DNA from: Escherichia virus TH37
Reading direction: 5' to 3' (one strand)
Length of the DNA: 53,453 nt
Sequence record: MT446409.1
Shown: positions 1 to 53,453 of the stretch, in pieces
Layout of the letters: every line of letters starts with the position of its first letter
Numbering within the stretch: position 1 is the stretch's first letter
Made by a program: the position numbers and the translations under genes
The notes under the pieces: model-generated
Told to the model about the DNA's origin: nothing
What the model saw: the letters and a program-made list of their open reading frames with translations, nothing else
The model's database searches: none

Positions 1-543
1 AGATATTGAGTACCAGAATATTGAGCATCTAAGCAAAAGCCTAAACGAGTATCGCATTCACCCGTTGTCTCAACCTTTAACCAATCCAAAGCCAGACGAA
101 CATAAGTGAATGGCGTAGAAGGACGTTCAGCTTTAGGCATGTTCATCATGCGAGCAAGTGAACCAGCTGGATTCTGAGCAACATAAGTTAAACGCTTAGC
201 AGAAGTCCAGTCTCCACCGGAAATATCTTCCAGCTCTGCCATAAACATGTTGTATGCAATGGTAGTAGAACCATCTTCGTTAAACTTCTTAACGATGTTC
301 TCAACATTGTGAGAATACAAGCAACGAGCAAAGTCAGATGATTGTGGGTTAGGACCAGCACATGCTACATGGTACAGACGACCACGGTTATCAGCAAAGT
401 AGTCAGAGAACAGAGTGTCCTGACCAACCATTGCTACAGCATTGTTCCAAACATGGAGTTCAGTCTGGATTGCTTCTGGCATCTGCAAGCCACCATAAGT
501 ACGTTGTTCAATCATAGACTGGATGATGCGAACCATCTCAGTC
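1..543. repeat. Direct repeat of window end 52911-53453 (wrap-around of circular or terminally redundant genome)
   Basis: Positions 115-543 identical to 53025-53453; positions 1-114 differ at about 11 sites from 52911-53024. Confidence 0.9.
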
Positions 544-1217
544 TCCACATGGTACTCAGTATCTTGCAGGAATTCGATTGCAGCTTTCAGAGTCTTGGAT
601 GGCTTAACTTTGCCACCTTTAACGAAAGGCTTGCGACGAGATTCAGTTGTTACACGCTCAGTGAATGGAACTGAGGTATCTTTGGTTGTAACCAGTTCAA
701 CCCATGCGTCAGTCATCTGGAACGATTTGTCCTCGTTCATGGTGATGAAGCCAAAGTGCTTAGCTAAACCAATGAGGTTGATAGCTGGGTCAACATAGTG
801 CATTGACTTTAAGTCGTTGTTGTAACGGTTGGCATCAGCAATAGAAGAAGAAGCCAGCTCAACCATTGCAATGGCTGGGACAACATCATCACGAGTGAAT
901 GAGGTCATCATCTTGAAGATTGCGAGAGCAGCAATAGCACAGGTCTGAGGCTGCATATAGTTCTGTTTCTCTTTGGCACGGTATACCAGAGCCGTGATAG
1001 CAGGGACAACGGATTTGATAGTTTGAGTTGAGATAGTTGTCATTTTGCGAGTCTCCAAGTTAGTTTCGGTTTTAGTTTCGGATTGTGTAGCAGCAGTGAT
1101 TTCGTTAACCATTTGGTTGCAACGGTCCATCGTATCAAGCACGTCTTTCCAACCGTGGCCTTCTTCTTTTAAGCGAGCGCCATCAGCAGCCAGTGCACGA
1201 TATTCTTCATTAGTCAT
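1..1217 (-). CDS. T7-like single-subunit RNA polymerase, N-terminal part (gene runs off the window start; continues at 52013-53453 if the genome is circular)
   Basis: Minus-strand frame open from 1289 to 1; contains ...FADNRGRLYHVACAGPNPQ matching T7 RNAP FPYNMDWRGRVYAV; ATG at 1217 has GGAGA 5 nt upstream (alternative ATG at 1044); motif A-like LDAQYSGTQYL at window edge. Confidence 0.8.
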   Translation of the reverse strand, partial: MTNEEYRALAADGARLKEEGHGWKDVLDTMDRCNQMVNEITAATQSETKTETNLETRKMTTISTQTIKSVVPAITALVYRAKEKQNYMQPQTCAIAALAIFKMMTSFTRDDVVPAIAMVELASSSIADANRYNNDLKSMHYVDPAINLIGLAKHFGFITMNEDKSFQMTDAWVELVTTKDTSVPFTERVTTESRRKPFVKGGKVKPSKTLKAAIEFLQDTEYHVETEMVRIIQSMIEQRTYGGLQMPEAIQTELHVWNNAVAMVGQDTLFSDYFADNRGRLYHVACAGPNPQSSDFARCLYSHNVENIVKKFNEDGSTTIAYNMFMAELEDISGGDWTSAKRLTYVAQNPAGSLARMMNMPKAERPSTPFTYVRLALDWLKVETTGECDTRLGFCLDAQYSGTQY

Positions 1218-1279
1218 GATAGTCTCCAATTGATTATGATTTAACTGAAACGGATTAGACTTGCGTAGCCTATTCATAA

Positions 1280-1295
1280 TCACAACCAACTAATG
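1280..1295 (-). promoter_or_regulatory. Conserved phage promoter-like motif (gene-sense CATTAGTTGGTTGTGA), copy 1, 63 nt upstream of RNAP start
   Basis: One of 8 intergenic copies of a 16-mer, plus-strand consensus TCACATCCAACTAATG, all in the same orientation. Confidence 0.5.
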
Positions 1296-1824
1296 GTGAG
1301 ACTAGCTCATTACAACAGCGTGCTCTGATTGCCCTTGACCTTGACCCACTACCTAACTTGGTGTTGTTTGAAAGCCGATAGGCTGTAGAAAAAGTTGGGG
1401 TAGGGACCGTATTTAAGTCCGATAGGACGTTGGGCTTCCCCTCCCCGCCACCTCAAAAATAAAAAATAATATTAGGCGAACAAAGTGAGCAATTGCCACA
1501 ATTCTAGTCTCATTAATATTGTAGCAATTCGAGTCTCATTAATTCCGTAACAATATTTAAATTAAAAAAAAATTATATAAAAATTTTTATAACATAGTCG
1601 GACTTCTGTTCGAACAAATTCCGGCTAGATACAGCTGACCGACCATTTACCATTTGGTTTTGAACTTTACGCATTCCTAATATTACTCTAATATTGTAGC
1701 AATATTGGGAATAAGTAATATTGAAAACTTACTTATTTTATTCTAGCTCAAAGAGAAACGACGCTAACGCATCGAATCTCTTCTCACATATTAACTGACA
1801 AACGTCAGCCTTCACCATATCCAA

Positions 1825-2943
1825 TCATAATTCAAATCCACCCAGAGCATTGGTATCAACTTCGGAGTCAATTTGCCCAACCAGGTAGGAACTAATCTCC
1901 GTTTCCTGTGGAGCAACTTGTACAGCATCCGAATTCAACCATGCGTTAATCCATGGAATAGGATTCGTAGCACCTTTGAATGGGGCATCCAATCCAACTG
2001 CTTGCATACGAATATTCGTGATATATTCGACATATCCGCACAGAATTTGCTTGTTTAAGCCAATCATGGAGCCATCTTTGAACAGATAATCGGCCCAATC
2101 TTTCTCTTGTTGGGCAGCATCTTCGAACAATTTCTGGCATTCTTCGCGGCATTCTTGGGCAATTTCACCCATTTCTGGGTCATCTTTGCCACTCACCAGG
2201 ATATTCAACATGTGCTGAGTTCCAGTCAAATGGAGTGCTTCATCTCGTGCAATCAGTCGAATAATCTTGGCATTTCCTTCCATTAACTTGCGTTCAGCGA
2301 AGGCAAATGAGCAAGCAAAGCTAACATAGAAGCGAATTGCTTCAAGTGCGTTGATAGACATGAGGCATAAATAGAGCTTCTTCTTCAACTCACGAAGACT
2401 GATTTCATGACCAGCATGGTTCCCTTCTCCGAACAACTGCCATAATGCGGTTAGTTCTTGAAGCTCGTCATAATATTGGGAGATGCCAATTGCTCGTGCT
2501 TTGATATGCTCGTTAGTTACGATTTCATCAAAGATAATGCTTGGGTCTGTAACAATATTACGAATGATGTGGGTGTAAGAACGTGAATGGATAGTCTCGG
2601 AGAAAGACCAAGTTTCAATCCAAGTTTCAAGCTCAGGAATGCTCACAATTGGAAGCAAAACTGTGTTCGGTCCACGTCCTTGAATTGAGTCCAGAAGGAT
2701 TTGATATCGCAAATTACTGGTGAAAATGTGCTGTTCGTTTGCTGGAAGCTTCTGGTAATCAATACGGTCTTGTGAAACATCTACCTCTTCCGGTCTCCAG
2801 AAGAACGACAATTGTTTCTCAATCAACTTCTCAAATATGCCATACTTCTGCTGGTCATAGCGAGCAACGTTGACGTTCTGACCAAAGAACATTGGTTCTA
2901 ATAATTGGTTATTCTTGGTTTGTGAAAAGGTAGTGTAAGACAT
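1825..2943 (-). CDS. nrdB: Ribonucleotide reductase class Ia beta subunit (NrdB)
   Basis: 372 aa collinear with and near-identical to E. coli NrdB as recalled ([14 protein letters not shown]..., ...[21 protein letters not shown]). Confidence 0.95.
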
Positions 2944-2945
2944 TA

Positions 2946-3506
2946 TTATTTATTTCCTAAATACTTATAAAATTTATGTCCGCCATAAGTTCCTCTTCCA
3001 ACAACTCTTTTGAAATTACATTTCTCTGTAGCTGTGCAGAAGTGGGTGGCATCGGTTACATCCGGAGCATCCAACAATGCGAAGTTAATTGCTACATTCA
3101 TGGTGTCCCAAACCTGTTTTGATTCAGTCTTCCAATTTGTTTTAACTATGTTCTTCCATTGAGCATTCTTCTTCTTTGCTTCTCTTGTCCAAGCAAACTG
3201 GTTGCGTTGATAAACTACATCGCAAACGGTGTTAGCGAATGGCTTCCCGAATTTGATTCGATTACGGACGACATTAGCTACCAGAATCTTTCCATGTTTG
3301 CTTTCTCCACGAGCTTCAAACCAAATTACTTTGGCATAGCATTCTATATCTTTGCGTTGAGAAATAGATAGTTTCGGATTTCCATTTAAATAAGATTGAC
3401 TTGCAAATTCTGTAATAGTGGCGTTCACTGCCCCAGCCGAAGCTGGGACATTTGCGTGAAACAGACTCACCAACAGAAATGCAAGAACTTGTGCTGAGGG
3501 CATCAT
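2946..3506 (-). CDS. Endolysin, SleB/Hydrolase_2-type cell wall hydrolase with N-terminal signal or SAR sequence
   Basis: N-terminal hydrophobic leader [26 protein letters not shown]; WFEARGE and [13 protein letters not shown] motifs; adjacent to holin-like gene. Confidence 0.6.
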
Positions 3507-3521
3507 AGTTCCTTGTTTGCA

Positions 3522-3863
3522 TTATTTGGCCTTCTTAAACCAATTGAGTGGGTTGAGTTGTTTGATTGCAGCAGTGAAGCAATCTCGAATTGTGGTAATG
3601 ATTAGGTTAGCCCCAATCAAACCAATCACCATTGCGGCGATTGTGGCATAGCGCGGTTCATCTTTGAATATGTCCACGAAGCCTGGGAGGGAGAAAACGA
3701 ACGTACCAATGACCACACAAAGGAGGGCATCAAGAATAGCTTTCAGCAAGCCTTCCTTTTCATATGCCCCACGAATAAGTGCAGTCAATCCAGCCAGGAG
3801 TCCATGAAGAACTCCATACTGGTGCATTGCTTCCCAAACCATCTGGAAAGTTTGTCTATCCAT
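3522..3863 (-). CDS. Holin-like membrane protein (3 predicted TM segments, charged C-terminus)
   Basis: 113 aa, three hydrophobic stretches, C-terminal NWFKKAK, directly upstream of endolysin. Confidence 0.5.
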   Translation of the reverse strand: MDRQTFQMVWEAMHQYGVLHGLLAGLTALIRGAYEKEGLLKAILDALLCVVIGTFVFSLPGFVDIFKDEPRYATIAAMVIGLIGANLIITTIRDCFTAAIKQLNPLNWFKKAK

Positions 3864-4393
3864 TAGATTTCATTCCAGTCGATTGTTTTAGTTAAGTCCA
3901 TTCGAGACACAAGGATGCGCTTCTTCTTCAATTCAAGAAGAGCTTCTTCATCACCTTTCTCTTGCATCTTGAGTTCAAACACACTATCAAGCAGAGCAAT
4001 CTGTTCTGATAAACGAGAGATTACTTTACCCTGACGGAACTTGTTGAACAGTATGCGGTTCTCAGTGTGAGGTACAAACTTCTTACCATCAAACTTCCAG
4101 AAGTGCATTTCTTCTGCAACACCTTCTGGTAGGACATCCAATTCAACTATGTTTCCACCTAGCGGCGTAGCCACAGTGTCACCAGGTCCAAAGTCGATAT
4201 GACGAATAGAGCCATCATTCTCATACACGACCTTGGCAGTTCCATCTTTAAGACTCTTTCGAATCTTATACCAGCACTTACCATTCTCGTCACACCCGAA
4301 GATAATTTTGTGCTCATCCTTAAGCACTTGCTGGTTTTCAGTTAAGTTTGTGTTCTCAACAAACCCTTTATAGTTACACAGAATAGCTGTCAT
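3863..4393 (-). CDS. Putative tail fiber assembly protein/chaperone
   Basis: 176 aa ORF immediately downstream of tail fiber genes; positional inference only. Confidence 0.35.
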   Translation of the reverse strand: MTAILCNYKGFVENTNLTENQQVLKDEHKIIFGCDENGKCWYKIRKSLKDGTAKVVYENDGSIRHIDFGPGDTVATPLGGNIVELDVLPEGVAEEMHFWKFDGKKFVPHTENRILFNKFRQGKVISRLSEQIALLDSVFELKMQEKGDEEALLELKKKRILVSRMDLTKTIDWNEI

Positions 4394-5726
4394 ACCATGT
4401 TCCGTTCATATATTTCTGCAATTTACGACGACCAACGTAGTCAATAAATTCATCAGAAGTTGTGTTATAGCACGATGTAATGACCCAACCAGATTCATCG
4501 CGGTAGCCAGGGCCACGCCATGCAGCAGTTTCTTGGTAGGATGCTAAACGAATGTCACTCATGAAATAGGCATTGACCCAATTCTCTCGTGCAAATCGGA
4601 AAGGACCGCCATTACCAGTGTAGTCGATGTTACCATCAAGGCCGAACATCCAGTTATGCACTGCTCCGTCATCGCTTCGGCGTGAAATTACAGGACTTGA
4701 GAAGTCCGATGTTCTGGTGTATGCACCAAAGGAAATCCAAGAGCCGTACCCGTAACCAGTTGTGATTGTGTTCAGTGTTACGATTGGGACCCATGAGTCT
4801 GGTGCAACATTACAACTGTATACACCATAAGGGACGTTGCCATCTGCCTCCTGACCCCAACCACGACCCCAAGTTATGCCGCGATACTGCCCAAGCAAAT
4901 CAAGCTTAAAGTCCCGACCAGTGCCAAGTAACTTAAGTTGGTTGTGCCCTTCTGCGATAAGACGTGCAGTAAAATCCAAACCAGAGTTTGCATAGTGGAA
5001 GTCAATATATGGAAGGTTATTGTACAACTCTATTGCACCAACTTCTGTGATTCGGTCACGCTGATTAACTCGTGCAAGCTCTCTCCAGTTGGCCCAATTC
5101 TGCGAGGCATCTAGTGTACGACTTCGAACCCAAACGTTTCCGTAAATTGATGTATAACGTTGCTGAACATTGTATGCAGTTGGAAGAACTTCCAAAGTAC
5201 CAGCCGCTGCCGCAGGGTATCCACCAGCAGAGCCAGCAACAGTATCAGACTCTTGATAGTAGATACCAACATCTGATGCACTTGTAAGCGCATTAATGTT
5301 CATGGTTCCGGCATTCTTGCAAGTCATTACAGCATGTGCTATATACGACCTGCCACCAGATGGACCTTGCGAGTAGTACATAATCGGAGGTCGTGCTGCA
5401 TCACCATGCGATACTAGGATTGTCGCTTTGCTGATATCAGACACGCCAAGAACAGTAATGATTACATACGCACCGCTTATAGAAGATAAGTCCCACCTCT
5501 GTAACTCTGGGGGAATGTTGACAGCAGAACTCATTTCAACATACAGAACCTCACCGTTTACAAAAGTGTAGGTATTGAAGTTGAAGTTTCTTACAAATGC
5601 TGTGGTTGGAATCTGGGCATTCTTTTGTCCAACAGTGATTACCTCACCACGAGCAGTACCTGCATTTAAGAATGCAGCAGACTTTAAGGCGGCAACTAAG
5701 CCGCCAAATGACCAACCTTTAGCCAT
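4374..5726 (-). CDS. Tail fiber protein (distal/receptor-binding part)
   Basis: 450 aa, Gly/Tyr/Ser-rich, last of three consecutive fiber-like genes. Confidence 0.5.
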   Translation of the reverse strand: MAKGWSFGGLVAALKSAAFLNAGTARGEVITVGQKNAQIPTTAFVRNFNFNTYTFVNGEVLYVEMSSAVNIPPELQRWDLSSISGAYVIITVLGVSDISKATILVSHGDAARPPIMYYSQGPSGGRSYIAHAVMTCKNAGTMNINALTSASDVGIYYQESDTVAGSAGGYPAAAAGTLEVLPTAYNVQQRYTSIYGNVWVRSRTLDASQNWANWRELARVNQRDRITEVGAIELYNNLPYIDFHYANSGLDFTARLIAEGHNQLKLLGTGRDFKLDLLGQYRGITWGRGWGQEADGNVPYGVYSCNVAPDSWVPIVTLNTITTGYGYGSWISFGAYTRTSDFSSPVISRRSDDGAVHNWMFGLDGNIDYTGNGGPFRFARENWVNAYFMSDIRLASYQETAAWRGPGYRDESGWVITSCYNTTSDEFIDYVGRRKLQKYMNGTWYDSYSV

Positions 5727-5735
5727 TACATTACC

Positions 5736-7127
5736 TTATAAAGTGGATATTTGGTTTGGTGTCATCTTGAAATCCCAAACTCGGAAGTTACGAACCGCAT
5801 AGTTTCTTGATGATGGGCGATAGTGAATCTGTGGGTATCTGCCAACACATGCAGCAGCAGCATTCTGAGAAGTATCAGAAGCTACACGAACACCATCAAC
5901 ATAAATCTCAAGACCAGCGGTTGTGCTGAGGGTTGCAACAATGCGATACCAGCGATTCACCTGCCCAGGAAGGGTGTAGTAAATCCAGTCAGAACCAGCA
6001 GCAGAGCTTCGGCTAACTTGGAGTTGTCCATTGTTCTTCAAAAGTAAGTCTATGTTCTCGCCACTAACACCATTAAGCGAGAAGTAGATGCCAACACTGC
6101 CGTCGCTATCTGGTGCACGAGGTGTGTTAGAAAGAACATCAACACAGATTGTACAATCAGTAAATCCGTACCCAGCACCCTCGTACAGCACCTCCAAAAA
6201 GTCCGGGCCAGCAATTCGGTACAAAGCTCCACCATAAGCATTATTAAAATGCAAATCGTCAGAAGCATTAATTGCACCCTTTCCATAGTAGATGTTGAAG
6301 TCACCAATCAAATGCTGGCAGAAGTTTGGTTCTGGTACAGCATACTTTGGTTCTTCACGAGCCTTAACTTCTGCAAATGTTGCATCAGTAATGATTCGAG
6401 AGTTGGTGTTTGTTGAAGCCTTTCCAACAACTGGAACACCACTGGCATCCAGACCAATACGTGTATCACCAGACTGCATATAGAGGCCAGCAGGACCGAA
6501 TGACAACTTTGTGGTTCCACTTGCATCAAACAACATACCTTGCTGGAATGTAACAGGTCCGGTATAAGTGCCGCCAATGATAGGCACAGCACCTGCCTGA
6601 GCAGCAGTTACTTGATGGGGATTGTTTCGGTCGTTGGCATGACTTGCAACAAGAGCATTATATTGAGCAATCAACGAATCAATTTGTGCTTTGTTGTATG
6701 CACCAATCATGTTGGCTGTTAGTCTGTGTGGGTTAGAAGTAACATCTGCAATGTGTGCAGAAATCTTACTAACAATATCGTCGTAGTCATAACGAGATAC
6801 TTGAATCGCACTTGCAGCCCACTGCCCTAAGTTCTGGCTAGGGCGCAGAGTACGACTAGGAGAACCAACAGTTGCAACATAAACAGTTCGAGTTGCATCA
6901 TCCCACACAAGGGAACCAAGTCCGTACTGAACATCAGTTCCCCATTCGAAGACACCACGTTCAGCTAATGCCAGAAGAGTAGTGTCAACCTTATACTGCA
7001 AATAGTTAAGAACCTGGAAGGTTGGGATTTCTGCAATCCACCCTTGAAGATATTTAGCATCTCCTGGGTCACGCCGTAAGTTGGCGTTGTTCGAAGTCCA
7101 GACTCTATTAAGTTTTGGTCTTAACAT
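5736..7127 (-). CDS. Tail fiber protein
   Basis: 463 aa; NPHR/NPHQ and GGTYTGPVTF motifs typical of phage tail fibers. Confidence 0.6.
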   Translation of the reverse strand: MLRPKLNRVWTSNNANLRRDPGDAKYLQGWIAEIPTFQVLNYLQYKVDTTLLALAERGVFEWGTDVQYGLGSLVWDDATRTVYVATVGSPSRTLRPSQNLGQWAASAIQVSRYDYDDIVSKISAHIADVTSNPHRLTANMIGAYNKAQIDSLIAQYNALVASHANDRNNPHQVTAAQAGAVPIIGGTYTGPVTFQQGMLFDASGTTKLSFGPAGLYMQSGDTRIGLDASGVPVVGKASTNTNSRIITDATFAEVKAREEPKYAVPEPNFCQHLIGDFNIYYGKGAINASDDLHFNNAYGGALYRIAGPDFLEVLYEGAGYGFTDCTICVDVLSNTPRAPDSDGSVGIYFSLNGVSGENIDLLLKNNGQLQVSRSSAAGSDWIYYTLPGQVNRWYRIVATLSTTAGLEIYVDGVRVASDTSQNAAAACVGRYPQIHYRPSSRNYAVRNFRVWDFKMTPNQISTL

Positions 7128-8326
7128 TATCGTCTCGCAAGCATAGAGATTTGGTTGGCAGAAAGTCTTGGATATACGGCAAAGAATCTTAGAGCCATCA
7201 CAGTCTTGTCTGCAAATAAGTTATTATCAATGTAGTCTTTCAAATCGAGTCCGTCAGGAAAGTTGAAAGAATCTCCATTGGCAGTTCGCATGACCACGTC
7301 AACTTCATCGGTAGTAACTACAACAACCACAGTAGTAGGTATGTTCAGAATCGGACCAAAGAATTTCAACCCATTGTCGGAGATTTTAAATCCACCATAC
7401 CAAAACTCTGGGTCAATGGTTGTCTCGACAGTCCACAAACCAACAGACTCTGCGTCATTAATATCTTCATGAAAGTTGGCACGGAGCATTGGCACAGGAA
7501 GTGCAAACTGATTACCATACTTAATGTTGAAGCTATTGTAGTTTGCTTCCGTGATGATTTCAAAAGCACCCGCAGAGTTGATGAACCACGCGTGTCCACC
7601 ACTGTCCACACCTATTGCAGTGGTTCCGTTGACCAATTCAAATACACCAGTCGAATCATTTCGATGTGCATATTGTGAAACACCGCTACCAGCATATGCC
7701 TCTTCGATGAAAGTTATTGGCCCTGTGAAAGTTCCGCCAGATGTTGGAAGTGTTCCAAGTTGTTCTGGAGTTACCCTGTGAACAGATGCACCAGTTTTGG
7801 AGATGTGATACGGGATTGTTGTAACTCGTTCGTCACTGGCAAACCTGTCATACACATAATCTTGAAGGTATGTCCCATCAACAATTGTGTCTACAGTATC
7901 CTTGTGCGGGTTCTGTTCTGCCATGTGGGCATTGAACGTGTTCTTGAGATATTGGACCTTTTCATTATACTGAACGAGGTTAGTCTCAAGAACTTCCTGC
8001 CACCCACTTCCAGAGGTTGAAGGATTTATATTCCCAGGAATCTCTTCCCGCTTCTGATAAATCTTACCATCAACTAATGCAAAAGCACCGAGCGAGTATG
8101 TTACAGTGTCGCACCATTGAAGTATGCCACCAAGCAACATCTCTCGAATCTTGACGTCAGTGATTTGAGTTAAGAAGTTCTGCCATTGTTCAGGAGGCTT
8201 TTCAGCTTCCCAACCAACAGTGGCATATCGGTCTGGAATATATGATGGTGCAGTTGTATCCAAGTCGGGGTCAAGTGCTTCGCCATCCTGCGCCCAATAT
8301 TCTGGGTAATTCAAACGATTTGTCAT
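7127..8326 (-). CDS. Tail fiber protein (proximal)
   Basis: 399 aa; SGGTFTGPITF motif; follows baseplate genes. Confidence 0.55.
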   Translation of the reverse strand: MTNRLNYPEYWAQDGEALDPDLDTTAPSYIPDRYATVGWEAEKPPEQWQNFLTQITDVKIREMLLGGILQWCDTVTYSLGAFALVDGKIYQKREEIPGNINPSTSGSGWQEVLETNLVQYNEKVQYLKNTFNAHMAEQNPHKDTVDTIVDGTYLQDYVYDRFASDERVTTIPYHISKTGASVHRVTPEQLGTLPTSGGTFTGPITFIEEAYAGSGVSQYAHRNDSTGVFELVNGTTAIGVDSGGHAWFINSAGAFEIITEANYNSFNIKYGNQFALPVPMLRANFHEDINDAESVGLWTVETTIDPEFWYGGFKISDNGLKFFGPILNIPTTVVVVVTTDEVDVVMRTANGDSFNFPDGLDLKDYIDNNLFADKTVMALRFFAVYPRLSANQISMLARR

Positions 8327-8967
8327 TGGTTCTCCGGTGGATAAACTTTAGAGACGTATGGAAGGTCAATAGCACCACCATTGTCTGCAAGGGTTATGGA
8401 GATGCCAACAGGTTTAAAGTCTGGCAGCATGTAAGCTAACAAGACTTTCTCAGCAACTGACAAGGTATTATGAACCTGATAGTGTAACGTCTGGAACCCT
8501 TCAACAATTTCAAGATTCAAGTTACGACCAAGAACAAGGTCTACATAAACAATCAGTTCTTCGATTGTGCAGCTTCCGACAATCTTGCGAATACGAGCAC
8601 GTATTGCGTCTTTAAGCTGAGTGTCGGTACGAACAAAGTCACCAGAGTCCCGGTCACCATCTGACTTCAAGACACCACCAACGCCAGGATTATTGTCATC
8701 TCCAGCAGGGAATGCACTTGGGTCAGAATAGAAGCCGAAGTACCCAAGTGGTGCAGCACCATAGATAGTACGGCTGGCACCAACGAGATATGCAACATCA
8801 TCAACCATGACGCCGAATGAATCAGCAAGGTAGCGATATTTAACAGACTCTTCTTGAGCATTTTGAACGAGCTTTAACTCGTCCAAGAAAATCTGGATAT
8901 ATGCCCGTAAGTTTGGAGAATCGCTATACTGCATTAGCAGCATATCTAAACCAGATTTACCAGCCAT
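8323..8967 (-). CDS. Baseplate wedge protein (P2 gpI / Mu gp48-like)
   Basis: 214 aa directly downstream of baseplate J-like gene; positional plus weak similarity. Confidence 0.4.
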   Translation of the reverse strand: MAGKSGLDMLLMQYSDSPNLRAYIQIFLDELKLVQNAQEESVKYRYLADSFGVMVDDVAYLVGASRTIYGAAPLGYFGFYSDPSAFPAGDDNNPGVGGVLKSDGDRDSGDFVRTDTQLKDAIRARIRKIVGSCTIEELIVYVDLVLGRNLNLEIVEGFQTLHYQVHNTLSVAEKVLLAYMLPDFKPVGISITLADNGGAIDLPYVSKVYPPENQ

Positions 8968-8975
8968 GATTAACC

Positions 8976-10130
8976 TTATGGTGTTTCAGTGAAAATTACA
9001 GATGCAGTTGTGGCTTCTGCCTTCTTATCAATGTCCAGTTCGATTGTAGCAATTCCAGTAGGACTTGCAGAAGTACCAATGAACAATGAGTCAACCTGAA
9101 CACCGTTGGTAGCATCCATGATAGGTTTGAAACATTCTGACCAGATAACAGAATCACCTGGGTTCAGGGAGTTGATGTAATCCATCATAGCCGTTTGCAA
9201 CTGGCGTGCAGCATCGTTGGAACTAATGTTAGAACCAGGGCGACGCTTGAATGTACCAGTTGCATAAATGGTTGCACCTTCTGGACGGCTGAACTTAACT
9301 TCGTGCGGATAACCTTTACTATCATAGATAGACACAGATGTAGTCCCGTGAGTAGGAACGCCACCTGTTTTGGATGAATAGATTCGACGAGCAATTTCGT
9401 CTTCTGTTCCACCTTCTACGACAACAAAGACTGTACCCGAAGGCTGAGTCCCAATAGGAGCGCCGGTATCATTATCACGAATACGAAGGTAAGATAGATT
9501 AAGGTCAGCGAGTGCAGCGTAAATAGCTTCAACAAAGGCCGAACCGCTGTGCGCAGTAGTCCTGTCACGGCGAGTACGAAGTGCTGGGTCAGACTCATAA
9601 TCCACACCTGTTTGACCAATCTCTGGGTTGTTAACTGATTCCCAACCTGCGACTGGTGTATTGATTTTATTAACAGTGTCGGCAGCAATATAATATTCAC
9701 CAGTTTCTGTGGCTACTGCCGTAACAGTTCCTGGAATAATGCAGTCATATTGCGTCTTGAAATCCATTGTTCCATCACTGACAATAGAGCCAGCAGGAAC
9801 AAGAGTGCCAGCCTGACCAGCACAACGGACACCAACACGAGAAGGCCAGTTAACCAATCGTTTAGTGAAGGTCAGTTCACAGATGTTGTCCAAACCAATC
9901 TTCTGCATTGCACCAGGACGATAGGCATTGAATACCATTTCAGCCTGTTGCCAGCACTTAGAGATTTCTTCCGAAATGATTCCAATAACCTGACCATCTG
10001 GGCCTTCTGGACTAATGTCAAAGTTGGCACCAAACACGCTAAGGAATCTGCTATTAATGTGCGACACGATTTCTTGAACAGGCTTCTGTACGAACCCGTT
10101 TTCAGTCACGCCGTACTGGATTGTTGCCAT
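8976..10130 (-). CDS. Baseplate J-like protein (P2 gpJ / Mu gp47-like)
   Basis: 384 aa, position in Mu/P2-type baseplate gene order. Confidence 0.5.
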   Translation of the reverse strand: MATIQYGVTENGFVQKPVQEIVSHINSRFLSVFGANFDISPEGPDGQVIGIISEEISKCWQQAEMVFNAYRPGAMQKIGLDNICELTFTKRLVNWPSRVGVRCAGQAGTLVPAGSIVSDGTMDFKTQYDCIIPGTVTAVATETGEYYIAADTVNKINTPVAGWESVNNPEIGQTGVDYESDPALRTRRDRTTAHSGSAFVEAIYAALADLNLSYLRIRDNDTGAPIGTQPSGTVFVVVEGGTEDEIARRIYSSKTGGVPTHGTTSVSIYDSKGYPHEVKFSRPEGATIYATGTFKRRPGSNISSNDAARQLQTAMMDYINSLNPGDSVIWSECFKPIMDATNGVQVDSLFIGTSASPTGIATIELDIDKKAEATTASVIFTETP

Positions 10131-10477
10131 GTTAAGTAATCCTCAAGATTCCCGTAATCGGAGATAGCAATGAAAGAAATTCTCACTTCACGCTCACGGA
10201 AATCAGCATCAATGTTTATAGAGATAAGTTGTTGAACACCAGGAGTGCTTCGAATGATGTTGGCGATAGCCGCCTCAATGTCGGCAGTTCGAACAGTTTT
10301 AGTGAAGATTCCTTCAAACCAAGGAAGACCAGTGGTCGGGTCATGTTTCCATTCTCCGAACACCGTCAGTAATCTGCACTTAACTATTTGAGCAACTTCT
10401 TCTACACCACCAACCCTGGTTGCACCACGACCAATAATAATATCGTGGTTAGAATCTAATAGTAAGTTTCCAGCCAT
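10106..10477 (-). CDS. Baseplate wedge subunit (gpW / gp25-like)
   Basis: 123 aa between spike and J-like genes. Confidence 0.45.
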   Translation of the reverse strand: MAGNLLLDSNHDIIIGRGATRVGGVEEVAQIVKCRLLTVFGEWKHDPTTGLPWFEGIFTKTVRTADIEAAIANIIRSTPGVQQLISINIDADFREREVRISFIAISDYGNLEDYLTWQQSSTA

Positions 10478-11268
10478 TATTTCATCGGCCCTACATCGCC
10501 GCCTTCTGGGTTAGTGTGAGTGTGTTCGTTAACCGTGACCCCGTTAATGGTGAACGTACCCTGTTGAACCATGTTGCCTGTAATGGACATTGTTCCACCA
10601 CTGCCACCGGACACGGACATTCCACCAAGTACAGTGAGTGATTTGGTAACTGTTGTGTCGCCATCCAGAAGGATTTGCGGCGAGATAACAGACGCTTTCT
10701 CTGTCGCTTCAATTACTATCTCCGAATCTTTCGTGATTGTAATCTTTGCAGCACCAGTAATAAGTTCTACCTTTCCGTCACCATGAAGTGTCAGACGTTG
10801 GTCACGACTTGCATTTCGGAGTTCAGTAACTCCTGCATTAAATCCTGGTATTGCACCTGGAATTGGTTGTGTCCCAATAATACACACAGCAGAATTGTGA
10901 GAGAACAATTGGCTGAATGCTGGAGCAGGTCTTCCACCAATCATTCCAGCAGAGTCTTTATTCTCTGCCAGCCAATGTTCGATTCCACGTTGAGCAAAAT
11001 GAACATAGCAAGGAGTACCATCTGGGACTGGATGCGTTAAACTCCAGCCACCGCCCTGAATGAATTGTACGGGAACATTTCTGAGCCGCTTCTTCTTCTC
11101 CAGGGTGTAGGCATTGGTGTAGCCTGTGAACAGGTTTTCGATTGCAAGCTGCACCTCACATGTTTGAGTTACAGCATCGAAGTTATAAATATGGCCTGGG
11201 TATCCTGTGTTAACAGTTGCAGACTTTACATCGTTGTTATGACTCGCCATGTTCAAGCACACTCGCAT
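10477..11268 (-). CDS. Baseplate central spike (gpV/gp5-like) with C-terminal HTHTNPEGG apex motif
   Basis: 263 aa; beta-rich C-terminus with VNEHTHTNPEGGDVGP, like metal-binding spike tips. Confidence 0.55.
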   Translation of the reverse strand: MRVCLNMASHNNDVKSATVNTGYPGHIYNFDAVTQTCEVQLAIENLFTGYTNAYTLEKKKRLRNVPVQFIQGGGWSLTHPVPDGTPCYVHFAQRGIEHWLAENKDSAGMIGGRPAPAFSQLFSHNSAVCIIGTQPIPGAIPGFNAGVTELRNASRDQRLTLHGDGKVELITGAAKITITKDSEIVIEATEKASVISPQILLDGDTTVTKSLTVLGGMSVSGGSGGTMSITGNMVQQGTFTINGVTVNEHTHTNPEGGDVGPMK

Positions 11269-11599
11269 CTACGATGAAGAGAAACATTTGTCGCCAAGTG
11301 TAAACCTCTTCTCCTGGGCTTACAGTATTCGTAACGTACATATTCGGCAGTGGTGTACTGTATTGTTTAAGAATATCAATACCACCACGAATTGGGATTC
11401 CGTAAATCTTTTCAGATGCACCCCAAGCAAGGTCAAACATGTAACAGTTTAAATACTCGTTTAAATACAATGCAGACATTTTGACTGTGATTCCACGAAA
11501 CTCAAAAGATACATCCTTTGAAATATCGTATGGAACAGTCTTCACATATCCTGGAGGGAGTAGTGATAATATTTCTTGCAGTGCTTGTTGTTCTGTCAT
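11237..11599 (-). CDS. Hypothetical baseplate-associated protein
   Basis: 120 aa co-oriented ORF inside baseplate module. Confidence 0.3.
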   Translation of the reverse strand: MTEQQALQEILSLLPPGYVKTVPYDISKDVSFEFRGITVKMSALYLNEYLNCYMFDLAWGASEKIYGIPIRGGIDILKQYSTPLPNMYVTNTVSPGEEVYTWRQMFLFIVDASVLEHGES

Positions 11600-12546
11600 T
11601 TGAACAGCCTTCCTTTAACCGAGGACAGTGGAGATTCAAGTTTGGCAAGTTTGTCTTTCAACGTACCAAGTTGACTCACTGCCGTAGCACCTACTGCACC
11701 CAATCCAGGAAGAGAAATGCCAGCACCACCAAGAGCACCTATTCCAGCACTCTGTGCAATCTTTGCAAACTCTGAATAGTCTGTCATTGATTGCATTGCT
11801 TTTCGAGCTTCAATTGCGAGCGTATCTTCTCCGATAACTTGCAACTCTTCGACTGTGATTTCAACAGCCAATATTGCAGAAGTCATCTTGTCGGTTTTGG
11901 TTCGAATGCCTGTAACCACGCAATTCAAATAAGGTCCAACAATTGTAGAAATGTACAGCTTGGTTCCGTTTGCCCGAAAGCCATTAAACAATTCGTAGGT
12001 AGATTGGATTCGGTTGCTTGTTTCAAACGCAGAAGCAACAGCACCAGCAGCAGAGCCTAAGATTGGTATGATTGGGTTATTAAAGATTGCACCAGTTGCA
12101 ACAGATAGACCTTGTACCGATGCAGTCCACATGGCAGAGTTCTGCATGTTGGAAGCAACAGCAGTTAACTTAAGGACTCGGTTATGTTTGATGATGTGGT
12201 CACTGACTAAGAAGCCAGAGCTTACAGGAAACTTAGTAACTGTAGACTGCGCATCATGTTCTTCACTAACCATTGCATCAAACTTGAAAGAGTTAAAACT
12301 CTCTGGTGCATCTGTGGTGACAAGTGATTCCATTGCCTTGGATATTCCACCAAAGGCTTTGCCAAACAACCCTTCATCTTCCTTCTGTGCAACTGGCCCA
12401 TTAGACCACATAATTACGGACGGGTTGTGTCCATAACTAAAAGCCTTTGTTAGCGTGGAGATTCCATCGCCCAACAAACTTGTATCAATTAATGCCATTA
12501 GAAAGACTCCATCGACATTCCACTGTTTAAATACATTTGCTGCCAA
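11596..12546 (-). CDS. Putative baseplate hub protein (Mu gp44 / P2 gpD-like)
   Basis: 316 aa; position after tape measure and circulation-like gene. Confidence 0.35.
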   Translation of the reverse strand: MAANVFKQWNVDGVFLMALIDTSLLGDGISTLTKAFSYGHNPSVIMWSNGPVAQKEDEGLFGKAFGGISKAMESLVTTDAPESFNSFKFDAMVSEEHDAQSTVTKFPVSSGFLVSDHIIKHNRVLKLTAVASNMQNSAMWTASVQGLSVATGAIFNNPIIPILGSAAGAVASAFETSNRIQSTYELFNGFRANGTKLYISTIVGPYLNCVVTGIRTKTDKMTSAILAVEITVEELQVIGEDTLAIEARKAMQSMTDYSEFAKIAQSAGIGALGGAGISLPGLGAVGATAVSQLGTLKDKLAKLESPLSSVKGRLFK

Positions 12547-13604
12547 GCAGCTTCTTTACCACCCATAGCAGTATTGCCACCAAGCATTGCTGTGATGGTA
12601 GTCTGGAAGACAGTTTCATGGGTTGAGCCATGATGAACAACTTCTGTAATGAAGTATTTATCTTCCATAGCCCAGCGGAATACACTTTGGTCAGTGTTAA
12701 GAACAACACCCTTTCCGGTAACAGACGTTACACCATTTGCAAGCAGTTGCTCTCCCAACAATGGGGATACATCAAGAATCATTCCTGGTTGATAACTCGC
12801 ATTCAGAAATGTATTCAATGAATATGTTGCAATGCCAGCAATCGGGTTGCCTATAACTTGGTTAGCATCCAGTTTGATTGGTTCACGGTCTTTCGACATT
12901 CTGTCTACGGCATCTTTATTCCCGTAGGTATCTGGGAAGATTTGAATCTCACCAGTGGTTACTGAGAACAGAAGATTGTATTCACCAAGGAGGGTTCTGA
13001 ACTCTTCCAAGAATGTGTCATGAAATACACGACCAAGTTTAAGAACAGATTTGAAAACAGATTCATCAACACCAAAAGAAGAAATGGTTGAGAACCCATA
13101 GTCAGCACACATTGAACGAATGGCATCCTCAAGAGTTGCACCATTTGGAATGTCATTCATTTGAGTGAATTCTGTTGATGCACCATATGCTTTGGAAATG
13201 CAGAACAACTGTGTTACGTGTTCTGGTGGACGTCTGAACCCAACTGCGTTTGTAACTATGCCAGAAAAGATTGTCGGAAGTTTAGGACCAATTTCAATCC
13301 TTACTTCTGAATCAGCCTGTTCTGGACTTTGGTACTTACTATGACCAGCGTTTACTCCACGCTCGTCTTCGAAATATCCTGCACGAATTTCAATATACAT
13401 ATCACCATAGGTCTTGTCTTGAAGGAACTTCACTTCATCAACACCAAGGTTGTATAGAGTAATGTCGGCAGTGTCAGCAGGCCAACCAACAGTTGACCGG
13501 ATGGTGAAATCAATCTTGTGTGCTTTAAACACAGACTTTGTTTCAGGGTCATCCTTACGAGAGACAACTATCTCTATACCACGCATCCACGGCATGTTAT
13601 ACAC
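12498..13604 (-). CDS. Putative tail protein (DNA circulation-like, Mu gp43 position)
   Basis: 368 aa; first gene after tape measure gene. Confidence 0.35.
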   Translation of the reverse strand: MYNMPWMRGIEIVVSRKDDPETKSVFKAHKIDFTIRSTVGWPADTADITLYNLGVDEVKFLQDKTYGDMYIEIRAGYFEDERGVNAGHSKYQSPEQADSEVRIEIGPKLPTIFSGIVTNAVGFRRPPEHVTQLFCISKAYGASTEFTQMNDIPNGATLEDAIRSMCADYGFSTISSFGVDESVFKSVLKLGRVFHDTFLEEFRTLLGEYNLLFSVTTGEIQIFPDTYGNKDAVDRMSKDREPIKLDANQVIGNPIAGIATYSLNTFLNASYQPGMILDVSPLLGEQLLANGVTSVTGKGVVLNTDQSVFRWAMEDKYFITEVVHHGSTHETVFQTTITAMLGGNTAMGGKEAAWQQMYLNSGMSMESF

Positions 13605-13646
13605 CTATTGAAATTAATACATGTTCAAATAATATTAAAGAGGAAT

Positions 13647-13664
13647 GCCGAGATAAATCCCGGC
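13647..13664 (-). terminator. Terminator-like hairpin downstream of tape measure gene
   Basis: GCCGGGAT/ATCTCGGC stem (1 mismatch) followed by T-rich tract on minus strand. Confidence 0.3.
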
Positions 13665-13670
13665 ACTTTC

Positions 13671-16600
13671 TTATCTACGTTCCATTGCACCATTACCCAT
13701 GTTGATTGTTTGGGTAACAGTTTGACCGTTAGGAGTTGACACGGTTGCAGACGCTTGCTTGTTGTTCACAGTAGCTTTGACTTCAACGTTAACTACAGTG
13801 GCCTGGGTCTGACCATAAGACAGTCCATTTCTGGTGAAGCCAGTTGCACCTTCCGCAATAGAATCGCCCTGAGAAGCCCATTCACGGTACTTCTTGACGC
13901 GGTTCTGTGCCTGTAGAGGAACAGCATTGAGCCAGTCGGTTCCGTGTTTGTTGATAGCATCATCAACAGTTCCAGCACCATCCGTATACGCCGCCATAGC
14001 CTTCTCAGCGTCACCATTATAACGCTTGAGCATTGCATCGTAGTAGTCACGACCAACGCGAGCACGCTCTTCCAGAGAGTTATCACGGGCAGGTGTAACG
14101 CCAAATCCTGGGTCACGGGAAGTTGAATCAAGAACTTGCATACGACCTTTAGCACCAGTCGGTGATGTGACTACCGAACCGTCTGCGTTCAAATCGCGGT
14201 TCCCTGACTCTTCTCCTGCGATAAAGTCATAAACATTACGTTCTGCATCGGCTGCACCGTTGGAGGTCATACGCATCACTCTGGCTGCGTCACCGCCTGC
14301 CTCAATAAAGGTGCTGCCGTATGAGATTGCAGCTTGCGGAACAGCGTAACCAGGCAATACCCCAGCACGCTCCGTCTGCGCGATTCCTAGCTGTGCAACG
14401 CCTTCGGCATAGTTTGAGTCGGCCCCACGCTGAACGTTCTCCTGAGCCTCGCCCATGCTGTATTCTGTGCGGTCATAGGCACGAGCCATGCCGTCCAGTC
14501 CAGCCATTTGCATAGCGCCAGCGATACGCGCCTGACTCCAGCCCCGTTCCTGACCACGTTCACGCATTACCCGCGCTAAGGTCACAGGGTCGCCCTGTGC
14601 CTGCCTAATGTCGCCAATGGTGATAAGGCCACGGGTTCCCTGAACAATGTTCACAGCGCCGCTGGGGTCGCCATTTAGGAGGGTGTTATAGGCACTATGT
14701 GTGGTTTGATTCAGTCGGTTGGCTTGCTGGGAATTAAGTCCTAACATCTCCATGCCCTGTGACATAGAAGAGTATTCGTTAGGATTATTTACACCAGCAT
14801 CTAACGAATTGCCATAGAAGTCGTTCAGACCTTCCAGAGCTTCGTTACCAATTTGGGTAGCACCAATAGCCATACCAGCGACACGACCCCACGGAGTCAT
14901 CATCATGGCATTCATAGCGCCATTGGATAAAGAGCCAATACTGCCACCAGCTACGCCAGCAGCTAATGCCCCACCCATGCGACCGAAGTCATCGCCAAAA
15001 CTGCCACCAGCTTGCCACCCACGACGCCCACCACCGCCACCAGAACCACCACCGCTAATGCCATAGCTACTAGCATCAATGTTGTCCCAGAAGCCGCCTG
15101 AGCGCCCACCGTCGCCACCGCCGAAATCTGCATCCTGACCACGGAGCTTGTTTTCTTCCTGTGCTGCGAGGATACCTTTCTTAACTGACACTGCCATCAG
15201 GTCATTGCCAGTTGTGCTATCAGCGCCAACAGCAGAGGCTGTAGCAGCACCAACTCCAGCATCGGTACGGTTGCCTATGAATGGGTCATCAGGTGTGCCA
15301 GCAGCAGGAGAGTAGCCACGATTTGACCTCTGCTTAACATCCTTCCACAGGCCGTCACCAGTCATGGCAGCACGAGCACCCTTGATTAAATCATCATTGG
15401 ACAAGTCTGGATTAGCTTCAACAAACTCTCGACCAGCATTAAGACGACCAATAACAGAATCAATCTTATCTTTGTTGCGGTCGTACCATCCTTCATCCTT
15501 GTCAATCCACTCCGACTTCGTGGTATCGCCGATGGTTTGAGAAAACAATGCGCGCGAACGACCAGATACAAGCATCCCAAATTGAATTTGGTCCATGTAA
15601 TCTTTATGGTCACCCGCAGATAAGTTGGCAAACTTGCCAGCCCTTTGAGGGTTCTTGTGTTCCCAAATCGCGTCATCGCCGATAAGACCATCTGGGGAAT
15701 ACATGAACGACGGATAATTGTCATTTGTAATTGCGCCAGCTTGCTCAATGTCGAATCCAAATTCTTTGGCTACACGGTTACGAGCAATTTCTTCAGTTCG
15801 GTGACCAGCTTCGAACATTCTTTGGGTAAATTCGCTTGGTCCTTTTCCGCGTTGCAGGCCAACTTTATCAACCATTGCAGCCCAAGGTCTGGTATATTCG
15901 TTGTTGCCAAGGAATGAACCAACAGTTGAGCCTGTAATGTCATATTGTTTACGGAAGTCTAACCACTCCTGAGTACCCTGTTCCATATTATGAAACTTGA
16001 TTGGGCCTTGTTGTGGTTCAGGCTGAGGAACAGCGGAATCCAGGTTTGCGATTGCAATGCTCTCACGACGAGAGCGAGCAGAGTTCCAACTCGTTGGTGA
16101 ATCAAGCTGTGCAATAAACTCTGTAGATGGATTTAATTCAACAGGTCCAGTGTTTCTTAGACGTTCAGCAGGGTCGAAAGTCTTACTGATTTCAGCTTCA
16201 TTATATTGGTGAGCATTCTCAAGTACACCACGAATAGATGCACCAGAGTAACGAGGGTCATCACCAATATCTTTCTTTAGGTTGTCATAACCAGAACGAG
16301 CATCTGCAAGGTCTGTATAACGAGATGCAGAATCAAGAATCAAATCTCGGTCAGAAGATTGAGTGCGATATGCGTTCATCCCCCGTTCTGAACCACCAGC
16401 ATATACCTTAGCAGCAGATTTAACTACGCCAGATACATCTTGATATAAAGATTTACTTGCATCAGACCAACCTGGGGAGCCAGATAATGATGCAGATAAA
16501 GAATATTCAGCTTTAATGCCAGAACCCATAGAGCCTAAAGGTAGGCCAGATGCGTTAAGCGGTTGTCGGGGATGTTGAATATCACCAACAATAGATTCAG

Positions 16601-17345
16601 AACCAAGTTGAGGAAGAGAATCCATGTATGAAACTCTTGGCCCCGACTTATTACCTACATTCATTGCAGATACAGCAGCAACTTCACGGAAGTTTTGCGG
16701 CAATTCTGATTCTAAACGTTTGGCTACACGATAAACATCTCGTGCATAGCGGTCTGGGTCGTCATATTGTTGACGGTCAACATACATATGAGCAAGATAG
16801 CCCATAGATTTGGCAATATCTCCACGGTTTGTAGAGTATTCACCCATAATGTCACCAGCGTAATGACCAGGAAGTTCCGGCATTATATCTTGATGACCTG
16901 CCAGCGTATCACGCATGTACGCATTAAGCATTCCCCAATGACCTTCTGGTTTGTTTGGGTTTGCTTTAGGCATGTGCATCCACACATCATCGGTGGATAC
17001 ACCTAATTTCTCCATGTAGGCATGAACAGCTTCTACATGGTGACTTGGACCGTTCATTGCAGCATGGAATGTTTCAGTAAGCCCAGCACCAGAAATCATC
17101 TGTGCAACGTGAGCTGAGTCTGAAATCATGTCGGAAGTGCCATAAGAGATGCCATCATCTTCTGTATAGGTTTCTTCCATAAGCTGTGAATTTGTTTCCA
17201 TCCAACCAGAGGCAGCACTTGATTCAAGTTGCTGTGCCATATCTCGTTTGCGCATACCTGGATTGAATGACAGACCATATTGAGCACCTAAGCCAATCAA
17301 TTCGGCTTCGGACATTCTCATTAAATCTTTTATGTTATTAGCCAT
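13671..17345 (-). CDS. Tape-measure-like large tail protein with internal lambda-Exo/YqaJ nuclease domain, Gly-rich segment and C-terminal lytic transglycosylase domain
   Basis: 1224 aa between GT chaperone and baseplate genes; residues ~450-640 QGTQEWLDFRKQYDITGSTVGS...SPDGLIGDDAIWEHKNP...YMDQIQFGMLVSG collinear with lambda Exo; residues ~1040-1130 EESGNRDL...GAKGRMQV SLT-like. Confidence 0.6.
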   Translation of the reverse strand: MANNIKDLMRMSEAELIGLGAQYGLSFNPGMRKRDMAQQLESSAASGWMETNSQLMEETYTEDDGISYGTSDMISDSAHVAQMISGAGLTETFHAAMNGPSHHVEAVHAYMEKLGVSTDDVWMHMPKANPNKPEGHWGMLNAYMRDTLAGHQDIMPELPGHYAGDIMGEYSTNRGDIAKSMGYLAHMYVDRQQYDDPDRYARDVYRVAKRLESELPQNFREVAAVSAMNVGNKSGPRVSYMDSLPQLGSESIVGDIQHPRQPLNASGLPLGSMGSGIKAEYSLSASLSGSPGWSDASKSLYQDVSGVVKSAAKVYAGGSERGMNAYRTQSSDRDLILDSASRYTDLADARSGYDNLKKDIGDDPRYSGASIRGVLENAHQYNEAEISKTFDPAERLRNTGPVELNPSTEFIAQLDSPTSWNSARSRRESIAIANLDSAVPQPEPQQGPIKFHNMEQGTQEWLDFRKQYDITGSTVGSFLGNNEYTRPWAAMVDKVGLQRGKGPSEFTQRMFEAGHRTEEIARNRVAKEFGFDIEQAGAITNDNYPSFMYSPDGLIGDDAIWEHKNPQRAGKFANLSAGDHKDYMDQIQFGMLVSGRSRALFSQTIGDTTKSEWIDKDEGWYDRNKDKIDSVIGRLNAGREFVEANPDLSNDDLIKGARAAMTGDGLWKDVKQRSNRGYSPAAGTPDDPFIGNRTDAGVGAATASAVGADSTTGNDLMAVSVKKGILAAQEENKLRGQDADFGGGDGGRSGGFWDNIDASSYGISGGGSGGGGGRRGWQAGGSFGDDFGRMGGALAAGVAGGSIGSLSNGAMNAMMMTPWGRVAGMAIGATQIGNEALEGLNDFYGNSLDAGVNNPNEYSSMSQGMEMLGLNSQQANRLNQTTHSAYNTLLNGDPSGAVNIVQGTRGLITIGDIRQAQGDPVTLARVMRERGQERGWSQARIAGAMQMAGLDGMARAYDRTEYSMGEAQENVQRGADSNYAEGVAQLGIAQTERAGVLPGYAVPQAAISYGSTFIEAGGDAARVMRMTSNGAADAERNVYDFIAGEESGNRDLNADGSVVTSPTGAKGRMQVLDSTSRDPGFGVTPARDNSLEERARVGRDYYDAMLKRYNGDAEKAMAAYTDGAGTVDDAINKHGTDWLNAVPLQAQNRVKKYREWASQGDSIAEGATGFTRNGLSYGQTQATVVNVEVKATVNNKQASATVSTPNGQTVTQTINMGNGAMERR

Positions 17346-17972
17346 TGTCTTCTTCTTTAGGTTTTAATTCATTACGCAAATCAAGTATTGCGTGGAAGGT
17401 CAACAAATCCATAATAGAGTAGGTCCCATCTTGTAACTCTTTAAGAGAACAGAGTGAACTGTCCTCTATTACAGGACGGTGCAGGAAGTATTTTATTTCC
17501 GGGAACTTTGCAGTTAAATCGTTTCCGGACTCGAATTCTTCTGCTCGGCCATCTTGGATGCTTCCACCGCCTCCAATCGTCTGCGTTCGTTGAGTTCGAG
17601 CCCTTGCTTGAAAAAATCAAGGAAGTTCGATTCCAAAACAAATGCAAATACATGGTGCATGAGCATCAAGTTGCCGTTGTATTTCATCTGCATAGTGCGT
17701 GGAGTAACTTCGACACCATCAATGGTTGCCATACACACTACACGTTTAATTAATTCTGTTACTTCATTGCTCGTCCCACCTTGCTGCATTAAATAAATAA
17801 TGTCTGCAAAGTTATATTTATTCTCAACGAACGGGAAGATTGAAGTTCCGAGTTTCTGAACAAGCTCGACCTGGAGGTCAAGAGCCTGGCTGGCACCCAA
17901 TTGACGAGTACCAACCAAGACAACATCACCAGAGTCGGCTTGTAACTCGCGTTGACGAAGTTCACAAGCCAT
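17338..17972 (-). CDS. Tail assembly chaperone GT-like fusion made by programmed -1 frameshift at 17610-17616
   Basis: Heptamer T_TTT_TTC in the G frame; the -1 frame is open for 89 codons and its stop overlaps the tape measure ATG (17343-17345). Confidence 0.5.
17514..17972 (-). CDS. Tail assembly chaperone (gpG-like, short form)
   Basis: 152 aa between tube and tape measure genes; contains slippery TTTTTTC near 3' end. Confidence 0.5.
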   Translation of the reverse strand: MACELRQRELQADSGDVVLVGTRQLGASQALDLQVELVQKLGTSIFPFVENKYNFADIIYLMQQGGTSNEVTELIKRVVCMATIDGVEVTPRTMQMKYNGNLMLMHHVFAFVLESNFLDFFKQGLELNERRRLEAVEASKMAEQKNSSPETI

Positions 17973-17987
17973 GCTCTTACCTTAATG

Positions 17988-18443
17988 TTATACGCCGATT
18001 TCTGGATACTGACCAGTTACGATGGTGAGGCGCTCTACAAAGATAGCCCACATGTTGGATGTAAAGGTTACACCACGAACAATAGCAGGCTGTTGTAGGA
18101 TTGCACCGTTAACACCGTTAACCAATACGTCGCCCATCTTGTCAACCAATTGCAACTGCAAAGGTTCCCAGAGGGATTTGTTACCAGACAAACCAGTTGC
18201 ACGAGTAAGCTGTGCACGTTGGTAAAGGATTTCGTTCCAATCTGCCGTTTGCAGCAGTGGGAAAGTAATAACCCCAGACTGGTCAGCCGTGGTTGCTACA
18301 GCAAGTTTGCCGTAAGCATCCATAACAGGAACATGCTGTGGCACGTTGTAGCGTGCCGTAATTACAGATTGCCCTGCTTGAAAACCGTCTACACGAGCAC
18401 CGTCAATCAGGAGGTCTGTATTATAAAACGAATATTGCTTCAC
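17988..18443 (-). CDS. Tail tube protein
   Basis: 151 aa immediately downstream of sheath gene. Confidence 0.5.
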   Translation of the reverse strand: MKQYSFYNTDLLIDGARVDGFQAGQSVITARYNVPQHVPVMDAYGKLAVATTADQSGVITFPLLQTADWNEILYQRAQLTRATGLSGNKSLWEPLQLQLVDKMGDVLVNGVNGAILQQPAIVRGVTFTSNMWAIFVERLTIVTGQYPEIGV

Positions 18444-18452
18444 TGTTCACCC

Positions 18453-19901
18453 TTACTGAATGAAGTTGCCAGAGATTACAGCACCCTGGATTGCACCGGA
18501 ACCGATAGCAATAAAGGAAGTACCTTCCCAAATACGTTCACCCTTCTGCGACTGCAAGAGTTCTAACGGAGTCGAGATAACTTTGTAGCCTTCTGGATAG
18601 AAGGTGCCTTCGTTATCATAGCCAGGGGCAATGAGGCCGTTAGTCTTAGCGAGTTCGAGCGCCAGGGTTACTTGCTGGTTAACCATTGCTACACCAGTGT
18701 CCGTCCAAGGAATCTTGGTAGTGGAGGTGTAGAACAAGTTGAACACATTCAGTCGAACTTTCTGAGTCAGCCATTCAACACCCTGTACGGAGTCGAACCA
18801 CGTCCCATCAGCCATACGACCATTGAAGAACATGGTGTTACCAGCAACAGAAATGAATGCGTTACCGCCACAAGCCAGCAGTGCGCTTACCTGACCAGAA
18901 GACAAGTCAGCAGTGGAGATACCTGGACCTTTCTTGTATGCCAGAATGAGAACGGAGTTTGCAACGTTGAAGTTAACAGTCGATGCACGACCCAGGATAG
19001 AAATTTCCGGATACTCATCACCATTCGTAGAAGCATCGTAAACACACAGAGTGTTACGCAGGTTCTGGTTCTTAGCACGACGGAAGCTGTTATCAGTGCC
19101 GTTGACAAGAATGTTCTTGTCGTTATCACCCCAGCCAAATACTTTGCGGGATGCTTCACACCACTTCGCCACAGACATTTGGTTGTCTACTGGAGAGGTT
19201 TTGCCACGATACTGGCGGTCAAGGCCTACATAGAAGAAGTTGAATGGAGCATCTGCAATATTAGACAGGTCAGAAGAAATAGACAATTCGTTCTTACCAG
19301 CAACAATGACTGCGCTGTCAGAAGATTGCAGTTTCAGTACTTCACCAACTTTACCACCAACGTTGCTGATAGTTGCGTTGATGCCAGTTGCAGAAGTGGT
19401 CAGCTTGAACTTGCCAGCTTCCTGGGTAACAGTTACGCCAGCACCAACAGAGGACAGTGCGGTAGTTACCAAATTTGCAACTCCGTCGAAGTCTTCAGCA
19501 GAGGAGAAATCAATCGGGTCAGTAACATACTGAACACCGCTAACACTTAGCTGCAATGTTGCAGCAGTTTCCAGCTTAATCGTTGCCAGTACAGCAGCAG
19601 TTGCAGCAGTAATAGTGGCAGGAGTTGCTGGAGTCAGAGTATCATACTTGATAGCGCCGACCAGGAAAGTCTTCGGAGTTGGCTTCTGCGAGTACCAAGA
19701 GGTAGCAGCTTTAGCAATCTCACCACCAGGGAAGTCTGCAAGAACTTCTTTCAAGCTGGTGTAAGAGCGAACCGGATATACATCAACGGTCGGTACAAAC
19801 TCTTTGCTCAGGAAGAGCAACGGCCCAAAACCATCAGTCGCAATGGCGTTCGGGGAGATTGCGATATCAACCTGAACTAAGTCGGAAATTGGGATTGACA
19901 T
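18453..19901 (-). CDS. Contractile tail sheath protein
   Basis: 482 aa, size and position (sheath-tube-chaperone-tape measure order). Confidence 0.6.
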   Translation of the reverse strand: MSIPISDLVQVDIAISPNAIATDGFGPLLFLSKEFVPTVDVYPVRSYTSLKEVLADFPGGEIAKAATSWYSQKPTPKTFLVGAIKYDTLTPATPATITAATAAVLATIKLETAATLQLSVSGVQYVTDPIDFSSAEDFDGVANLVTTALSSVGAGVTVTQEAGKFKLTTSATGINATISNVGGKVGEVLKLQSSDSAVIVAGKNELSISSDLSNIADAPFNFFYVGLDRQYRGKTSPVDNQMSVAKWCEASRKVFGWGDNDKNILVNGTDNSFRRAKNQNLRNTLCVYDASTNGDEYPEISILGRASTVNFNVANSVLILAYKKGPGISTADLSSGQVSALLACGGNAFISVAGNTMFFNGRMADGTWFDSVQGVEWLTQKVRLNVFNLFYTSTTKIPWTDTGVAMVNQQVTLALELAKTNGLIAPGYDNEGTFYPEGYKVISTPLELLQSQKGERIWEGTSFIAIGSGAIQGAVISGNFIQ

Positions 19902-19903
19902 TA

Positions 19904-20422
19904 TTAAACCTTTTTGGTTGTGATAAGTGTATTACCATCATAGAAGTTGCCACCAACATATGCGCCAGACATGACTCCGATAGGACTCAAATCTTCACGA
20001 ATAATATTGAATTGCATTTTAACCGCTTGGCGAACTTCCCAATTGGTTTCCATTTGTATGGTGGCAAGATTTAAAGGTTCTTTACCAAGAGCAGCAAACT
20101 TCTCCTGCTTCAATTTGGCTTGAACATCGGGACGGTAAAACGAATTATCAAACTTGATAAATTCATCACCCTCACGAGAAAACAATATTGCAAATGTCAG
20201 AATACGAACACCACGAGTACGGAACATTTCTTCACCATCAATGGTTACTATCCTGTTCTCGTCAAAGCCTGGGTTGGTGCTTGATAAACATTTGATTGCG
20301 GCATACTCTCCATGGGGTCTGGGAGCATTGATTTGCATGTTGTAGGTAAACTGTGGAATACCTACACACACATCTACAATCTCTTTCATGGACTGTAGTT
20401 CTTCGAGTCGAATATCCATCAC
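19904..20422 (-). CDS. Hypothetical virion protein (tail completion/neck candidate)
   Basis: 172 aa co-oriented ORF between head and sheath genes. Confidence 0.3.
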   Translation of the reverse strand: MMDIRLEELQSMKEIVDVCVGIPQFTYNMQINAPRPHGEYAAIKCLSSTNPGFDENRIVTIDGEEMFRTRGVRILTFAILFSREGDEFIKFDNSFYRPDVQAKLKQEKFAALGKEPLNLATIQMETNWEVRQAVKMQFNIIREDLSPIGVMSGAYVGGNFYDGNTLITTKKV

Positions 20423-20835
20423 TTCTCCAATACACGAGCGGCAATTACAGAGAAGAATCCGGCATCTTCATAATCGTTTATTGCTATGACTTTATACTGA
20501 ATGCCATAAACAGTGATGATTGATTTCATCGGCATCTCAGTACGACTATGAATCTTCATGAATGATGGTTGACGCTCTCCAACATCTGTCGCTTTAAGCT
20601 GTTGACCAGCTACGCCAGAATCCCTGTCCCCATATGCAATAGGAGTACAGCGGAACTTCTTCGGAGGTTCCCAAGAATCTTCCACCCAATTATTAAGATT
20701 GTCGTAATGACCTTCTACATATACTGCAAGGGTAGGACGACCCGTGGTTGTGTATCTGTTGAAAGCTAAGCGTTGATTAATCAAAACTGGAACCCAGGAC
20801 TTACCCTCGGCCCAGCAAATGCCATGCGCCGCCAT
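20419..20835 (-). CDS. Hypothetical virion protein (head-tail joining candidate)
   Basis: 138 aa, overlaps neighbours by a few nt (translational coupling). Confidence 0.3.
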   Translation of the reverse strand: MAAHGICWAEGKSWVPVLINQRLAFNRYTTTGRPTLAVYVEGHYDNLNNWVEDSWEPPKKFRCTPIAYGDRDSGVAGQQLKATDVGERQPSFMKIHSRTEMPMKSIITVYGIQYKVIAINDYEDAGFFSVIAARVLEK

Positions 20836-21170
20836 TGCAAATAACGTTGACCGTACACGGTTGACATGAAATCAGCTTCGATATATGGAATAGTCGAAAT
20901 GATTCGGTCGCTGAACTCTACCTGTACATCGTCCACATCGGTACGACTTACAGGCATAGCTGGCATTGCGGCATCACCAGGCATTATGTCGTCAATTGTT
21001 GAAGACCAATGCGCGACAAGTGATGCCATAGCTGGGTCATAAAACCCACACCAACGCGATTCGATTGTACCCATAACAAGTTTTGCATCTTCAACTAAGA
21101 TATCAAAACGGCCTTGGGTCATGTCAGCCATAGCCGGATAACGTTTCACCAAATCGGTCAGTGTAATCAT
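20781..21170 (-). CDS. Hypothetical virion protein (head completion candidate)
   Basis: 129 aa co-oriented ORF. Confidence 0.3.
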   Translation of the reverse strand: MITLTDLVKRYPAMADMTQGRFDILVEDAKLVMGTIESRWCGFYDPAMASLVAHWSSTIDDIMPGDAAMPAMPVSRTDVDDVQVEFSDRIISTIPYIEADFMSTVYGQRYLQWRRMAFAGPRVSPGFQF

Positions 21171-21610
21171 TATGCCAACTTATCGTAGAGGGCCAGTTTA
21201 GCTTCTTCCGGCATATCTTTGATGTTCACGCCGTTAGCAACCAACACTTTATCAATGTCAGGCATACCAACTTTCACGCGTTCAACAATAGACAGGCTGC
21301 CAGCTTTGATAGCTTCTTTGACCAGGTTTACTTTACGAGTTTTACCCGTGGTGTAGTATTCCTTAATCACGAGTGCTTCTTTGCCAGACTTAACGTCAGC
21401 ACCGATGTTGGAGTCGTCCAGCTTAACTACTTCTTCACGCATCACTTCAACTTCAGTGACAGAAGAGGTAATTGCTTTATACACTTCATCATCAATTTCA
21501 ACAGTTGCACCGCCAGGAATGTGTACAAAATCCAGTACAGGTTTGCCAGATTTATCCTTCTTGTAGAAGAAGAATTGGAGGTTGCGAGTTTCGTTGTTCT
21601 TAAGCTGCAT
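21170..21610 (-). CDS. Hypothetical virion protein
   Basis: 146 aa directly after capsid gene. Confidence 0.3.
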   Translation of the reverse strand: MQLKNNETRNLQFFFYKKDKSGKPVLDFVHIPGGATVEIDDEVYKAITSSVTEVEVMREEVVKLDDSNIGADVKSGKEALVIKEYYTTGKTRKVNLVKEAIKAGSLSIVERVKVGMPDIDKVLVANGVNIKDMPEEAKLALYDKLA

Positions 21611-21628
21611 TACATTTCTCTTAAATTA

Positions 21629-21646
21629 GGCGAGATTTCTCCCGCC
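21629..21646 (-). terminator. Terminator-like hairpin just downstream of major capsid gene
   Basis: GGCGGGAGA-AA-TCTCGCC hairpin on minus strand followed by TAATTT. Confidence 0.35.
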
Positions 21647-21653
21647 ATCAGGA

Positions 21654-22661
21654 TTAAATACCGGAGTTGATGGAGATTGCTGCCGGATACATTGCCTGGA
21701 AGCCGGCGAAACGGCCACGACCAGGTACTTCATAAACCAGGCCATGCAGCTGAACTGGTTGCCAAGTTAACGGCAGCGGTTCACGCAGACGGAAGGTACG
21801 GTTGCCCATAGCTTCACGGCACACAACTACGAAGCAATCTGCACCAGAAGCACCGTGACCTTTGATTGCGTTCAGACCCTTGATTTTGTCGCGGGAGTTG
21901 ATGAACTGGTTGTTGTCAATGAAGAACTGACCGATAGTCTTGTCAGACTGCTCAGAACGTGCGGTGTTGAAGATGTACTGCTCATGCTCAACAGGCATCC
22001 AGATTTCAGAAGGACGCATGATTTTCAGAGTAGATGCGTACATTGCAGACACGGCAGTGGTCAGGTCAGCAATAACTTCGGTCGGAGTCTTCTCGTTCCA
22101 CTTAGTAGAATTGCTAGCACCCTGAGCAACAGTTGCTTTGGTAACGTCTGGGTTTTCGAAGAAGCCAACGAAGCCGTTAGCCTGGTCGCCGTACCATGCA
22201 GCGGAGTTAACATACTGCTCGTAACCACGAATCGCAGCATTTGCTTTACGAGTTTCCAGCGGCAGACCAGTTACAGCAGCAGATGCTACTTCATCAATGT
22301 CGTAGTCGAATGCAGTACCAACAGACTTAACTGTTACGCTGTATTCTTTACCAGAAATGCTGGACTTCGGCAGGTCGGTTGCACGGGCGTTGATTACCTG
22401 AGCTTTACCAACATGGTTGTATGAACGGTAGGTCAGCGTGTTAACACCAGCGCCGCCAGTAGTATCAACACCGAAAGCAGCACGAGCTTCCAGTTCAGGA
22501 TACAGGGTGTCGTAAGTTTGAGCTTCAATGAACTCAAGCTGACGTTGAAAGAACACTGCGTCGTCGTCATTCAAAACAACGGTGCCAGAGTCCTGGATAC
22601 GGGTGATGGCATCATTCAGTTCAAATTCAGAACCGTCGGCCAGTTTAATCATCTTTGGCAT
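21654..22661 (-). CDS. Major capsid protein
   Basis: 335 aa; position after scaffold and decoration-like genes, followed by hairpin; lambda gpE-like size. Confidence 0.6.
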   Translation of the reverse strand: MPKMIKLADGSEFELNDAITRIQDSGTVVLNDDDAVFFQRQLEFIEAQTYDTLYPELEARAAFGVDTTGGAGVNTLTYRSYNHVGKAQVINARATDLPKSSISGKEYSVTVKSVGTAFDYDIDEVASAAVTGLPLETRKANAAIRGYEQYVNSAAWYGDQANGFVGFFENPDVTKATVAQGASNSTKWNEKTPTEVIADLTTAVSAMYASTLKIMRPSEIWMPVEHEQYIFNTARSEQSDKTIGQFFIDNNQFINSRDKIKGLNAIKGHGASGADCFVVVCREAMGNRTFRLREPLPLTWQPVQLHGLVYEVPGRGRFAGFQAMYPAAISINSGI

Positions 22662-22705
22662 TAAATTTATTCCATTAGGCGCAGATTATTCTACGCCAAT
22701 TAAAC

Positions 22706-23472
22706 TTAAGGGTGCGTAATGGTGATTGCTTTAGTAGCAGTTACACCAGATGCAGTCTTATGAGTTGCTTTGATTGTTGCAGAGGTCGCAGTACCAATCG
22801 TCGCAGTTGCAACAGTTACAGTACCATTGGCCGCCACAGTTACTCCAGTGACCGCTGGGTCAACAGTGAAGTTGTAGTCACTTGCAACAGAGTTTGCAAA
22901 CGTAAACAGTTTATCAACAGTTACGGTAGCATTTGTAGTTGAAGCATCAGCAGTCACAGCCGCCGCTACCGCAGTAACGGTCGGTGTTGGAGGTGGCGTT
23001 ACGACTTTGGGACTACGTTAATCATGACCGGAACAACATCACCAGCAGCAGCCGGATAGCGAAGTGCAGTCAGGTTGGTTGCCTTAGTATAGCCAGCGCC
23101 AACACCACCAAATTGACCAGTGGCAGATACGCCAATGTCTTTATCGGTGATTGCAGTAACCAGTTTAACCATGATTGGGCCAGACAGCATAACACCCAGA
23201 GGCCAGCCAGCTTTGATTGCAACAGTGCCGTCACCAGGACGAGTTGCGGATTCGATGTTAATCTGGCGCATAGTAATGCCCAGAACAGTGCCGTCGGCTT
23301 CAATACCAGGCTTAACCTGATTAGAAGCAGTACCCTGAACAACAGCTAAACCAAAGTTAGCCATTTCAGTTTCAGCATTGAAAGTCAGGCGCTGAGAGTT
23401 AGTGGTAGCCAGGCCATATTGCTCACCCGCATATGCTGCACCAGTATTAATAGACCAATCTTGCTTTGGCAT
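22706..23472 (-). CDS. Frameshift-extended form of the decoration-like protein with C-terminal Ig-like (Big_2-type) domain, via -1 frameshift at 23002-23008
   Basis: C_CCA_AAG heptamer; -1 frame opens just after an in-frame TAA and runs ~98 Thr/Ala/Val-rich codons (TVTVDKLFTFANSVASDYNFTVDPAVTGVTV...) to 22706. Confidence 0.5.
22999..23472 (-). CDS. Putative head decoration/capsid accessory protein (short form)
   Basis: 157 aa immediately upstream of major capsid gene; ends ...VVPKS with CCCAAAG slippery site 2 codons before stop. Confidence 0.4.
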   Translation of the reverse strand: MPKQDWSINTGAAYAGEQYGLATTNSQRLTFNAETEMANFGLAVVQGTASNQVKPGIEADGTVLGITMRQINIESATRPGDGTVAIKAGWPLGVMLSGPIMVKLVTAITDKDIGVSATGQFGGVGAGYTKATNLTALRYPAAAGDVVPVMINVVPKS

Positions 23473-23481
23473 TGTCTTACC

Positions 23482-24432
23482 TTATAAAGAGTTGAAGCGT
23501 TCTAAACGACGTTTGTTAGCTTCTTCGGAAATAGAAACTTTAGGCTTACGAGCTTCTGAATCTTTCTGAGCAGTAAATTGCATAGATTGATTCAGGGCAT
23601 CGCCCAAAGTAATGGAATCACAATCTTCAAGTGCTGCATCGAAACGAGCGGAGATATAATCTTCACTCTTGTCGCTGAAATCCTTGTCATGCAATTTATT
23701 AACTACAGCCAACTTAACTTCCGAATCGGACTTGCCGGAGAAATCAAGACTGGAGAACTCGTCGCCAAGACGGGCCACATCAATGAGAAGTGCTGTACGA
23801 GCAACAACACGTTTGTCTACCTCAGCCTGAATGGCTTCATCGGATAGTCGTGCAGTTTCTGCATCAGCAAGTTTCTGCTCAAGGGTGTTAATCTTGTCAA
23901 GCGCTGCATCACGCTCTGCTTCAACAACATCAAAGGTTGCCTTATCAACAATGGAAATCTCTTCACCAGAGTCACCAATGCGAGTAGTCTGAGCACGACC
24001 ACGAACAACAATTGCAGCATGGTTAGGGATAATACGAACTTTGTCGAAGTCTGCATCAGCATCTTCTGCAACAGCCAATTCTGCATTATGGCCTAGGGAG
24101 ATTTGGTCAACACCAGAATCAACTAGTCGAATAGCTTGCTCGTCATTCAAAACGATTGATGCAGCCAAGAAAGAGCCGTCTGCAATTGGACGACCTTCAA
24201 TAAACCCTTTCTGGAGTTCTTTGTTGTTCTTGATATTGACGTCATCTTTTGGATGACCGATAGTAACCGGAATTGAACGACAACCTTCAATGGTTGCTTC
24301 ATCAAATAATACTTCCGGCTTGGTGCGAACACGGCAAATAGATTCTGGGTCCAGATGTTTTGCAATCTCACCAAGTTCTTTCGCTTTGTACAGCATAATG
24401 CCAGTACGAGCGATGGTGCATTCTGCAATCAT
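23482..24432 (-). CDS. Putative scaffold / prohead protease-like protein (start uncertain)
   Basis: Long acidic coiled-coil-like ORF between portal and capsid genes; the listed ORF start at 24720 overlaps portal by 205 nt, so an internal ATG at 24432 is proposed. Confidence 0.35.
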   Translation of the reverse strand: MIAECTIARTGIMLYKAKELGEIAKHLDPESICRVRTKPEVLFDEATIEGCRSIPVTIGHPKDDVNIKNNKELQKGFIEGRPIADGSFLAASIVLNDEQAIRLVDSGVDQISLGHNAELAVAEDADADFDKVRIIPNHAAIVVRGRAQTTRIGDSGEEISIVDKATFDVVEAERDAALDKINTLEQKLADAETARLSDEAIQAEVDKRVVARTALLIDVARLGDEFSSLDFSGKSDSEVKLAVVNKLHDKDFSDKSEDYISARFDAALEDCDSITLGDALNQSMQFTAQKDSEARKPKVSISEEANKRRLERFNSL

Positions 24433-24514
24433 TTCGCCAGAGTCACGTAAACGACGGGTCGTCAGAGTAGCTTTGTCGGTTAACAAAACTACTTCATTCA
24501 CGGTATCTTCGTCG

Positions 24515-25831
24515 TTAAGCTGAACCAGGTTTTGGCTTTGCTTCACTTGCGTTACCCTTTTGGATGTTAGGAGGTTTAGGATTTGGCTTTCCGAGGTCAC
24601 AAGTTCCGAACACGCCCGAATGGAACATGACTTCGTTTGCAACTTCTGTAGTAATGGTTCCATTGTTAACCAACAGGTCAACAGCGAATGCCAAATCTTT
24701 AGCTCGCTTCGCTTTCTCAACGTTGGATTCAGGGAAGATATCTAACCATTCATAGTCATATTCTTCAATGCCAAAGTGCGCCTGGACAATCTTATCTACC
24801 ACATCTAAACGTGGGTCAAAGACAGAAGTCTGCAAGCCTGTCAACAAGTCGATATAGTTTACGAGGTCAGATTCGCCCGTAGCATTCATACCGTCTGGAG
24901 ATGCAGAAAGGAAACGTGTAGCCGGAATACCAACTGCGGCAGCAACTATCTTTAAGTATTCCCAAATCAAATCTTTCACACCAGATAGTGCAATTGACTT
25001 GGTATCATACTTCTCAGTGTTGTCGAGAATTAAGACGTTGTAAATACTTTTAGCCAGCTTCATTAGTTTGAAGCGCTTCATCACAGCAGCTTCACCTTCC
25101 GGTGATGTAAGCAGAGATTGTAAGCCTTCTACAGTTACCACATCAATTGTGGCTTCTTGAGCAAGGCTGGCAGCAGCAGCAGCAGTTGTATAGAATTGGT
25201 CAATCGTTTTCAGCAGTGGAATAAGTACCGAATCGGAATACCACATGTTACGTTGGAATTCGAACAGCGGCAGTTCAGTACCCTCGAACCGAAGGAAACG
25301 AGTGTAGTGGATATAGCCGGGATACCCCGCCAAAGTGTAAAACTCTGGCAAACCATAATGAGGACTCAGAGGGTCCAACACCATAGTTCCTGCGGCAAAT
25401 AAGCGTGAGCGGTCAATAACTCTCATGGATTTAATACATCCAGTCTTCAAGTTATCCAGACGCAATGGTGTATCAAGTTTACCCGTCCCTTTTAGGTCGA
25501 GCAGAACAAACGAAGTCCCATACAATCTGGCCCATTGATACGCCTCACGGAACAGCTTACGAATACGAAGTTTCTTATCCGCTTTGCGTCCTTCTTCGGT
25601 ATCAATATGCCGCCACTTACGCGTCATATCTTGAGGAATAACGGTACACACTTTCTGTGCCACCCAATCCTCACGGAAGCGGTTCATAAGTTCGCGATAG
25701 TTCGCGTTCTTGTTTGAGAAAGTCCACTGGTTAAAAGTAGACTTATCTGCCTGACCGCCCAACCCCGTTACAAGGTTTTCTAACCCATCTGCAACTTTAA
25801 CAGAGAGATTATTTTTCTTCTTGGAAGTCAT
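24515..25831 (-). CDS. Portal protein
   Basis: 438 aa directly downstream of terminase large subunit; size and position. Confidence 0.55.
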   Translation of the reverse strand: MTSKKKNNLSVKVADGLENLVTGLGGQADKSTFNQWTFSNKNANYRELMNRFREDWVAQKVCTVIPQDMTRKWRHIDTEEGRKADKKLRIRKLFREAYQWARLYGTSFVLLDLKGTGKLDTPLRLDNLKTGCIKSMRVIDRSRLFAAGTMVLDPLSPHYGLPEFYTLAGYPGYIHYTRFLRFEGTELPLFEFQRNMWYSDSVLIPLLKTIDQFYTTAAAAASLAQEATIDVVTVEGLQSLLTSPEGEAAVMKRFKLMKLAKSIYNVLILDNTEKYDTKSIALSGVKDLIWEYLKIVAAAVGIPATRFLSASPDGMNATGESDLVNYIDLLTGLQTSVFDPRLDVVDKIVQAHFGIEEYDYEWLDIFPESNVEKAKRAKDLAFAVDLLVNNGTITTEVANEVMFHSGVFGTCDLGKPNPKPPNIQKGNASEAKPKPGSA

Positions 25832-26055
25832 TATTTCTTCCTTAGAACAGTTCCATTACCCTTAACAATTTGAATGTTGTCGGAGGTGTGGAGTCGCAGA
25901 TTTGACTCGTGTTTTAATTTAACACAGTCACTCTCTGTGGTAGAAACTGCCTCAATCACACACAAAATGTTCCCTTCCAAATCTTGAATCTGGAGGGAGT
26001 TGTTCTTGCGTGAGCGGGCATCTAAGCGAGTGATAACCGCCATATTTACATCCAT
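25831..26055 (-). CDS. Hypothetical protein
   Basis: 74 aa between terminase and portal genes. Confidence 0.3.
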   Translation of the reverse strand: MDVNMAVITRLDARSRKNNSLQIQDLEGNILCVIEAVSTTESDCVKLKHESNLRLHTSDNIQIVKGNGTVLRKK

Positions 26056-28091
26056 GCCGAGTAGTTGGCACTTGGGCCTGAGAATTCGATTGCAACCATA
26101 TCTGAAACGTTATCGACACAATCGTCGTGTCCAGTACCACTACCCAAAGAAGTGAATCCAAGTATTTCACGTCTAACGTGGTCAATGTGTTCATGACCAG
26201 CAGGGAAGAATATCCTCTTTTGGGAGAAATATGGGATTGCGTTAAGGAATCGAGTTACCTTGTCATTACCGTTAATGCCATCACGAGGCAGTGGTAAAAC
26301 TCGGACACTCCCATCTCTAATAAATTGTTGGTTTAAGAATTGTCCAGCAGACTTATCTTCCATGTACAAAGCACGAGGAATACAGCCTACAGATTTCAAA
26401 TCCAACTTGTTGCATTTGTTCCAGAAGTCGATGATAGCAGTCTTGAGTTCTGGAGTTTCAAACTTGCCGAGCATGATATCTAAACAATATACATCACGCT
26501 CTTTAGTCACGCCCCAATGCTTAAGGACCGAATAGTCAGAATAAGACTTGGCAGTTGATGCCGTGTCAGCAGTGATGAAACTTCTAACTATGCGACTTCT
26601 GTCGAAAGCGTCTGGCTCATACTCTTGCCACCAATCTTCTTTAACAAGGCCATGACCTTGAGCAGATGGGTCGCCAGCATACTGTGAATTGTATGTGTAT
26701 GGGTTCGACTCTTTCATTGCCTCCAGAGATTCTAAACTCTTACGTGAAGGCCACAATGCAGACTTCTCTTCTTTCCTGTTCAAATCATAGAGAATAGGGA
26801 TAGCATGAGTGTAGTTCTGCTTCTTAATTAATTTGTCGTACCACTGAGCACTGCCAACACCTTTCTCAATAATCGCTGGGATATTGAGATAATGGTATTT
26901 ATCGGAGGAACCACCACGGAGTATATAACCAACTAAATCTTGGTCATGAACTCGCTGCATGATGATAACCATTGGAGTACGTGAGCACTTGATTTGGTTT
27001 CCACGCGAATCGGTTATGCACCCATCATTGGCAAGACGGGACATAAAGGTGTTATCAAATCGGTCGTTGATTTCTGCTCGAACTGTGTCGGAGTAGGCAT
27101 CCTTCGGCTTGATAACGTCATCCACCACAAAGCAACCAGAGTAGTTTGCAACGAGAAGTCCAGCACCTTTACCAGTCAGCTTACCGCCAGTAGGTACTGC
27201 GTGCATAACTCCAGCTTTGGTCGTACCCCAGCGTTCAAGAGAACGTTTGTTTGGGTCGATTCTCACCTTCGGGAATATACGTTGGAACAGTGGGTCCATC
27301 ATCACAGCACGAATGTAACCACTCGATTCAAGAACAACGTCTTCTGCATACGAGGTGATAATGTTATGGCTTGATTCATTGTGGCAAAATGAATACAAGG
27401 GCAATGCAATACTCATAAGCTGGGTCTTAGAGTGTCGTGGGGGAATGGTCACTATTAAGCGGTCAATCTCGCCATCAACAACCTTCTGGCCAACACTGAA
27501 TATTACATCGTGAAAGTCTTGTGCTTGAAATGGAAATCCCATCTGAATATGGAACTGCCATTTACCAAAGGCTTCGAAACTTTTCATCAAGATTTTGCGA
27601 ACACGTTCTGCAACCTTGGCAGGGATTACAGTTGGGTCCACGTTATGTGGGTCATGCAGAATCTTGTCTACAAGTTCGTCGGTGTTATCATGTTCCGAGT
27701 TTGGCTCCTCCAATGTGGAACCTGCAACACGGTCAGTAACACCTGCTTGAATACCTTTCTTCAACTCGTCGGCATACGCAGTCGAGTCTTTCTTGTCGCC
27801 AGAGCGAAGACGCTCAAGTTGTGCTCTGAAAACGGAACGCAATACAGCATCGTTTTCAAGACCCTGGCCTTCTAACTCTGCTTGAATTTGTTCTTCATAG
27901 CTGTCAACTATCGCAGAGTTTTCTGAAATATATCGACGGAGCAATGGCAAAGATAGAATGCAGAATCTTTCTCTTGAGACTTTTAAAACGTCACCGTAGT
28001 GTTTGGCCAGATACGTGGCAATAGTATCGTCAAACTCGGGTCCAAGATTTTCAGTCTTTGACATTGATTCGTTCTCTTTGGTTTTAATCAC
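26046..28091 (-). CDS. Terminase large subunit
   Basis: 681 aa; deviant Walker A (PPRHSKTQ), Walker B-like CFVVDD, C-terminal acidic nuclease-like region; precedes portal. Confidence 0.6.
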   Translation of the reverse strand: MIKTKENESMSKTENLGPEFDDTIATYLAKHYGDVLKVSRERFCILSLPLLRRYISENSAIVDSYEEQIQAELEGQGLENDAVLRSVFRAQLERLRSGDKKDSTAYADELKKGIQAGVTDRVAGSTLEEPNSEHDNTDELVDKILHDPHNVDPTVIPAKVAERVRKILMKSFEAFGKWQFHIQMGFPFQAQDFHDVIFSVGQKVVDGEIDRLIVTIPPRHSKTQLMSIALPLYSFCHNESSHNIITSYAEDVVLESSGYIRAVMMDPLFQRIFPKVRIDPNKRSLERWGTTKAGVMHAVPTGGKLTGKGAGLLVANYSGCFVVDDVIKPKDAYSDTVRAEINDRFDNTFMSRLANDGCITDSRGNQIKCSRTPMVIIMQRVHDQDLVGYILRGGSSDKYHYLNIPAIIEKGVGSAQWYDKLIKKQNYTHAIPILYDLNRKEEKSALWPSRKSLESLEAMKESNPYTYNSQYAGDPSAQGHGLVKEDWWQEYEPDAFDRSRIVRSFITADTASTAKSYSDYSVLKHWGVTKERDVYCLDIMLGKFETPELKTAIIDFWNKCNKLDLKSVGCIPRALYMEDKSAGQFLNQQFIRDGSVRVLPLPRDGINGNDKVTRFLNAIPYFSQKRIFFPAGHEHIDHVRREILGFTSLGSGTGHDDCVDNVSDMVAIEFSGPSANYSAWM

Positions 28092-28269
28092 AATCCACTA
28101 ATGGCTGAGTTTGCACGGGATTGATGCGAATGATGTTGCCCAAACTAGAATCGGCCTTTAAATACAGGCGGTTTAGTGGCATGTATGAATCACAGATAGG
28201 ACATTGTTGGGTGATGAAATCATCCTCTGCCACTTCATAATGGCAGTTACTACATTGAATTGTGCGCAT
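28084..28269 (-). CDS. Small zinc-ribbon protein
   Basis: 61 aa with CSNC...CPIC. Confidence 0.35.
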   Translation of the reverse strand: MRTIQCSNCHYEVAEDDFITQQCPICDSYMPLNRLYLKADSSLGNIIRINPVQTQPLVDCD

Positions 28270-28323
28270 AAGCGACTCCGAATAAGATAGGAGGCCAGAT
28301 AGCCTCCCTATTATGCGTGCCGC

Positions 28324-28653
28324 TTAATATTTAATATCGCTCCAATCCATATCTTTAAAGAAGTCTTCAAGATATTGTTGGGTAGAACCAACAACCACCA
28401 CAACCTTAAATGGCAGTATTAGCGGCTTTACAGCCGACATTAAATCTTCGCGCCCACGCTTGATACGTTCGACGTTCTTGATTGTATTTTCACCACGAGG
28501 AAGCATGAAAACGATAACATCCGCACCTGTTTCATTGCGCGTTGCAAGTGCACGGGTGAGATAAGTACCACCGCCAGTTGAAGTGACGGTGGATTTCAAA
28601 TATGCAAACTTGACTTTGCGATTATTTACAACAACAGGTGAGGACAGTTTCAT
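28324..28653 (-). CDS. Hypothetical protein (possible Rossmann-like nucleotide-binding fold)
   Basis: 109 aa; next to dUTPase. Confidence 0.3.
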   Translation of the reverse strand: MKLSSPVVVNNRKVKFAYLKSTVTSTGGGTYLTRALATRNETGADVIVFMLPRGENTIKNVERIKRGREDLMSAVKPLILPFKVVVVVGSTQQYLEDFFKDMDWSDIKY

Positions 28654-28682
28654 TCAGATAGGTTCCAAATAGTTACTAATTA

Positions 28683-29135
28683 CTAAACTCGTCCAGTTGA
28701 ACCAAGCCCACCTTCACCACGAACAGTGGAATTTAAGTGGTCAACTTCAACGAAATGGTGTTGAGTAGCTTTACTAACTTGCACTTGACAAACACGTTCG
28801 CCTGGTTGAATAACAAAGGCTGTGTCCGAGTCGTTGTGCAGCTTAACCATAAGATTACCGCGATAGTCGGAATCCAGAATGCCTGTGCAGTTTGCAAGGC
28901 GAATACCAGACTTAAAGCCGTGACCAGAACGGCTATGCACTTTGAGTTCGTATCCAATTGGTACTTCGAACTGGAGGCCAGTATCGACAACAACAGAAGA
29001 GCCGGGATTGATAACAACAGTGGTATCGGATACAGTACAAACATCAGCAGCAGCAGCACCAGCAGTAGCGTACACAGGTAATTTCGCATTAGGATGCACT
29101 CGTTTAACTGCAACAACTTGGGTCATACAAGACAT
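28683..29135 (-). CDS. dut: dUTP pyrophosphatase (dUTPase)
   Basis: 150 aa collinear with E. coli Dut: PVYATAGAAAADV, GILDSDYRGNLMV, IQPGERVCQ, RGEGGLGSTG. Confidence 0.9.
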   Translation of the reverse strand: MSCMTQVVAVKRVHPNAKLPVYATAGAAAADVCTVSDTTVVINPGSSVVVDTGLQFEVPIGYELKVHSRSGHGFKSGIRLANCTGILDSDYRGNLMVKLHNDSDTAFVIQPGERVCQVQVSKATQHHFVEVDHLNSTVRGEGGLGSTGRV

Positions 29136-29137
29136 GA

Positions 29138-29779
29138 TTATTTCTCTACTTGATAAGTTACGCGTTCAATCCAGTTGAACACTTTGAATACAGAATCACC
29201 CACTTTACCATCAACTAAATGCTCGTCCACTGTTACGCGGGTAGGTGTGTCTGGGAGGTTGATGTATCTGCGAGAATCGCCCGTGAAATCAAAACCATCA
29301 CGATGCAAACGCACAATGAGGACAAAATCATAAGCAGACTCAATGGCAACGACTTCATCACCAAAACCGCCATCGGGATAAATGACATTAATAATGCCAC
29401 CCATACGCCCCGCGAGTTCTTCAACACAAGCAGCTTCAACCTTACCGAAGTAGTCTTGTCCGTGGCGAGGTTTATACACGTCTTCGCTAACGTGAATAAG
29501 AGCCTGACGAGGTGTTCTGCCACCAAGACCTGCAAGGGAGATAGAGTCTTTGAGGTCACGGTCCGAAGCGTAGTGAATAAACTTGTCCACATCAACTTGA
29601 AAGTGTTTGGCAGTATGCTCATACAGTGCATCCTTAAACTGGTGTTTAGTGAATCGGCGCTTACCGAGAAAGTATGATTCCTCAGCAGCAACTATCTTGT
29701 TGGCAATTGTATCTTTACCACAGCCAGGTGGGCCATTAAGAATGACAGCTAAACGCTTAATCAAAACTTTCCTCACTCT
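29138..29779 (-). CDS. P-loop nucleotide/deoxynucleotide kinase (start uncertain, likely GTG/TTG near 29767-29779)
   Basis: Walker A LNGPPGCGKDT; listed ORF start overlaps the ligase gene, so a near-cognate start is proposed. Confidence 0.55.
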   Translation of the reverse strand, partial: RVRKVLIKRLAVILNGPPGCGKDTIANKIVAAEESYFLGKRRFTKHQFKDALYEHTAKHFQVDVDKFIHYASDRDLKDSISLAGLGGRTPRQALIHVSEDVYKPRHGQDYFGKVEAACVEELAGRMGGIINVIYPDGGFGDEVVAIESAYDFVLIVRLHRDGFDFTGDSRRYINLPDTPTRVTVDEHLVDGKVGDSVFKVFNWIERVTYQVEK

Positions 29780-30512
29780 TGTCTGTGCGAAGACGTACCA
29801 AAGAAGGGAAGCGGAATTTGCCAGCTTCTGTCTTCTCACGATATCGAACTTGCATAATCGAACCAACTAGCTCGTTACGATGTTCCCACAACCACTTGCG
29901 GATTTCAGTGTTTGATTCTGGAATACCGTGGTCTGCCAGACAATCTTTCACCATTGAGCCAGCACTGCCGTAGTTAGAGGATATAGAGCCACACATACCT
30001 TTGAGAGCACCAGTACCTTCTTTCATACCAGTAATCTTCACATCGGCGTATTTGTATGGTACAATCTTCCACCACTTACCTTTTGCATCACGGACAATGA
30101 TACCTTCATGACCAAGCGCCAGATATTTATCCATCAATGCCTTAAGGTTTTCATTGCTTGGGTCTTTGCACCAGCCGATGTACAGGCGTGGGTCAACAGC
30201 ACCATCGCTCAACTCATACACATTGTCCTGGGTTAGAGGGATGCTTGGCGGGTCAATACGTCCGAGGATGCTAGAAGTCTCATTCCAACTATTACGGAAT
30301 ATCTCAGCATCTCTGAACTGTAAGTGGTCCAAATGAGGTAGGGGTTTGGAATTACGACTCCAGACACTACCTGATTTATTACGGATAGCTCGAATTCCGT
30401 CAATCTTGATGAAGAGTTCACAGCGCCCTTTGATTCGGCAGTCTGGGTCTTCCCAATCATGTGCGTGAGCCTTTGTGTATCTTGTACCATCATCGAGGAG
30501 CTTAATAGACAT
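29757..30512 (-). CDS. Minimal ATP-dependent DNA ligase
   Basis: 251 aa with adenylation motif I ELFIKIDGIRA (KxDG). Confidence 0.7.
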   Translation of the reverse strand: MSIKLLDDGTRYTKAHAHDWEDPDCRIKGRCELFIKIDGIRAIRNKSGSVWSRNSKPLPHLDHLQFRDAEIFRNSWNETSSILGRIDPPSIPLTQDNVYELSDGAVDPRLYIGWCKDPSNENLKALMDKYLALGHEGIIVRDAKGKWWKIVPYKYADVKITGMKEGTGALKGMCGSISSNYGSAGSMVKDCLADHGIPESNTEIRKWLWEHRNELVGSIMQVRYREKTEAGKFRFPSLVRLRTDKSEESFD

Positions 30513-31026
30513 TAAGATTCTTTCTCAGGTATTCTCGAACAGCATTCTTGCGTCCGATTTTGGTTTTAGGGATTGGGTCAATCTTGGCAAGTTTGCACTT
30601 AGCAATTTGCTCGTTATCCTTTAATTTGGCAAATGCAATACACTTCTTCTCTATGACTGCATCTCGACGAGATACTCCATATCGTTCCATGTATGTGATG
30701 ATGCCATGACAATCATGACACAACAGTTCCAAATCTTCTGGTTGAACCAATAAAAGGTTGTCCACAAAACGGTGAAGGTCTTCCAACTTAAGGAGGCCAC
30801 CAACCTGAACTTTGTGGTTTACTTCAATCTCTTTGAGCTTATACAACTTCTTGCAGTGGTAGCATTGAATGTGGAAGATTGGTTTCTTTGAGTCACCGAC
30901 CTTCAATGCAATGCGTCGAGATTGTATAAGCGCAAGTTTGCTTGGGTGTTTAGACCAAACACTTCGAATAGCAGATTGGAGCCAAGATACAAACTTGGCT
31001 TCCGTTCCACAATAACCGTAAGCCAT
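30502..31026 (-). CDS. HNH endonuclease
   Basis: 174 aa; EVNHKV ... CHDCHG motif. Confidence 0.55.
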   Translation of the reverse strand: MAYGYCGTEAKFVSWLQSAIRSVWSKHPSKLALIQSRRIALKVGDSKKPIFHIQCYHCKKLYKLKEIEVNHKVQVGGLLKLEDLHRFVDNLLLVQPEDLELLCHDCHGIITYMERYGVSRRDAVIEKKCIAFAKLKDNEQIAKCKLAKIDPIPKTKIGRKNAVREYLRKNLNVY

Positions 31027-31037
31027 TCCAACTCCAA

Positions 31038-32063
31038 TTATTTCTGGAGGTACTCTTCTTGAGTGAGGATACGATTCTCTTTAAGGTCAAAGTATTCGTT
31101 AATGTTCTTGTAATGCCACAGGCGAACACAATTTCCCTTTTCAACTTGATGGTGCATGTAAACAAGACGGCCTACTTTGAGTAGCTCTTGTTCCCAACCA
31201 TCTCCGAAGCGCATAATAAATGCACCAATAACTTTCTTCAAACCTTCTGCATAGGAGGTTGTACCATCCAGCATCTCGAATGAAGCAACTGCACCAACGC
31301 CATCACGACGGAAATAAGTTTCTCCGGCTTTGGCACCAGTTTTGTAAATCTTTTCTTCAAGAACTCCGCAACCCATAACGTTATCCGTTGAGTCACCAAT
31401 AAGCAATTGATGCAGGAAGAATTTAGGGCCATTGCCTTTAACTTCTTTCTTCTTAGATTTACCGTTGTCTTTGATAATTAATTTGAGTTCACCATAATCC
31501 TTCGGGATTACAATCTTCTCACCAATACCCTGAGATTCACGCTCCCATTGGTAATGTTTAATTACCGGACCAACACTACCGTTCTGCCCGATTTGTCGCA
31601 AGTCTTTGTCCAGCGACGCAATCCAGACTTCATCATATGTGCAAGGACCAATGCGCTTGAGGCTCTTAATCTCATTACGTTTGCCTGTTGTAATTTCGTA
31701 TTCATGGCGAGCGAATACGGCCAGAAGGTCATCTGCTTCCAGACCCTTCATCCAATACCCATTCCATGCAACGAGCAAGTGGGCCTTGGCATTCTTCAAA
31801 TTTTCTGGTCGCCACACGTTATCGCGATTGCCTTTATAATTTTCGGCAAACACGTTTCGCATTGTCTTAGAAGGAGATACGAAACCCATAACATGAGTTG
31901 CGCCAGAACGCTTCGACAAGAACTCCATCTTAGAGTCCATTGACATTTGAATCTTTGAGAAATTTATATCCTCTGGCTCTTTCCCAAATTCTTCTGCCGC
32001 ACAATGACTAAATGCCACCATATCAAAATCGACCAGCAAAAGAACTTTCTTCTTACTTGCCAT
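31038..32063 (-). CDS. 5'-3' exonuclease / flap endonuclease (T5 D15 / T7 gp6 family)
   Basis: 341 aa; VLLLVDFDMVAF, LEADDLLAV, IASLDKDL, LIGDSTDNVMG acidic clusters. Confidence 0.7.
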   Translation of the reverse strand: MASKKKVLLLVDFDMVAFSHCAAEEFGKEPEDINFSKIQMSMDSKMEFLSKRSGATHVMGFVSPSKTMRNVFAENYKGNRDNVWRPENLKNAKAHLLVAWNGYWMKGLEADDLLAVFARHEYEITTGKRNEIKSLKRIGPCTYDEVWIASLDKDLRQIGQNGSVGPVIKHYQWERESQGIGEKIVIPKDYGELKLIIKDNGKSKKKEVKGNGPKFFLHQLLIGDSTDNVMGCGVLEEKIYKTGAKAGETYFRRDGVGAVASFEMLDGTTSYAEGLKKVIGAFIMRFGDGWEQELLKVGRLVYMHHQVEKGNCVRLWHYKNINEYFDLKENRILTQEEYLQK

Positions 32064-32481
32064 TTAGTGCTTCTCCATTATCTCTGTGCCATTCAGCATG
32101 ATGCTTTCTGCACAGCCAACGTATAACCATTGGCTTGAGGTAATCGTCGTGGTGAGCAATCGCTGATAAGTTTCCACAGCACTCACAAGGTTGTTTTGAA
32201 ATCTTCCCTCTTCGCAGCGCATCATTCACCATGCGGTGTGCACGAATTTTGTTTGGGAAGCCATTACGATATGCAGCAGACGACGCATACTTGGTTTCTT
32301 TATTGCTTGCCAGGTAAGCCCGTTGATGCTCTTTTATCCTACTAGAGTTTAGATTGTAATGCTGTCTGCTTCTCACATTCTTGCAAGATTTGCACATAGT
32401 ATCATGACCATCCTTACTCTTCTTGGTGCAACCAAAGTCAGTAAGAGGTTTGGATTCACCACAAATGCGACAACACTTCAT
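32053..32481 (-). CDS. HNH endonuclease
   Basis: 142 aa; CRIC...CKSC zinc motif and AHHDDY...WLCRKHH HNH core. Confidence 0.6.
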   Translation of the reverse strand: MKCCRICGESKPLTDFGCTKKSKDGHDTMCKSCKNVRSRQHYNLNSSRIKEHQRAYLASNKETKYASSAAYRNGFPNKIRAHRMVNDALRRGKISKQPCECCGNLSAIAHHDDYLKPMVIRWLCRKHHAEWHRDNGEALNGK

Positions 32482-32522
32482 TTAAACTCCAAATTAAAGG
32501 CTCCCGAAGGAGCCAATTATAG

Positions 32523-33386
32523 TCAGAACGGCATACCATTGCCGCCAGCAGCACCACCTTCCGCTTCACGCTGTGCTTTTGCAGCAGCCTGTGCTTCCAG
32601 TTCAGCTTTCATTGCTGCATCAACTTCTTCATCAGAAGCCTGATTCGGAACAGAATCATCAGCAGGTTTACCGCCCAGCAGAGCAGACAGTTTGGTTTTG
32701 TAGAAGTCAACACCAGCAGTGATGCGGTTCTTGATTGCGTAAGGAGAATCGCCACCAGGCAGCTTGTTGAACACTTCTAAGTCTGGCTCAGACATGTCGA
32801 AGAATACAGTCGGGTTAACCAGAGCTTTGGCTTCTTTCTTCTCTTTGGACTTCATTGGGGAGAAGGTAGCAACCTTGTTCGCGACCTGACCAGCGTTCTT
32901 GCCAGACTGTTTGGTGTATTGAACAATGCCAACAACCAGAGGTTCGCCCAGCCAATCTGGCAGGTTCTTAGCAGGGTGGCCCTGAATACTTTGTTCCAGA
33001 TTCTGTTTAACTTCCAGAGCATCAATCGCCTTAGCGAATTTGTAGATGTGGGAGTTCTCACCCATGAAGCCATCAGCATTATAGGTAAACTCAAAGTCAA
33101 ACCAACGTGGCTTGTCTTCAAGATTCTTCGCCATCATGATGCCGTCATCTTCGTCCGGGTCTTGGACCATGACCATTTTGCCTTCGCCATCAACTTCTTT
33201 CATGTACTCGTCGAGCAGCTCGAAAGTTACGAGAAGTTTCAGGGATGGGTTTGGATATTTAGCAGAGCCTGGCTGTAAGCCCAGGTCGATAATACGGCAG
33301 ACACGAGCAGGATAACCACCCGCTTCCAGTAATGGTGCAGCAGAAGGAGTCTTGTTCGAGGCCAGAGTAGGAGCAGCAAATGCCAT
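32523..33386 (-). CDS. Putative ssDNA-binding/replisome accessory protein with Gly-rich C-terminus ending in Phe
   Basis: 287 aa between DNA polymerase and exonuclease genes; C-terminus ...EGGAAGGNGMPF. Confidence 0.3.
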   Translation of the reverse strand: MAFAAPTLASNKTPSAAPLLEAGGYPARVCRIIDLGLQPGSAKYPNPSLKLLVTFELLDEYMKEVDGEGKMVMVQDPDEDDGIMMAKNLEDKPRWFDFEFTYNADGFMGENSHIYKFAKAIDALEVKQNLEQSIQGHPAKNLPDWLGEPLVVGIVQYTKQSGKNAGQVANKVATFSPMKSKEKKEAKALVNPTVFFDMSEPDLEVFNKLPGGDSPYAIKNRITAGVDFYKTKLSALLGGKPADDSVPNQASDEEVDAAMKAELEAQAAAKAQREAEGGAAGGNGMPF

Positions 33387-33413
33387 TTTGAGTACCTTTA
33401 AGTTTCAGTTTGG

Positions 33414-33686
33414 TTAATCCACTTGCAACATTGCAAGGCGGAAGTCATATCCAACTAATGCTTCGGACAGCTCTTCAATTGAAGTTGTTGCCGAGATTAA
33501 AGTTTGGAGGTTTTTGAATGTCTCATCGTTAAATGCTTGAGACTGTGGGTCAGACGAAGCGAACACCTCGCCCTTAATCTTTTCAAGGAACGCCATTACG
33601 GCGTCCTTTGCTGGAACTTCGGAATCAGCAGCAAACATATGGTGCTCTAATTCCTGCATATCGAAAATAGAATATACAGTTTGCAT
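33414..33686 (-). CDS. Hypothetical protein
   Basis: 90 aa co-oriented ORF. Confidence 0.3.
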   Translation of the reverse strand: MQTVYSIFDMQELEHHMFAADSEVPAKDAVMAFLEKIKGEVFASSDPQSQAFNDETFKNLQTLISATTSIEELSEALVGYDFRLAMLQVD

Positions 33687-35620
33687 TAGTGAATCTCCGC
33701 GTAGTTATCACCGAACTGCACATCACATGCACAATCACGGTTAAGTTTGAGTTCTTTGTTGGTACGTTCCATTGCCTCATTAAGCAAGTCCGTCCACAAG
33801 TCACGGAAACCTTTCTTAACTTGGAGAATCAATTCATCGTGGAATTGTCCAGACAGAAGCGGGTCGCAGCCCCAACGTTCGTTACAAATTGCAATGATGT
33901 TGTTACACCAGATATCAAACACATATGCACCAGTACCCTGACACAATGTGGAGAATCGGTCTTTCTCTGTACGCAACGAATACCAGAATTTGTTTACTGG
34001 ATTCTGTTGCCACATCTGACCATCAATTGTTACAACTTTGGTGTTTGCAGCAATCTCTTTAATAGACCAGTTCAGGTCCCAATATGCTTTATGCAGACGT
34101 GCAGCAGTAGCCTGGTCACAGTCAGCAGAACGAGCAACAGTTGGAATACCAGCACCATACTGACAAGCATAGTTAGTGGTCTTAAACATTGGACGTTGTT
34201 TACACTTCTTAATTCCGTCCTTGTGGTCCTGAGATTCCTGTTCGGTGATAAATCCACCAATTACGCCGATTGCAAGGTGAGCATCATAGTCTGGTGCCAA
34301 CTGCTTCTTAACGTATTCAGGGTCATACATCCATTGGAAGTGGTGCTTACAGCGGTCTTCCAGTGAACACAAGTCAGAGCCTAACTGCTCGTAGTCTTCG
34401 CGCCACGCTTCCAACATTGAACGAAGCTCTTCACCGCCAAATACGCGAATAGAAGGGAGGTTAACAAGTTCGCGGTGTTTAAGACGTAAAGTATTGGTAA
34501 GACCACCGCATCTTGCAGTAAGGAATCCATCTTCATCGACGTCGCGAAGGAAACCATTAACAACAGACAGACGGTGTTTATACACGCCCATCCCAATAAG
34601 ATGTTGAATACCAGAGTCGGGGTTTCTTTCTGCCAGCTTATGCAAGCTCGGACAAATTTCGGGATTGCCATCTTCATCCTTGACCGTGATTTGAGGAATC
34701 TGGCGAGTCTCGCCTGTCTCTTTGTTACGGTCAAACTTAAATGTTTCTGGAACCCAGCCAAGGCTGAATAACCAATCTTTGATTTGTACGTGAGAACCAG
34801 CGTTAGGTTCTTTGTAACCCTTGAGCACCTTAATGTGCAAGTCTGGGTCTTTCCAGTCCAAACCGTTTGCATCACAGACAGCCTTCCACTTAATACCAGT
34901 TGCAGACAATTGTCCATTTAACTTGTGGCATTTGGCAGGACGCGACTTGATGACATATTCGGGAACACGAGGCATTGATGCTTCCAACGCATCCGTCTTC
35001 TCTTTAATCATTGGTTCCAGCTTCGCTTTAAATGCGTAAGCCTTCTCCATGTTCAGCTTCCAGCGAGTGCGTTGTTGAATAACTTGTTGACGTGCTTTGG
35101 TCATAAGGTATTCAATAAAGCGCTTAACTTCGCCAGGAGTTTTATAAATCTTGAGGAGTTGAATATATTGCTGTTCCCACAGCTTTAGCTGAATCTTACA
35201 GTCTTCCATCACACGATGGTTATATTCTTCCTGAGTTTGATTTTCCCAATCATCAATGACTGGTTTCGGCACACCAAACTCTTCTCCATAACCTTCTAAG
35301 CCGTGCTTAACACGACGAGGTTGCAGATACCAACTGATAAACAAAGTATCAATTAGTGTACATTTTGAAACGTCATAACCCAAGAACTTCAATGCTTCAA
35401 AGTCAAAGGTTGCGCCGTTGTGCATAATTAATGTTGGACCTGAGTCCAGGAATGCTTGAATGGATTTACGGTCAGTCCACTCTGTTACAACTTCTTCACG
35501 GGTTTGAACATCAATGTGTCCAATGTTGTGAAGACGTGGGGCAGCTTGTTTCCTCATCTGCTCCAACAAACCAGTTGTTTCAATGTCACTGGCATACATG
35601 TTATTCCAAGGATACAGCAC
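33686..35620 (-). CDS. Family A DNA polymerase (T7-like) with 3'-5' exonuclease domain
   Basis: 644 aa; Exo I motif SDIETTGL; motif B RPMFKTTNYACQYGAG; motif C LSGQFHDELIL. Confidence 0.85.
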   Translation of the reverse strand: MLYPWNNMYASDIETTGLLEQMRKQAAPRLHNIGHIDVQTREEVVTEWTDRKSIQAFLDSGPTLIMHNGATFDFEALKFLGYDVSKCTLIDTLFISWYLQPRRVKHGLEGYGEEFGVPKPVIDDWENQTQEEYNHRVMEDCKIQLKLWEQQYIQLLKIYKTPGEVKRFIEYLMTKARQQVIQQRTRWKLNMEKAYAFKAKLEPMIKEKTDALEASMPRVPEYVIKSRPAKCHKLNGQLSATGIKWKAVCDANGLDWKDPDLHIKVLKGYKEPNAGSHVQIKDWLFSLGWVPETFKFDRNKETGETRQIPQITVKDEDGNPEICPSLHKLAERNPDSGIQHLIGMGVYKHRLSVVNGFLRDVDEDGFLTARCGGLTNTLRLKHRELVNLPSIRVFGGEELRSMLEAWREDYEQLGSDLCSLEDRCKHHFQWMYDPEYVKKQLAPDYDAHLAIGVIGGFITEQESQDHKDGIKKCKQRPMFKTTNYACQYGAGIPTVARSADCDQATAARLHKAYWDLNWSIKEIAANTKVVTIDGQMWQQNPVNKFWYSLRTEKDRFSTLCQGTGAYVFDIWCNNIIAICNERWGCDPLLSGQFHDELILQVKKGFRDLWTDLLNEAMERTNKELKLNRDCACDVQFGDNYAEIH

Positions 35621-35686
35621 AGTATGGCTCCAATGGATTTGGTGAGGTCTACGCTGGTGGGCGAACCATGCAGCGTAGAAGCTCTG

Positions 35687-37450
35687 TTATTGATGTGGAC
35701 CGTTCTTCTTAGTAAGTTGAACAATCTCTTTGGTTTCGAACAAGGAGTCGTCCCAAGAACGTTGAATGATTCGACCAGAGTCTGAGTCATAATACGTCTT
35801 GAAGCCTTCTGTCTTACCACTCTTACGAGCTTTGATAGAACGAATGATTGAGCAGTTTGGGTCTACTGCCTGGCTATTACGCTCAAAGCCAAACATGCCA
35901 TGAGAATACTTAGCAGCAGCACGAGAGCCAGTAAAGTCTGACTTCTTGATTCGTCCACCATCTTCATGAGGTCGCTGACCTTTTGCCACAGGGTTAAGGT
36001 GCGACAAAATATTAACATGGAACTGATATTGGTCTGCCAGCTTAGTAATGTCTGCATACAGCTTGCCTAAGAAGTCGTTCTTCTCTGAGGCAGAAATCCC
36101 TTCCGATAAGTAGGTTAAGTTATCAAGAACAAACATATCAATGTCTGGACCAATCTGACGAAGAATCGTCTTTAACCCATCCCAAGTTTCATAAGGGTCT
36201 TCTCCAGCTTGCTTTCGGTCCCAAATCTCCATGTTACGAAGCATCTTCGCAGCAGTCTGACGGAACTTCGCTTCATCGTATCGAGGGTCTTCACGAGTAA
36301 ACGCAGGTTCCCAATACGGCAAGTTGTCGTTGAGGCCAGCCATACGGCGTAATGTTTCCGCAGGAGTTTCCTCCATGTATGCAGTAAACACTCCCCAATC
36401 ATGCTGAATGATGTTGTGATGCACAATCTGACGGGACAGGGTAGTTTTACCACCACCTTCTGCACCACCGATTGTAATAACTTCGGCTCGACGTTGACCA
36501 AACATTAAGTCGGTTAACTTGGGCCAAGGATAATCCACACCTTGTTCAACCTCATCATCAAGCTCTTCCATAAGAAGTTCTTTGTTGACAAGTGCTGTAG
36601 GTAGAGGACGGGCAGCACGGAATACAACAGCAGACTGAGTAGCTTTCAGTAAGCCACGTTTCAAACAGTCGTTGGCATCGTTGGCAGGAAGTGTGGCAAT
36701 CATTGCACCAGGCAGTAAACGACACGCTTCCTTTGCAGCTTTACGACCAGGTTCATCATCATCAAATACGATAACAACCTGCTCCCAACGTTGCTTGATT
36801 TCTTCTGCAACTGGTGACAAACATTTGTGTACGGAATCACTTCCATCACTCAAACTAATTACAGCAAAATCCAAATCTTCATATGCACCACCACGGTTCA
36901 TAGTTTTGAGGATTTGACGCAATGCGATACAGTCTTCTTCACCCTCTGTGATGAACAGAGTCTTACCGCCAATTGCTTTTGCAGCCAACCAATTGTAGGG
37001 TTCGTTGCCTTGTGTGTCACCAACCGACCACATAACTTTCTTGTTCAGAAGTTTAATCTTCCAGCGAACAAGTTTGCCATTCTTGGTATATCCATGGGCC
37101 AAGGCATTTGGAGTCTTGCCATCAAACTCTGAATAGAGTAGGCGAACACCAGCAGCTTTCCAGAACTCCGGTTCAATACTGCGATGGTCTAAATCAAATG
37201 GAGGGCACGAGGTTATTTCGTCAATTTCTTCCTGAATTTCTTCTGGAGTCTTGACTTTAATTTCCGGAATATTCTCCGGATTATTGCCGTACGGATTCGG
37301 AACGAGAACGCCACATGCAAAGCAGTAACCAGAGAAGTTCTTATTACCAGCTTCATCGACATTCAACCAAACCTGTAAAGACTTGCCAGATGTGGATTTA
37401 CAGTCTGGTACATCGTGCTTAATCTTGGCAACACATTGCTTGACGTTCAT
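35687..37450 (-). CDS. Primase-helicase (T7 gp4-like)
   Basis: 587 aa; N-terminal Cys4 zinc ribbon, TOPRIM-like middle, Walker A GGAEGGGKTT. Confidence 0.8.
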   Translation of the reverse strand: MNVKQCVAKIKHDVPDCKSTSGKSLQVWLNVDEAGNKNFSGYCFACGVLVPNPYGNNPENIPEIKVKTPEEIQEEIDEITSCPPFDLDHRSIEPEFWKAAGVRLLYSEFDGKTPNALAHGYTKNGKLVRWKIKLLNKKVMWSVGDTQGNEPYNWLAAKAIGGKTLFITEGEEDCIALRQILKTMNRGGAYEDLDFAVISLSDGSDSVHKCLSPVAEEIKQRWEQVVIVFDDDEPGRKAAKEACRLLPGAMIATLPANDANDCLKRGLLKATQSAVVFRAARPLPTALVNKELLMEELDDEVEQGVDYPWPKLTDLMFGQRRAEVITIGGAEGGGKTTLSRQIVHHNIIQHDWGVFTAYMEETPAETLRRMAGLNDNLPYWEPAFTREDPRYDEAKFRQTAAKMLRNMEIWDRKQAGEDPYETWDGLKTILRQIGPDIDMFVLDNLTYLSEGISASEKNDFLGKLYADITKLADQYQFHVNILSHLNPVAKGQRPHEDGGRIKKSDFTGSRAAAKYSHGMFGFERNSQAVDPNCSIIRSIKARKSGKTEGFKTYYDSDSGRIIQRSWDDSLFETKEIVQLTKKNGPHQ

Positions 37451-37455
37451 TTATA

Positions 37456-38106
37456 TTATTCCTGATTGGTCAAAGCCTTCCAGCAAATCGGAAACAGTTC
37501 TGACATAATTTTATTCACTTCTTCCGCAAACAGGCGAACTTCATATTGCGCATGTTCGGAGGAACGTTGATTGTACATGGATGCCCAGCCATAAAGGGAG
37601 CCAGTCCAAACCCACTCAGTCATCATGGATTGTGGCAACACCATGCGAGCTTGCTCTGGGGCAATCCCCAAACCAATTAACGTTTCATATTCTGCAATGC
37701 AAGCCTTGTTATGGCTTTCCATACGATAATGAATATCGTCGGCAAAATCTTGTGGCAACGGTTGTGCAGTCTGAGTCATCAACTTCTCAGGACGACCGAG
37801 TACAACATCTGGTACAAAGCATTCAATCGAGATTGCTTCACCATCTTTGTAACGACGGCTAACTTCATTCCAGCTAAAGCCGGTTTGATGTTTGCCAAGC
37901 TGACGTGCAATGAAGATTGGAGCTTTGCAACGCAATGTTACCTGTGAGTGGCGAAATGGTGTAATGTGCTTATGCTTTGCAAGAAACTCAATCAGCTTCT
38001 CGTCACGCAAGGACATTTCATGCGACTCTGCACCATAGGAAACTCGTGCAGCATTAACAGTTGTAAGGTCGCTTCCCATGCTATCTACTAGTGTGGCAGT
38101 AATCAT
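37456..38106 (-). CDS. thyX: ThyX-family flavin-dependent thymidylate synthase homolog with altered RHR motif
   Basis: 216 aa collinear with ThyX (VDSMGSDLTTVNAARVSY, HITPF, KAPIFIARQ, SRRY, SEHAQYE), but KHQ where the RHR motif is expected. Confidence 0.7.
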   Translation of the reverse strand: MITATLVDSMGSDLTTVNAARVSYGAESHEMSLRDEKLIEFLAKHKHITPFRHSQVTLRCKAPIFIARQLGKHQTGFSWNEVSRRYKDGEAISIECFVPDVVLGRPEKLMTQTAQPLPQDFADDIHYRMESHNKACIAEYETLIGLGIAPEQARMVLPQSMMTEWVWTGSLYGWASMYNQRSSEHAQYEVRLFAEEVNKIMSELFPICWKALTNQE

Positions 38107-38162
38107 TTGCTCTCCGGTTCATATGGTGGGAGATAAATTAGCTCCGCACCATGATAATGGTA

Positions 38163-38384
38163 TTATTTTAATGACGCCTGTAAAGACGCATTTAGTACAG
38201 AACGCTTTTCATATTCGCGCTGGTTGTACGTGTTTGTCAGTGCTTCCGCAGCTTCTATTGACAGAATTGCAAAACCACCAAAGGCGTTGCGAACTTCTTC
38301 AAGATTCAGATGCAGTACTTCACTGGTAATTTGGTTGGCTATTACAGCCTTGAAAATCTCTTCGGCAATTTCAGCAGTTTTCAT
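38163..38384 (-). CDS. Hypothetical protein
   Basis: 73 aa co-oriented ORF. Confidence 0.3.
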   Translation of the reverse strand: MKTAEIAEEIFKAVIANQITSEVLHLNLEEVRNAFGGFAILSIEAAEALTNTYNQREYEKRSVLNASLQASLK

Positions 38385-39170
38385 GTTTCTCTCCAGTTAA
38401 ATTTAAGTAAGTGCCCTGACGTGGACTATTACGAACATTACAATAAATTGGCTTAAATGGTGTTTCCACTGCGGCCAAGACACTTATTAAATTTGATTCG
38501 AACCGCCCAAGTGAATCAACCTTGTTTATGGGGACCATCGGGGAAAAGTATAAACCCGCTTAATGCTCGCATCATGTTTGAACATTAAGAACCCTGACTT
38601 GCATATTTCATGTGAATAGGAACATAGTCTGGATTTTGAATCCAGCTAACTTCGAGAAGAGGAGTAGCTCAAACGAAAGCCTGAACTTTCTTTCGACACA
38701 TCACAATCAGCGCAACTGAGCCGTATCGCTACGGTATGCCAGACGCTAACTTGAGCCTTTTGAACAGAGGCATAACTGTTGGAGGAATTCTGTGGCCTTT
38801 ACGCGGCCAACGTGCCATTAATGCTGGCAAGACAGGGCTACCGTTCCCAAGCTCCCTTATCGCGGTAAATACGGACACTGTTTTAGGAAGTGACCACCTG
38901 AACGTCTCGTGTTCATTACGTTGACTTTACGGAGTCATCGGAGCTTCGTTCTCAAGCACACCGTTTTCTTCTTTGGCCGGTGTCAAGCCGCAAGCCTTTG
39001 TTTCGGTGGACTAACCTTCTCACACTAACGATGTGTAGCGGGACGTTCCAATCCTAGGAGGCAGCAATTTCAATTGTTATGCCCAGAGCAATTGCAGGAA
39101 TTACACCTGCCATGCTACAAGTAGCTAGAGTCTCGTTATTTAAAGTCGCGCACTCCCTCGACTTGTTCAC

Positions 39171-39380
39171 TCACTGTCGGGTAAGTTTCGAACACTTTTG
39201 TGCCCACGTTTCATTGTGGACTAAAATCTGGGTTTTGGTTTCGCGTGACAAAACTTTCACTTCTGCAACATCCAAATAGATCGGTTGTGCAATCAAGCAA
39301 TAATCACTTACGAACCCACTTTGAGAGCAACTCACTATCGACATTGCTATCAGAACTGCTAGACACTTCTTTCTGAACAT
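39171..39380 (-). CDS. Putative o-spanin (Rz1-like outer membrane lipoprotein), overlapping i-spanin in another frame
   Basis: Internal start MFRKKCLAVLIAMSIVSC with lipobox-like IVSC; starts inside and extends past the Rz-like ORF; weak SD. Confidence 0.3.
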   Translation of the reverse strand: MFRKKCLAVLIAMSIVSCSQSGFVSDYCLIAQPIYLDVAEVKVLSRETKTQILVHNETWAQKCSKLTRQ

Positions 39381-39540
39381 GCGATTTAATCTCGATAGAT
39401 TCTTTAATGGAATCGAATTGCTTCTCTTTGGCTTCCTGACGCTCCTCGGCTTTGCCTGAGCTTTTGCCTTTGAGGAACACTGCAATAATAATACCCAATG
39501 CAGTAAGGACGCCAAGAATAATTGACTTAAGCTGTTGCAT
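39304..39540 (-). CDS. Putative i-spanin (Rz-like): N-terminal TM plus charged periplasmic segment
   Basis: 78 aa; TM SIILGVLTALGIIIAVFL; SD AAGGTG upstream. Confidence 0.4.
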   Translation of the reverse strand: MQQLKSIILGVLTALGIIIAVFLKGKSSGKAEERQEAKEKQFDSIKESIEIKSHVQKEVSSSSDSNVDSELLSKWVRK

Positions 39541-39548
39541 GAATCACC

Positions 39549-39689
39549 TTAGATGGCGCACGCACCACTTGAACAGTCGTTATCACCAGCACCAGGAACG
39601 ATTGCTTCTTCGTCCTGCTTCTTCTTCAGTTCTTCAATTGCTTCTTCGGCAGCACCGAAGTCTAAGTTATCAAGTGCATCAAAATCCAT
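39549..39689 (-). CDS. Mini-ORF whose C-terminus matches the class Ia RNR alpha (NrdA) C-terminal redox tail
   Basis: 46 aa MDFDALDNLDFGAAEEAIEELKKKQDEEAIVPGAGDNDCSSGACAI; last 17 residues ~10/17 identical to E. coli NrdA ...LVPSIQDDGCESGACKI as recalled; GGAG SD upstream. Confidence 0.35.
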   Translation of the reverse strand: MDFDALDNLDFGAAEEAIEELKKKQDEEAIVPGAGDNDCSSGACAI

Positions 39690-39719
39690 AAGGACTCCAG
39701 TGTTGCGGGTTATTAAAGC

Positions 39720-39815
39720 TGGTGGACAAGGTTGGATTCGAACCAACGACACATCTGTCGAACAGATTGCTCTACCTGACTAAGCTCTGGAGCAGACCTT
39801 CTGAGCTACTCGTCC
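39720..39815 (-). tRNA. tRNA-like element (anticodon-like loop UCG), atypical: ~21-nt extra segment between acceptor stem and D-arm
   Basis: Minus-sense GGACGAG-TA-...-GCTTAGTCAGGTAGAGC-...GTTGG-TTCGAAT-CCAAC-CTTGTCC-A-CCA: 7-bp acceptor stem, canonical T-arm, encoded CCA, but 96 nt long. Confidence 0.4.
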
Positions 39816-40652
39816 GAATAAGGTGGGTTTTGGTAACGCAGGTTTTCCCGAACTGCGAGGCTTGTAGCAAGACAGCCGCATTACTTTGCGAATGCCAGCA
39901 GGATTGATGGTCCGACCGTCTTTGCTTAGGCAACCTGATTTAATCTACCTTTGTAGATACCATCGGTTAGAGCAGTTTATTTCCATGCCCAGGGCAACTC
40001 ACTTTAGGGTGAATTAGGTTACGCAGTGTAGCTTCGAAGTCGCTGCCACAGGCTTGAGATTCCTGTGTGGAGGGAAATCCAGAGGAGCACTTCCTCAAGG
40101 AGTTACGTTTCACATTGGCATAGCTTCTCACACTAAACCAATTGAAGACATTCCAGTGTGCTCGTCCGTCCTCCGGAAATATCCAACTGCATAATTAAGT
40201 TTGTACTCTGTCACATCCTACACGCGCGCTCTTAGGACTTAAACTGGCTTGCATCGCAGAATACAAATTAATTATTGCTCCGATTTATTAATCACATCTC
40301 GAAGCCACAATGCGCCAAATTTGGTTACATGGGATTGGAAGACCACGGAGAGGACTTAAATTTAATTAAGCCGCAACTCGCATTTCAGAATCATTTGCAT
40401 TTATTTTAAATGAATAAAACAGTCGCAATAACTTCAGGCAGTTTAGGCCCGTCGTAAGACTCAGAAAACTACTTCAATTTGTACACAACAAATTTCCCAA
40501 CATTGACCTCCGTCGAAGTCTCATGCGATGGTGTTTGGGTTATGCACAAATTGAAGCCCACTCACTCGGAATGGGATTCAAGGCAGCACCGGAAATCTTC
40601 CAGTGCGTGCCAGATCGATTTAGCTTAGCTTCTCAAGTTTGCTCTTGGCAAC

Positions 40653-40991
40653 TTAGAATACCGGAGCTTCTTCAACAGCAGCTTCTGCTACTACAGCAGC
40701 AGCTTCTTCTTCGACCTTAACTTCTTTCGGAGTATCGAACGCAACACGTTCAACTTCCGGACAACCAGCTTCAACCCACGGCAGGTAGAATGCCAGGAAT
40801 GCAGCAGCGGTATTGGTCTGCATTGAGCGAGAACGGTCAATCAGCTTGTTGGTGTTTGCGAACGCTTCAACAGCAGCTTCAATTTTAGCGCCGTTTTCCA
40901 GTTTAAAATCGTGTGCGTTACACTCAGCTTCGCTCAGGAACAGGGAACCATCGTTAGCTTCGTACTGAGTTACGGTTACAATCTTAGCCAT
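40653..40991 (-). CDS. Hypothetical protein with acidic Ala/Glu-rich C-terminal tail ending in Phe
   Basis: 112 aa; C-terminus KVEEEAAAVVAEAAVEEAPVF; promoter motif 78 nt upstream. Confidence 0.4.
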   Translation of the reverse strand: MAKIVTVTQYEANDGSLFLSEAECNAHDFKLENGAKIEAAVEAFANTNKLIDRSRSMQTNTAAAFLAFYLPWVEAGCPEVERVAFDTPKEVKVEEEAAAVVAEAAVEEAPVF

Positions 40992-41068
40992 TTGTATATA
41001 CCTTATATTAAATAGTTTTGCACGCCACGGTGACGTGACTTAGATAAAATTAAAGAGCCTTTCTCTTT

Positions 41069-41084
41069 TCACATCCAATTAATG
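41069..41084 (-). promoter_or_regulatory. Conserved phage promoter-like motif, copy 2
   Basis: Plus TCACATCCAATTAATG. Confidence 0.5.
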
Positions 41085-41114
41085 TGTCAGGACTGCTCTG
41101 ATTTAACAAACAAC

Positions 41115-41789
41115 TCAATACATATTGAATCGTTCGATTGTTTTGATTACCAAATCCTTTGTCTCATCGACAGTGAGTTCAGTGATGATTGATTCGTCAT
41201 AACCCTCAATCTGGATTGCTACAAAACGCCCAACACCTGTTACGGTAAGTCGGTTAGTTCTGTCACGAACAACTACACCAGCTTCTTGCGCGACTGCTCG
41301 CAACAATTTCCAGCGTAAAGTTCGGTTTGGTACAGCAAAGCCCTTTGTCAAGAACAACTCTTTCATGAGTTCCCCGAGGCAAACAGCTTCAATGTTTTGT
41401 CCTCTTCCAACCAATTCTTGCAACAGGCACAGCGTCAACATTTCTAAATTGTTGAAGTGACCAGCGCGCTCCAAATTAAAGAACTCTGGAGGAACAGTTG
41501 AACGAGATTTAACAGCCTGCTTATATGCACGTTCTTCTTCCTGTGCAGCAAGCATTAGCATCTCTGGCTTAATGTACTTCATAGCAGAGAAGCCAGCGCG
41601 TGTGGCTTTAATTATGCGACAAGCCTCTTTCATCTTGTAGCGTTGCCACTCGCCGCGCTTCGATTCTGGATTAAAATGGACCCACATAATGATAACATCT
41701 TCCTTGGCAAGATAGACGGCATCATTATCATTGAGCCATTGCTTACACGTTGATAGTGCAATCTCTTTGTCATCATCATGATAAGACAT
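41115..41789 (-). CDS. Hypothetical protein
   Basis: 224 aa co-oriented ORF. Confidence 0.4.
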   Translation of the reverse strand: MSYHDDDKEIALSTCKQWLNDNDAVYLAKEDVIIMWVHFNPESKRGEWQRYKMKEACRIIKATRAGFSAMKYIKPEMLMLAAQEEERAYKQAVKSRSTVPPEFFNLERAGHFNNLEMLTLCLLQELVGRGQNIEAVCLGELMKELFLTKGFAVPNRTLRWKLLRAVAQEAGVVVRDRTNRLTVTGVGRFVAIQIEGYDESIITELTVDETKDLVIKTIERFNMY

Positions 41790-41790
41790 T

Positions 41791-42081
41791 TTAGTGGCCT
41801 CTTAGGATTCGATTATTTGCAGTTTCTGCATCAATTCCCAAATCAACTAATGTAACCAAGCACTGCGAAATCCGCTCTTGCGCAGCTTTCTCAATGATTT
41901 GGTATTTTTCGTTGTCAACGCCTAACACATTCTTGGCATGAATGAGTGTAGCCATTAGGCCATGACCCAAAGCAACAGCTTGCATTGCCTGGAGTTCAAA
42001 GTTGATTGTGATACCAGCGAGTTCGTGCTCTTTCTGGATAATCTCAATCAACTCTTCTTTGGATTTATCTTGTAAGTTCAA
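41791..42081 (-). CDS. Hypothetical protein
   Basis: 96 aa. Confidence 0.35.
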   Translation of the reverse strand: MNLQDKSKEELIEIIQKEHELAGITINFELQAMQAVALGHGLMATLIHAKNVLGVDNEKYQIIEKAAQERISQCLVTLVDLGIDAETANNRILRGH

Positions 42082-42386
42082 AATGAAACTCCATAAACTT
42101 CTTGGTTAGTTGTCCACTCGCGAGTTGCAATTTGCATGGACTTGTTTGGGCCGTGGTAGAAGGCGTTTTTAATTCGTTCTAGCGTAAGTGGGAAGCTGGT
42201 TTTAAGAATATCATTAACACCAAAATTGGTCCAAAACCCACTCTCGGTTGCTGGTGAAAAGGCCATATTGGATGAACCATTATAGTACCACATACCACCA
42301 ATAAGGACAAAGTGTCTGGAAATCACCCTGTCCCCATCAACCACATTTCTCAACGTCAAAACTTTAGCAGAATGCTTGCGAATCAT
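42078..42386 (-). CDS. Hypothetical protein
   Basis: 102 aa, 4-nt overlap with neighbours. Confidence 0.35.
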   Translation of the reverse strand: MIRKHSAKVLTLRNVVDGDRVISRHFVLIGGMWYYNGSSNMAFSPATESGFWTNFGVNDILKTSFPLTLERIKNAFYHGPNKSMQIATREWTTNQEVYGVSF

Positions 42387-42586
42387 TTCTGCAACTCCTT
42401 AATTTTGGCAATCAAGTCGCGCATGATTTTAGGACCAATAGCTAAGTCACCAGTCATATCATAAAGGTCACTGCCTATTGCTTCTGCATTATTCTCCCAA
42501 CCTTCAACAAGTTCTAACAATTCTTCAATTGTGTAGCCCTTAAACTGAAAGTTTTTGTGATTAATTGCACCGTATTTTTGAACCAT
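42383..42586 (-). CDS. Hypothetical protein
   Basis: 67 aa. Confidence 0.35.
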   Translation of the reverse strand: MVQKYGAINHKNFQFKGYTIEELLELVEGWENNAEAIGSDLYDMTGDLAIGPKIMRDLIAKIKELQK

Positions 42587-42660
42587 AGGAACTCTCCAAT
42601 TTTCGATTCAGTGTTTGTGACTTCTCTTCTCATCTTTTGGCCCAGGAAACAGGCCACAGG

Positions 42661-42688
42661 GTTGCGAAAATGGCCCTATTTTTAGGGC
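42661..42688 (-). terminator. Rho-independent terminator-like hairpin
   Basis: Perfect 7-bp GC-rich stem GGCCCTA/TAGGGCC with 4-nt loop, followed on minus strand by ATTTTCGC. Confidence 0.45.
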
Positions 42689-43237
42689 CGTAGCCCAACC
42701 GTTTGTGTCAATTCTGGATAACTGCATTGGCGAAGGGTTACTCCCGTTAGGGTGCGACCTGCGTATCATAACTGCGCCGCAGCCTGGCAAGCTACGGAGG
42801 TCACAGAGGCTTTGTAACCCTTCCCAATACATTCACCCAAATCCCAGCGTTGGCATAGCTGGTGGCTTGGTTTTGTGCGGATTATGCCACTCTAAGCCCT
42901 GTTTGTCCGACTTCCTCGGAGCACCAGCAGCTTGTGGCACAAACCTATTTTCGAATGACAAGCATACAGATGAGTCTGCCGCATCACGGCTCCTGCTGTT
43001 CTATTGGCCCCAAAAGCCTCAGTATCTTGTACCAATTCATCCCAATACATACACAACTATATACAATAGCGAACTATCTGCGAATAAGTATTCTGGCCCT
43101 ATGGCCTAAGTTAAAGTTAATAGTGTGTGATGGAAACATTCCATCGAAAATAACTTTGTAGAATGAGTCGAACATTCTCGCACGATGCGGCCGCAACGGT
43201 CTACCGAGTTACAAAGTTATTATCTGATGTTGTTTCT

Positions 43238-43253
43238 TCAATTCCAACTAATG
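43238..43253 (-). promoter_or_regulatory. Conserved phage promoter-like motif, copy 3
   Basis: Plus TCAATTCCAACTAATG. Confidence 0.45.
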
Positions 43254-43323
43254 TTTCAGAATTATTCCAATATTCCAAACAAAAAGAATAATAAGAATAA
43301 ATTAAAATAAATGAAGAAAGTGC

Positions 43324-43353
43324 TTGACACCCATTTGGCGATAGGTGTATAAT
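43324..43353 (+). promoter_or_regulatory. Near-consensus sigma70-type promoter on the antisense (plus) strand
   Basis: TTGACA at 43324-43329, 18-nt spacer, TATAAT at 43348-43353. Confidence 0.4.
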
Positions 43354-43378
43354 GCCTTTCTTCCCTAAGTGGTCAGAA

Positions 43379-43394
43379 TCAAATCCCACTAATG
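43379..43394 (-). promoter_or_regulatory. Conserved phage promoter-like motif, copy 4
   Basis: Plus TCAAATCCCACTAATG. Confidence 0.45.
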
Positions 43395-43464
43395 TTTCAG
43401 ACTAAAGCCGAAGGCCAATGCGAGTACAAAACCCGCTTGGCACTTCGAAGAAACCCGCCTGGAA

Positions 43465-43701
43465 CTACAGTGCTTTCCAATCTGAGTCAAACAGTTCCTT
43501 TGGTCTTGAATAAATTATCGAATCAACACCAAAGAAGGTATGACTTCCATACTTCTTAACTTCCTGGTACGCAAACCCATCCACCCAATTACCGCAGTGG
43601 GTTTTAATCTTTGTAGCAAACAGGATTCGATAGTAGTGGCCGCGTGGCTGGTGGAAGAGAATATCTTCTGGCTTGATTGAGTTAATATTTAAATCACACA
43701 T
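43465..43701 (-). CDS. Hypothetical small protein
   Basis: 78 aa co-oriented ORF. Confidence 0.35.
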   Translation of the reverse strand: MCDLNINSIKPEDILFHQPRGHYYRILFATKIKTHCGNWVDGFAYQEVKKYGSHTFFGVDSIIYSRPKELFDSDWKAL

Positions 43702-44251
43702 TTAAGAACAATACCCCTTCGGAGAAGATGTAGTCACTGCCGAAGTCTTTTACAACTGCTTCCCAATCAATATATGGTCTGAGATTATCTGGAACCTCAA
43801 ACACATCATCTTGCTTTAAGTAGTCTGCAATTGAATCACAACGAGTAATGAACATGTTGTTCAAGTCGTCAACAGTGAAAATGTCAATTTCATCGCTACG
43901 GAATGCAGCAAGAATTATATCCAAGTCAGTGTCAGTAAGTAGTTCGTTGAACTTATCATACTTGCGAATGCTGAATAGGCCATTGGCAAAGCAAACTTCT
44001 GTTACATCTGCCTCACTTGATTCAATTACGTCATATGCACCAGCTTCTGGGTATTCGATGCCGTATTCCTCATGCAAATACTCCCGCATATTGAAGTCAT
44101 ACAGTCGCCAGGCCAGGCCATCAATCCAAGCATCTTCATACTCGGAATTGTTTTCGCCTGTGTAGAAACGAACCAATAAGGTTTCATCTCTACGCCAGGA
44201 CTTAAGTTGTTCTACTGCTTGAATAATTAAGTTTTTCATCGGATGCTCCAT
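43694..44251 (-). CDS. ArdA-like antirestriction protein (acidic DNA mimic) candidate
   Basis: 185 aa, highly acidic; C-terminal VPDNLRPYIDWEAVVKDFGSDYIFSEG resembles ArdA C-terminal region as recalled. Confidence 0.45.
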   Translation of the reverse strand: MEHPMKNLIIQAVEQLKSWRRDETLLVRFYTGENNSEYEDAWIDGLAWRLYDFNMREYLHEEYGIEYPEAGAYDVIESSEADVTEVCFANGLFSIRKYDKFNELLTDTDLDIILAAFRSDEIDIFTVDDLNNMFITRCDSIADYLKQDDVFEVPDNLRPYIDWEAVVKDFGSDYIFSEGVLFLNV

Positions 44252-44254
44252 TGA

Positions 44255-44764
44255 CTAGATTTTGTTTATGTATGCAAACTCGCCATGATACCTGAGTGCA
44301 GCAGCATTGTACGCCCTTGCCGCATCTTCTGGAGTATTGAAAGTGCCAAGGCATCTTCTTACACCATTCTCGGATATTCTGGCAACGTACTTGCCTCTAC
44401 TGCTTTTGTGGACACCTTTGTATCCAGAGGTGTTGGAGGTCGACACTCCTACGTTCATCAAGTTTTGTTTTGCAGACACATCACGAAGATTCTCAATTCT
44501 GTTGTTAAGGATATTCCTATCAACATGGTCTATAATCTTTGGGATATACCCATGATGTAGCCAGAATACTATCTGGTGAGCTTTCCATTTTGTACCTTCG
44601 ACAGATACTCTTAAGTACCCATCACTACACACATACCCAGCAACGTCTCCCGTACGAGCTTTTGGGCTAGTGGTTTGGGTTCGAATAAGGTTGCCCGTTT
44701 CTGGGCAATACCTTAAATATTTATCGAACCTTGGATTATTTCGGGAGTTCGAAATGAGGTGCAT
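44255..44764 (-). CDS. HNH-AP2 homing endonuclease
   Basis: 169 aa; HNH_3-like GYLRV...HQIVFWLHHG...IDHVDRN and AP2-like GYKGVHK...GKYVARI...GTFNTPEDAARAYN. Confidence 0.65.
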   Translation of the reverse strand: MHLISNSRNNPRFDKYLRYCPETGNLIRTQTTSPKARTGDVAGYVCSDGYLRVSVEGTKWKAHQIVFWLHHGYIPKIIDHVDRNILNNRIENLRDVSAKQNLMNVGVSTSNTSGYKGVHKSSRGKYVARISENGVRRCLGTFNTPEDAARAYNAAALRYHGEFAYINKI

Positions 44765-45131
44765 CCAAGAATTTAGCCCATTTAATAGGTTCTTCGTAGT
44801 GGGATAGCCACGTCGCCCCCCACCGTATAGTAATTCCCAATTCCTGTGCTGCCGAAAACATATGTTTAGCTAAAATTCTAAACCGTTCGAGGTCATTCCA
44901 GTCAATTGGATATGGTGCAATGTCCAAAGCGTTGCCTGACATGTGTCGGCTAACAGAAACTTTGGTTGCACCCTGCTTTAAAAGCTCTTGTTGACGTTCA
45001 TAAGAGCGTAAACCTTCCAGAACAGTTACATCAAAAGGCATGGTTTCACATGCCCGTTTGAAAACTGCCACTAATGAAGGATTTACTCCCTTAAGTCGGT
45101 CTAAAGAACGTTGGCCGAGCTTAACATTCAT
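44736..45131 (-). CDS. Peptidase M15 / LAS-family zinc peptidoglycan peptidase
   Basis: 131 aa; SRHMSGNALDIAP and DAPHFEL zinc-binding motifs. Confidence 0.55.
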   Translation of the reverse strand: MNVKLGQRSLDRLKGVNPSLVAVFKRACETMPFDVTVLEGLRSYERQQELLKQGATKVSVSRHMSGNALDIAPYPIDWNDLERFRILAKHMFSAAQELGITIRWGATWLSHYEEPIKWAKFLDAPHFELPK

Positions 45132-45406
45132 TATTTGCCCTTTAACGCATCGTTTAAAGTGTTGTTTAACAGTGTGTTGAGGTTATCAAGTTCATCAAAT
45201 GCTGCCTGAGCCTTGGTAACTTCATCAACAAGTAATGCTCGAAGAACTGCATGCTCAACAAGCACCCATCCGTCGATACAGTCAATGAAAACTTTAACTT
45301 TATCAACTGGAGCATTTAAATCAAAGGCAGATAAGTCGGATTTGGCATTATCCAGCTTACCTTTTGCCTTACTTAGTTCAACTGGAACTTGGTCTATCGA
45401 AATCAT
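45131..45406 (-). CDS. Hypothetical protein
   Basis: 91 aa. Confidence 0.3.
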   Translation of the reverse strand: MISIDQVPVELSKAKGKLDNAKSDLSAFDLNAPVDKVKVFIDCIDGWVLVEHAVLRALLVDEVTKAQAAFDELDNLNTLLNNTLNDALKGK

Positions 45407-45636
45407 TGAAAATTATTTCCACTAGGGTGAATGGTTAATTTGAAGGATACTAATTCCTTATTGATTGAGGTTGTTCCTAGAACTGTTGCCTCAAACAACA
45501 TGGATTTGGAAGTTTCCTTACCCACACGTTCCAAGTATTTTACAACTCGGTCGTGAATTACTGCCCATTGGCGATATTCGCAATCAGATTCCAGCAGGTA
45601 TTGAACTCCATCAATAATAAATTCGGTTGAAATCAT
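45403..45636 (-). CDS. Hypothetical protein
   Basis: 77 aa. Confidence 0.3.
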   Translation of the reverse strand: MISTEFIIDGVQYLLESDCEYRQWAVIHDRVVKYLERVGKETSKSMLFEATVLGTTSINKELVSFKLTIHPSGNNFQ

Positions 45637-45992
45637 TTCTTCTCCGTACAGCTGGTGGATAAAACAGGATAGTTTGCTTTAAGGAAGTCTCCATCACGGA
45701 AAATCTGAAGTACAAGTTTGTCTTCATGATTTATAAACAGTGCAGCAAACCTGCTATCTTTAATGTTGTAGAACAAAACTGTTGCAGGATTTGGTTCATT
45801 GGAAGGAACCTCTATCCAAACACCAGCTTCAGGAATTATTGATGCAATCAGAGGTTGGCTATCCCCAATATTATCAATTGTAAGAGTGTATGCTCCACAT
45901 TTGAAATTCTTTGTTGATGCTTTAGACTCAAAGCTGAAGAACGCCAAAACAATTAATGCCAGAGTATAAATAATGATGTATTTAAGTTTCAT
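45633..45992 (-). CDS. Hypothetical secreted/periplasmic protein
   Basis: 119 aa with N-terminal signal-peptide-like MKLKYIIIYTLALIVLAFFSFESKAS. Confidence 0.4.
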   Translation of the reverse strand: MKLKYIIIYTLALIVLAFFSFESKASTKNFKCGAYTLTIDNIGDSQPLIASIIPEAGVWIEVPSNEPNPATVLFYNIKDSRFAALFINHEDKLVLQIFRDGDFLKANYPVLSTSCTEKK

Positions 45993-46044
45993 AATTCCTC
46001 CAATAATTAATCGAGGCCACTCGAAGTGGAATGACCTCTGTTAA

Positions 46045-46749
46045 TTACAGCTTCTTAATAAGCTCTGCTGATTTGCTTGCGGCAGCTTTCATCTCATCGC
46101 GTGCGGCTTTAACTATTGATGCCTTGTCCACGCGAATGTTGCAGTTTCCGATTGCAATCTTGCCATCTTCTGTTGGTGCAAGTTGCTGTAGGTCCAGCAT
46201 TTGCTCCAGCTTTTGCAGAAGAATACGTTGTGCTTCGATTGCATTTTGGATATTTAATGTTTCCATGTTATTCTCCACAGGAAGGAATACTGGATTTGCT
46301 ATTGGAGTTATTTGGTTGGAAAACTCAATTGTTGGAGTTTCCTGTGCTGGTGGCGTATTAACAATGTGGACTATGCGGTTAGGTGAAAAGTCAAAGTATC
46401 CTGTTACATGGGTTAATCGAACCACATTTTCAGGTATTTCCCCAAGGTCTTTAACTTCCTTTATCTCAAAGAATCTGATTCCGTAAGATAAGATGTTTCC
46501 AGGTCGTACTTCATGCGCCAATACTGCACGGGTTGTGGTAGGCTTTATAAAAGATTCTGTAGTGGGACGTTTTTCCAATACTCTGACTATACGGCCCAAC
46601 TCAAAATTAAAGAATCCGCCAGCGTGTTGTAGCTGAACTACGTCACTAAGTCTGTTGATGTGTACAATCGGATACCCTCTACCATCATGAAATACAACAT
46701 CGCCAGTTTTGACCAAATTTGCAGGTATTTCAACAGCATTAATTGCCAT
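46045..46749 (-). CDS. Hypothetical protein with two tandem repeat domains and C-terminal coiled coil
   Basis: Internal duplication (...RIVRVLE / ...RIVHIVN segments); ATG at 46749 has GAGG SD. Confidence 0.4.
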   Translation of the reverse strand: MAINAVEIPANLVKTGDVVFHDGRGYPIVHINRLSDVVQLQHAGGFFNFELGRIVRVLEKRPTTESFIKPTTTRAVLAHEVRPGNILSYGIRFFEIKEVKDLGEIPENVVRLTHVTGYFDFSPNRIVHIVNTPPAQETPTIEFSNQITPIANPVFLPVENNMETLNIQNAIEAQRILLQKLEQMLDLQQLAPTEDGKIAIGNCNIRVDKASIVKAARDEMKAAASKSAELIKKL

Positions 46750-46871
46750 TATATTCCTCACGCATTGCTGAACAGTGCTTACACACCCAAAAGGTTACAT
46801 AATCGTTTGTATGAGAAATCTCCCAATTATGTAGCCCTATAAAACATAAAATTTTCATAGGGCATCTCCAA

Positions 46872-47243
46872 TTAGAATGGAATGTCGTCGTCGAAGTCTT
46901 TCGGCTCGTTCGGGTTATAATTGCTCTGCTGTTGTTGAGCAGGAGCTTGCTGTTGTGCAGAAGGTTGCTGGCGTTGCTGTTGCTGTTGAGCGGCAGCTTG
47001 AGGTTGAGCTTTGGCTTTAGCTTTCTCTTCACGCTTACGCATCATTTCATCAACCTGCTCTTGAGTCATGATGGTGAGTGCCAGTGAGGTAAATTCATTA
47101 TCGTTGGCTTGCTTGTTCCAACCAGACACCCAATACCAGATTCCGTCAACGTTAATACGTCCACGAATGTCAGGATGTTTTGGGTCTTTCTTGAAGCCGT
47201 TAGGACCGATAATGCCAGTGTTTACATCTGAATATTGTGCCAT
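46872..47243 (-). CDS. Small Gln-rich protein ending in the bacterial SSB C-terminal tip DFDDDIPF
   Basis: 123 aa; last 8 residues identical to the E. coli SSB tip as recalled; low-complexity Q/A-rich linker; short N-terminal domain. Confidence 0.5.
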   Translation of the reverse strand: MAQYSDVNTGIIGPNGFKKDPKHPDIRGRINVDGIWYWVSGWNKQANDNEFTSLALTIMTQEQVDEMMRKREEKAKAKAQPQAAAQQQQQRQQPSAQQQAPAQQQQSNYNPNEPKDFDDDIPF

Positions 47244-47315
47244 GATTAAGATTCTCTTAAGTTAATTACAGTTTAAGTTTCAGTGACATTGCTAACCACG
47301 GAATAGCTTTGTCTC

Positions 47316-47331
47316 TCACATCCAACTAATT
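47316..47331 (-). promoter_or_regulatory. Conserved phage promoter-like motif, copy 5
   Basis: Plus TCACATCCAACTAATT. Confidence 0.5.
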
Positions 47332-47368
47332 GGATTATTCGGGTACACTCGTAAATGCACCCTGATAA

Positions 47369-47821
47369 TCATTTACAGATAAATACCGGAATATCCATCT
47401 GGTTTAAATACTTAAGCATAAGTGGACGTACTTGTGTTGCATAGTCCAGCTGCCCATTTCCACAACCAAGTGGGGTTATTGCAAGTGAGGTTATTCCACA
47501 GCGTTTGTAGGTTTCCACCAACTTAACAAGGCCCTGTTCAATCCACCCAAGTTGAGAAGGATTTTGCCAATGTTGTTTTGTTGGGAAACATAGCCCAAGA
47601 CGGCCATCATTAAGACGCTGCAACAGCAATTGCCCAATCTTGAATCCACGGTTGCACGCAGTTCTGTAGTTCTTAAATGCTTCTGGATAGCGGCGTTTAT
47701 ACTCTTTTGCAACACCAGCACCCATTACGCCAACAAGATTCACAGTACAAGTTACAGTTTGCGCATCCACAGTAAATACGTTGGCCTTACCTTCAAATAC
47801 GATTGGCATAATCTTCTCCAA
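47369..47821 (-). CDS. Macrodomain protein (ADP-ribose binding/processing)
   Basis: 150 aa; VNLVGVMGAGVAKEYKRRYPE and ITSLAITPLGCGNGQLDY match macrodomain signatures. Confidence 0.65.
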   Translation of the reverse strand: MEKIMPIVFEGKANVFTVDAQTVTCTVNLVGVMGAGVAKEYKRRYPEAFKNYRTACNRGFKIGQLLLQRLNDGRLGLCFPTKQHWQNPSQLGWIEQGLVKLVETYKRCGITSLAITPLGCGNGQLDYATQVRPLMLKYLNQMDIPVFICK

Positions 47822-47831
47822 AAGTTGTTAT

Positions 47832-47847
47832 TCACATTCAACTAATG
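47832..47847 (-). promoter_or_regulatory. Conserved phage promoter-like motif, copy 6
   Basis: Plus TCACATTCAACTAATG, ~15 nt upstream of macrodomain gene SD. Confidence 0.5.
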
Positions 47848-47888
47848 TTAGATTAATCAGGAACACTCAATGAATGCTCCTTGTTAAT

Positions 47889-48086
47889 TTAACAGGATTT
47901 ACAATCGTTTATGAACTTTCTACGCAATTTGCGCACTTGCTTTTTGGTCGGCTTCGCTGGAAAGAATTTGCATTCGACGTTGTGCCAAGGACTGCATTCT
48001 TCACCAACAAACCACAGAGTCCATCCAGCAAATATGTTCATAGGACTGTGGCTTTTGTGGCTATACAAATGTGTATTTACACGCAT
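47889..48086 (-). CDS. Hypothetical small protein
   Basis: 65 aa co-oriented ORF. Confidence 0.25.
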   Translation of the reverse strand: MRVNTHLYSHKSHSPMNIFAGWTLWFVGEECSPWHNVECKFFPAKPTKKQVRKLRRKFINDCKSC

Positions 48087-48373
48087 TACATCACCTTTGA
48101 AATAGGAATCGGGTCGATATTTGATTCAGGTTTATACCAACTTACTTCACCAGAATCTTCCACAAGCTCCCACAAATTGGAGAATGTACGATAGAGTAGA
48201 ACATTGTTATCATCAATAACGACAAAACCCAAAGGAGACTGAATATACGCACCTAATGTACCACTGTTTCGAGGAACTCCGTCACCACGACCTGCGACGA
48301 TTTTGTACTTCTTACCTTTGGTAAAGCTGGAATTAGTTTCACCAACATACTTAACGATTGAATTCTTGTTCAT
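48086..48373 (-). CDS. Hypothetical protein
   Basis: 95 aa. Confidence 0.35.
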   Translation of the reverse strand: MNKNSIVKYVGETNSSFTKGKKYKIVAGRGDGVPRNSGTLGAYIQSPLGFVVIDDNNVLLYRTFSNLWELVEDSGEVSWYKPESNIDPIPISKVM

Positions 48374-48657
48374 TTCTTAATTTTCTCCCATTTAGACAAA
48401 CCACCCTCAAGACTGAATACGCGGTTACAACCAGATTCATCTTTAATGGCAAATTGAGTTCCTGTCAGTTGAATTGGCTCAAGCGAACCAAACAACACCT
48501 TAGGTTTTGACAAGCTGGTGGCAAGAACCACATAAACTTTGCTTGGGCAAATATCAAAAGCAAAGTCACGAGTGTAAACTAAGTCACCAACCTTCAAATA
48601 TGCTGGTAAGAAGCGACCTGTGGCTGGGTCACGTTGTAGACGAGTACGCTGTTTCAT
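48370..48657 (-). CDS. Hypothetical protein
   Basis: 95 aa. Confidence 0.35.
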   Translation of the reverse strand: MKQRTRLQRDPATGRFLPAYLKVGDLVYTRDFAFDICPSKVYVVLATSLSKPKVLFGSLEPIQLTGTQFAIKDESGCNRVFSLEGGLSKWEKIKK

Positions 48658-48687
48658 AAATGCTCCGAGTTAATTAATAATATTCAG

Positions 48688-48714
48688 CAACCACTCTCAT
48701 TACAAAAGTGGTTG
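48688..48714 (-). terminator. Terminator-like hairpin
   Basis: Perfect 8-bp stem CAACCACT/AGTGGTTG with 11-nt loop between two early genes. Confidence 0.3.
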
Positions 48715-48720
48715 AGGAAA

Positions 48721-48951
48721 TTATTCAATTTCTTCCCAGGACCAGACGCTACCTTCCAAGGGAACACTCTCTCCCGCAGGCCAATATGGGGTGCCATAGT
48801 AAGTTCTGCGGTCACTGTCTTCTGTGATGTTTATGCGAGTCTGCACTCCATCCTCGTCTTTAATAGTTACAAGCTCTCCCTCAATAATATCTCCAACCTT
48901 CGGAGAATACTCAGATGAAGAAGAAGATTCTACACATTTAAATTTAGCCAT
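48721..48951 (-). CDS. Hypothetical small acidic protein (paralog A)
   Basis: 76 aa starting MAKFKCVESS. Confidence 0.35.
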   Translation of the reverse strand: MAKFKCVESSSSSEYSPKVGDIIEGELVTIKDEDGVQTRINITEDSDRRTYYGTPYWPAGESVPLEGSVWSWEEIE

Positions 48952-49178
48952 TATTGAAGTACACCTTGTTCACAAATATCTGCAAATTCTGCACGATGGT
49001 CACGCTGCCATGTCCAGAATGCACCATTCATAGGAACGACAGCACCTTTACGAAATGCTGGAGAAATGCTTTCAGCAGATTTGGTTACTTTAAATTCCAA
49101 AGGCGAAATAGCTTCACCTTCAATGATTAAGCCAACTGGAACGTAGTCTTTGTTGGAAGCAACACATTTAAATTTCAT
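48951..49178 (-). CDS. Hypothetical small protein (paralog B)
   Basis: 75 aa starting MKFKCVASN. Confidence 0.35.
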   Translation of the reverse strand: MKFKCVASNKDYVPVGLIIEGEAISPLEFKVTKSAESISPAFRKGAVVPMNGAFWTWQRDHRAEFADICEQGVLQ

Positions 49179-49180
49179 GG

Positions 49181-49363
49181 TTATCCTCTTGGTGGAATAT
49201 TTCCACTGTTATCTATAAGTTTACCGCGATAAATATTTAAACCACAATCTACACAGAATGCGTTATCCAGAACTACGGGACCATACATTCCTACAGCTTC
49301 ATGAGCCACATGGTCTACATTATTGCTGCCACACTTTGGGCAAACAACATCATCCTCATTCAT
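49181..49363 (-). CDS. Zinc-ribbon protein
   Basis: 60 aa; CPKCG ... CVDCG. Confidence 0.4.
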   Translation of the reverse strand: MNEDDVVCPKCGSNNVDHVAHEAVGMYGPVVLDNAFCVDCGLNIYRGKLIDNSGNIPPRG

Positions 49364-49616
49364 GGTATAAAACTCCTAATTCAGATTCTAATTTAAATTC
49401 ACGGAAGAAATCCATTGTTACAAATCGGACTTTACCTTCGTCATCAACTACGTTACAGGAAATGTCGGAGTGGACCATACGGCCCAACTTCAAAGCAACT
49501 CCTGACAGGTTTGCTTCGCCAGTGCCAGAAATCACTTCATAGATTTTATATGGTGTAAAGCCGCTTAAAGAGTTATTACGGCTTGGGACAATCATCATGC
49601 CTGTTTTAGTAGCCAT
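49356..49616 (-). CDS. Hypothetical protein
   Basis: Likely starts at internal MATKTG of the 103-aa ORF. Confidence 0.3.
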   Translation of the reverse strand: MATKTGMMIVPSRNNSLSGFTPYKIYEVISGTGEANLSGVALKLGRMVHSDISCNVVDDEGKVRFVTMDFFREFKLESELGVLYHE

Positions 49617-50055
49617 AATAACTCCAATATTAAAAGTACATGAATGCGCCAATAGTAAGTAGCACAAGTGGGAACATCAGAATACAGAATACTAATTTCT
49701 TTACGATATCCATTATTTCACCAGGAAGTAGAGAACAAGTGCAACACCAACACATGCAATGATTGTTGGCATATAATTATCAATTTTACGATATTTACGT
49801 TCGACTGGCTTCTTGCCTTCGATGGCATTCATCAGTTCTTGATGATTAATCTGCTGCATTAATGTGTTGAATTGCTGGTCGTTCATTTTCCACTCCGAGC
49901 AGCATCAAGCTGTTCTTCAAGAAGATTAATGTGTTGGCCCAAGAATAAGACCATTTCACGAGAAATTACAACAGATTCGATTTTCGGATTCTCTGCAATT
50001 TGCTTAACATCTTGCATGAAACTCCAAAGGCTTACAACTTCGTCTTTGAATTGGC

Positions 50056-50244
50056 TCACTTTGCCTCCAGAATTTGATTTAAAGAGCTGAACACGATTTC
50101 TTCATGTTCATCAGGTGTACATGCGTTGATGTAGTCAAAGTCATAACCAACAAACTTCTCCGCCCACTGCTGTAAACGAAGTAAAGAATTGAAGTACAAA
50201 CTTTGCTCTACACCATTTAATTTAAAGTAGACGATGAAGTCCAT
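50056..50244 (-). CDS. Hypothetical protein
   Basis: 62 aa. Confidence 0.3.
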   Translation of the reverse strand: MDFIVYFKLNGVEQSLYFNSLLRLQQWAEKFVGYDFDYINACTPDEHEEIVFSSLNQILEAK

Positions 50245-50246
50245 TG

Positions 50247-50489
50247 TTAACCCCTTACTTTCAGGAAATCTGGATGTGCGGCAGTTGCCACAACTTTGTG
50301 ATGTTTGTCATTCTGGATTGCTTGCCAAACATATTCAGGATATGCGGCATTATTCCACACCAGCTTGTTTTCGTAAATTGATGTATAAGATATTAAGTCT
50401 GCCAACATTATTGCTCTGGTTTCAGTATTAACCAAAGCATGAGAAACAACACCATCACGATTGGTATATTGATACAGTGCATAATTCAT
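50247..50489 (-). CDS. Hypothetical protein
   Basis: 80 aa. Confidence 0.3.
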   Translation of the reverse strand: MNYALYQYTNRDGVVSHALVNTETRAIMLADLISYTSIYENKLVWNNAAYPEYVWQAIQNDKHHKVVATAAHPDFLKVRG

Positions 50490-50750
50490 TTAGAATCCCT
50501 CATTATATCCAGCAGTGTTACGAAGAGTCACTTCAACATCTTCGTCATCAGGAATTAATTCGACTTCAATATTGACAACAATATTGTCACTAAAAGTACA
50601 TGCTTTACTTGAATCAAAGAACTTTACAGCATTATATTTATCTGATTCATCTACTTTAATCCACTTCACAGAACGAACAGTGAAGATTTGACCATCTTGT
50701 AGGTCTTTGAAACAAGCAGCTTTAATCACAGTATCCATTTTATTCTCCAA
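50490..50750 (-). CDS. Hypothetical acidic protein (first gene of early array)
   Basis: 86 aa. Confidence 0.35.
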   Translation of the reverse strand: MENKMDTVIKAACFKDLQDGQIFTVRSVKWIKVDESDKYNAVKFFDSSKACTFSDNIVVNIEVELIPDDEDVEVTLRNTAGYNEGF

Positions 50751-50761
50751 AGTTAAAAGAA

Positions 50762-50827
50762 AACTCCCTACAGAACGGTTGTGGAGGTCTTGTATTACCT
50801 TAATCCACCTTAAAGTTGTAGGGAGTT
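50762..50827. repeat. Perfect 11-bp inverted repeat flanking a 44-nt spacer
   Basis: AACTCCCTACA at 50762-50772 and TGTAGGGAGTT at 50817-50827. Confidence 0.6.
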
Positions 50828-51029
50828 ATATAGTATTCCTGTGTGTGCCGCCATCATGGACTTCCTAGTCTGGTGGGCGCGTTGCAATCCAGCAATAAAC
50901 CACACGTTTTTCACAGGCTATATATGTGACACATAAAGTGCCGAAAACTACAATGATTAGCTTGGAGACATAATCTCTCTAAAATCTGTCACAGAATTTC
51001 AGCAGAATTTACAGAGATTTGGTCTTATT

Positions 51030-51045
51030 CACATGCAACTAATGA
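51030..51045 (-). promoter_or_regulatory. Conserved phage promoter-like motif, copy 7
   Basis: Plus TCACATGCAACTAATG. Confidence 0.5.
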
Positions 51046-51229
51046 TAAATGGACATGCTTAATTGCAACCAATTCATCTGCCAAATAGACGAATTTAGTC
51101 ACAATCAAACATGCTCATTAATTACAGGTTTGCTCCTATCTTGGAATGTATTTGGCACATCAAGAAGTGGCGCAATAGGTACGGAAAACCGACCATGTAC
51201 AGCATAATAAAACTAATTAAATAAAGGGT

Positions 51230-51950
51230 TTTATCCCAATATTGTCACAATATTTACATGCGATGATAAAGCCTTCGCTTGGCTGGAAGCCAGTATTCAT
51301 GCGGGTTGCAAGAATATTGGGTGAATATTGATACATTTATTACATGCGAAATTGGCACAAATACTGTTACAAAATTAACATGCCAGATTGGTAGACGATT
51401 GTATCTTCGAGGTGATTAGTCCTCTAACAATTCTGCCACATTCTAACATGCCAATTTGTAGCAATATTTACATGCCATACTGTAGCAATATTGCCACAAT
51501 ATTTGTTGCTCAAAATCGGGGCGGCTTCTGCGTGAAAACGAGAGGCTTTGCTCCGACTCTTCTCTTCTTTCGAATTCTGATTGAAAGAAAGAAGCATGTC
51601 CAAAAGTTCCAATATTACAAAAGTTATCTCCCGGCTTGTGGGTGGGCCTTTATAATAGGAGATGAAGCAATATTGTCGCAATTGAACATGCTTTAGTTGA
51701 AGAACAGTTTCGAATGATAATCCTACTTCACACATGGTTGCTGGAACTTTGTCCGGCCAAAGACAGGGAGTTCAATGATTGCCACATCATTACAACGCTG
51801 TGTGTTTAGTTGACATGCTGAAATGTTTCTAGAATGATTTCAACATGACATGCGGAAGACTTCTCCGTATTCTGTTACTTCACATCCAACTAATGTCGAA
51901 TATTGAAACAATATTACATGCAGCAATATTGCTTGAATATTGGGAATTAA
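51230..51950. repeat. Dense array of short repeats (palindromic CAATATTG / GCAATATTGC and TTACATGC units) in non-coding region
   Basis: About 12 ACATGC copies and at least 10 AATATTG copies within ~900 bp. Confidence 0.6.
51881..51896 (-). promoter_or_regulatory. Conserved phage promoter-like motif, copy 8
   Basis: Plus TCACATCCAACTAATG (consensus copy). Confidence 0.5.
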
Positions 51951-52012
51951 AGGATTTAATTAATAAAGAATAAAGAAAGGGCCATCACCTTTCGATGACA
52001 GCCCTGTTTCTC

Positions 52013-53453
52013 TTATTGACAGAAGTAGTAAGCGTGTTCGCTCATCAGAAGCTCTTCAGTAACAATGTTCTCATGGTACATGTTGATGCCACCAAGTTGC
52101 TTAGACAGAGATTCAAACTGATTATTGTGAACAAAGATTTCAACATAAGCAGAACGAATTACTTCCATCATTTTAGGAGCATCAGCTAAGCAGCAACGGA
52201 AACAATCGTGAATTGAAGTAAAGCCACGAAGACCAGCTTCTTTAGCTTTGACTGCAACAGTACGAGCAACCAATGCGTCAATACCTTGAATGTAGTTAAC
52301 AACGAAGGTACGCTTGAATTCTTCTTTAGTTGGGTTGGACTCACGAATGGTCCAAGGCTTATTCTCCTGAATCTGACCAAAGATAACACGAGTTTGAGAG
52401 TCAACACGAATGCTGAATGCCTCACAGATTTCACGAGATGGGAAGCAAGGCTTCATTACAACCTGACCATCAGTGTGACGATATGTGATGTACTCTTTAC
52501 CAAGTTCAACACAACGATTGTATGCAGCATCAGCAGCTTTCTCGATGAACATGTTAATCTTAGCACCCAATGCGTTATGGATTGCTTCTACACAAAGTTC
52601 AGCAAATGCTTCTGCTTTCTCAACAGGAATCTGGAGAGATGCTGTCATGTATGCAATGAAGTCAGAAGAACCAGTTAATGCAGCTTTACCACCACCATAT
52701 TGGATAGCCATGTATGGAGTTTTGATAAACTTACGACCAGCTTTCGGATTCAAGAATTCATCCATGATTTCAGCAGATGGTTTCATTGAAGAACGGTCAA
52801 GCAACTTCAACAGTTCACGAAGAGATAACTGGTATGGGTCAGATGCTTTAGTTGATGAATCAACCAGACCTGTTGCACGAGCCATCTCCATGTTACCAGC
52901 AATGAATGCCAGATATTGAGTACCAGAACATTTAGCATCTAAGCCAAAGCCTACACGAGAATCGCATTCACCTGTAGTCTCAAACTTGAACCAATCCAGA
53001 GCCAGACGAACATAAGTGAATGGCTTAGAAGGACGTTCAGCTTTAGGCATGTTCATCATGCGAGCAAGTGAACCAGCTGGATTCTGAGCAACATAAGTTA
53101 AACGCTTAGCAGAAGTCCAGTCTCCACCGGAAATATCTTCCAGCTCTGCCATAAACATGTTGTATGCAATGGTAGTAGAACCATCTTCGTTAAACTTCTT
53201 AACGATGTTCTCAACATTGTGAGAATACAAGCAACGAGCAAAGTCAGATGATTGTGGGTTAGGACCAGCACATGCTACATGGTACAGACGACCACGGTTA
53301 TCAGCAAAGTAGTCAGAGAACAGAGTGTCCTGACCAACCATTGCTACAGCATTGTTCCAAACATGGAGTTCAGTCTGGATTGCTTCTGGCATCTGCAAGC
53401 CACCATAAGTACGTTGTTCAATCATAGACTGGATGATGCGAACCATCTCAGTC
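52013..53453 (-). CDS. T7-like single-subunit RNA polymerase, C-terminal part (N-terminus beyond the window end; matches 1-1217 across the repeat)
   Basis: DNRGRLYHV, motif A-like GLDAKCSGTQYLAF, motif B-like KTPYMAIQYGGGK, motif C IHDCFRCC collinear with T7 RNAP DWRGRVYAV / DGSCSGIQHF / MTLAYGS / IHDSFGT. Confidence 0.85.
   Translation of the reverse strand, partial: TEMVRIIQSMIEQRTYGGLQMPEAIQTELHVWNNAVAMVGQDTLFSDYFADNRGRLYHVACAGPNPQSSDFARCLYSHNVENIVKKFNEDGSTTIAYNMFMAELEDISGGDWTSAKRLTYVAQNPAGSLARMMNMPKAERPSKPFTYVRLALDWFKFETTGECDSRVGFGLDAKCSGTQYLAFIAGNMEMARATGLVDSSTKASDPYQLSLRELLKLLDRSSMKPSAEIMDEFLNPKAGRKFIKTPYMAIQYGGGKAALTGSSDFIAYMTASLQIPVEKAEAFAELCVEAIHNALGAKINMFIEKAADAAYNRCVELGKEYITYRHTDGQVVMKPCFPSREICEAFSIRVDSQTRVIFGQIQENKPWTIRESNPTKEEFKRTFVVNYIQGIDALVARTVAVKAKEAGLRGFTSIHDCFRCCLADAPKMMEVIRSAYVEIFVHNNQFESLSKQLGGINMYHENIVTEELLMSEHAYYFCQ

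Follow-up and report, generated by a model that had tools for sequence, protein, structure and literature searches.

What is the role of the 1.25 kb of repeat-dense DNA that separates the RNA polymerase gene of Escherichia virus TH37 from its early gene array? We addressed this question in the whole 53,453-nt stretch of record MT446409.1 (here called the window), in which the locus occupies positions 50760 to 52012. This phiEcoM-GJ1-like myovirus, a member of Carltongylesvirus in the Chaseviridae, encodes a T7-type RNA polymerase. A first-pass annotation had listed promoter motifs, an inverted repeat and many short repeats here, and had suggested operator arrays, an origin of replication or a protein-titrating decoy. 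All the elements that it listed are present where it placed them. Each of the three interpretations is still a candidate, although the repeat motif tracks phage lineage and not host, which makes it unlikely that the region titrates a host protein. Its view of the repeats as a binding-site-like array also stood, but it had overlooked the boundary of the terminal repeat (DTR), the partner dyads, the composite nature of the units and the stem-loops.

A conserved noncoding region follows the RNA polymerase gene

The 3′ part of the gene for the single-subunit (T7-type) RNA polymerase (RNAP) fills positions 52013 to 53453 on the minus strand, as judged from the annotation of Mangalitsa, phiEcoM-GJ1 and SA91KD, and the window RNAP is 92 to 97% identical to Carltongylesvirus RNAPs (tblastn). 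The gene carries on at positions 1 to 1217; because the first 543 nt of the window duplicate the last 543 nt, we take it to be split over the window ends. Its stop, at 52013, is the start of the gap, and the small-gene array begins at 50750, also on the minus strand, which agrees with the location given earlier. An intrinsic terminator of the RNAP gene, found by a terminator scan at 51978 to 52005 (minus strand), consists of a 12-bp stem followed by TTCTTTATTC; SA91KD has a rho-independent terminator annotated at the same site.

We rejected coding potential for the gap. Its six frames contain 127 stop codons, and two open reading frames (ORFs) of ~100 amino acids on opposite strands are not kept as proteins in other genera, where their matches are fragmented and frame-shifting. 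Small ORFs annotated across the region vary in strand and frame from record to record, and ARAGORN found no tRNA or tmRNA in it. A noncoding gap of 1.0 to 1.8 kb follows the polymerase gene in every Chaseviridae genome examined. We conclude that positions 50760 to 52012 are a real, strongly conserved noncoding control region.

Two promoter-like motifs point towards the early genes

The two copies of a promoter motif noted in the first pass, at 51028 to 51043 (P1) and 51879 to 51894 (P2), match TTCACATNCAACTAAT with 0 mismatches. Both 16-mers lie on the minus strand and point towards the early genes. P2 (sense, ATTAGTTGGATGTGAA) is putative phage promoter 1 of phiEcoM-GJ1, and P1 (sense, ATTAGTTGCATGTGAA) is putative phage promoter 2. 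P2, which is kept in 4HA13, PM1, PP101 and Y2, has downstream of it an initially transcribed sequence that is conserved and, at about 51852 to 51868, a small 5′ stem-loop; downstream of P1 is a 23-nt imperfect inverted repeat (50966 to 51025) that would fold as a 5′ hairpin on the transcript. A motif search placed another copy upstream of the RNAP gene (1279 to 1294, minus strand).

The 16-mer has about 10 copies genome-wide, all in the same orientation, and most of those checked are intergenic. We read it as a putative promoter on the strength of this distribution, its annotation in phiEcoM-GJ1 and SA91KD, and its conservation. The ICTV profile describes Chaseviridae promoters as not yet identified and gives the terminal repeats of members as about 3 kb (PMC12842549). 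Sigma-70 consensus matches in the region numbered 12, against 6.7 ± 2.3 in shuffled sequence, a weak enrichment, and no sigma-70-like pair coincided consistently with the repeat units or was conserved in spacing in other genera. The ends reported for the close relative PYps23T might be strand-specific nicks at ATTAGTTGGA/YGTGAA or products of recombination at the promoter motif.

The repeats are composite units in a single orientation

The first-pass estimate of about 12 copies of ACATGC proved exact: the region holds 12, all on the plus strand (starts at 51031, 51053, 51109, 51256, 51342, 51378, 51446, 51470, 51686, 51813, 51848 and 51916), and the rest of the window (~52 kb) has just 12 more. 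The opposite-strand form, GCATGT, occurs once in the region, at 51594. Four copies take the longer form TTACATGC, which was likewise noted earlier and is found nowhere else in the window. The palindromic units are AATATT (13 copies in the region), CAATATTG (4) and GCAATATTGC (2).

We compared the counts with those in 2,000 dinucleotide-preserving shuffles of the region itself. ACATGC was expected 0.62 ± 0.78 times (maximum, 4) and AATATT, with 13 copies observed, 1.18 times (maximum, 6); CAATATTG occurred 4 times against 0.07, AATATT-N5-AATATT (pairs spaced 11 bp) 5 times against 0.00 and TG[CTG]CACA 7 times against 0.41. None of the 2,000 shuffles attained the observed value for any of these motifs, all of which are far above the expectation for the local composition. 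The strand bias of ACATGC is real, because GCATGT, with its single copy, sits at expectation. These counts support a nonrandom repeat density that resembles an array of putative protein-binding sites.

Repeat families and an anchored alignment showed that the repeats are composite oriented units of ~18 to 26 bp and not independent hexamers. There are about 10 to 12 such iterons in a single orientation, each with TGYCACA, 4 to 6 nt and TWACATGC, often within an AATATTG-N3-CAATATT dyad. Four of them are inside the DTR, and about 8 occupy the first 520 bp beyond its edge. The main cluster (51238 to 51512, plus strand; repeat families D1 to D4 and anchored alignment), just outside the terminal repeat, has units starting at 51238, 51324, 51360, 51429, 51452 and 51487, with the consensus AATATTGyCACAATATTtACATGC, and contains three AATATT-N5-AATATT dyads and five ACATGC copies. 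Two more ACATGC copies (51053 and 51109) lie at 51053 to 51114 on the plus strand, the second within the unit AATTTAGTCACAATCAAACATGC (51092 to 51114). Inside the terminal repeat are the plus-strand unit AATATTGTCGCAATTGAACATGC (51669 to 51691) and, at 51899 to 51941, two unstranded AATATT-N5-AATATT dyads (51899 to 51915 and 51925 to 51941) around the ACATGC at 51916. This pair of dyads is just upstream, in gene sense, of P2 and is kept in PM1, PP101 and partly in Y2.

We rejected the iterons as extra phage promoters. G(C/G)ATGT is all that they have in common with the 16-mer, the conserved part of the unit (in the sense direction) sits downstream and not upstream of this shared hexamer, and in Myduc the promoter motif has GAGTGTGAA while the repeats remain GCATGTAA.

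Iteron origins such as lambda ori, P1 oriR and P4 ori/crr likewise have several oriented ~20-bp repeats, an adjacent AT-rich stretch and, in P4 ori/crr, a distant second cluster. Here, however, the direct units of ~18 to 26 bp lack the regular phasing of the ~17- to 22-bp direct repeats of such origins, since ACATGC start-to-start spacing varies irregularly from 22 to 216 bp. DnaA boxes form no cluster in the region, where the one site, with 1 mismatch, is part of P1, and are not enriched window-wide (21 against 16.5 expected). No replication initiator was recognized by Pfam among 30 ORFs; many small ORFs carry no annotation.

By homology, the inner edge of the terminal repeat maps within the array

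Homology, rather than reads, places the inner edge of a ~2.8-kb DTR, predicted to be the right physical end of the virion DNA, near position 51555. PhageTerm annotations give the DTR ends of Mangalitsa, 4HA13 and Myduc, and the records of PM1 and Y2 contain the repeats themselves; all five ends align at ~51555, each after a purine-rich tract, and ZPAH14 has an equivalent arrangement, so that six phages from six genera support a genome end inside the region, as would be found in a terminase recognition region. In the window the purine-rich tract spans 51555 to 51590 (minus strand, sense) and ends at the putative cut, between 51555 and 51554 (± 5 nt). The records of Y2, SSEM1, PM1 and Mangalitsa start at a homologous point, which would place the left physical end between 1420 and 1419, within 1279 to 1420 (minus strand; sense, cctatcg before the cut and GACTTAAATACGGTCCC after it).

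About 200 bp around the DTR end are motif-free, and the distances from the repeat copies to the end are kept across genera. P1 pac, with its hexamers, and lambda cosB, with its R sites, are terminase recognition regions with repeated sites, and they too have short repeats on either side of a fixed cleavage position (here a predicted one). They differ in that our arrays span >900 bp, with the nearest copies 70 to 140 bp from the cut. Between four and six copies lie inside the DTR, strict bracketing is not seen, and the right-end cut-site sequence is poorly conserved. The inverted GCATGT at 51594 was rejected as a symmetry partner about the cut site; it is not kept beyond Carltongylesvirus.

Outside the other DTR edge is a partner array (1468 to 1717, minus strand) in which AATATT dyads (1515 to 1531, 1541 to 1557 and 1679 to 1706) are paired with the sense-strand motif AATGAGACT(C). 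Within the window, AATATT pairs spaced 11 bp are confined to the gap and to this array (1515 to 1717). It is kept in Faunus and phiA050, and PM1 carries AACGGCTC in place of AATGAGACTC. ACATGC is absent from it, so the dyads alone are common to the two arrays: they occur at both DTR edges and nowhere else, ACATGC at one edge only.

A long terminal repeat with repeats across its inner end recalls T5, in which Repeat Region 3, a ~1.2-kb untranslated stretch of repeats and palindromes, lies mostly in the left terminal repeat, overruns it by 270 bp and is better conserved than the neighboring ORFs (bioRxiv 10.1101/866236). The TH37 gap parallels it in architecture: it too is a >1-kb untranslated region, dense in repeats and palindromes, that straddles the inner end of a long left terminal repeat, with an element order conserved among relatives more than the nearby ORFs are. 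By analogy, the gap might be an injection stop, at which DNA entry would pause once the DTR and the polymerase gene were inside, the remainder following after polymerase had been made and perhaps being pulled in by transcription from P2 and P1, as in T7. The DTR does bear the one gene required first, and the gap is conserved at the DNA level across genera. We nevertheless consider this reading improbable. The gap has neither a DnaA-box cluster, the element suggested to function in T5, nor paired DnaA boxes in inverted repeats; its motifs differ, and the T5 repeat is 10 kb long with many pre-early genes. An injection stop would also not account for the second array, at the opposite end of the genome, and would presuppose two-step entry by this myovirus.

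The repeat motif follows phage lineage

Nine to 14 same-strand copies of ACATGC are found in seven other Cleopatravirinae phages (five genera) and in the unclassified phiA050; those keeping it include 4HA13, PM1, PP101, Y2, SSEM1, phiA050 and Myduc. Where the genome end is known, the distances of the copies from it are conserved. The main cluster is the best-conserved part of the gap at the DNA level across genera, and its copies keep their position relative to the repeat end in 6 phages. Because motif, orientation and position are all conserved across genera, the case for a protein-binding array is strengthened. Two unstranded blocks are also conserved: the unique GTATCTTCGAGGTGATTAGTCCTCTAACAATTCTGCCACATTCTAACATGCC (51402 to 51452), which stood out in a conservation map of five other genera and for which consensus folding gave no convincing conserved pairing, and TGTGACACATAAAGTGC (50925 to 50941), most positions of which are identical in 3 to 5 of the 5 other genera. 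The Chaseviridae papers that we consulted do not describe the repeats.

Distant lineages carry different one-directional motifs in the sense strand, GTATGAGAC in ZPAH14, GTGTGAC in Spp001 and GTATGA plus ATAATTAT palindromes in VPs20; Spp001 has another palindrome, GGTGTCGAAGACAC, common to both flanks of its RNAP gene. The Aeromonas phage phiA050 retains ACATGC, yet the Aeromonas phage ZPAH14 bears another motif. Since the motif tracks phage lineage and not host, the binder is more likely to be phage-encoded than host-encoded. LexA, CRP, IHF, TyrR, sigma-54 and matS sites gave no consistent match in an inspection by eye, which conveys an impression only. In Pfam searches, 20 early ORFs gave no DNA-binding domain and 30 ORFs no helix-turn-helix or similar domain. 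The same ORF scan returned a weak, below-threshold zinc ribbon in a 60-amino-acid ORF and an HNH-AP2 homing endonuclease.

Could the dyads be operators? The hexamers of AATATTGNNNCAATATT, a near-perfect 17-bp palindrome, are one turn of the helix apart, and sites of this type are typical of dimeric regulators. Such dyads adjoin P2 (51899 to 51941) and also lie upstream of the RNAP gene, where phiEcoM-GJ1 has an annotated sigma-70 promoter. A phage repressor or activator bound to these 17-bp dyads, which flank the RNAP gene, and near P1 and P2 might time the switch from transcription of the RNAP gene by host polymerase to transcription of the early genes by phage polymerase. Most units, however, are hundreds of base pairs from both promoters, the early ORFs include no regulator with a recognizable DNA-binding domain, and the element that is invariant across genera is the asymmetric ACATGC and not the dyad, as seen in Myduc, which has 13 to 14 ACATGC yet 2 AATATT. 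An operator array is accordingly an improbable explanation.

Two stem-loops show compensatory changes

In sliding-window consensus folding of the gap, z-scores against shuffles were meaningless since the shuffles fold to ~0, and the strongest signal was pairing among the self-complementary CATG cores of the repeats. We retained hairpins only if they had real compensatory changes, and two unstranded stem-loops qualified. SL-A (51626 to 51663), 70 to 110 bp inside the terminal-repeat end, encloses the best-conserved block of the region (51629 to 51660, TCCCGGCTTGTGGGTGGGCCTTTATAATAGGA). It has 25 invariant columns in 10 phages and 4 pairs with compensatory changes, and 96% of its alignment cells are paired (36 to 61% in slid controls). 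In IMG/VR its core is found solely in contigs of 52 to 57 kb, the size of Chaseviridae genomes. SL-B (51744 to 51773), formed by GGAACTTTGTC and GACAGGGAGTTC, has three inner base pairs that covary (GTC/GAC, GAG/CTC and CAG/CTG); in alignment A2, of 8 phages, 3 pairs have compensatory changes and 100% of cells are paired (30 to 61% in slid controls). Invariant G-T pairs in both favor the plus strand and would be A-C mismatches in a sense RNA.

The inverted repeat of the first-pass annotation, with perfect 11-bp arms at 50762 to 50772 and 50817 to 50827, belongs to a long minus-strand hairpin (50762 to 50827) with a perfect outer stem and an inner stem (−25 kcal/mol; z = −2.9), followed in the sense direction by UUUUCUUUU. 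The first small gene has its ribosome-binding site about 10 nt downstream of the hairpin, which is probably an attenuator/terminator or an RNA-processing site. The hairpin is kept in Carltongylesvirus and partly in 4HA13 and is absent from PM1 and Y2. A 92-nt insertion at 50826 to 50917 was rejected as a mobile mini-element; it is single-copy, occurs in some Carltongylesvirus only and is not found in E. coli genomes.

These structures raise the possibility that the region acts as RNA, with the 850 nt from P2 to P1 serving as a leader or noncoding RNA whose GCAUGU motifs and stem-loops bind a protein or are processed, much as T7 early RNA has RNase III processing sites. No sense-strand terminator was called between P2 and 50827, and a long hairpin with a U-run precedes the first gene. 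We doubt this strongly, for the invariant G-T sites would become mismatches in that RNA, the dyad palindromes and a partner array beyond any obvious transcript point to recognition at the DNA level, and consensus folding of the repeat cluster gave CATG-core-driven pairings only. Rfam 15 (E ≤ 5) returned only sub-threshold microRNA/snoRNA noise (best E ≥ 0.17), far under gathering scores.

The promoters and stem-loops also fit a T7-type primary origin, in which an RNAP transcript from P2 or P1 would prime DNA synthesis, the purine tract at 51555 to 51590 would stabilize the RNA-DNA hybrid, and sense-strand GCATGT and the stem-loops would be loading or priming sites for a gp4-like primase-helicase. 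The T7 primary origin, ~200 bp long, is located directly downstream of gene 1 and is preceded by promoters phi1.1A and phi1.1B. Here, too, the site is just 3′ of the phage RNAP gene (52013) and has two putative phage promoters. The region also shows local AT-rich dips to 25% GC. Pfam identified a T7-like replisome, with a Toprim plus DnaB_C/AAA_25 primase-helicase, a family A polymerase (DNA_pol_A) and a 5′-3′ exonuclease (5_3_exonuc_N), for which no initiator was found. Every motif copy has one polarity relative to the promoters, a lineage-specific motif could follow primase specificity, and the anatomy of the region suits an origin and a junction about equally.

Against this, T7 has no iteron array or conserved stem-loops, and the TH37 region is 1.25 kb long and includes a genome end. 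Such an origin would have no need of iterons, known primase sites being trinucleotides and not conserved 18- to 26-bp dyad units; T7-type primase sites (GTC), which we considered for the iterons, are inconsistent between units and were rejected. Copy spacing is irregular, the invariant G-T pairs of both stem-loops favor the plus strand although sense transcription would displace the other one, and an origin leaves unexplained why the dyads recur downstream of the late genes, at the other DTR edge. A primary origin is therefore possible but rather unlikely.

A possible role in forming the genome ends

Our best reading, favored but still tentative as a whole model, is that the entire region is the noncoding junction between the DTR and the unique part of the genome in Chaseviridae. 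In this view the region is a composite terminal-repeat junction, and a protein encoded by the phage probably binds its iterons and so marks the repeat edges for end formation. A T7-like origin, an operator array and a T5-like injection stop are live competitors. That the motif varies with phage lineage and not with host is the reason for assigning the sequence-specific protein to the phage. In replicating concatemers, the bound arrays would bracket a single DTR copy and flag both of its edges; terminase or nicking machinery would then cut at fixed positions, and the repeat could be duplicated. The single iteron polarity would suit a directional process such as DNA translocation in packaging, and P1 and P2 would let fresh phage polymerase transcribe from the DTR into the early genes.

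The nearest precedent is the T7 concatemer junction, where a 160-bp terminal repeat is flanked by short oriented repeat arrays and by promoters phiOL and phiOR; to our knowledge, the function of those arrays has not been established. In both phages, arrays of short repeats in one orientation bracket the terminal repeat, phage promoters lie near both of its edges (here, the putative ones at 1279 to 1294 and 51879 to 51894), and polymerase and replisome are of the T7 type. The TH37 repeat differs in being ~2.8 kb long and carrying the polymerase gene, its units are 18- to 26-bp dyad composites rather than 7-mers, its flanking arrays have only the dyad part in common, and its virion is that of a myovirus, with a terminase reported to be T1-like (PMC8762354).

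Several observations weigh against the junction model. Pfam identified no binding protein in 20 early ORFs, the cut site is poorly conserved, ACATGC is missing from the other DTR edge, and 4 to 6 copies lie inside the DTR. In addition, the ends of PYps23T are reported elsewhere, inside promoter motifs (PMC8762354).

A more specific form of the junction model, which we regard as unlikely, is that the polar, lineage-specific iteron arrays, the stem-loops and the purine tract together are the cis machinery that fixes the ends of the long (2.3- to 3.4-kb) DTR. They could act as a polar stop or cut signal for the packaging motor, or transcript-primed synthesis from P2 could make the strand break at the repeat edge. 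We know of no phage for which the cutting and duplication of long terminal repeats has been resolved.

In practical terms, many deposited genomes of the family have been opened arbitrarily or carry spurious small ORFs at this locus. Chaseviridae join a myovirus particle to a T7-type transcription and replication apparatus, and this 1.25 kb gathers candidate cis elements for three processes (two promoter motifs, a genome end, polar iterons and two structured elements), conserved in at least eight genera. These offer mutable targets for studying how long terminal repeats arise, at which site a non-T7 phage with a T7-like replisome begins replication and what phage protein reads ACATGC and AATATT. 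If the cis-machinery reading is true, this junction, being compact and conserved, would offer a tractable system for work on long terminal repeats.

A noncoding spacer dense in oriented repeats

The 1.25-kb spacer at 50760–52012 is noncoding and, with its flanks, shares 90 to 96% identity with Escherichia and Yersinia phages belonging to the phiEcoM-GJ1 group (Carltongylesvirus, Chaseviridae). Every gene is encoded on the minus strand of the window (here the sense strand), with an array of small early ORFs to the left of the spacer and the gene for the T7-type single-subunit RNA polymerase from 52013 onward. The window ends duplicate each other within that gene (1–543 versus 52911–53453), with 11 mismatches, all in the first 115 nt, which suggests a circularized assembly whose end is low-quality or mixed. 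Without the duplicate, the genome is 52,910 bp long, and because the window is circularized the polymerase gene runs on at 1217–1. Among the early/middle genes, the ORF at 44258–44764 (minus strand) combines HNH_3 and AP2 domains and probably encodes a homing endonuclease.

The first-pass annotation had described about 12 copies of ACATGC and many palindromic units in the spacer, and counting bore this out. ACATGC occurs 12 times in 1,253 bp, every time on the + strand, with one reverse copy, and 12 further times across the other ~52 kb; AATATT occurs 13 times, and there are 4 copies of CAATATTG and 2 of GCAATATTGC. None of 2,000 dinucleotide-preserving shuffles of the region itself matched these counts (mean 0.62 and maximum 4 for ACATGC; mean 1.18 for AATATT), so the enrichment holds against shuffled sequence, and AATATT-N5-AATATT was observed five times versus 0.00 in the shuffles. 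The hexamers are pieces of one oriented composite unit of ~18 to 26 bp. In its best form, AATATTGTCACAATATTTACATGC, two AATATT hexamers separated by one helical turn make up a 17-bp dyad, and (T)TACATGC follows. Degenerate units retain TG(Y)CACA together with ACATGC. Units of a second class, (T)TGACATGC, lack the dyad, and the spacing between copies is irregular. Operators, one of the functions first proposed for this array, are an improbable explanation.

Promoter-like motifs and stem-loops

Two other early claims, a perfect 11-bp inverted repeat (50762–50772/50817–50827) and two promoter-motif copies (P1, 51028–51043; P2, 51879–51894), proved exact. The inverted repeat forms a stable hairpin (50762–50827; −25 kcal/mol); on the sense strand a U-run comes after it, immediately ahead of the first early gene. 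A 92-nt insertion (50826–50917), which phiEcoM-GJ1 and Mangalitsa lack, carries terminal inverted repeats (TATAG..CCTGTG/CACAGG..CTATA) with TATA duplicated at its edges, and its + strand folds stably (−30 kcal/mol; z, −2.9). The insertion is single copy, occurs in ~12 different phages of Carltongylesvirus (17 records), and is missing from E. coli genomes; it may represent either a small structured element or what is left of a mini mobile element.

The promoter-like 16-mer, ATTAGTTGNATGTGAA in the sense orientation, occurs 12 times when up to 3 mismatches are allowed, each time in gene orientation, versus 3.2 expected on both strands. About 10 of the 12 look genuine, and most are intergenic where compared with the ORF map, including one upstream of the polymerase gene. 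The ICTV still regards Chaseviridae promoters as unidentified (PMC12842549). P1 and P2 are annotated as "putative phage promoters" in phiEcoM-GJ1 and SA91KD, are conserved in other genera, and are each followed by a potential 5′ stem-loop; we regard them as the strongest candidates for promoters. The origin of replication of T7 occupies the same position, also with two promoters. A T7-like origin would also fit a T7-like replisome for which no initiator was found, and it explains the region nearly as well as the reading we prefer (below), but we consider it rather unlikely.

Compensatory substitutions mark two unique blocks in the repeat-proximal part as stem-loops. SL-A (51626–51663) surrounds a 32-nt core that is nearly invariant. 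The outer stem of SL-A exists in at least five complementary versions, one inner pair changes from G-C to C-G in Myduc, and 96% of cells are paired, versus 36 to 61% in slid controls; in IMG/VR, the core was found in Chaseviridae-size contigs only. In SL-B (51744–51773), three pairs covary and 100% of cells are paired. The invariant G-T pairs of both are confined to the + strand, which hints that this is the strand that folds. A function at the RNA level is very unlikely to be the explanation of the region. In Myducvirus (Proteus phage PA_03, L014 2650–3040; L017), a segment holding SL-A and one TTACATGC unit is tandemly duplicated with a period of ~208 to 218 bp, so duplication of the element is tolerated.

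Conservation across Chaseviridae

We found a noncoding gap after the polymerase gene in every Chaseviridae genome examined, measuring 1.0 to 1.35 kb from gene to gene, or as much as 1.8 kb, counted from the stop codon of the RNAP gene, if small ORFs are annotated inside it. Across five genera of Cleopatravirinae (4HA13, PM1, PP101, Y2, SSEM1, and Myduc/PA_03), and likewise in the unclassified phiA050, it holds 9 to 14 copies of ACATGC on a single strand. The gap core can be aligned as DNA across these Cleopatravirinae genera, which is unusual for noncoding phage DNA. More distant lineages have different motifs, also one-directional: GTATGAGAC in ZPAH14, GTATGA with ATAATTAT palindromes in VPs20, and GTGTGAC in Spp001. 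Both phiA050 and ZPAH14 are Aeromonas phages, yet ACATGC is retained in the former and missing from the latter. The motif thus follows phage lineage, suggesting that its reader is encoded by the phage.

The distant gaps (ZPAH14, L015 2617–3657; VPs20, L016 2158–3201; Spp001, L018 4890–6195) also share a repeated GCTCT(T/A)CGAGCCA(C/A)AAG..CACTAG unit, which in ZPAH14 additionally precedes an early gene and may be the promoter of distant Chaseviridae, and a GAGTCTTCGACTC/GGTGTCTTCGACAC palindrome.

Repeats at the predicted edges of the terminal repeat

Chaseviridae genomes are nonpermuted, with terminal repeats of ~3 kb (ICTV profile, PMC12842549). We aligned the boundaries annotated by PhageTerm in Mangalitsa (3,234 bp), 4HA13 (3,120 bp), and Myduc (3,202 bp) and those of PM1 (2,665 bp) and Y2 (2,608 bp), whose records carry the repeat at both ends. 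The right ends are homologous in all five phages, corresponding to window position 51555 ± 5, and each directly follows a purine-rich sense-strand tract (...GAAAGAAGAGAAGAGTC/GG..., the slash marking the end). ZPAH14, from another genus-level lineage, has a 3,373-bp repeat ending in the gap after a purine-rich tract, flanked by repeats of its own. A purine-rich sense strand thus forms the last 15 to 45 nt of the terminal repeat in six of six phages with a known right end (L001, L006, L011, L013, L017, and L015), while the tract sequence itself is not conserved among them. In the window, the tract (51555–51590) is also an imperfect hairpin (CTTCTCTTCTTTC/GAAAGAAAGAAG).

By homology, the left end falls at 1419/1420 (cctatcg/GACTTAAATACGGTCCC). 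With the right end at 51555, these positions predict a terminal repeat of ~2,775 bp comprising the polymerase gene and the right-hand 460 bp of the region. The left-end stretch at 1354–1424 (sense) is strongly conserved across genera; an octamer, CCTATCGG, lies at the cut site and again ~45 nt inside (AGCCTATCGGCT), with a T-run and a G-rich block upstream. These features are a candidate terminase recognition/cut signal.

The distances of sense GCATGT copies (ACATGC on the + strand) to the right end are kept across genera, with conserved positions at about +70 to +100, +105 to +135, +172 to +204, +208 to +238, +290 to +300, +440, +500, and +520 and at −130 to −390. Around the end itself, ~200 bp are motif free. 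AATATT pairs spaced 11 bp apart occur in two places genome-wide, the region and 1515–1717. The latter lies 100 to 300 bp beyond the left edge of the repeat, at the distal end of the late genes, and its dyads are joined with a different oriented motif, AATGAGACTC (sense). Faunus and phiA050 keep this arrangement, PM1 has AACGGCTC instead, and in Spp001 a GGTGTCGAAGACAC palindrome is common to both flanks of the polymerase gene.

Yersinia phage PYps23T, 91% identical to the window at the region, was assigned a 2,339-bp repeat by ligation-PCR and direct sequencing (PMC8762354). Both of its boundaries fall inside promoter motifs, ATTAGTTGGA/TGTGAA and ATTAGTTGGA/CGTGAA (L004 2339/2340; L005 1031/1032), equivalent to window positions 51884/51885 (right-hand) and 1287/1288. 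This is at odds with six other family members, whose repeats end ~330 bp further on and start ~130 bp earlier. Possible explanations are strand-specific or site-specific nicking at the motif, an effect of PCR, recombination, or template switching that involves the two identical 11-nt stretches, or a true difference.

A possible role in end formation

Directly or by homology, the region is a conserved noncoding junction with a terminator, two promoter-like motifs, two stem-loops, and a terminal-repeat edge, with polar iteron arrays at that edge and a dyad-sharing array at the other. As an element it is of a kind known from T5 and T7, which both have repeat-dense untranslated regions at their terminal-repeat junctions. 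That terminal repeats exist is already known, as are the promoters. In the accessible literature, we found no description of the iteron arrays, with their polarity and positional conservation, of the partner array or the stem-loops, or of a repeat edge located in the spacer.

The architecture strikingly parallels Repeat Region 3 of T5 (bioRxiv 10.1101/866236), but the region contains no DnaA boxes, and we give little credence to a T5-like injection stop. The functions considered here are compatible with one another; close to the repeat of T7, promoters, origins, and packaging signals overlap. We tentatively favor, at somewhat less than even odds, the one reading that makes use of both the second array and the constant distance from the end: the iterons would bind a phage protein, and the paired arrays would label the edges of the repeat for the formation of ends in concatemers.

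Follow-up and report, generated by a model that had tools for sequence, protein, structure and literature searches.

A compact T7-type RNA polymerase gene, split by the ends of a circular assembly, in a Carltongylesvirus genome

The 53,453-bp stretch of DNA analyzed here (the window) is almost certainly a complete genome of a Carltongylesvirus phage (Chaseviridae, Cleopatravirinae) that carries a compact T7-type RNA polymerase (RNAP) and was cut by circular assembly. The window is a circular assembly cut inside the RNAP gene, with an overlap of 543 bp left over at the ends, and the split gene encodes what is, by sequence and predicted structure, a short form of the T7-type single-subunit DNA-dependent RNA polymerases. 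Coordinates of the features discussed are collected in Table 1.

Window positions 1–543 repeat positions 52911–53453 in an ungapped alignment with 532 of the 543 bases identical, and all 11 mismatches are confined to positions 1–115. When 120 bases were compared with four relatives, the right-hand copy agreed at 114–117 of them, whereas the left-hand copy agreed at only 104–106. Because the mismatches are absent from the relatives and would change invariant or nearly invariant family residues near motif A (G395, K399, and C400), we regard the left end of the window as carrying assembly-edge errors. With the overlap removed, 52013–53453 followed by 544–1217 forms a minus-strand reading frame of 2115 nt, consisting of 704 codons and a TAA stop with no internal stops. 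A preliminary description of this DNA had proposed a split RNAP of about 705 residues once the ends were joined, and this is borne out: the 704-residue protein is recovered as a single tblastn piece, at 95–96% identity, in 12 phage records, and since these encode both parts uninterrupted, the join is real.

Direct terminal repeats, of about 3 kb on a linear, non-permuted genome, are a feature of the Chaseviridae (PMC12842549), and a repeat is present at both ends of the window, so that the 543 bp might be read as the true terminal repeat, with the RNAP gene split at the genome ends and made whole only after circularisation or in a concatemer. We consider this exceedingly unlikely, as the repeats of four relatives are 2.3–3.2 kb long and contain the entire RNAP gene. 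Mangalitsa has a direct terminal repeat of 3,234 bp (1–3234, determined with PhageTerm) that covers the RNAP gene; those of JL1 (2,995 bp) and Erwinia phage Y2 (2,608 bp) have both copies deposited, with the RNAP gene at both ends; and the 2,339 bp repeat of PYps23T, which also places the RNAP gene at both ends, was determined experimentally by restriction mapping, PCR, and direct sequencing (PMC8762354). The Y2, JL1, and Mangalitsa repeats all begin at a conserved GACTTAA(A)ATACGGTCCC, a sequence found at window coordinates 1403–1420 and not at 543, and the restriction of the mismatches to the first 115 bases, where they differ from all relatives, is the pattern of a contig edge. Because the long repeats of the relatives hold the whole RNAP gene, we interpret the 543 bp overlap as an assembler artefact within a collapsed longer terminal repeat and not as a physical genome end. 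Homology with the relatives predicts that the repeat here extends from about position 1420 to position 1 and continues from 52910 to about 51555, a length of ~2.8 kb, and with the RNAP gene inside it the virion genome would carry two copies of the polymerase.

Table 1. Positions of the RNAP gene, its translation signals, and associated sequence elements in the window.
Feature	Coordinates	Strand	Sequence	Remarks
Duplicate of 52911–53453	1–543	-		Overlap of the circularised contig; bases 1–115 with 11 errors unseen in relatives
RNAP gene, N-terminal part	544–1217	-		Residues 1–224 and 2 nt of codon 225; continues into 53453 after overlap removal
RNAP gene, C-terminal part	52013–53453	-		Residue 225 (codon split by the join) to 704; TAA stop at 52013–52015
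RNAP sequence motifs	within 52013–53453			DxRGR D276/R278/R280; motif A D397; motif B R465/K469/Y477; motif C H640/D641
58-codon in-frame extension	1044–1217	-	MTNEEY...LETRK	174-bp insertion between Shine-Dalgarno and ancestral ATG
Shine-Dalgarno for ATG 1217	1221–1229	-	TTGGAGACT	Upstream copy of a 9-bp direct repeat
Second repeat copy (1058–1050), 6-nt spacer, and ancestral ATG (1043–1041)	1041–1058	-	TTGGAGACT; MTTISTQ...	Would give the 646-residue form
Conserved end sequence	1403–1420	-	GGACTTAAATACGGTCCC	Left physical end in Y2, Mangalitsa, and JL1; predicted left end here
Promoter-like motif	1280–1296	-	CCATTAGTTGGTTGTGA	Ends 62 nt upstream of RNAP ATG 1217
Intrinsic-terminator-like hairpin	51978–52005	-		12-bp stem, T-rich tail; starts 8 nt after the RNAP stop
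Promoter-like motif	51880–51896	-	ACATTAGTTGGATGTGA (exact match)	GJ1 'putative phage promoter 1'
Promoter-like motif	51029–51045	-		GJ1 'promoter 2'
Promoter-like motif	47832–47848	-
Promoter-like motif	47316–47332	-		Downstream flank identical to GJ1 'promoter 3', upstream of the SSB gene
Promoter-like motif	43379–43395	-		GJ1 'promoter 4'
Promoter-like motif	43238–43254	-		GJ1 'promoter 5'
Promoter-like motif	41069–41085	-		GJ1 'promoter 7'
Promoter-like motif	33445–33461	-		Downstream of the DNA polymerase gene; GJ1 'promoter 8'

The joined protein matches PF00940 across residues 381–678 (score 68.3 bits, gathering threshold 22; E 7.3e-19) and PHROG 414, 'RNA polymerase' (E 1.5e-96), and 113 homologues were found, all but two of which have PF00940. 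A single-sequence phmmer search of the 704-residue protein against PDB sequences gave no match at E ≤ 0.01, and a family profile was therefore needed; with 62 members, this profile aligns to residues 317–850 of T7 RNAP (E 8e-19). The hhalign comparison with T7 RNAP has a probability of 98.3%, and it pairs T7 D421/R423/R425 with D276/R278/R280, D537 with D397, the motif B residues R627/K631/Y639 with R465/K469/Y477, and H811/D812 with H640/D641. Over residues 95–167 and 317–850, the T7 RNAP sequence used equals the PDB sequence except at three Cys-to-Ser positions. Residues paired with the T7 catalytic and NTP-binding sites are invariant in the 62 homologues, and the blocks in which they lie, FADNRGRLY (DxRGR), GLDAKCSGTQY (motif A), RKFIKTPYMAIQYGGG (motif B), and TSIHDCF (motif C), are invariant or nearly so among the 62 family members. 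Neither the family profile nor hhalign gave a residue-by-residue alignment of the N-terminal domain to T7, and no segment there was assigned to an AT-rich recognition loop or an intercalating hairpin.

For the structure we used a proxy, the cluster representative P0001, which is also 704 residues long and is 96% identical to the joined protein. The AlphaFold2 model of this proxy has a mean pLDDT of 87.8 and a pTM of 0.80, and the top 12 Foldseek matches are all T7 RNAP (E 1.5e-19, probability 1.0, TM 0.57, 14% identity); mitochondrial RNAPs come next, and the PDB matches range from TM 0.50 to 0.57 at a probability of 1.00. The segment aligned to the specificity-loop region of T7 RNAP is modelled as beta strands at residues 564–595. 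The protein is thus predicted, from alignment and model, to have the right-hand polymerase fold, arranged as in T7 RNAP along the whole chain, with a complete palm and fingers catalytic core and a specificity-loop region.

The preliminary description had this enzyme about 180 residues shorter than T7 RNAP, mainly through a reduced N-terminal domain, with the DxRGR, A, B, and C blocks retained, and it had named full-length alignment and structure prediction against T7 RNAP as the checks. The four blocks are all present, both checks lead to T7 RNAP (with the 96%-identical proxy standing in for the structure), and the measured difference is 179 residues (704 against 883). T7 Y317 aligns with residue 211 of the 704-residue protein, such that T7 residues 1–316 correspond to 210 residues with the N-terminal extension described below and to 152 in the conserved core, and by this alignment the N-terminal domain is about half the T7 size. 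It contributes approximately 60% of the shortening in a 704-residue form and approximately 70% in a 646-residue form, in agreement with the earlier estimate. The C-terminal polymerase part has 494 residues against 567 in T7, and the remaining shortening lies mainly in the thumb, which is ~39 residues shorter, and in the fingers, which are missing an insertion of ~33 residues (T7 residues 581–617). To our knowledge, the enzyme ranks among the shortest phage single-subunit RNAPs known.

Two organizations of the RNAP start are present among these phages. This phage, Mangalitsa, JL1, Bp10, SKA49, 2KOFFS, TH23, and TH26 have the 174-bp insertion, and the 58 codons that it adds are absent from phiEcoM-GJ1, ST32, and PYps23T, the PYps phages being without the extension. 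Two copies of TTGGAGACT (1229–1221 and 1058–1050) flank the insertion, which is in frame and has no stop, with the upstream copy sitting 3 nt before the ATG at 1217. Where the insertion is missing, as in phiEcoM-GJ1 and PYps23T, ...CAATCTTGGAGACTTACAAATG runs directly into MTTIT.... Annotated lengths differ correspondingly from record to record, with 704 residues in Mangalitsa, 648 in phiEcoM-GJ1, and 646 in ST32, for which the published table gives TGGAGACttacaaATG for the 646-residue RNAP (PMC6266442). Nearly all of the 113 homologues are 630–650 residues long, and the 704-residue form makes up only one 90% cluster. A tblastn search of phages with the extension recovers it only as a fusion to RNAP, in 12 Carltongylesvirus records; it is seen only in approximately ten E. 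coli and Shigella phages. It has no match in Pfam and only a weak match among the PHROGs (phrog_14095, of unknown function; E 0.003), and a search of a large protein database returned no matches, although the known 704-residue cluster was likewise not recovered there, which leaves that negative uninformative. The conserved enzyme is ~630–650 residues long, and the first 58 residues are a lineage-specific in-frame insertion.

A functional enzyme made solely as the 646-residue protein from the ATG at 1043, the 58 codons being an untranslated leader that is open by chance, is a reading that we find doubtful but quite conceivable. It would account for the intact ancestral Shine-Dalgarno and ATG, for the 630–650 residues of almost all homologues, for phiEcoM-GJ1 and ST32 being without the segment, and for the low AlphaFold2 confidence over it (pLDDT below 50 at residues 1–23 and 42–60 of the proxy model). 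The segment, however, is open and in frame in eight phages and has its own Shine-Dalgarno 3 nt before the ATG, and its variable columns in those eight phages fall mainly at third positions (4, 1, and 15 at codon positions 1, 2, and 3, respectively), a pattern that points to a frame that is translated and under purifying selection. Translation from 1217 must give the 704-residue fusion, because there is no stop before the core. We therefore favor a translated extension, and since the ancestral Shine-Dalgarno and the ATG at 1043 have been kept, both the 704-residue and the 646-residue forms may be made.

The RNAP gene is surrounded by short sequence elements, among them a 17-nt motif, ACATTAGTTGGATGTGA. 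With up to three mismatches allowed, nine copies occur in the window where 0.2 would be expected, a number that was not attained in any of 100 shuffles; every copy lies on the minus strand, which is the coding strand. Nine sites are labelled 'putative phage promoters' in the phiEcoM-GJ1 record (consensus (A)ACATTAGTTGGATGTGA(A)), and seven of the nine window copies coincide with these. An eighth, which ends 62 nt before the RNAP ATG, has counterparts in phiEcoM-GJ1, Mangalitsa, JL1, and PYps23T and is unannotated in the GJ1 record. In Erwinia phage Y2, which belongs to a different genus and has an RNAP ~71% identical, the core TTAGTTGGATGTGA ranks with the most frequently repeated 11-mers, again on the coding strand. 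We consider the 17-nt motif the likely cognate promoter of the RNAP, on the strength of its statistics and conservation a candidate one.

A different cis function for the motif, in packaging or terminal-repeat processing or as the binding site of a regulator, seems improbable to us. It would fit PYps23T, in which both ends of the 2339-bp repeat are at the same position inside two motif copies (between ...ATTAGTTGGA and YGTGAA), as well as the remark in the ICTV profile that the promoters of the Chaseviridae 'have not yet been identified' (PMC12842549). The Y2, JL1, and Mangalitsa repeats, however, end elsewhere, at a different conserved sequence, and the nine copies, all co-oriented with the genes, are spread over the early and middle regions and for the most part immediately precede gene blocks, an arrangement that fits a promoter better. 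Promoters of the T7 group are of similar length and single orientation, and the motif resembles them in both respects. Terminal repeats ending at the promoter motif were also considered as a general rule, as suggested by PYps23T; the rule fails, as Y2, JL1, and Mangalitsa end at the other sequence.

With the motif taken as a candidate promoter, the RNAP gene looks like a self-contained unit, composed of a motif copy, the gene, the terminator-like hairpin, and the next motif at 51896–51880. A sigma-70 scan of coordinates 1000–1900 found no convincing coding-strand promoter upstream of the RNAP gene, and the host promoter annotated in phiEcoM-GJ1 is poorly conserved in this phage. There is a palindrome cluster downstream of the RNAP gene.

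The unit genome has a length of 52,910 bp and a G+C content of 43.8%, within the 52–56 kb of dsDNA and the 39–52% G+C of the Chaseviridae and Carltongylesvirus, and it shares nucleotide similarity with the genus. The whole-genome BLAST comparison suggested in the preliminary description places it there: with megablast, three segments covering the window match Carltongylesvirus at 91–95% identity over 79–99% of each, the matches including phiEcoM-GJ1, the Yersinia PYps phages, and the TH phages. There is no record at ≥ 95% DNA identity in the megablast search of the collection, and because the ICTV species boundary is 95% nucleotide identity, this phage may represent a separate new species of the known genus. 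All of the long ORFs are on one strand, and the gene order is that of the phiEcoM-GJ1 annotation. No tRNA gene was found in the window; phiEcoM-GJ1 has one.

A T7-type replication and transcription program combined with a contractile-tail module in one genome had been described as an uncommon chimera, and Pfam searches confirm the presence of both gene sets. The contractile-tail module is represented by a DUF3383 protein (sheath family, a homologue of the GJ1 tail sheath) and Baseplate_J, found along with a spike N-terminal domain, the major capsid protein, and terminase. The T7-like replication genes are those for a DNA polymerase of family A, a 5′-3′ exonuclease, and a Toprim-DnaB primase/helicase, and the small subunit of ribonucleotide reductase (RNR) is encoded as well. 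Contractile-tail genes and a single-subunit RNAP thus occur together here, the virion morphology being known from the relatives alone. The combination itself is already known, and the genome is an ordinary one for its genus: phiEcoM-GJ1 was reported by Jamalludeen et al. in 2008 to be a myovirus whose RNA polymerase is podovirus-like. It is now the defining trait of the Chaseviridae, in which a contractile tail is paired with a single-subunit RNAP (PMC12842549), and the descriptions of ST32 (PMC6266442) and PP101 (PMC6989608) are further supporting literature.

The closest known systems are other members of the genus. phiEcoM-GJ1 gp01 and its counterparts in Mangalitsa, Bp10, TH26, ST32, and PYps23T are the same first gene inside the terminal repeat, and the Carltongylesvirus RNAPs, phiEcoM-GJ1 gp01 among them, have 95–96% protein identity to the window RNAP, the same flanking promoter-like motifs, and the same genome architecture. 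The 704-residue form, as here, occurs in Mangalitsa, Bp10, JL1, SKA49, 2KOFFS, and several TH phages.

T7 RNAP (gp1, 883 residues; PDB 1CEZ, 1QLN, and 3E2E) has the same overall fold, PF00940, and catalytic residues, and in both phages the gene lies early, the genome is co-oriented, and there are promoter-like sites that are short and conserved. The two enzymes are, however, only ~14–19% identical, and T7 H784 is replaced by an invariant glutamine (Q614) in the window RNAP family. T7 is moreover a podovirus whereas this family is composed of myoviruses, and the RNAP gene lies within a terminal repeat of ~2.5–3 kb in contrast to the short repeats of T7-like phages, such as the 184 bp of the Berlinvirus phages (PMC8762354).

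Phage N4 RNA polymerase II (PDB 6DT7) is another minimal T7-like RNAP, and the family profile matches it weakly around motif A (E 6e-7), although by the same profile the window RNAP is much closer to T7 RNAP (E 8e-19). N4 RNAPII is a heterodimer of two polypeptides whereas the window RNAP is one chain, the combined N4 subunits being similar to it in size. N4 RNAPII depends on a recruiting factor rather than on recognition of a duplex promoter.

By analogy with the T7-like phages we can propose how these elements might be used. The RNAP gene would be the first gene, inside the long direct terminal repeat, and would form its own unit, with the promoter-like motif upstream and the strong hairpin terminator downstream. 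Host polymerase would make the first RNAP transcripts, and the phage RNAP would then transcribe the remaining co-oriented genome from the ~17–20 nt motif (A)ACATTAGTTGGATGTGA(A), and positive feedback would come from the copy that precedes the RNAP gene by 62 nt. In the sub-lineage that includes this phage, the 174-bp insertion between the Shine-Dalgarno and the ancestral ATG would add 58 translated residues. A further proposal, which we rate as rather unlikely, is that the extension, as a translated segment under purifying selection, yields two isoforms with different regulation or partners, and that the motif does double duty in the generation of the terminal repeat.

As a discovery the finding is of small value, given that a myovirus with a T7-type RNAP has been known since 2008 in phiEcoM-GJ1, that the combination now defines the Chaseviridae, and that the family has many sequenced members. 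The Chaseviridae enzymes go unmentioned in two recent papers on the promoter specificity of phage single-subunit RNAPs and on new RNAPs. Its compactness (~646 residues) and the clear candidate promoter that accompanies it make the enzyme worth trying as an orthogonal transcription tool, in vitro or in vivo. For the family, the motif statistics and the conservation across genera point to one candidate promoter for the Chaseviridae, and the two isoforms or a role of the motif in repeat formation would, if true, be a new detail for a poorly studied enzyme.

Yersinia phage PYps23T (MW147598.1) has been deposited with a 2339-bp direct terminal repeat (coordinates 1..2339 and 52531..54869), which, like the repeats of the related phages Y2, JL1, and Mangalitsa, contains the entire T7-type RNA polymerase gene. 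Both ends of the PYps23T repeat correspond to copies of the 17-nt promoter-like motif, a candidate promoter for this polymerase, that are cut at an identical position (between ...ATTAGTTGGA and YGTGAA). In contrast, the conserved sequence GACTTAA(A)ATACGGTCCC, which is distinct from the motif, marks the start of the repeats in Y2, JL1, and Mangalitsa. PYps23T is thus either unlike these phages, or its ends have been mis-assigned at this short repeated motif.

Sequence features near the polymerase gene in the window
Feature	Coordinates	Strand
Equivalents of the PYps23T repeat-end motif copies	1280-1296; 51880-51896	
Two tandem copies of ATTAATGAGACT(C/A)GAATTG, upstream of the polymerase gene	1500-1590	minus
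AATATTG / CAATATT-dense gene-poor stretches, on both sides of the polymerase gene	51040-51950; 1515-1720	

In phiEcoM-GJ1, a Carltongylesvirus relative, the homologous tandem pair overlaps an annotated 'putative host sigma70 promoter', whereas in the TH37 pair both hexamers (−35 and −10) have decayed, and a sigma-70 promoter scan of window positions 1000-1900 gave no match on the minus strand. The phiEcoM-GJ1 'promoter 9', flanked by the tape-measure-like and baseplate hub genes (13605-13670 in the window), has no match in the window at ≤3 mismatches; TH37 has apparently lost this late promoter copy, or its sequence has diverged. The two phages also differ in that phiEcoM-GJ1 has a tRNA-Arg gene and ARAGORN finds no tRNA genes in the whole window; variable tRNA gene presence across Carltongylesvirus was recorded previously (PMC8762354).

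A Carltongylesvirus polymerase (94% identical) is also present in PP952070.1, a record that bears the name 'Staphylococcus phage Pel53' and gives Staphylococcus hyicus as the host. Because this host is implausible for an enterobacterial phage genus, the record is probably mislabelled or the sample contaminated.

The stretches flanking the polymerase gene contain 27 of the 42 AATATTG / CAATATT sites in the genome, many of them paired as AATATTG-N3-CAATATT palindromes, which often adjoin an ACATGC word. These repeats are iteron-like, and could be operator or origin sites.
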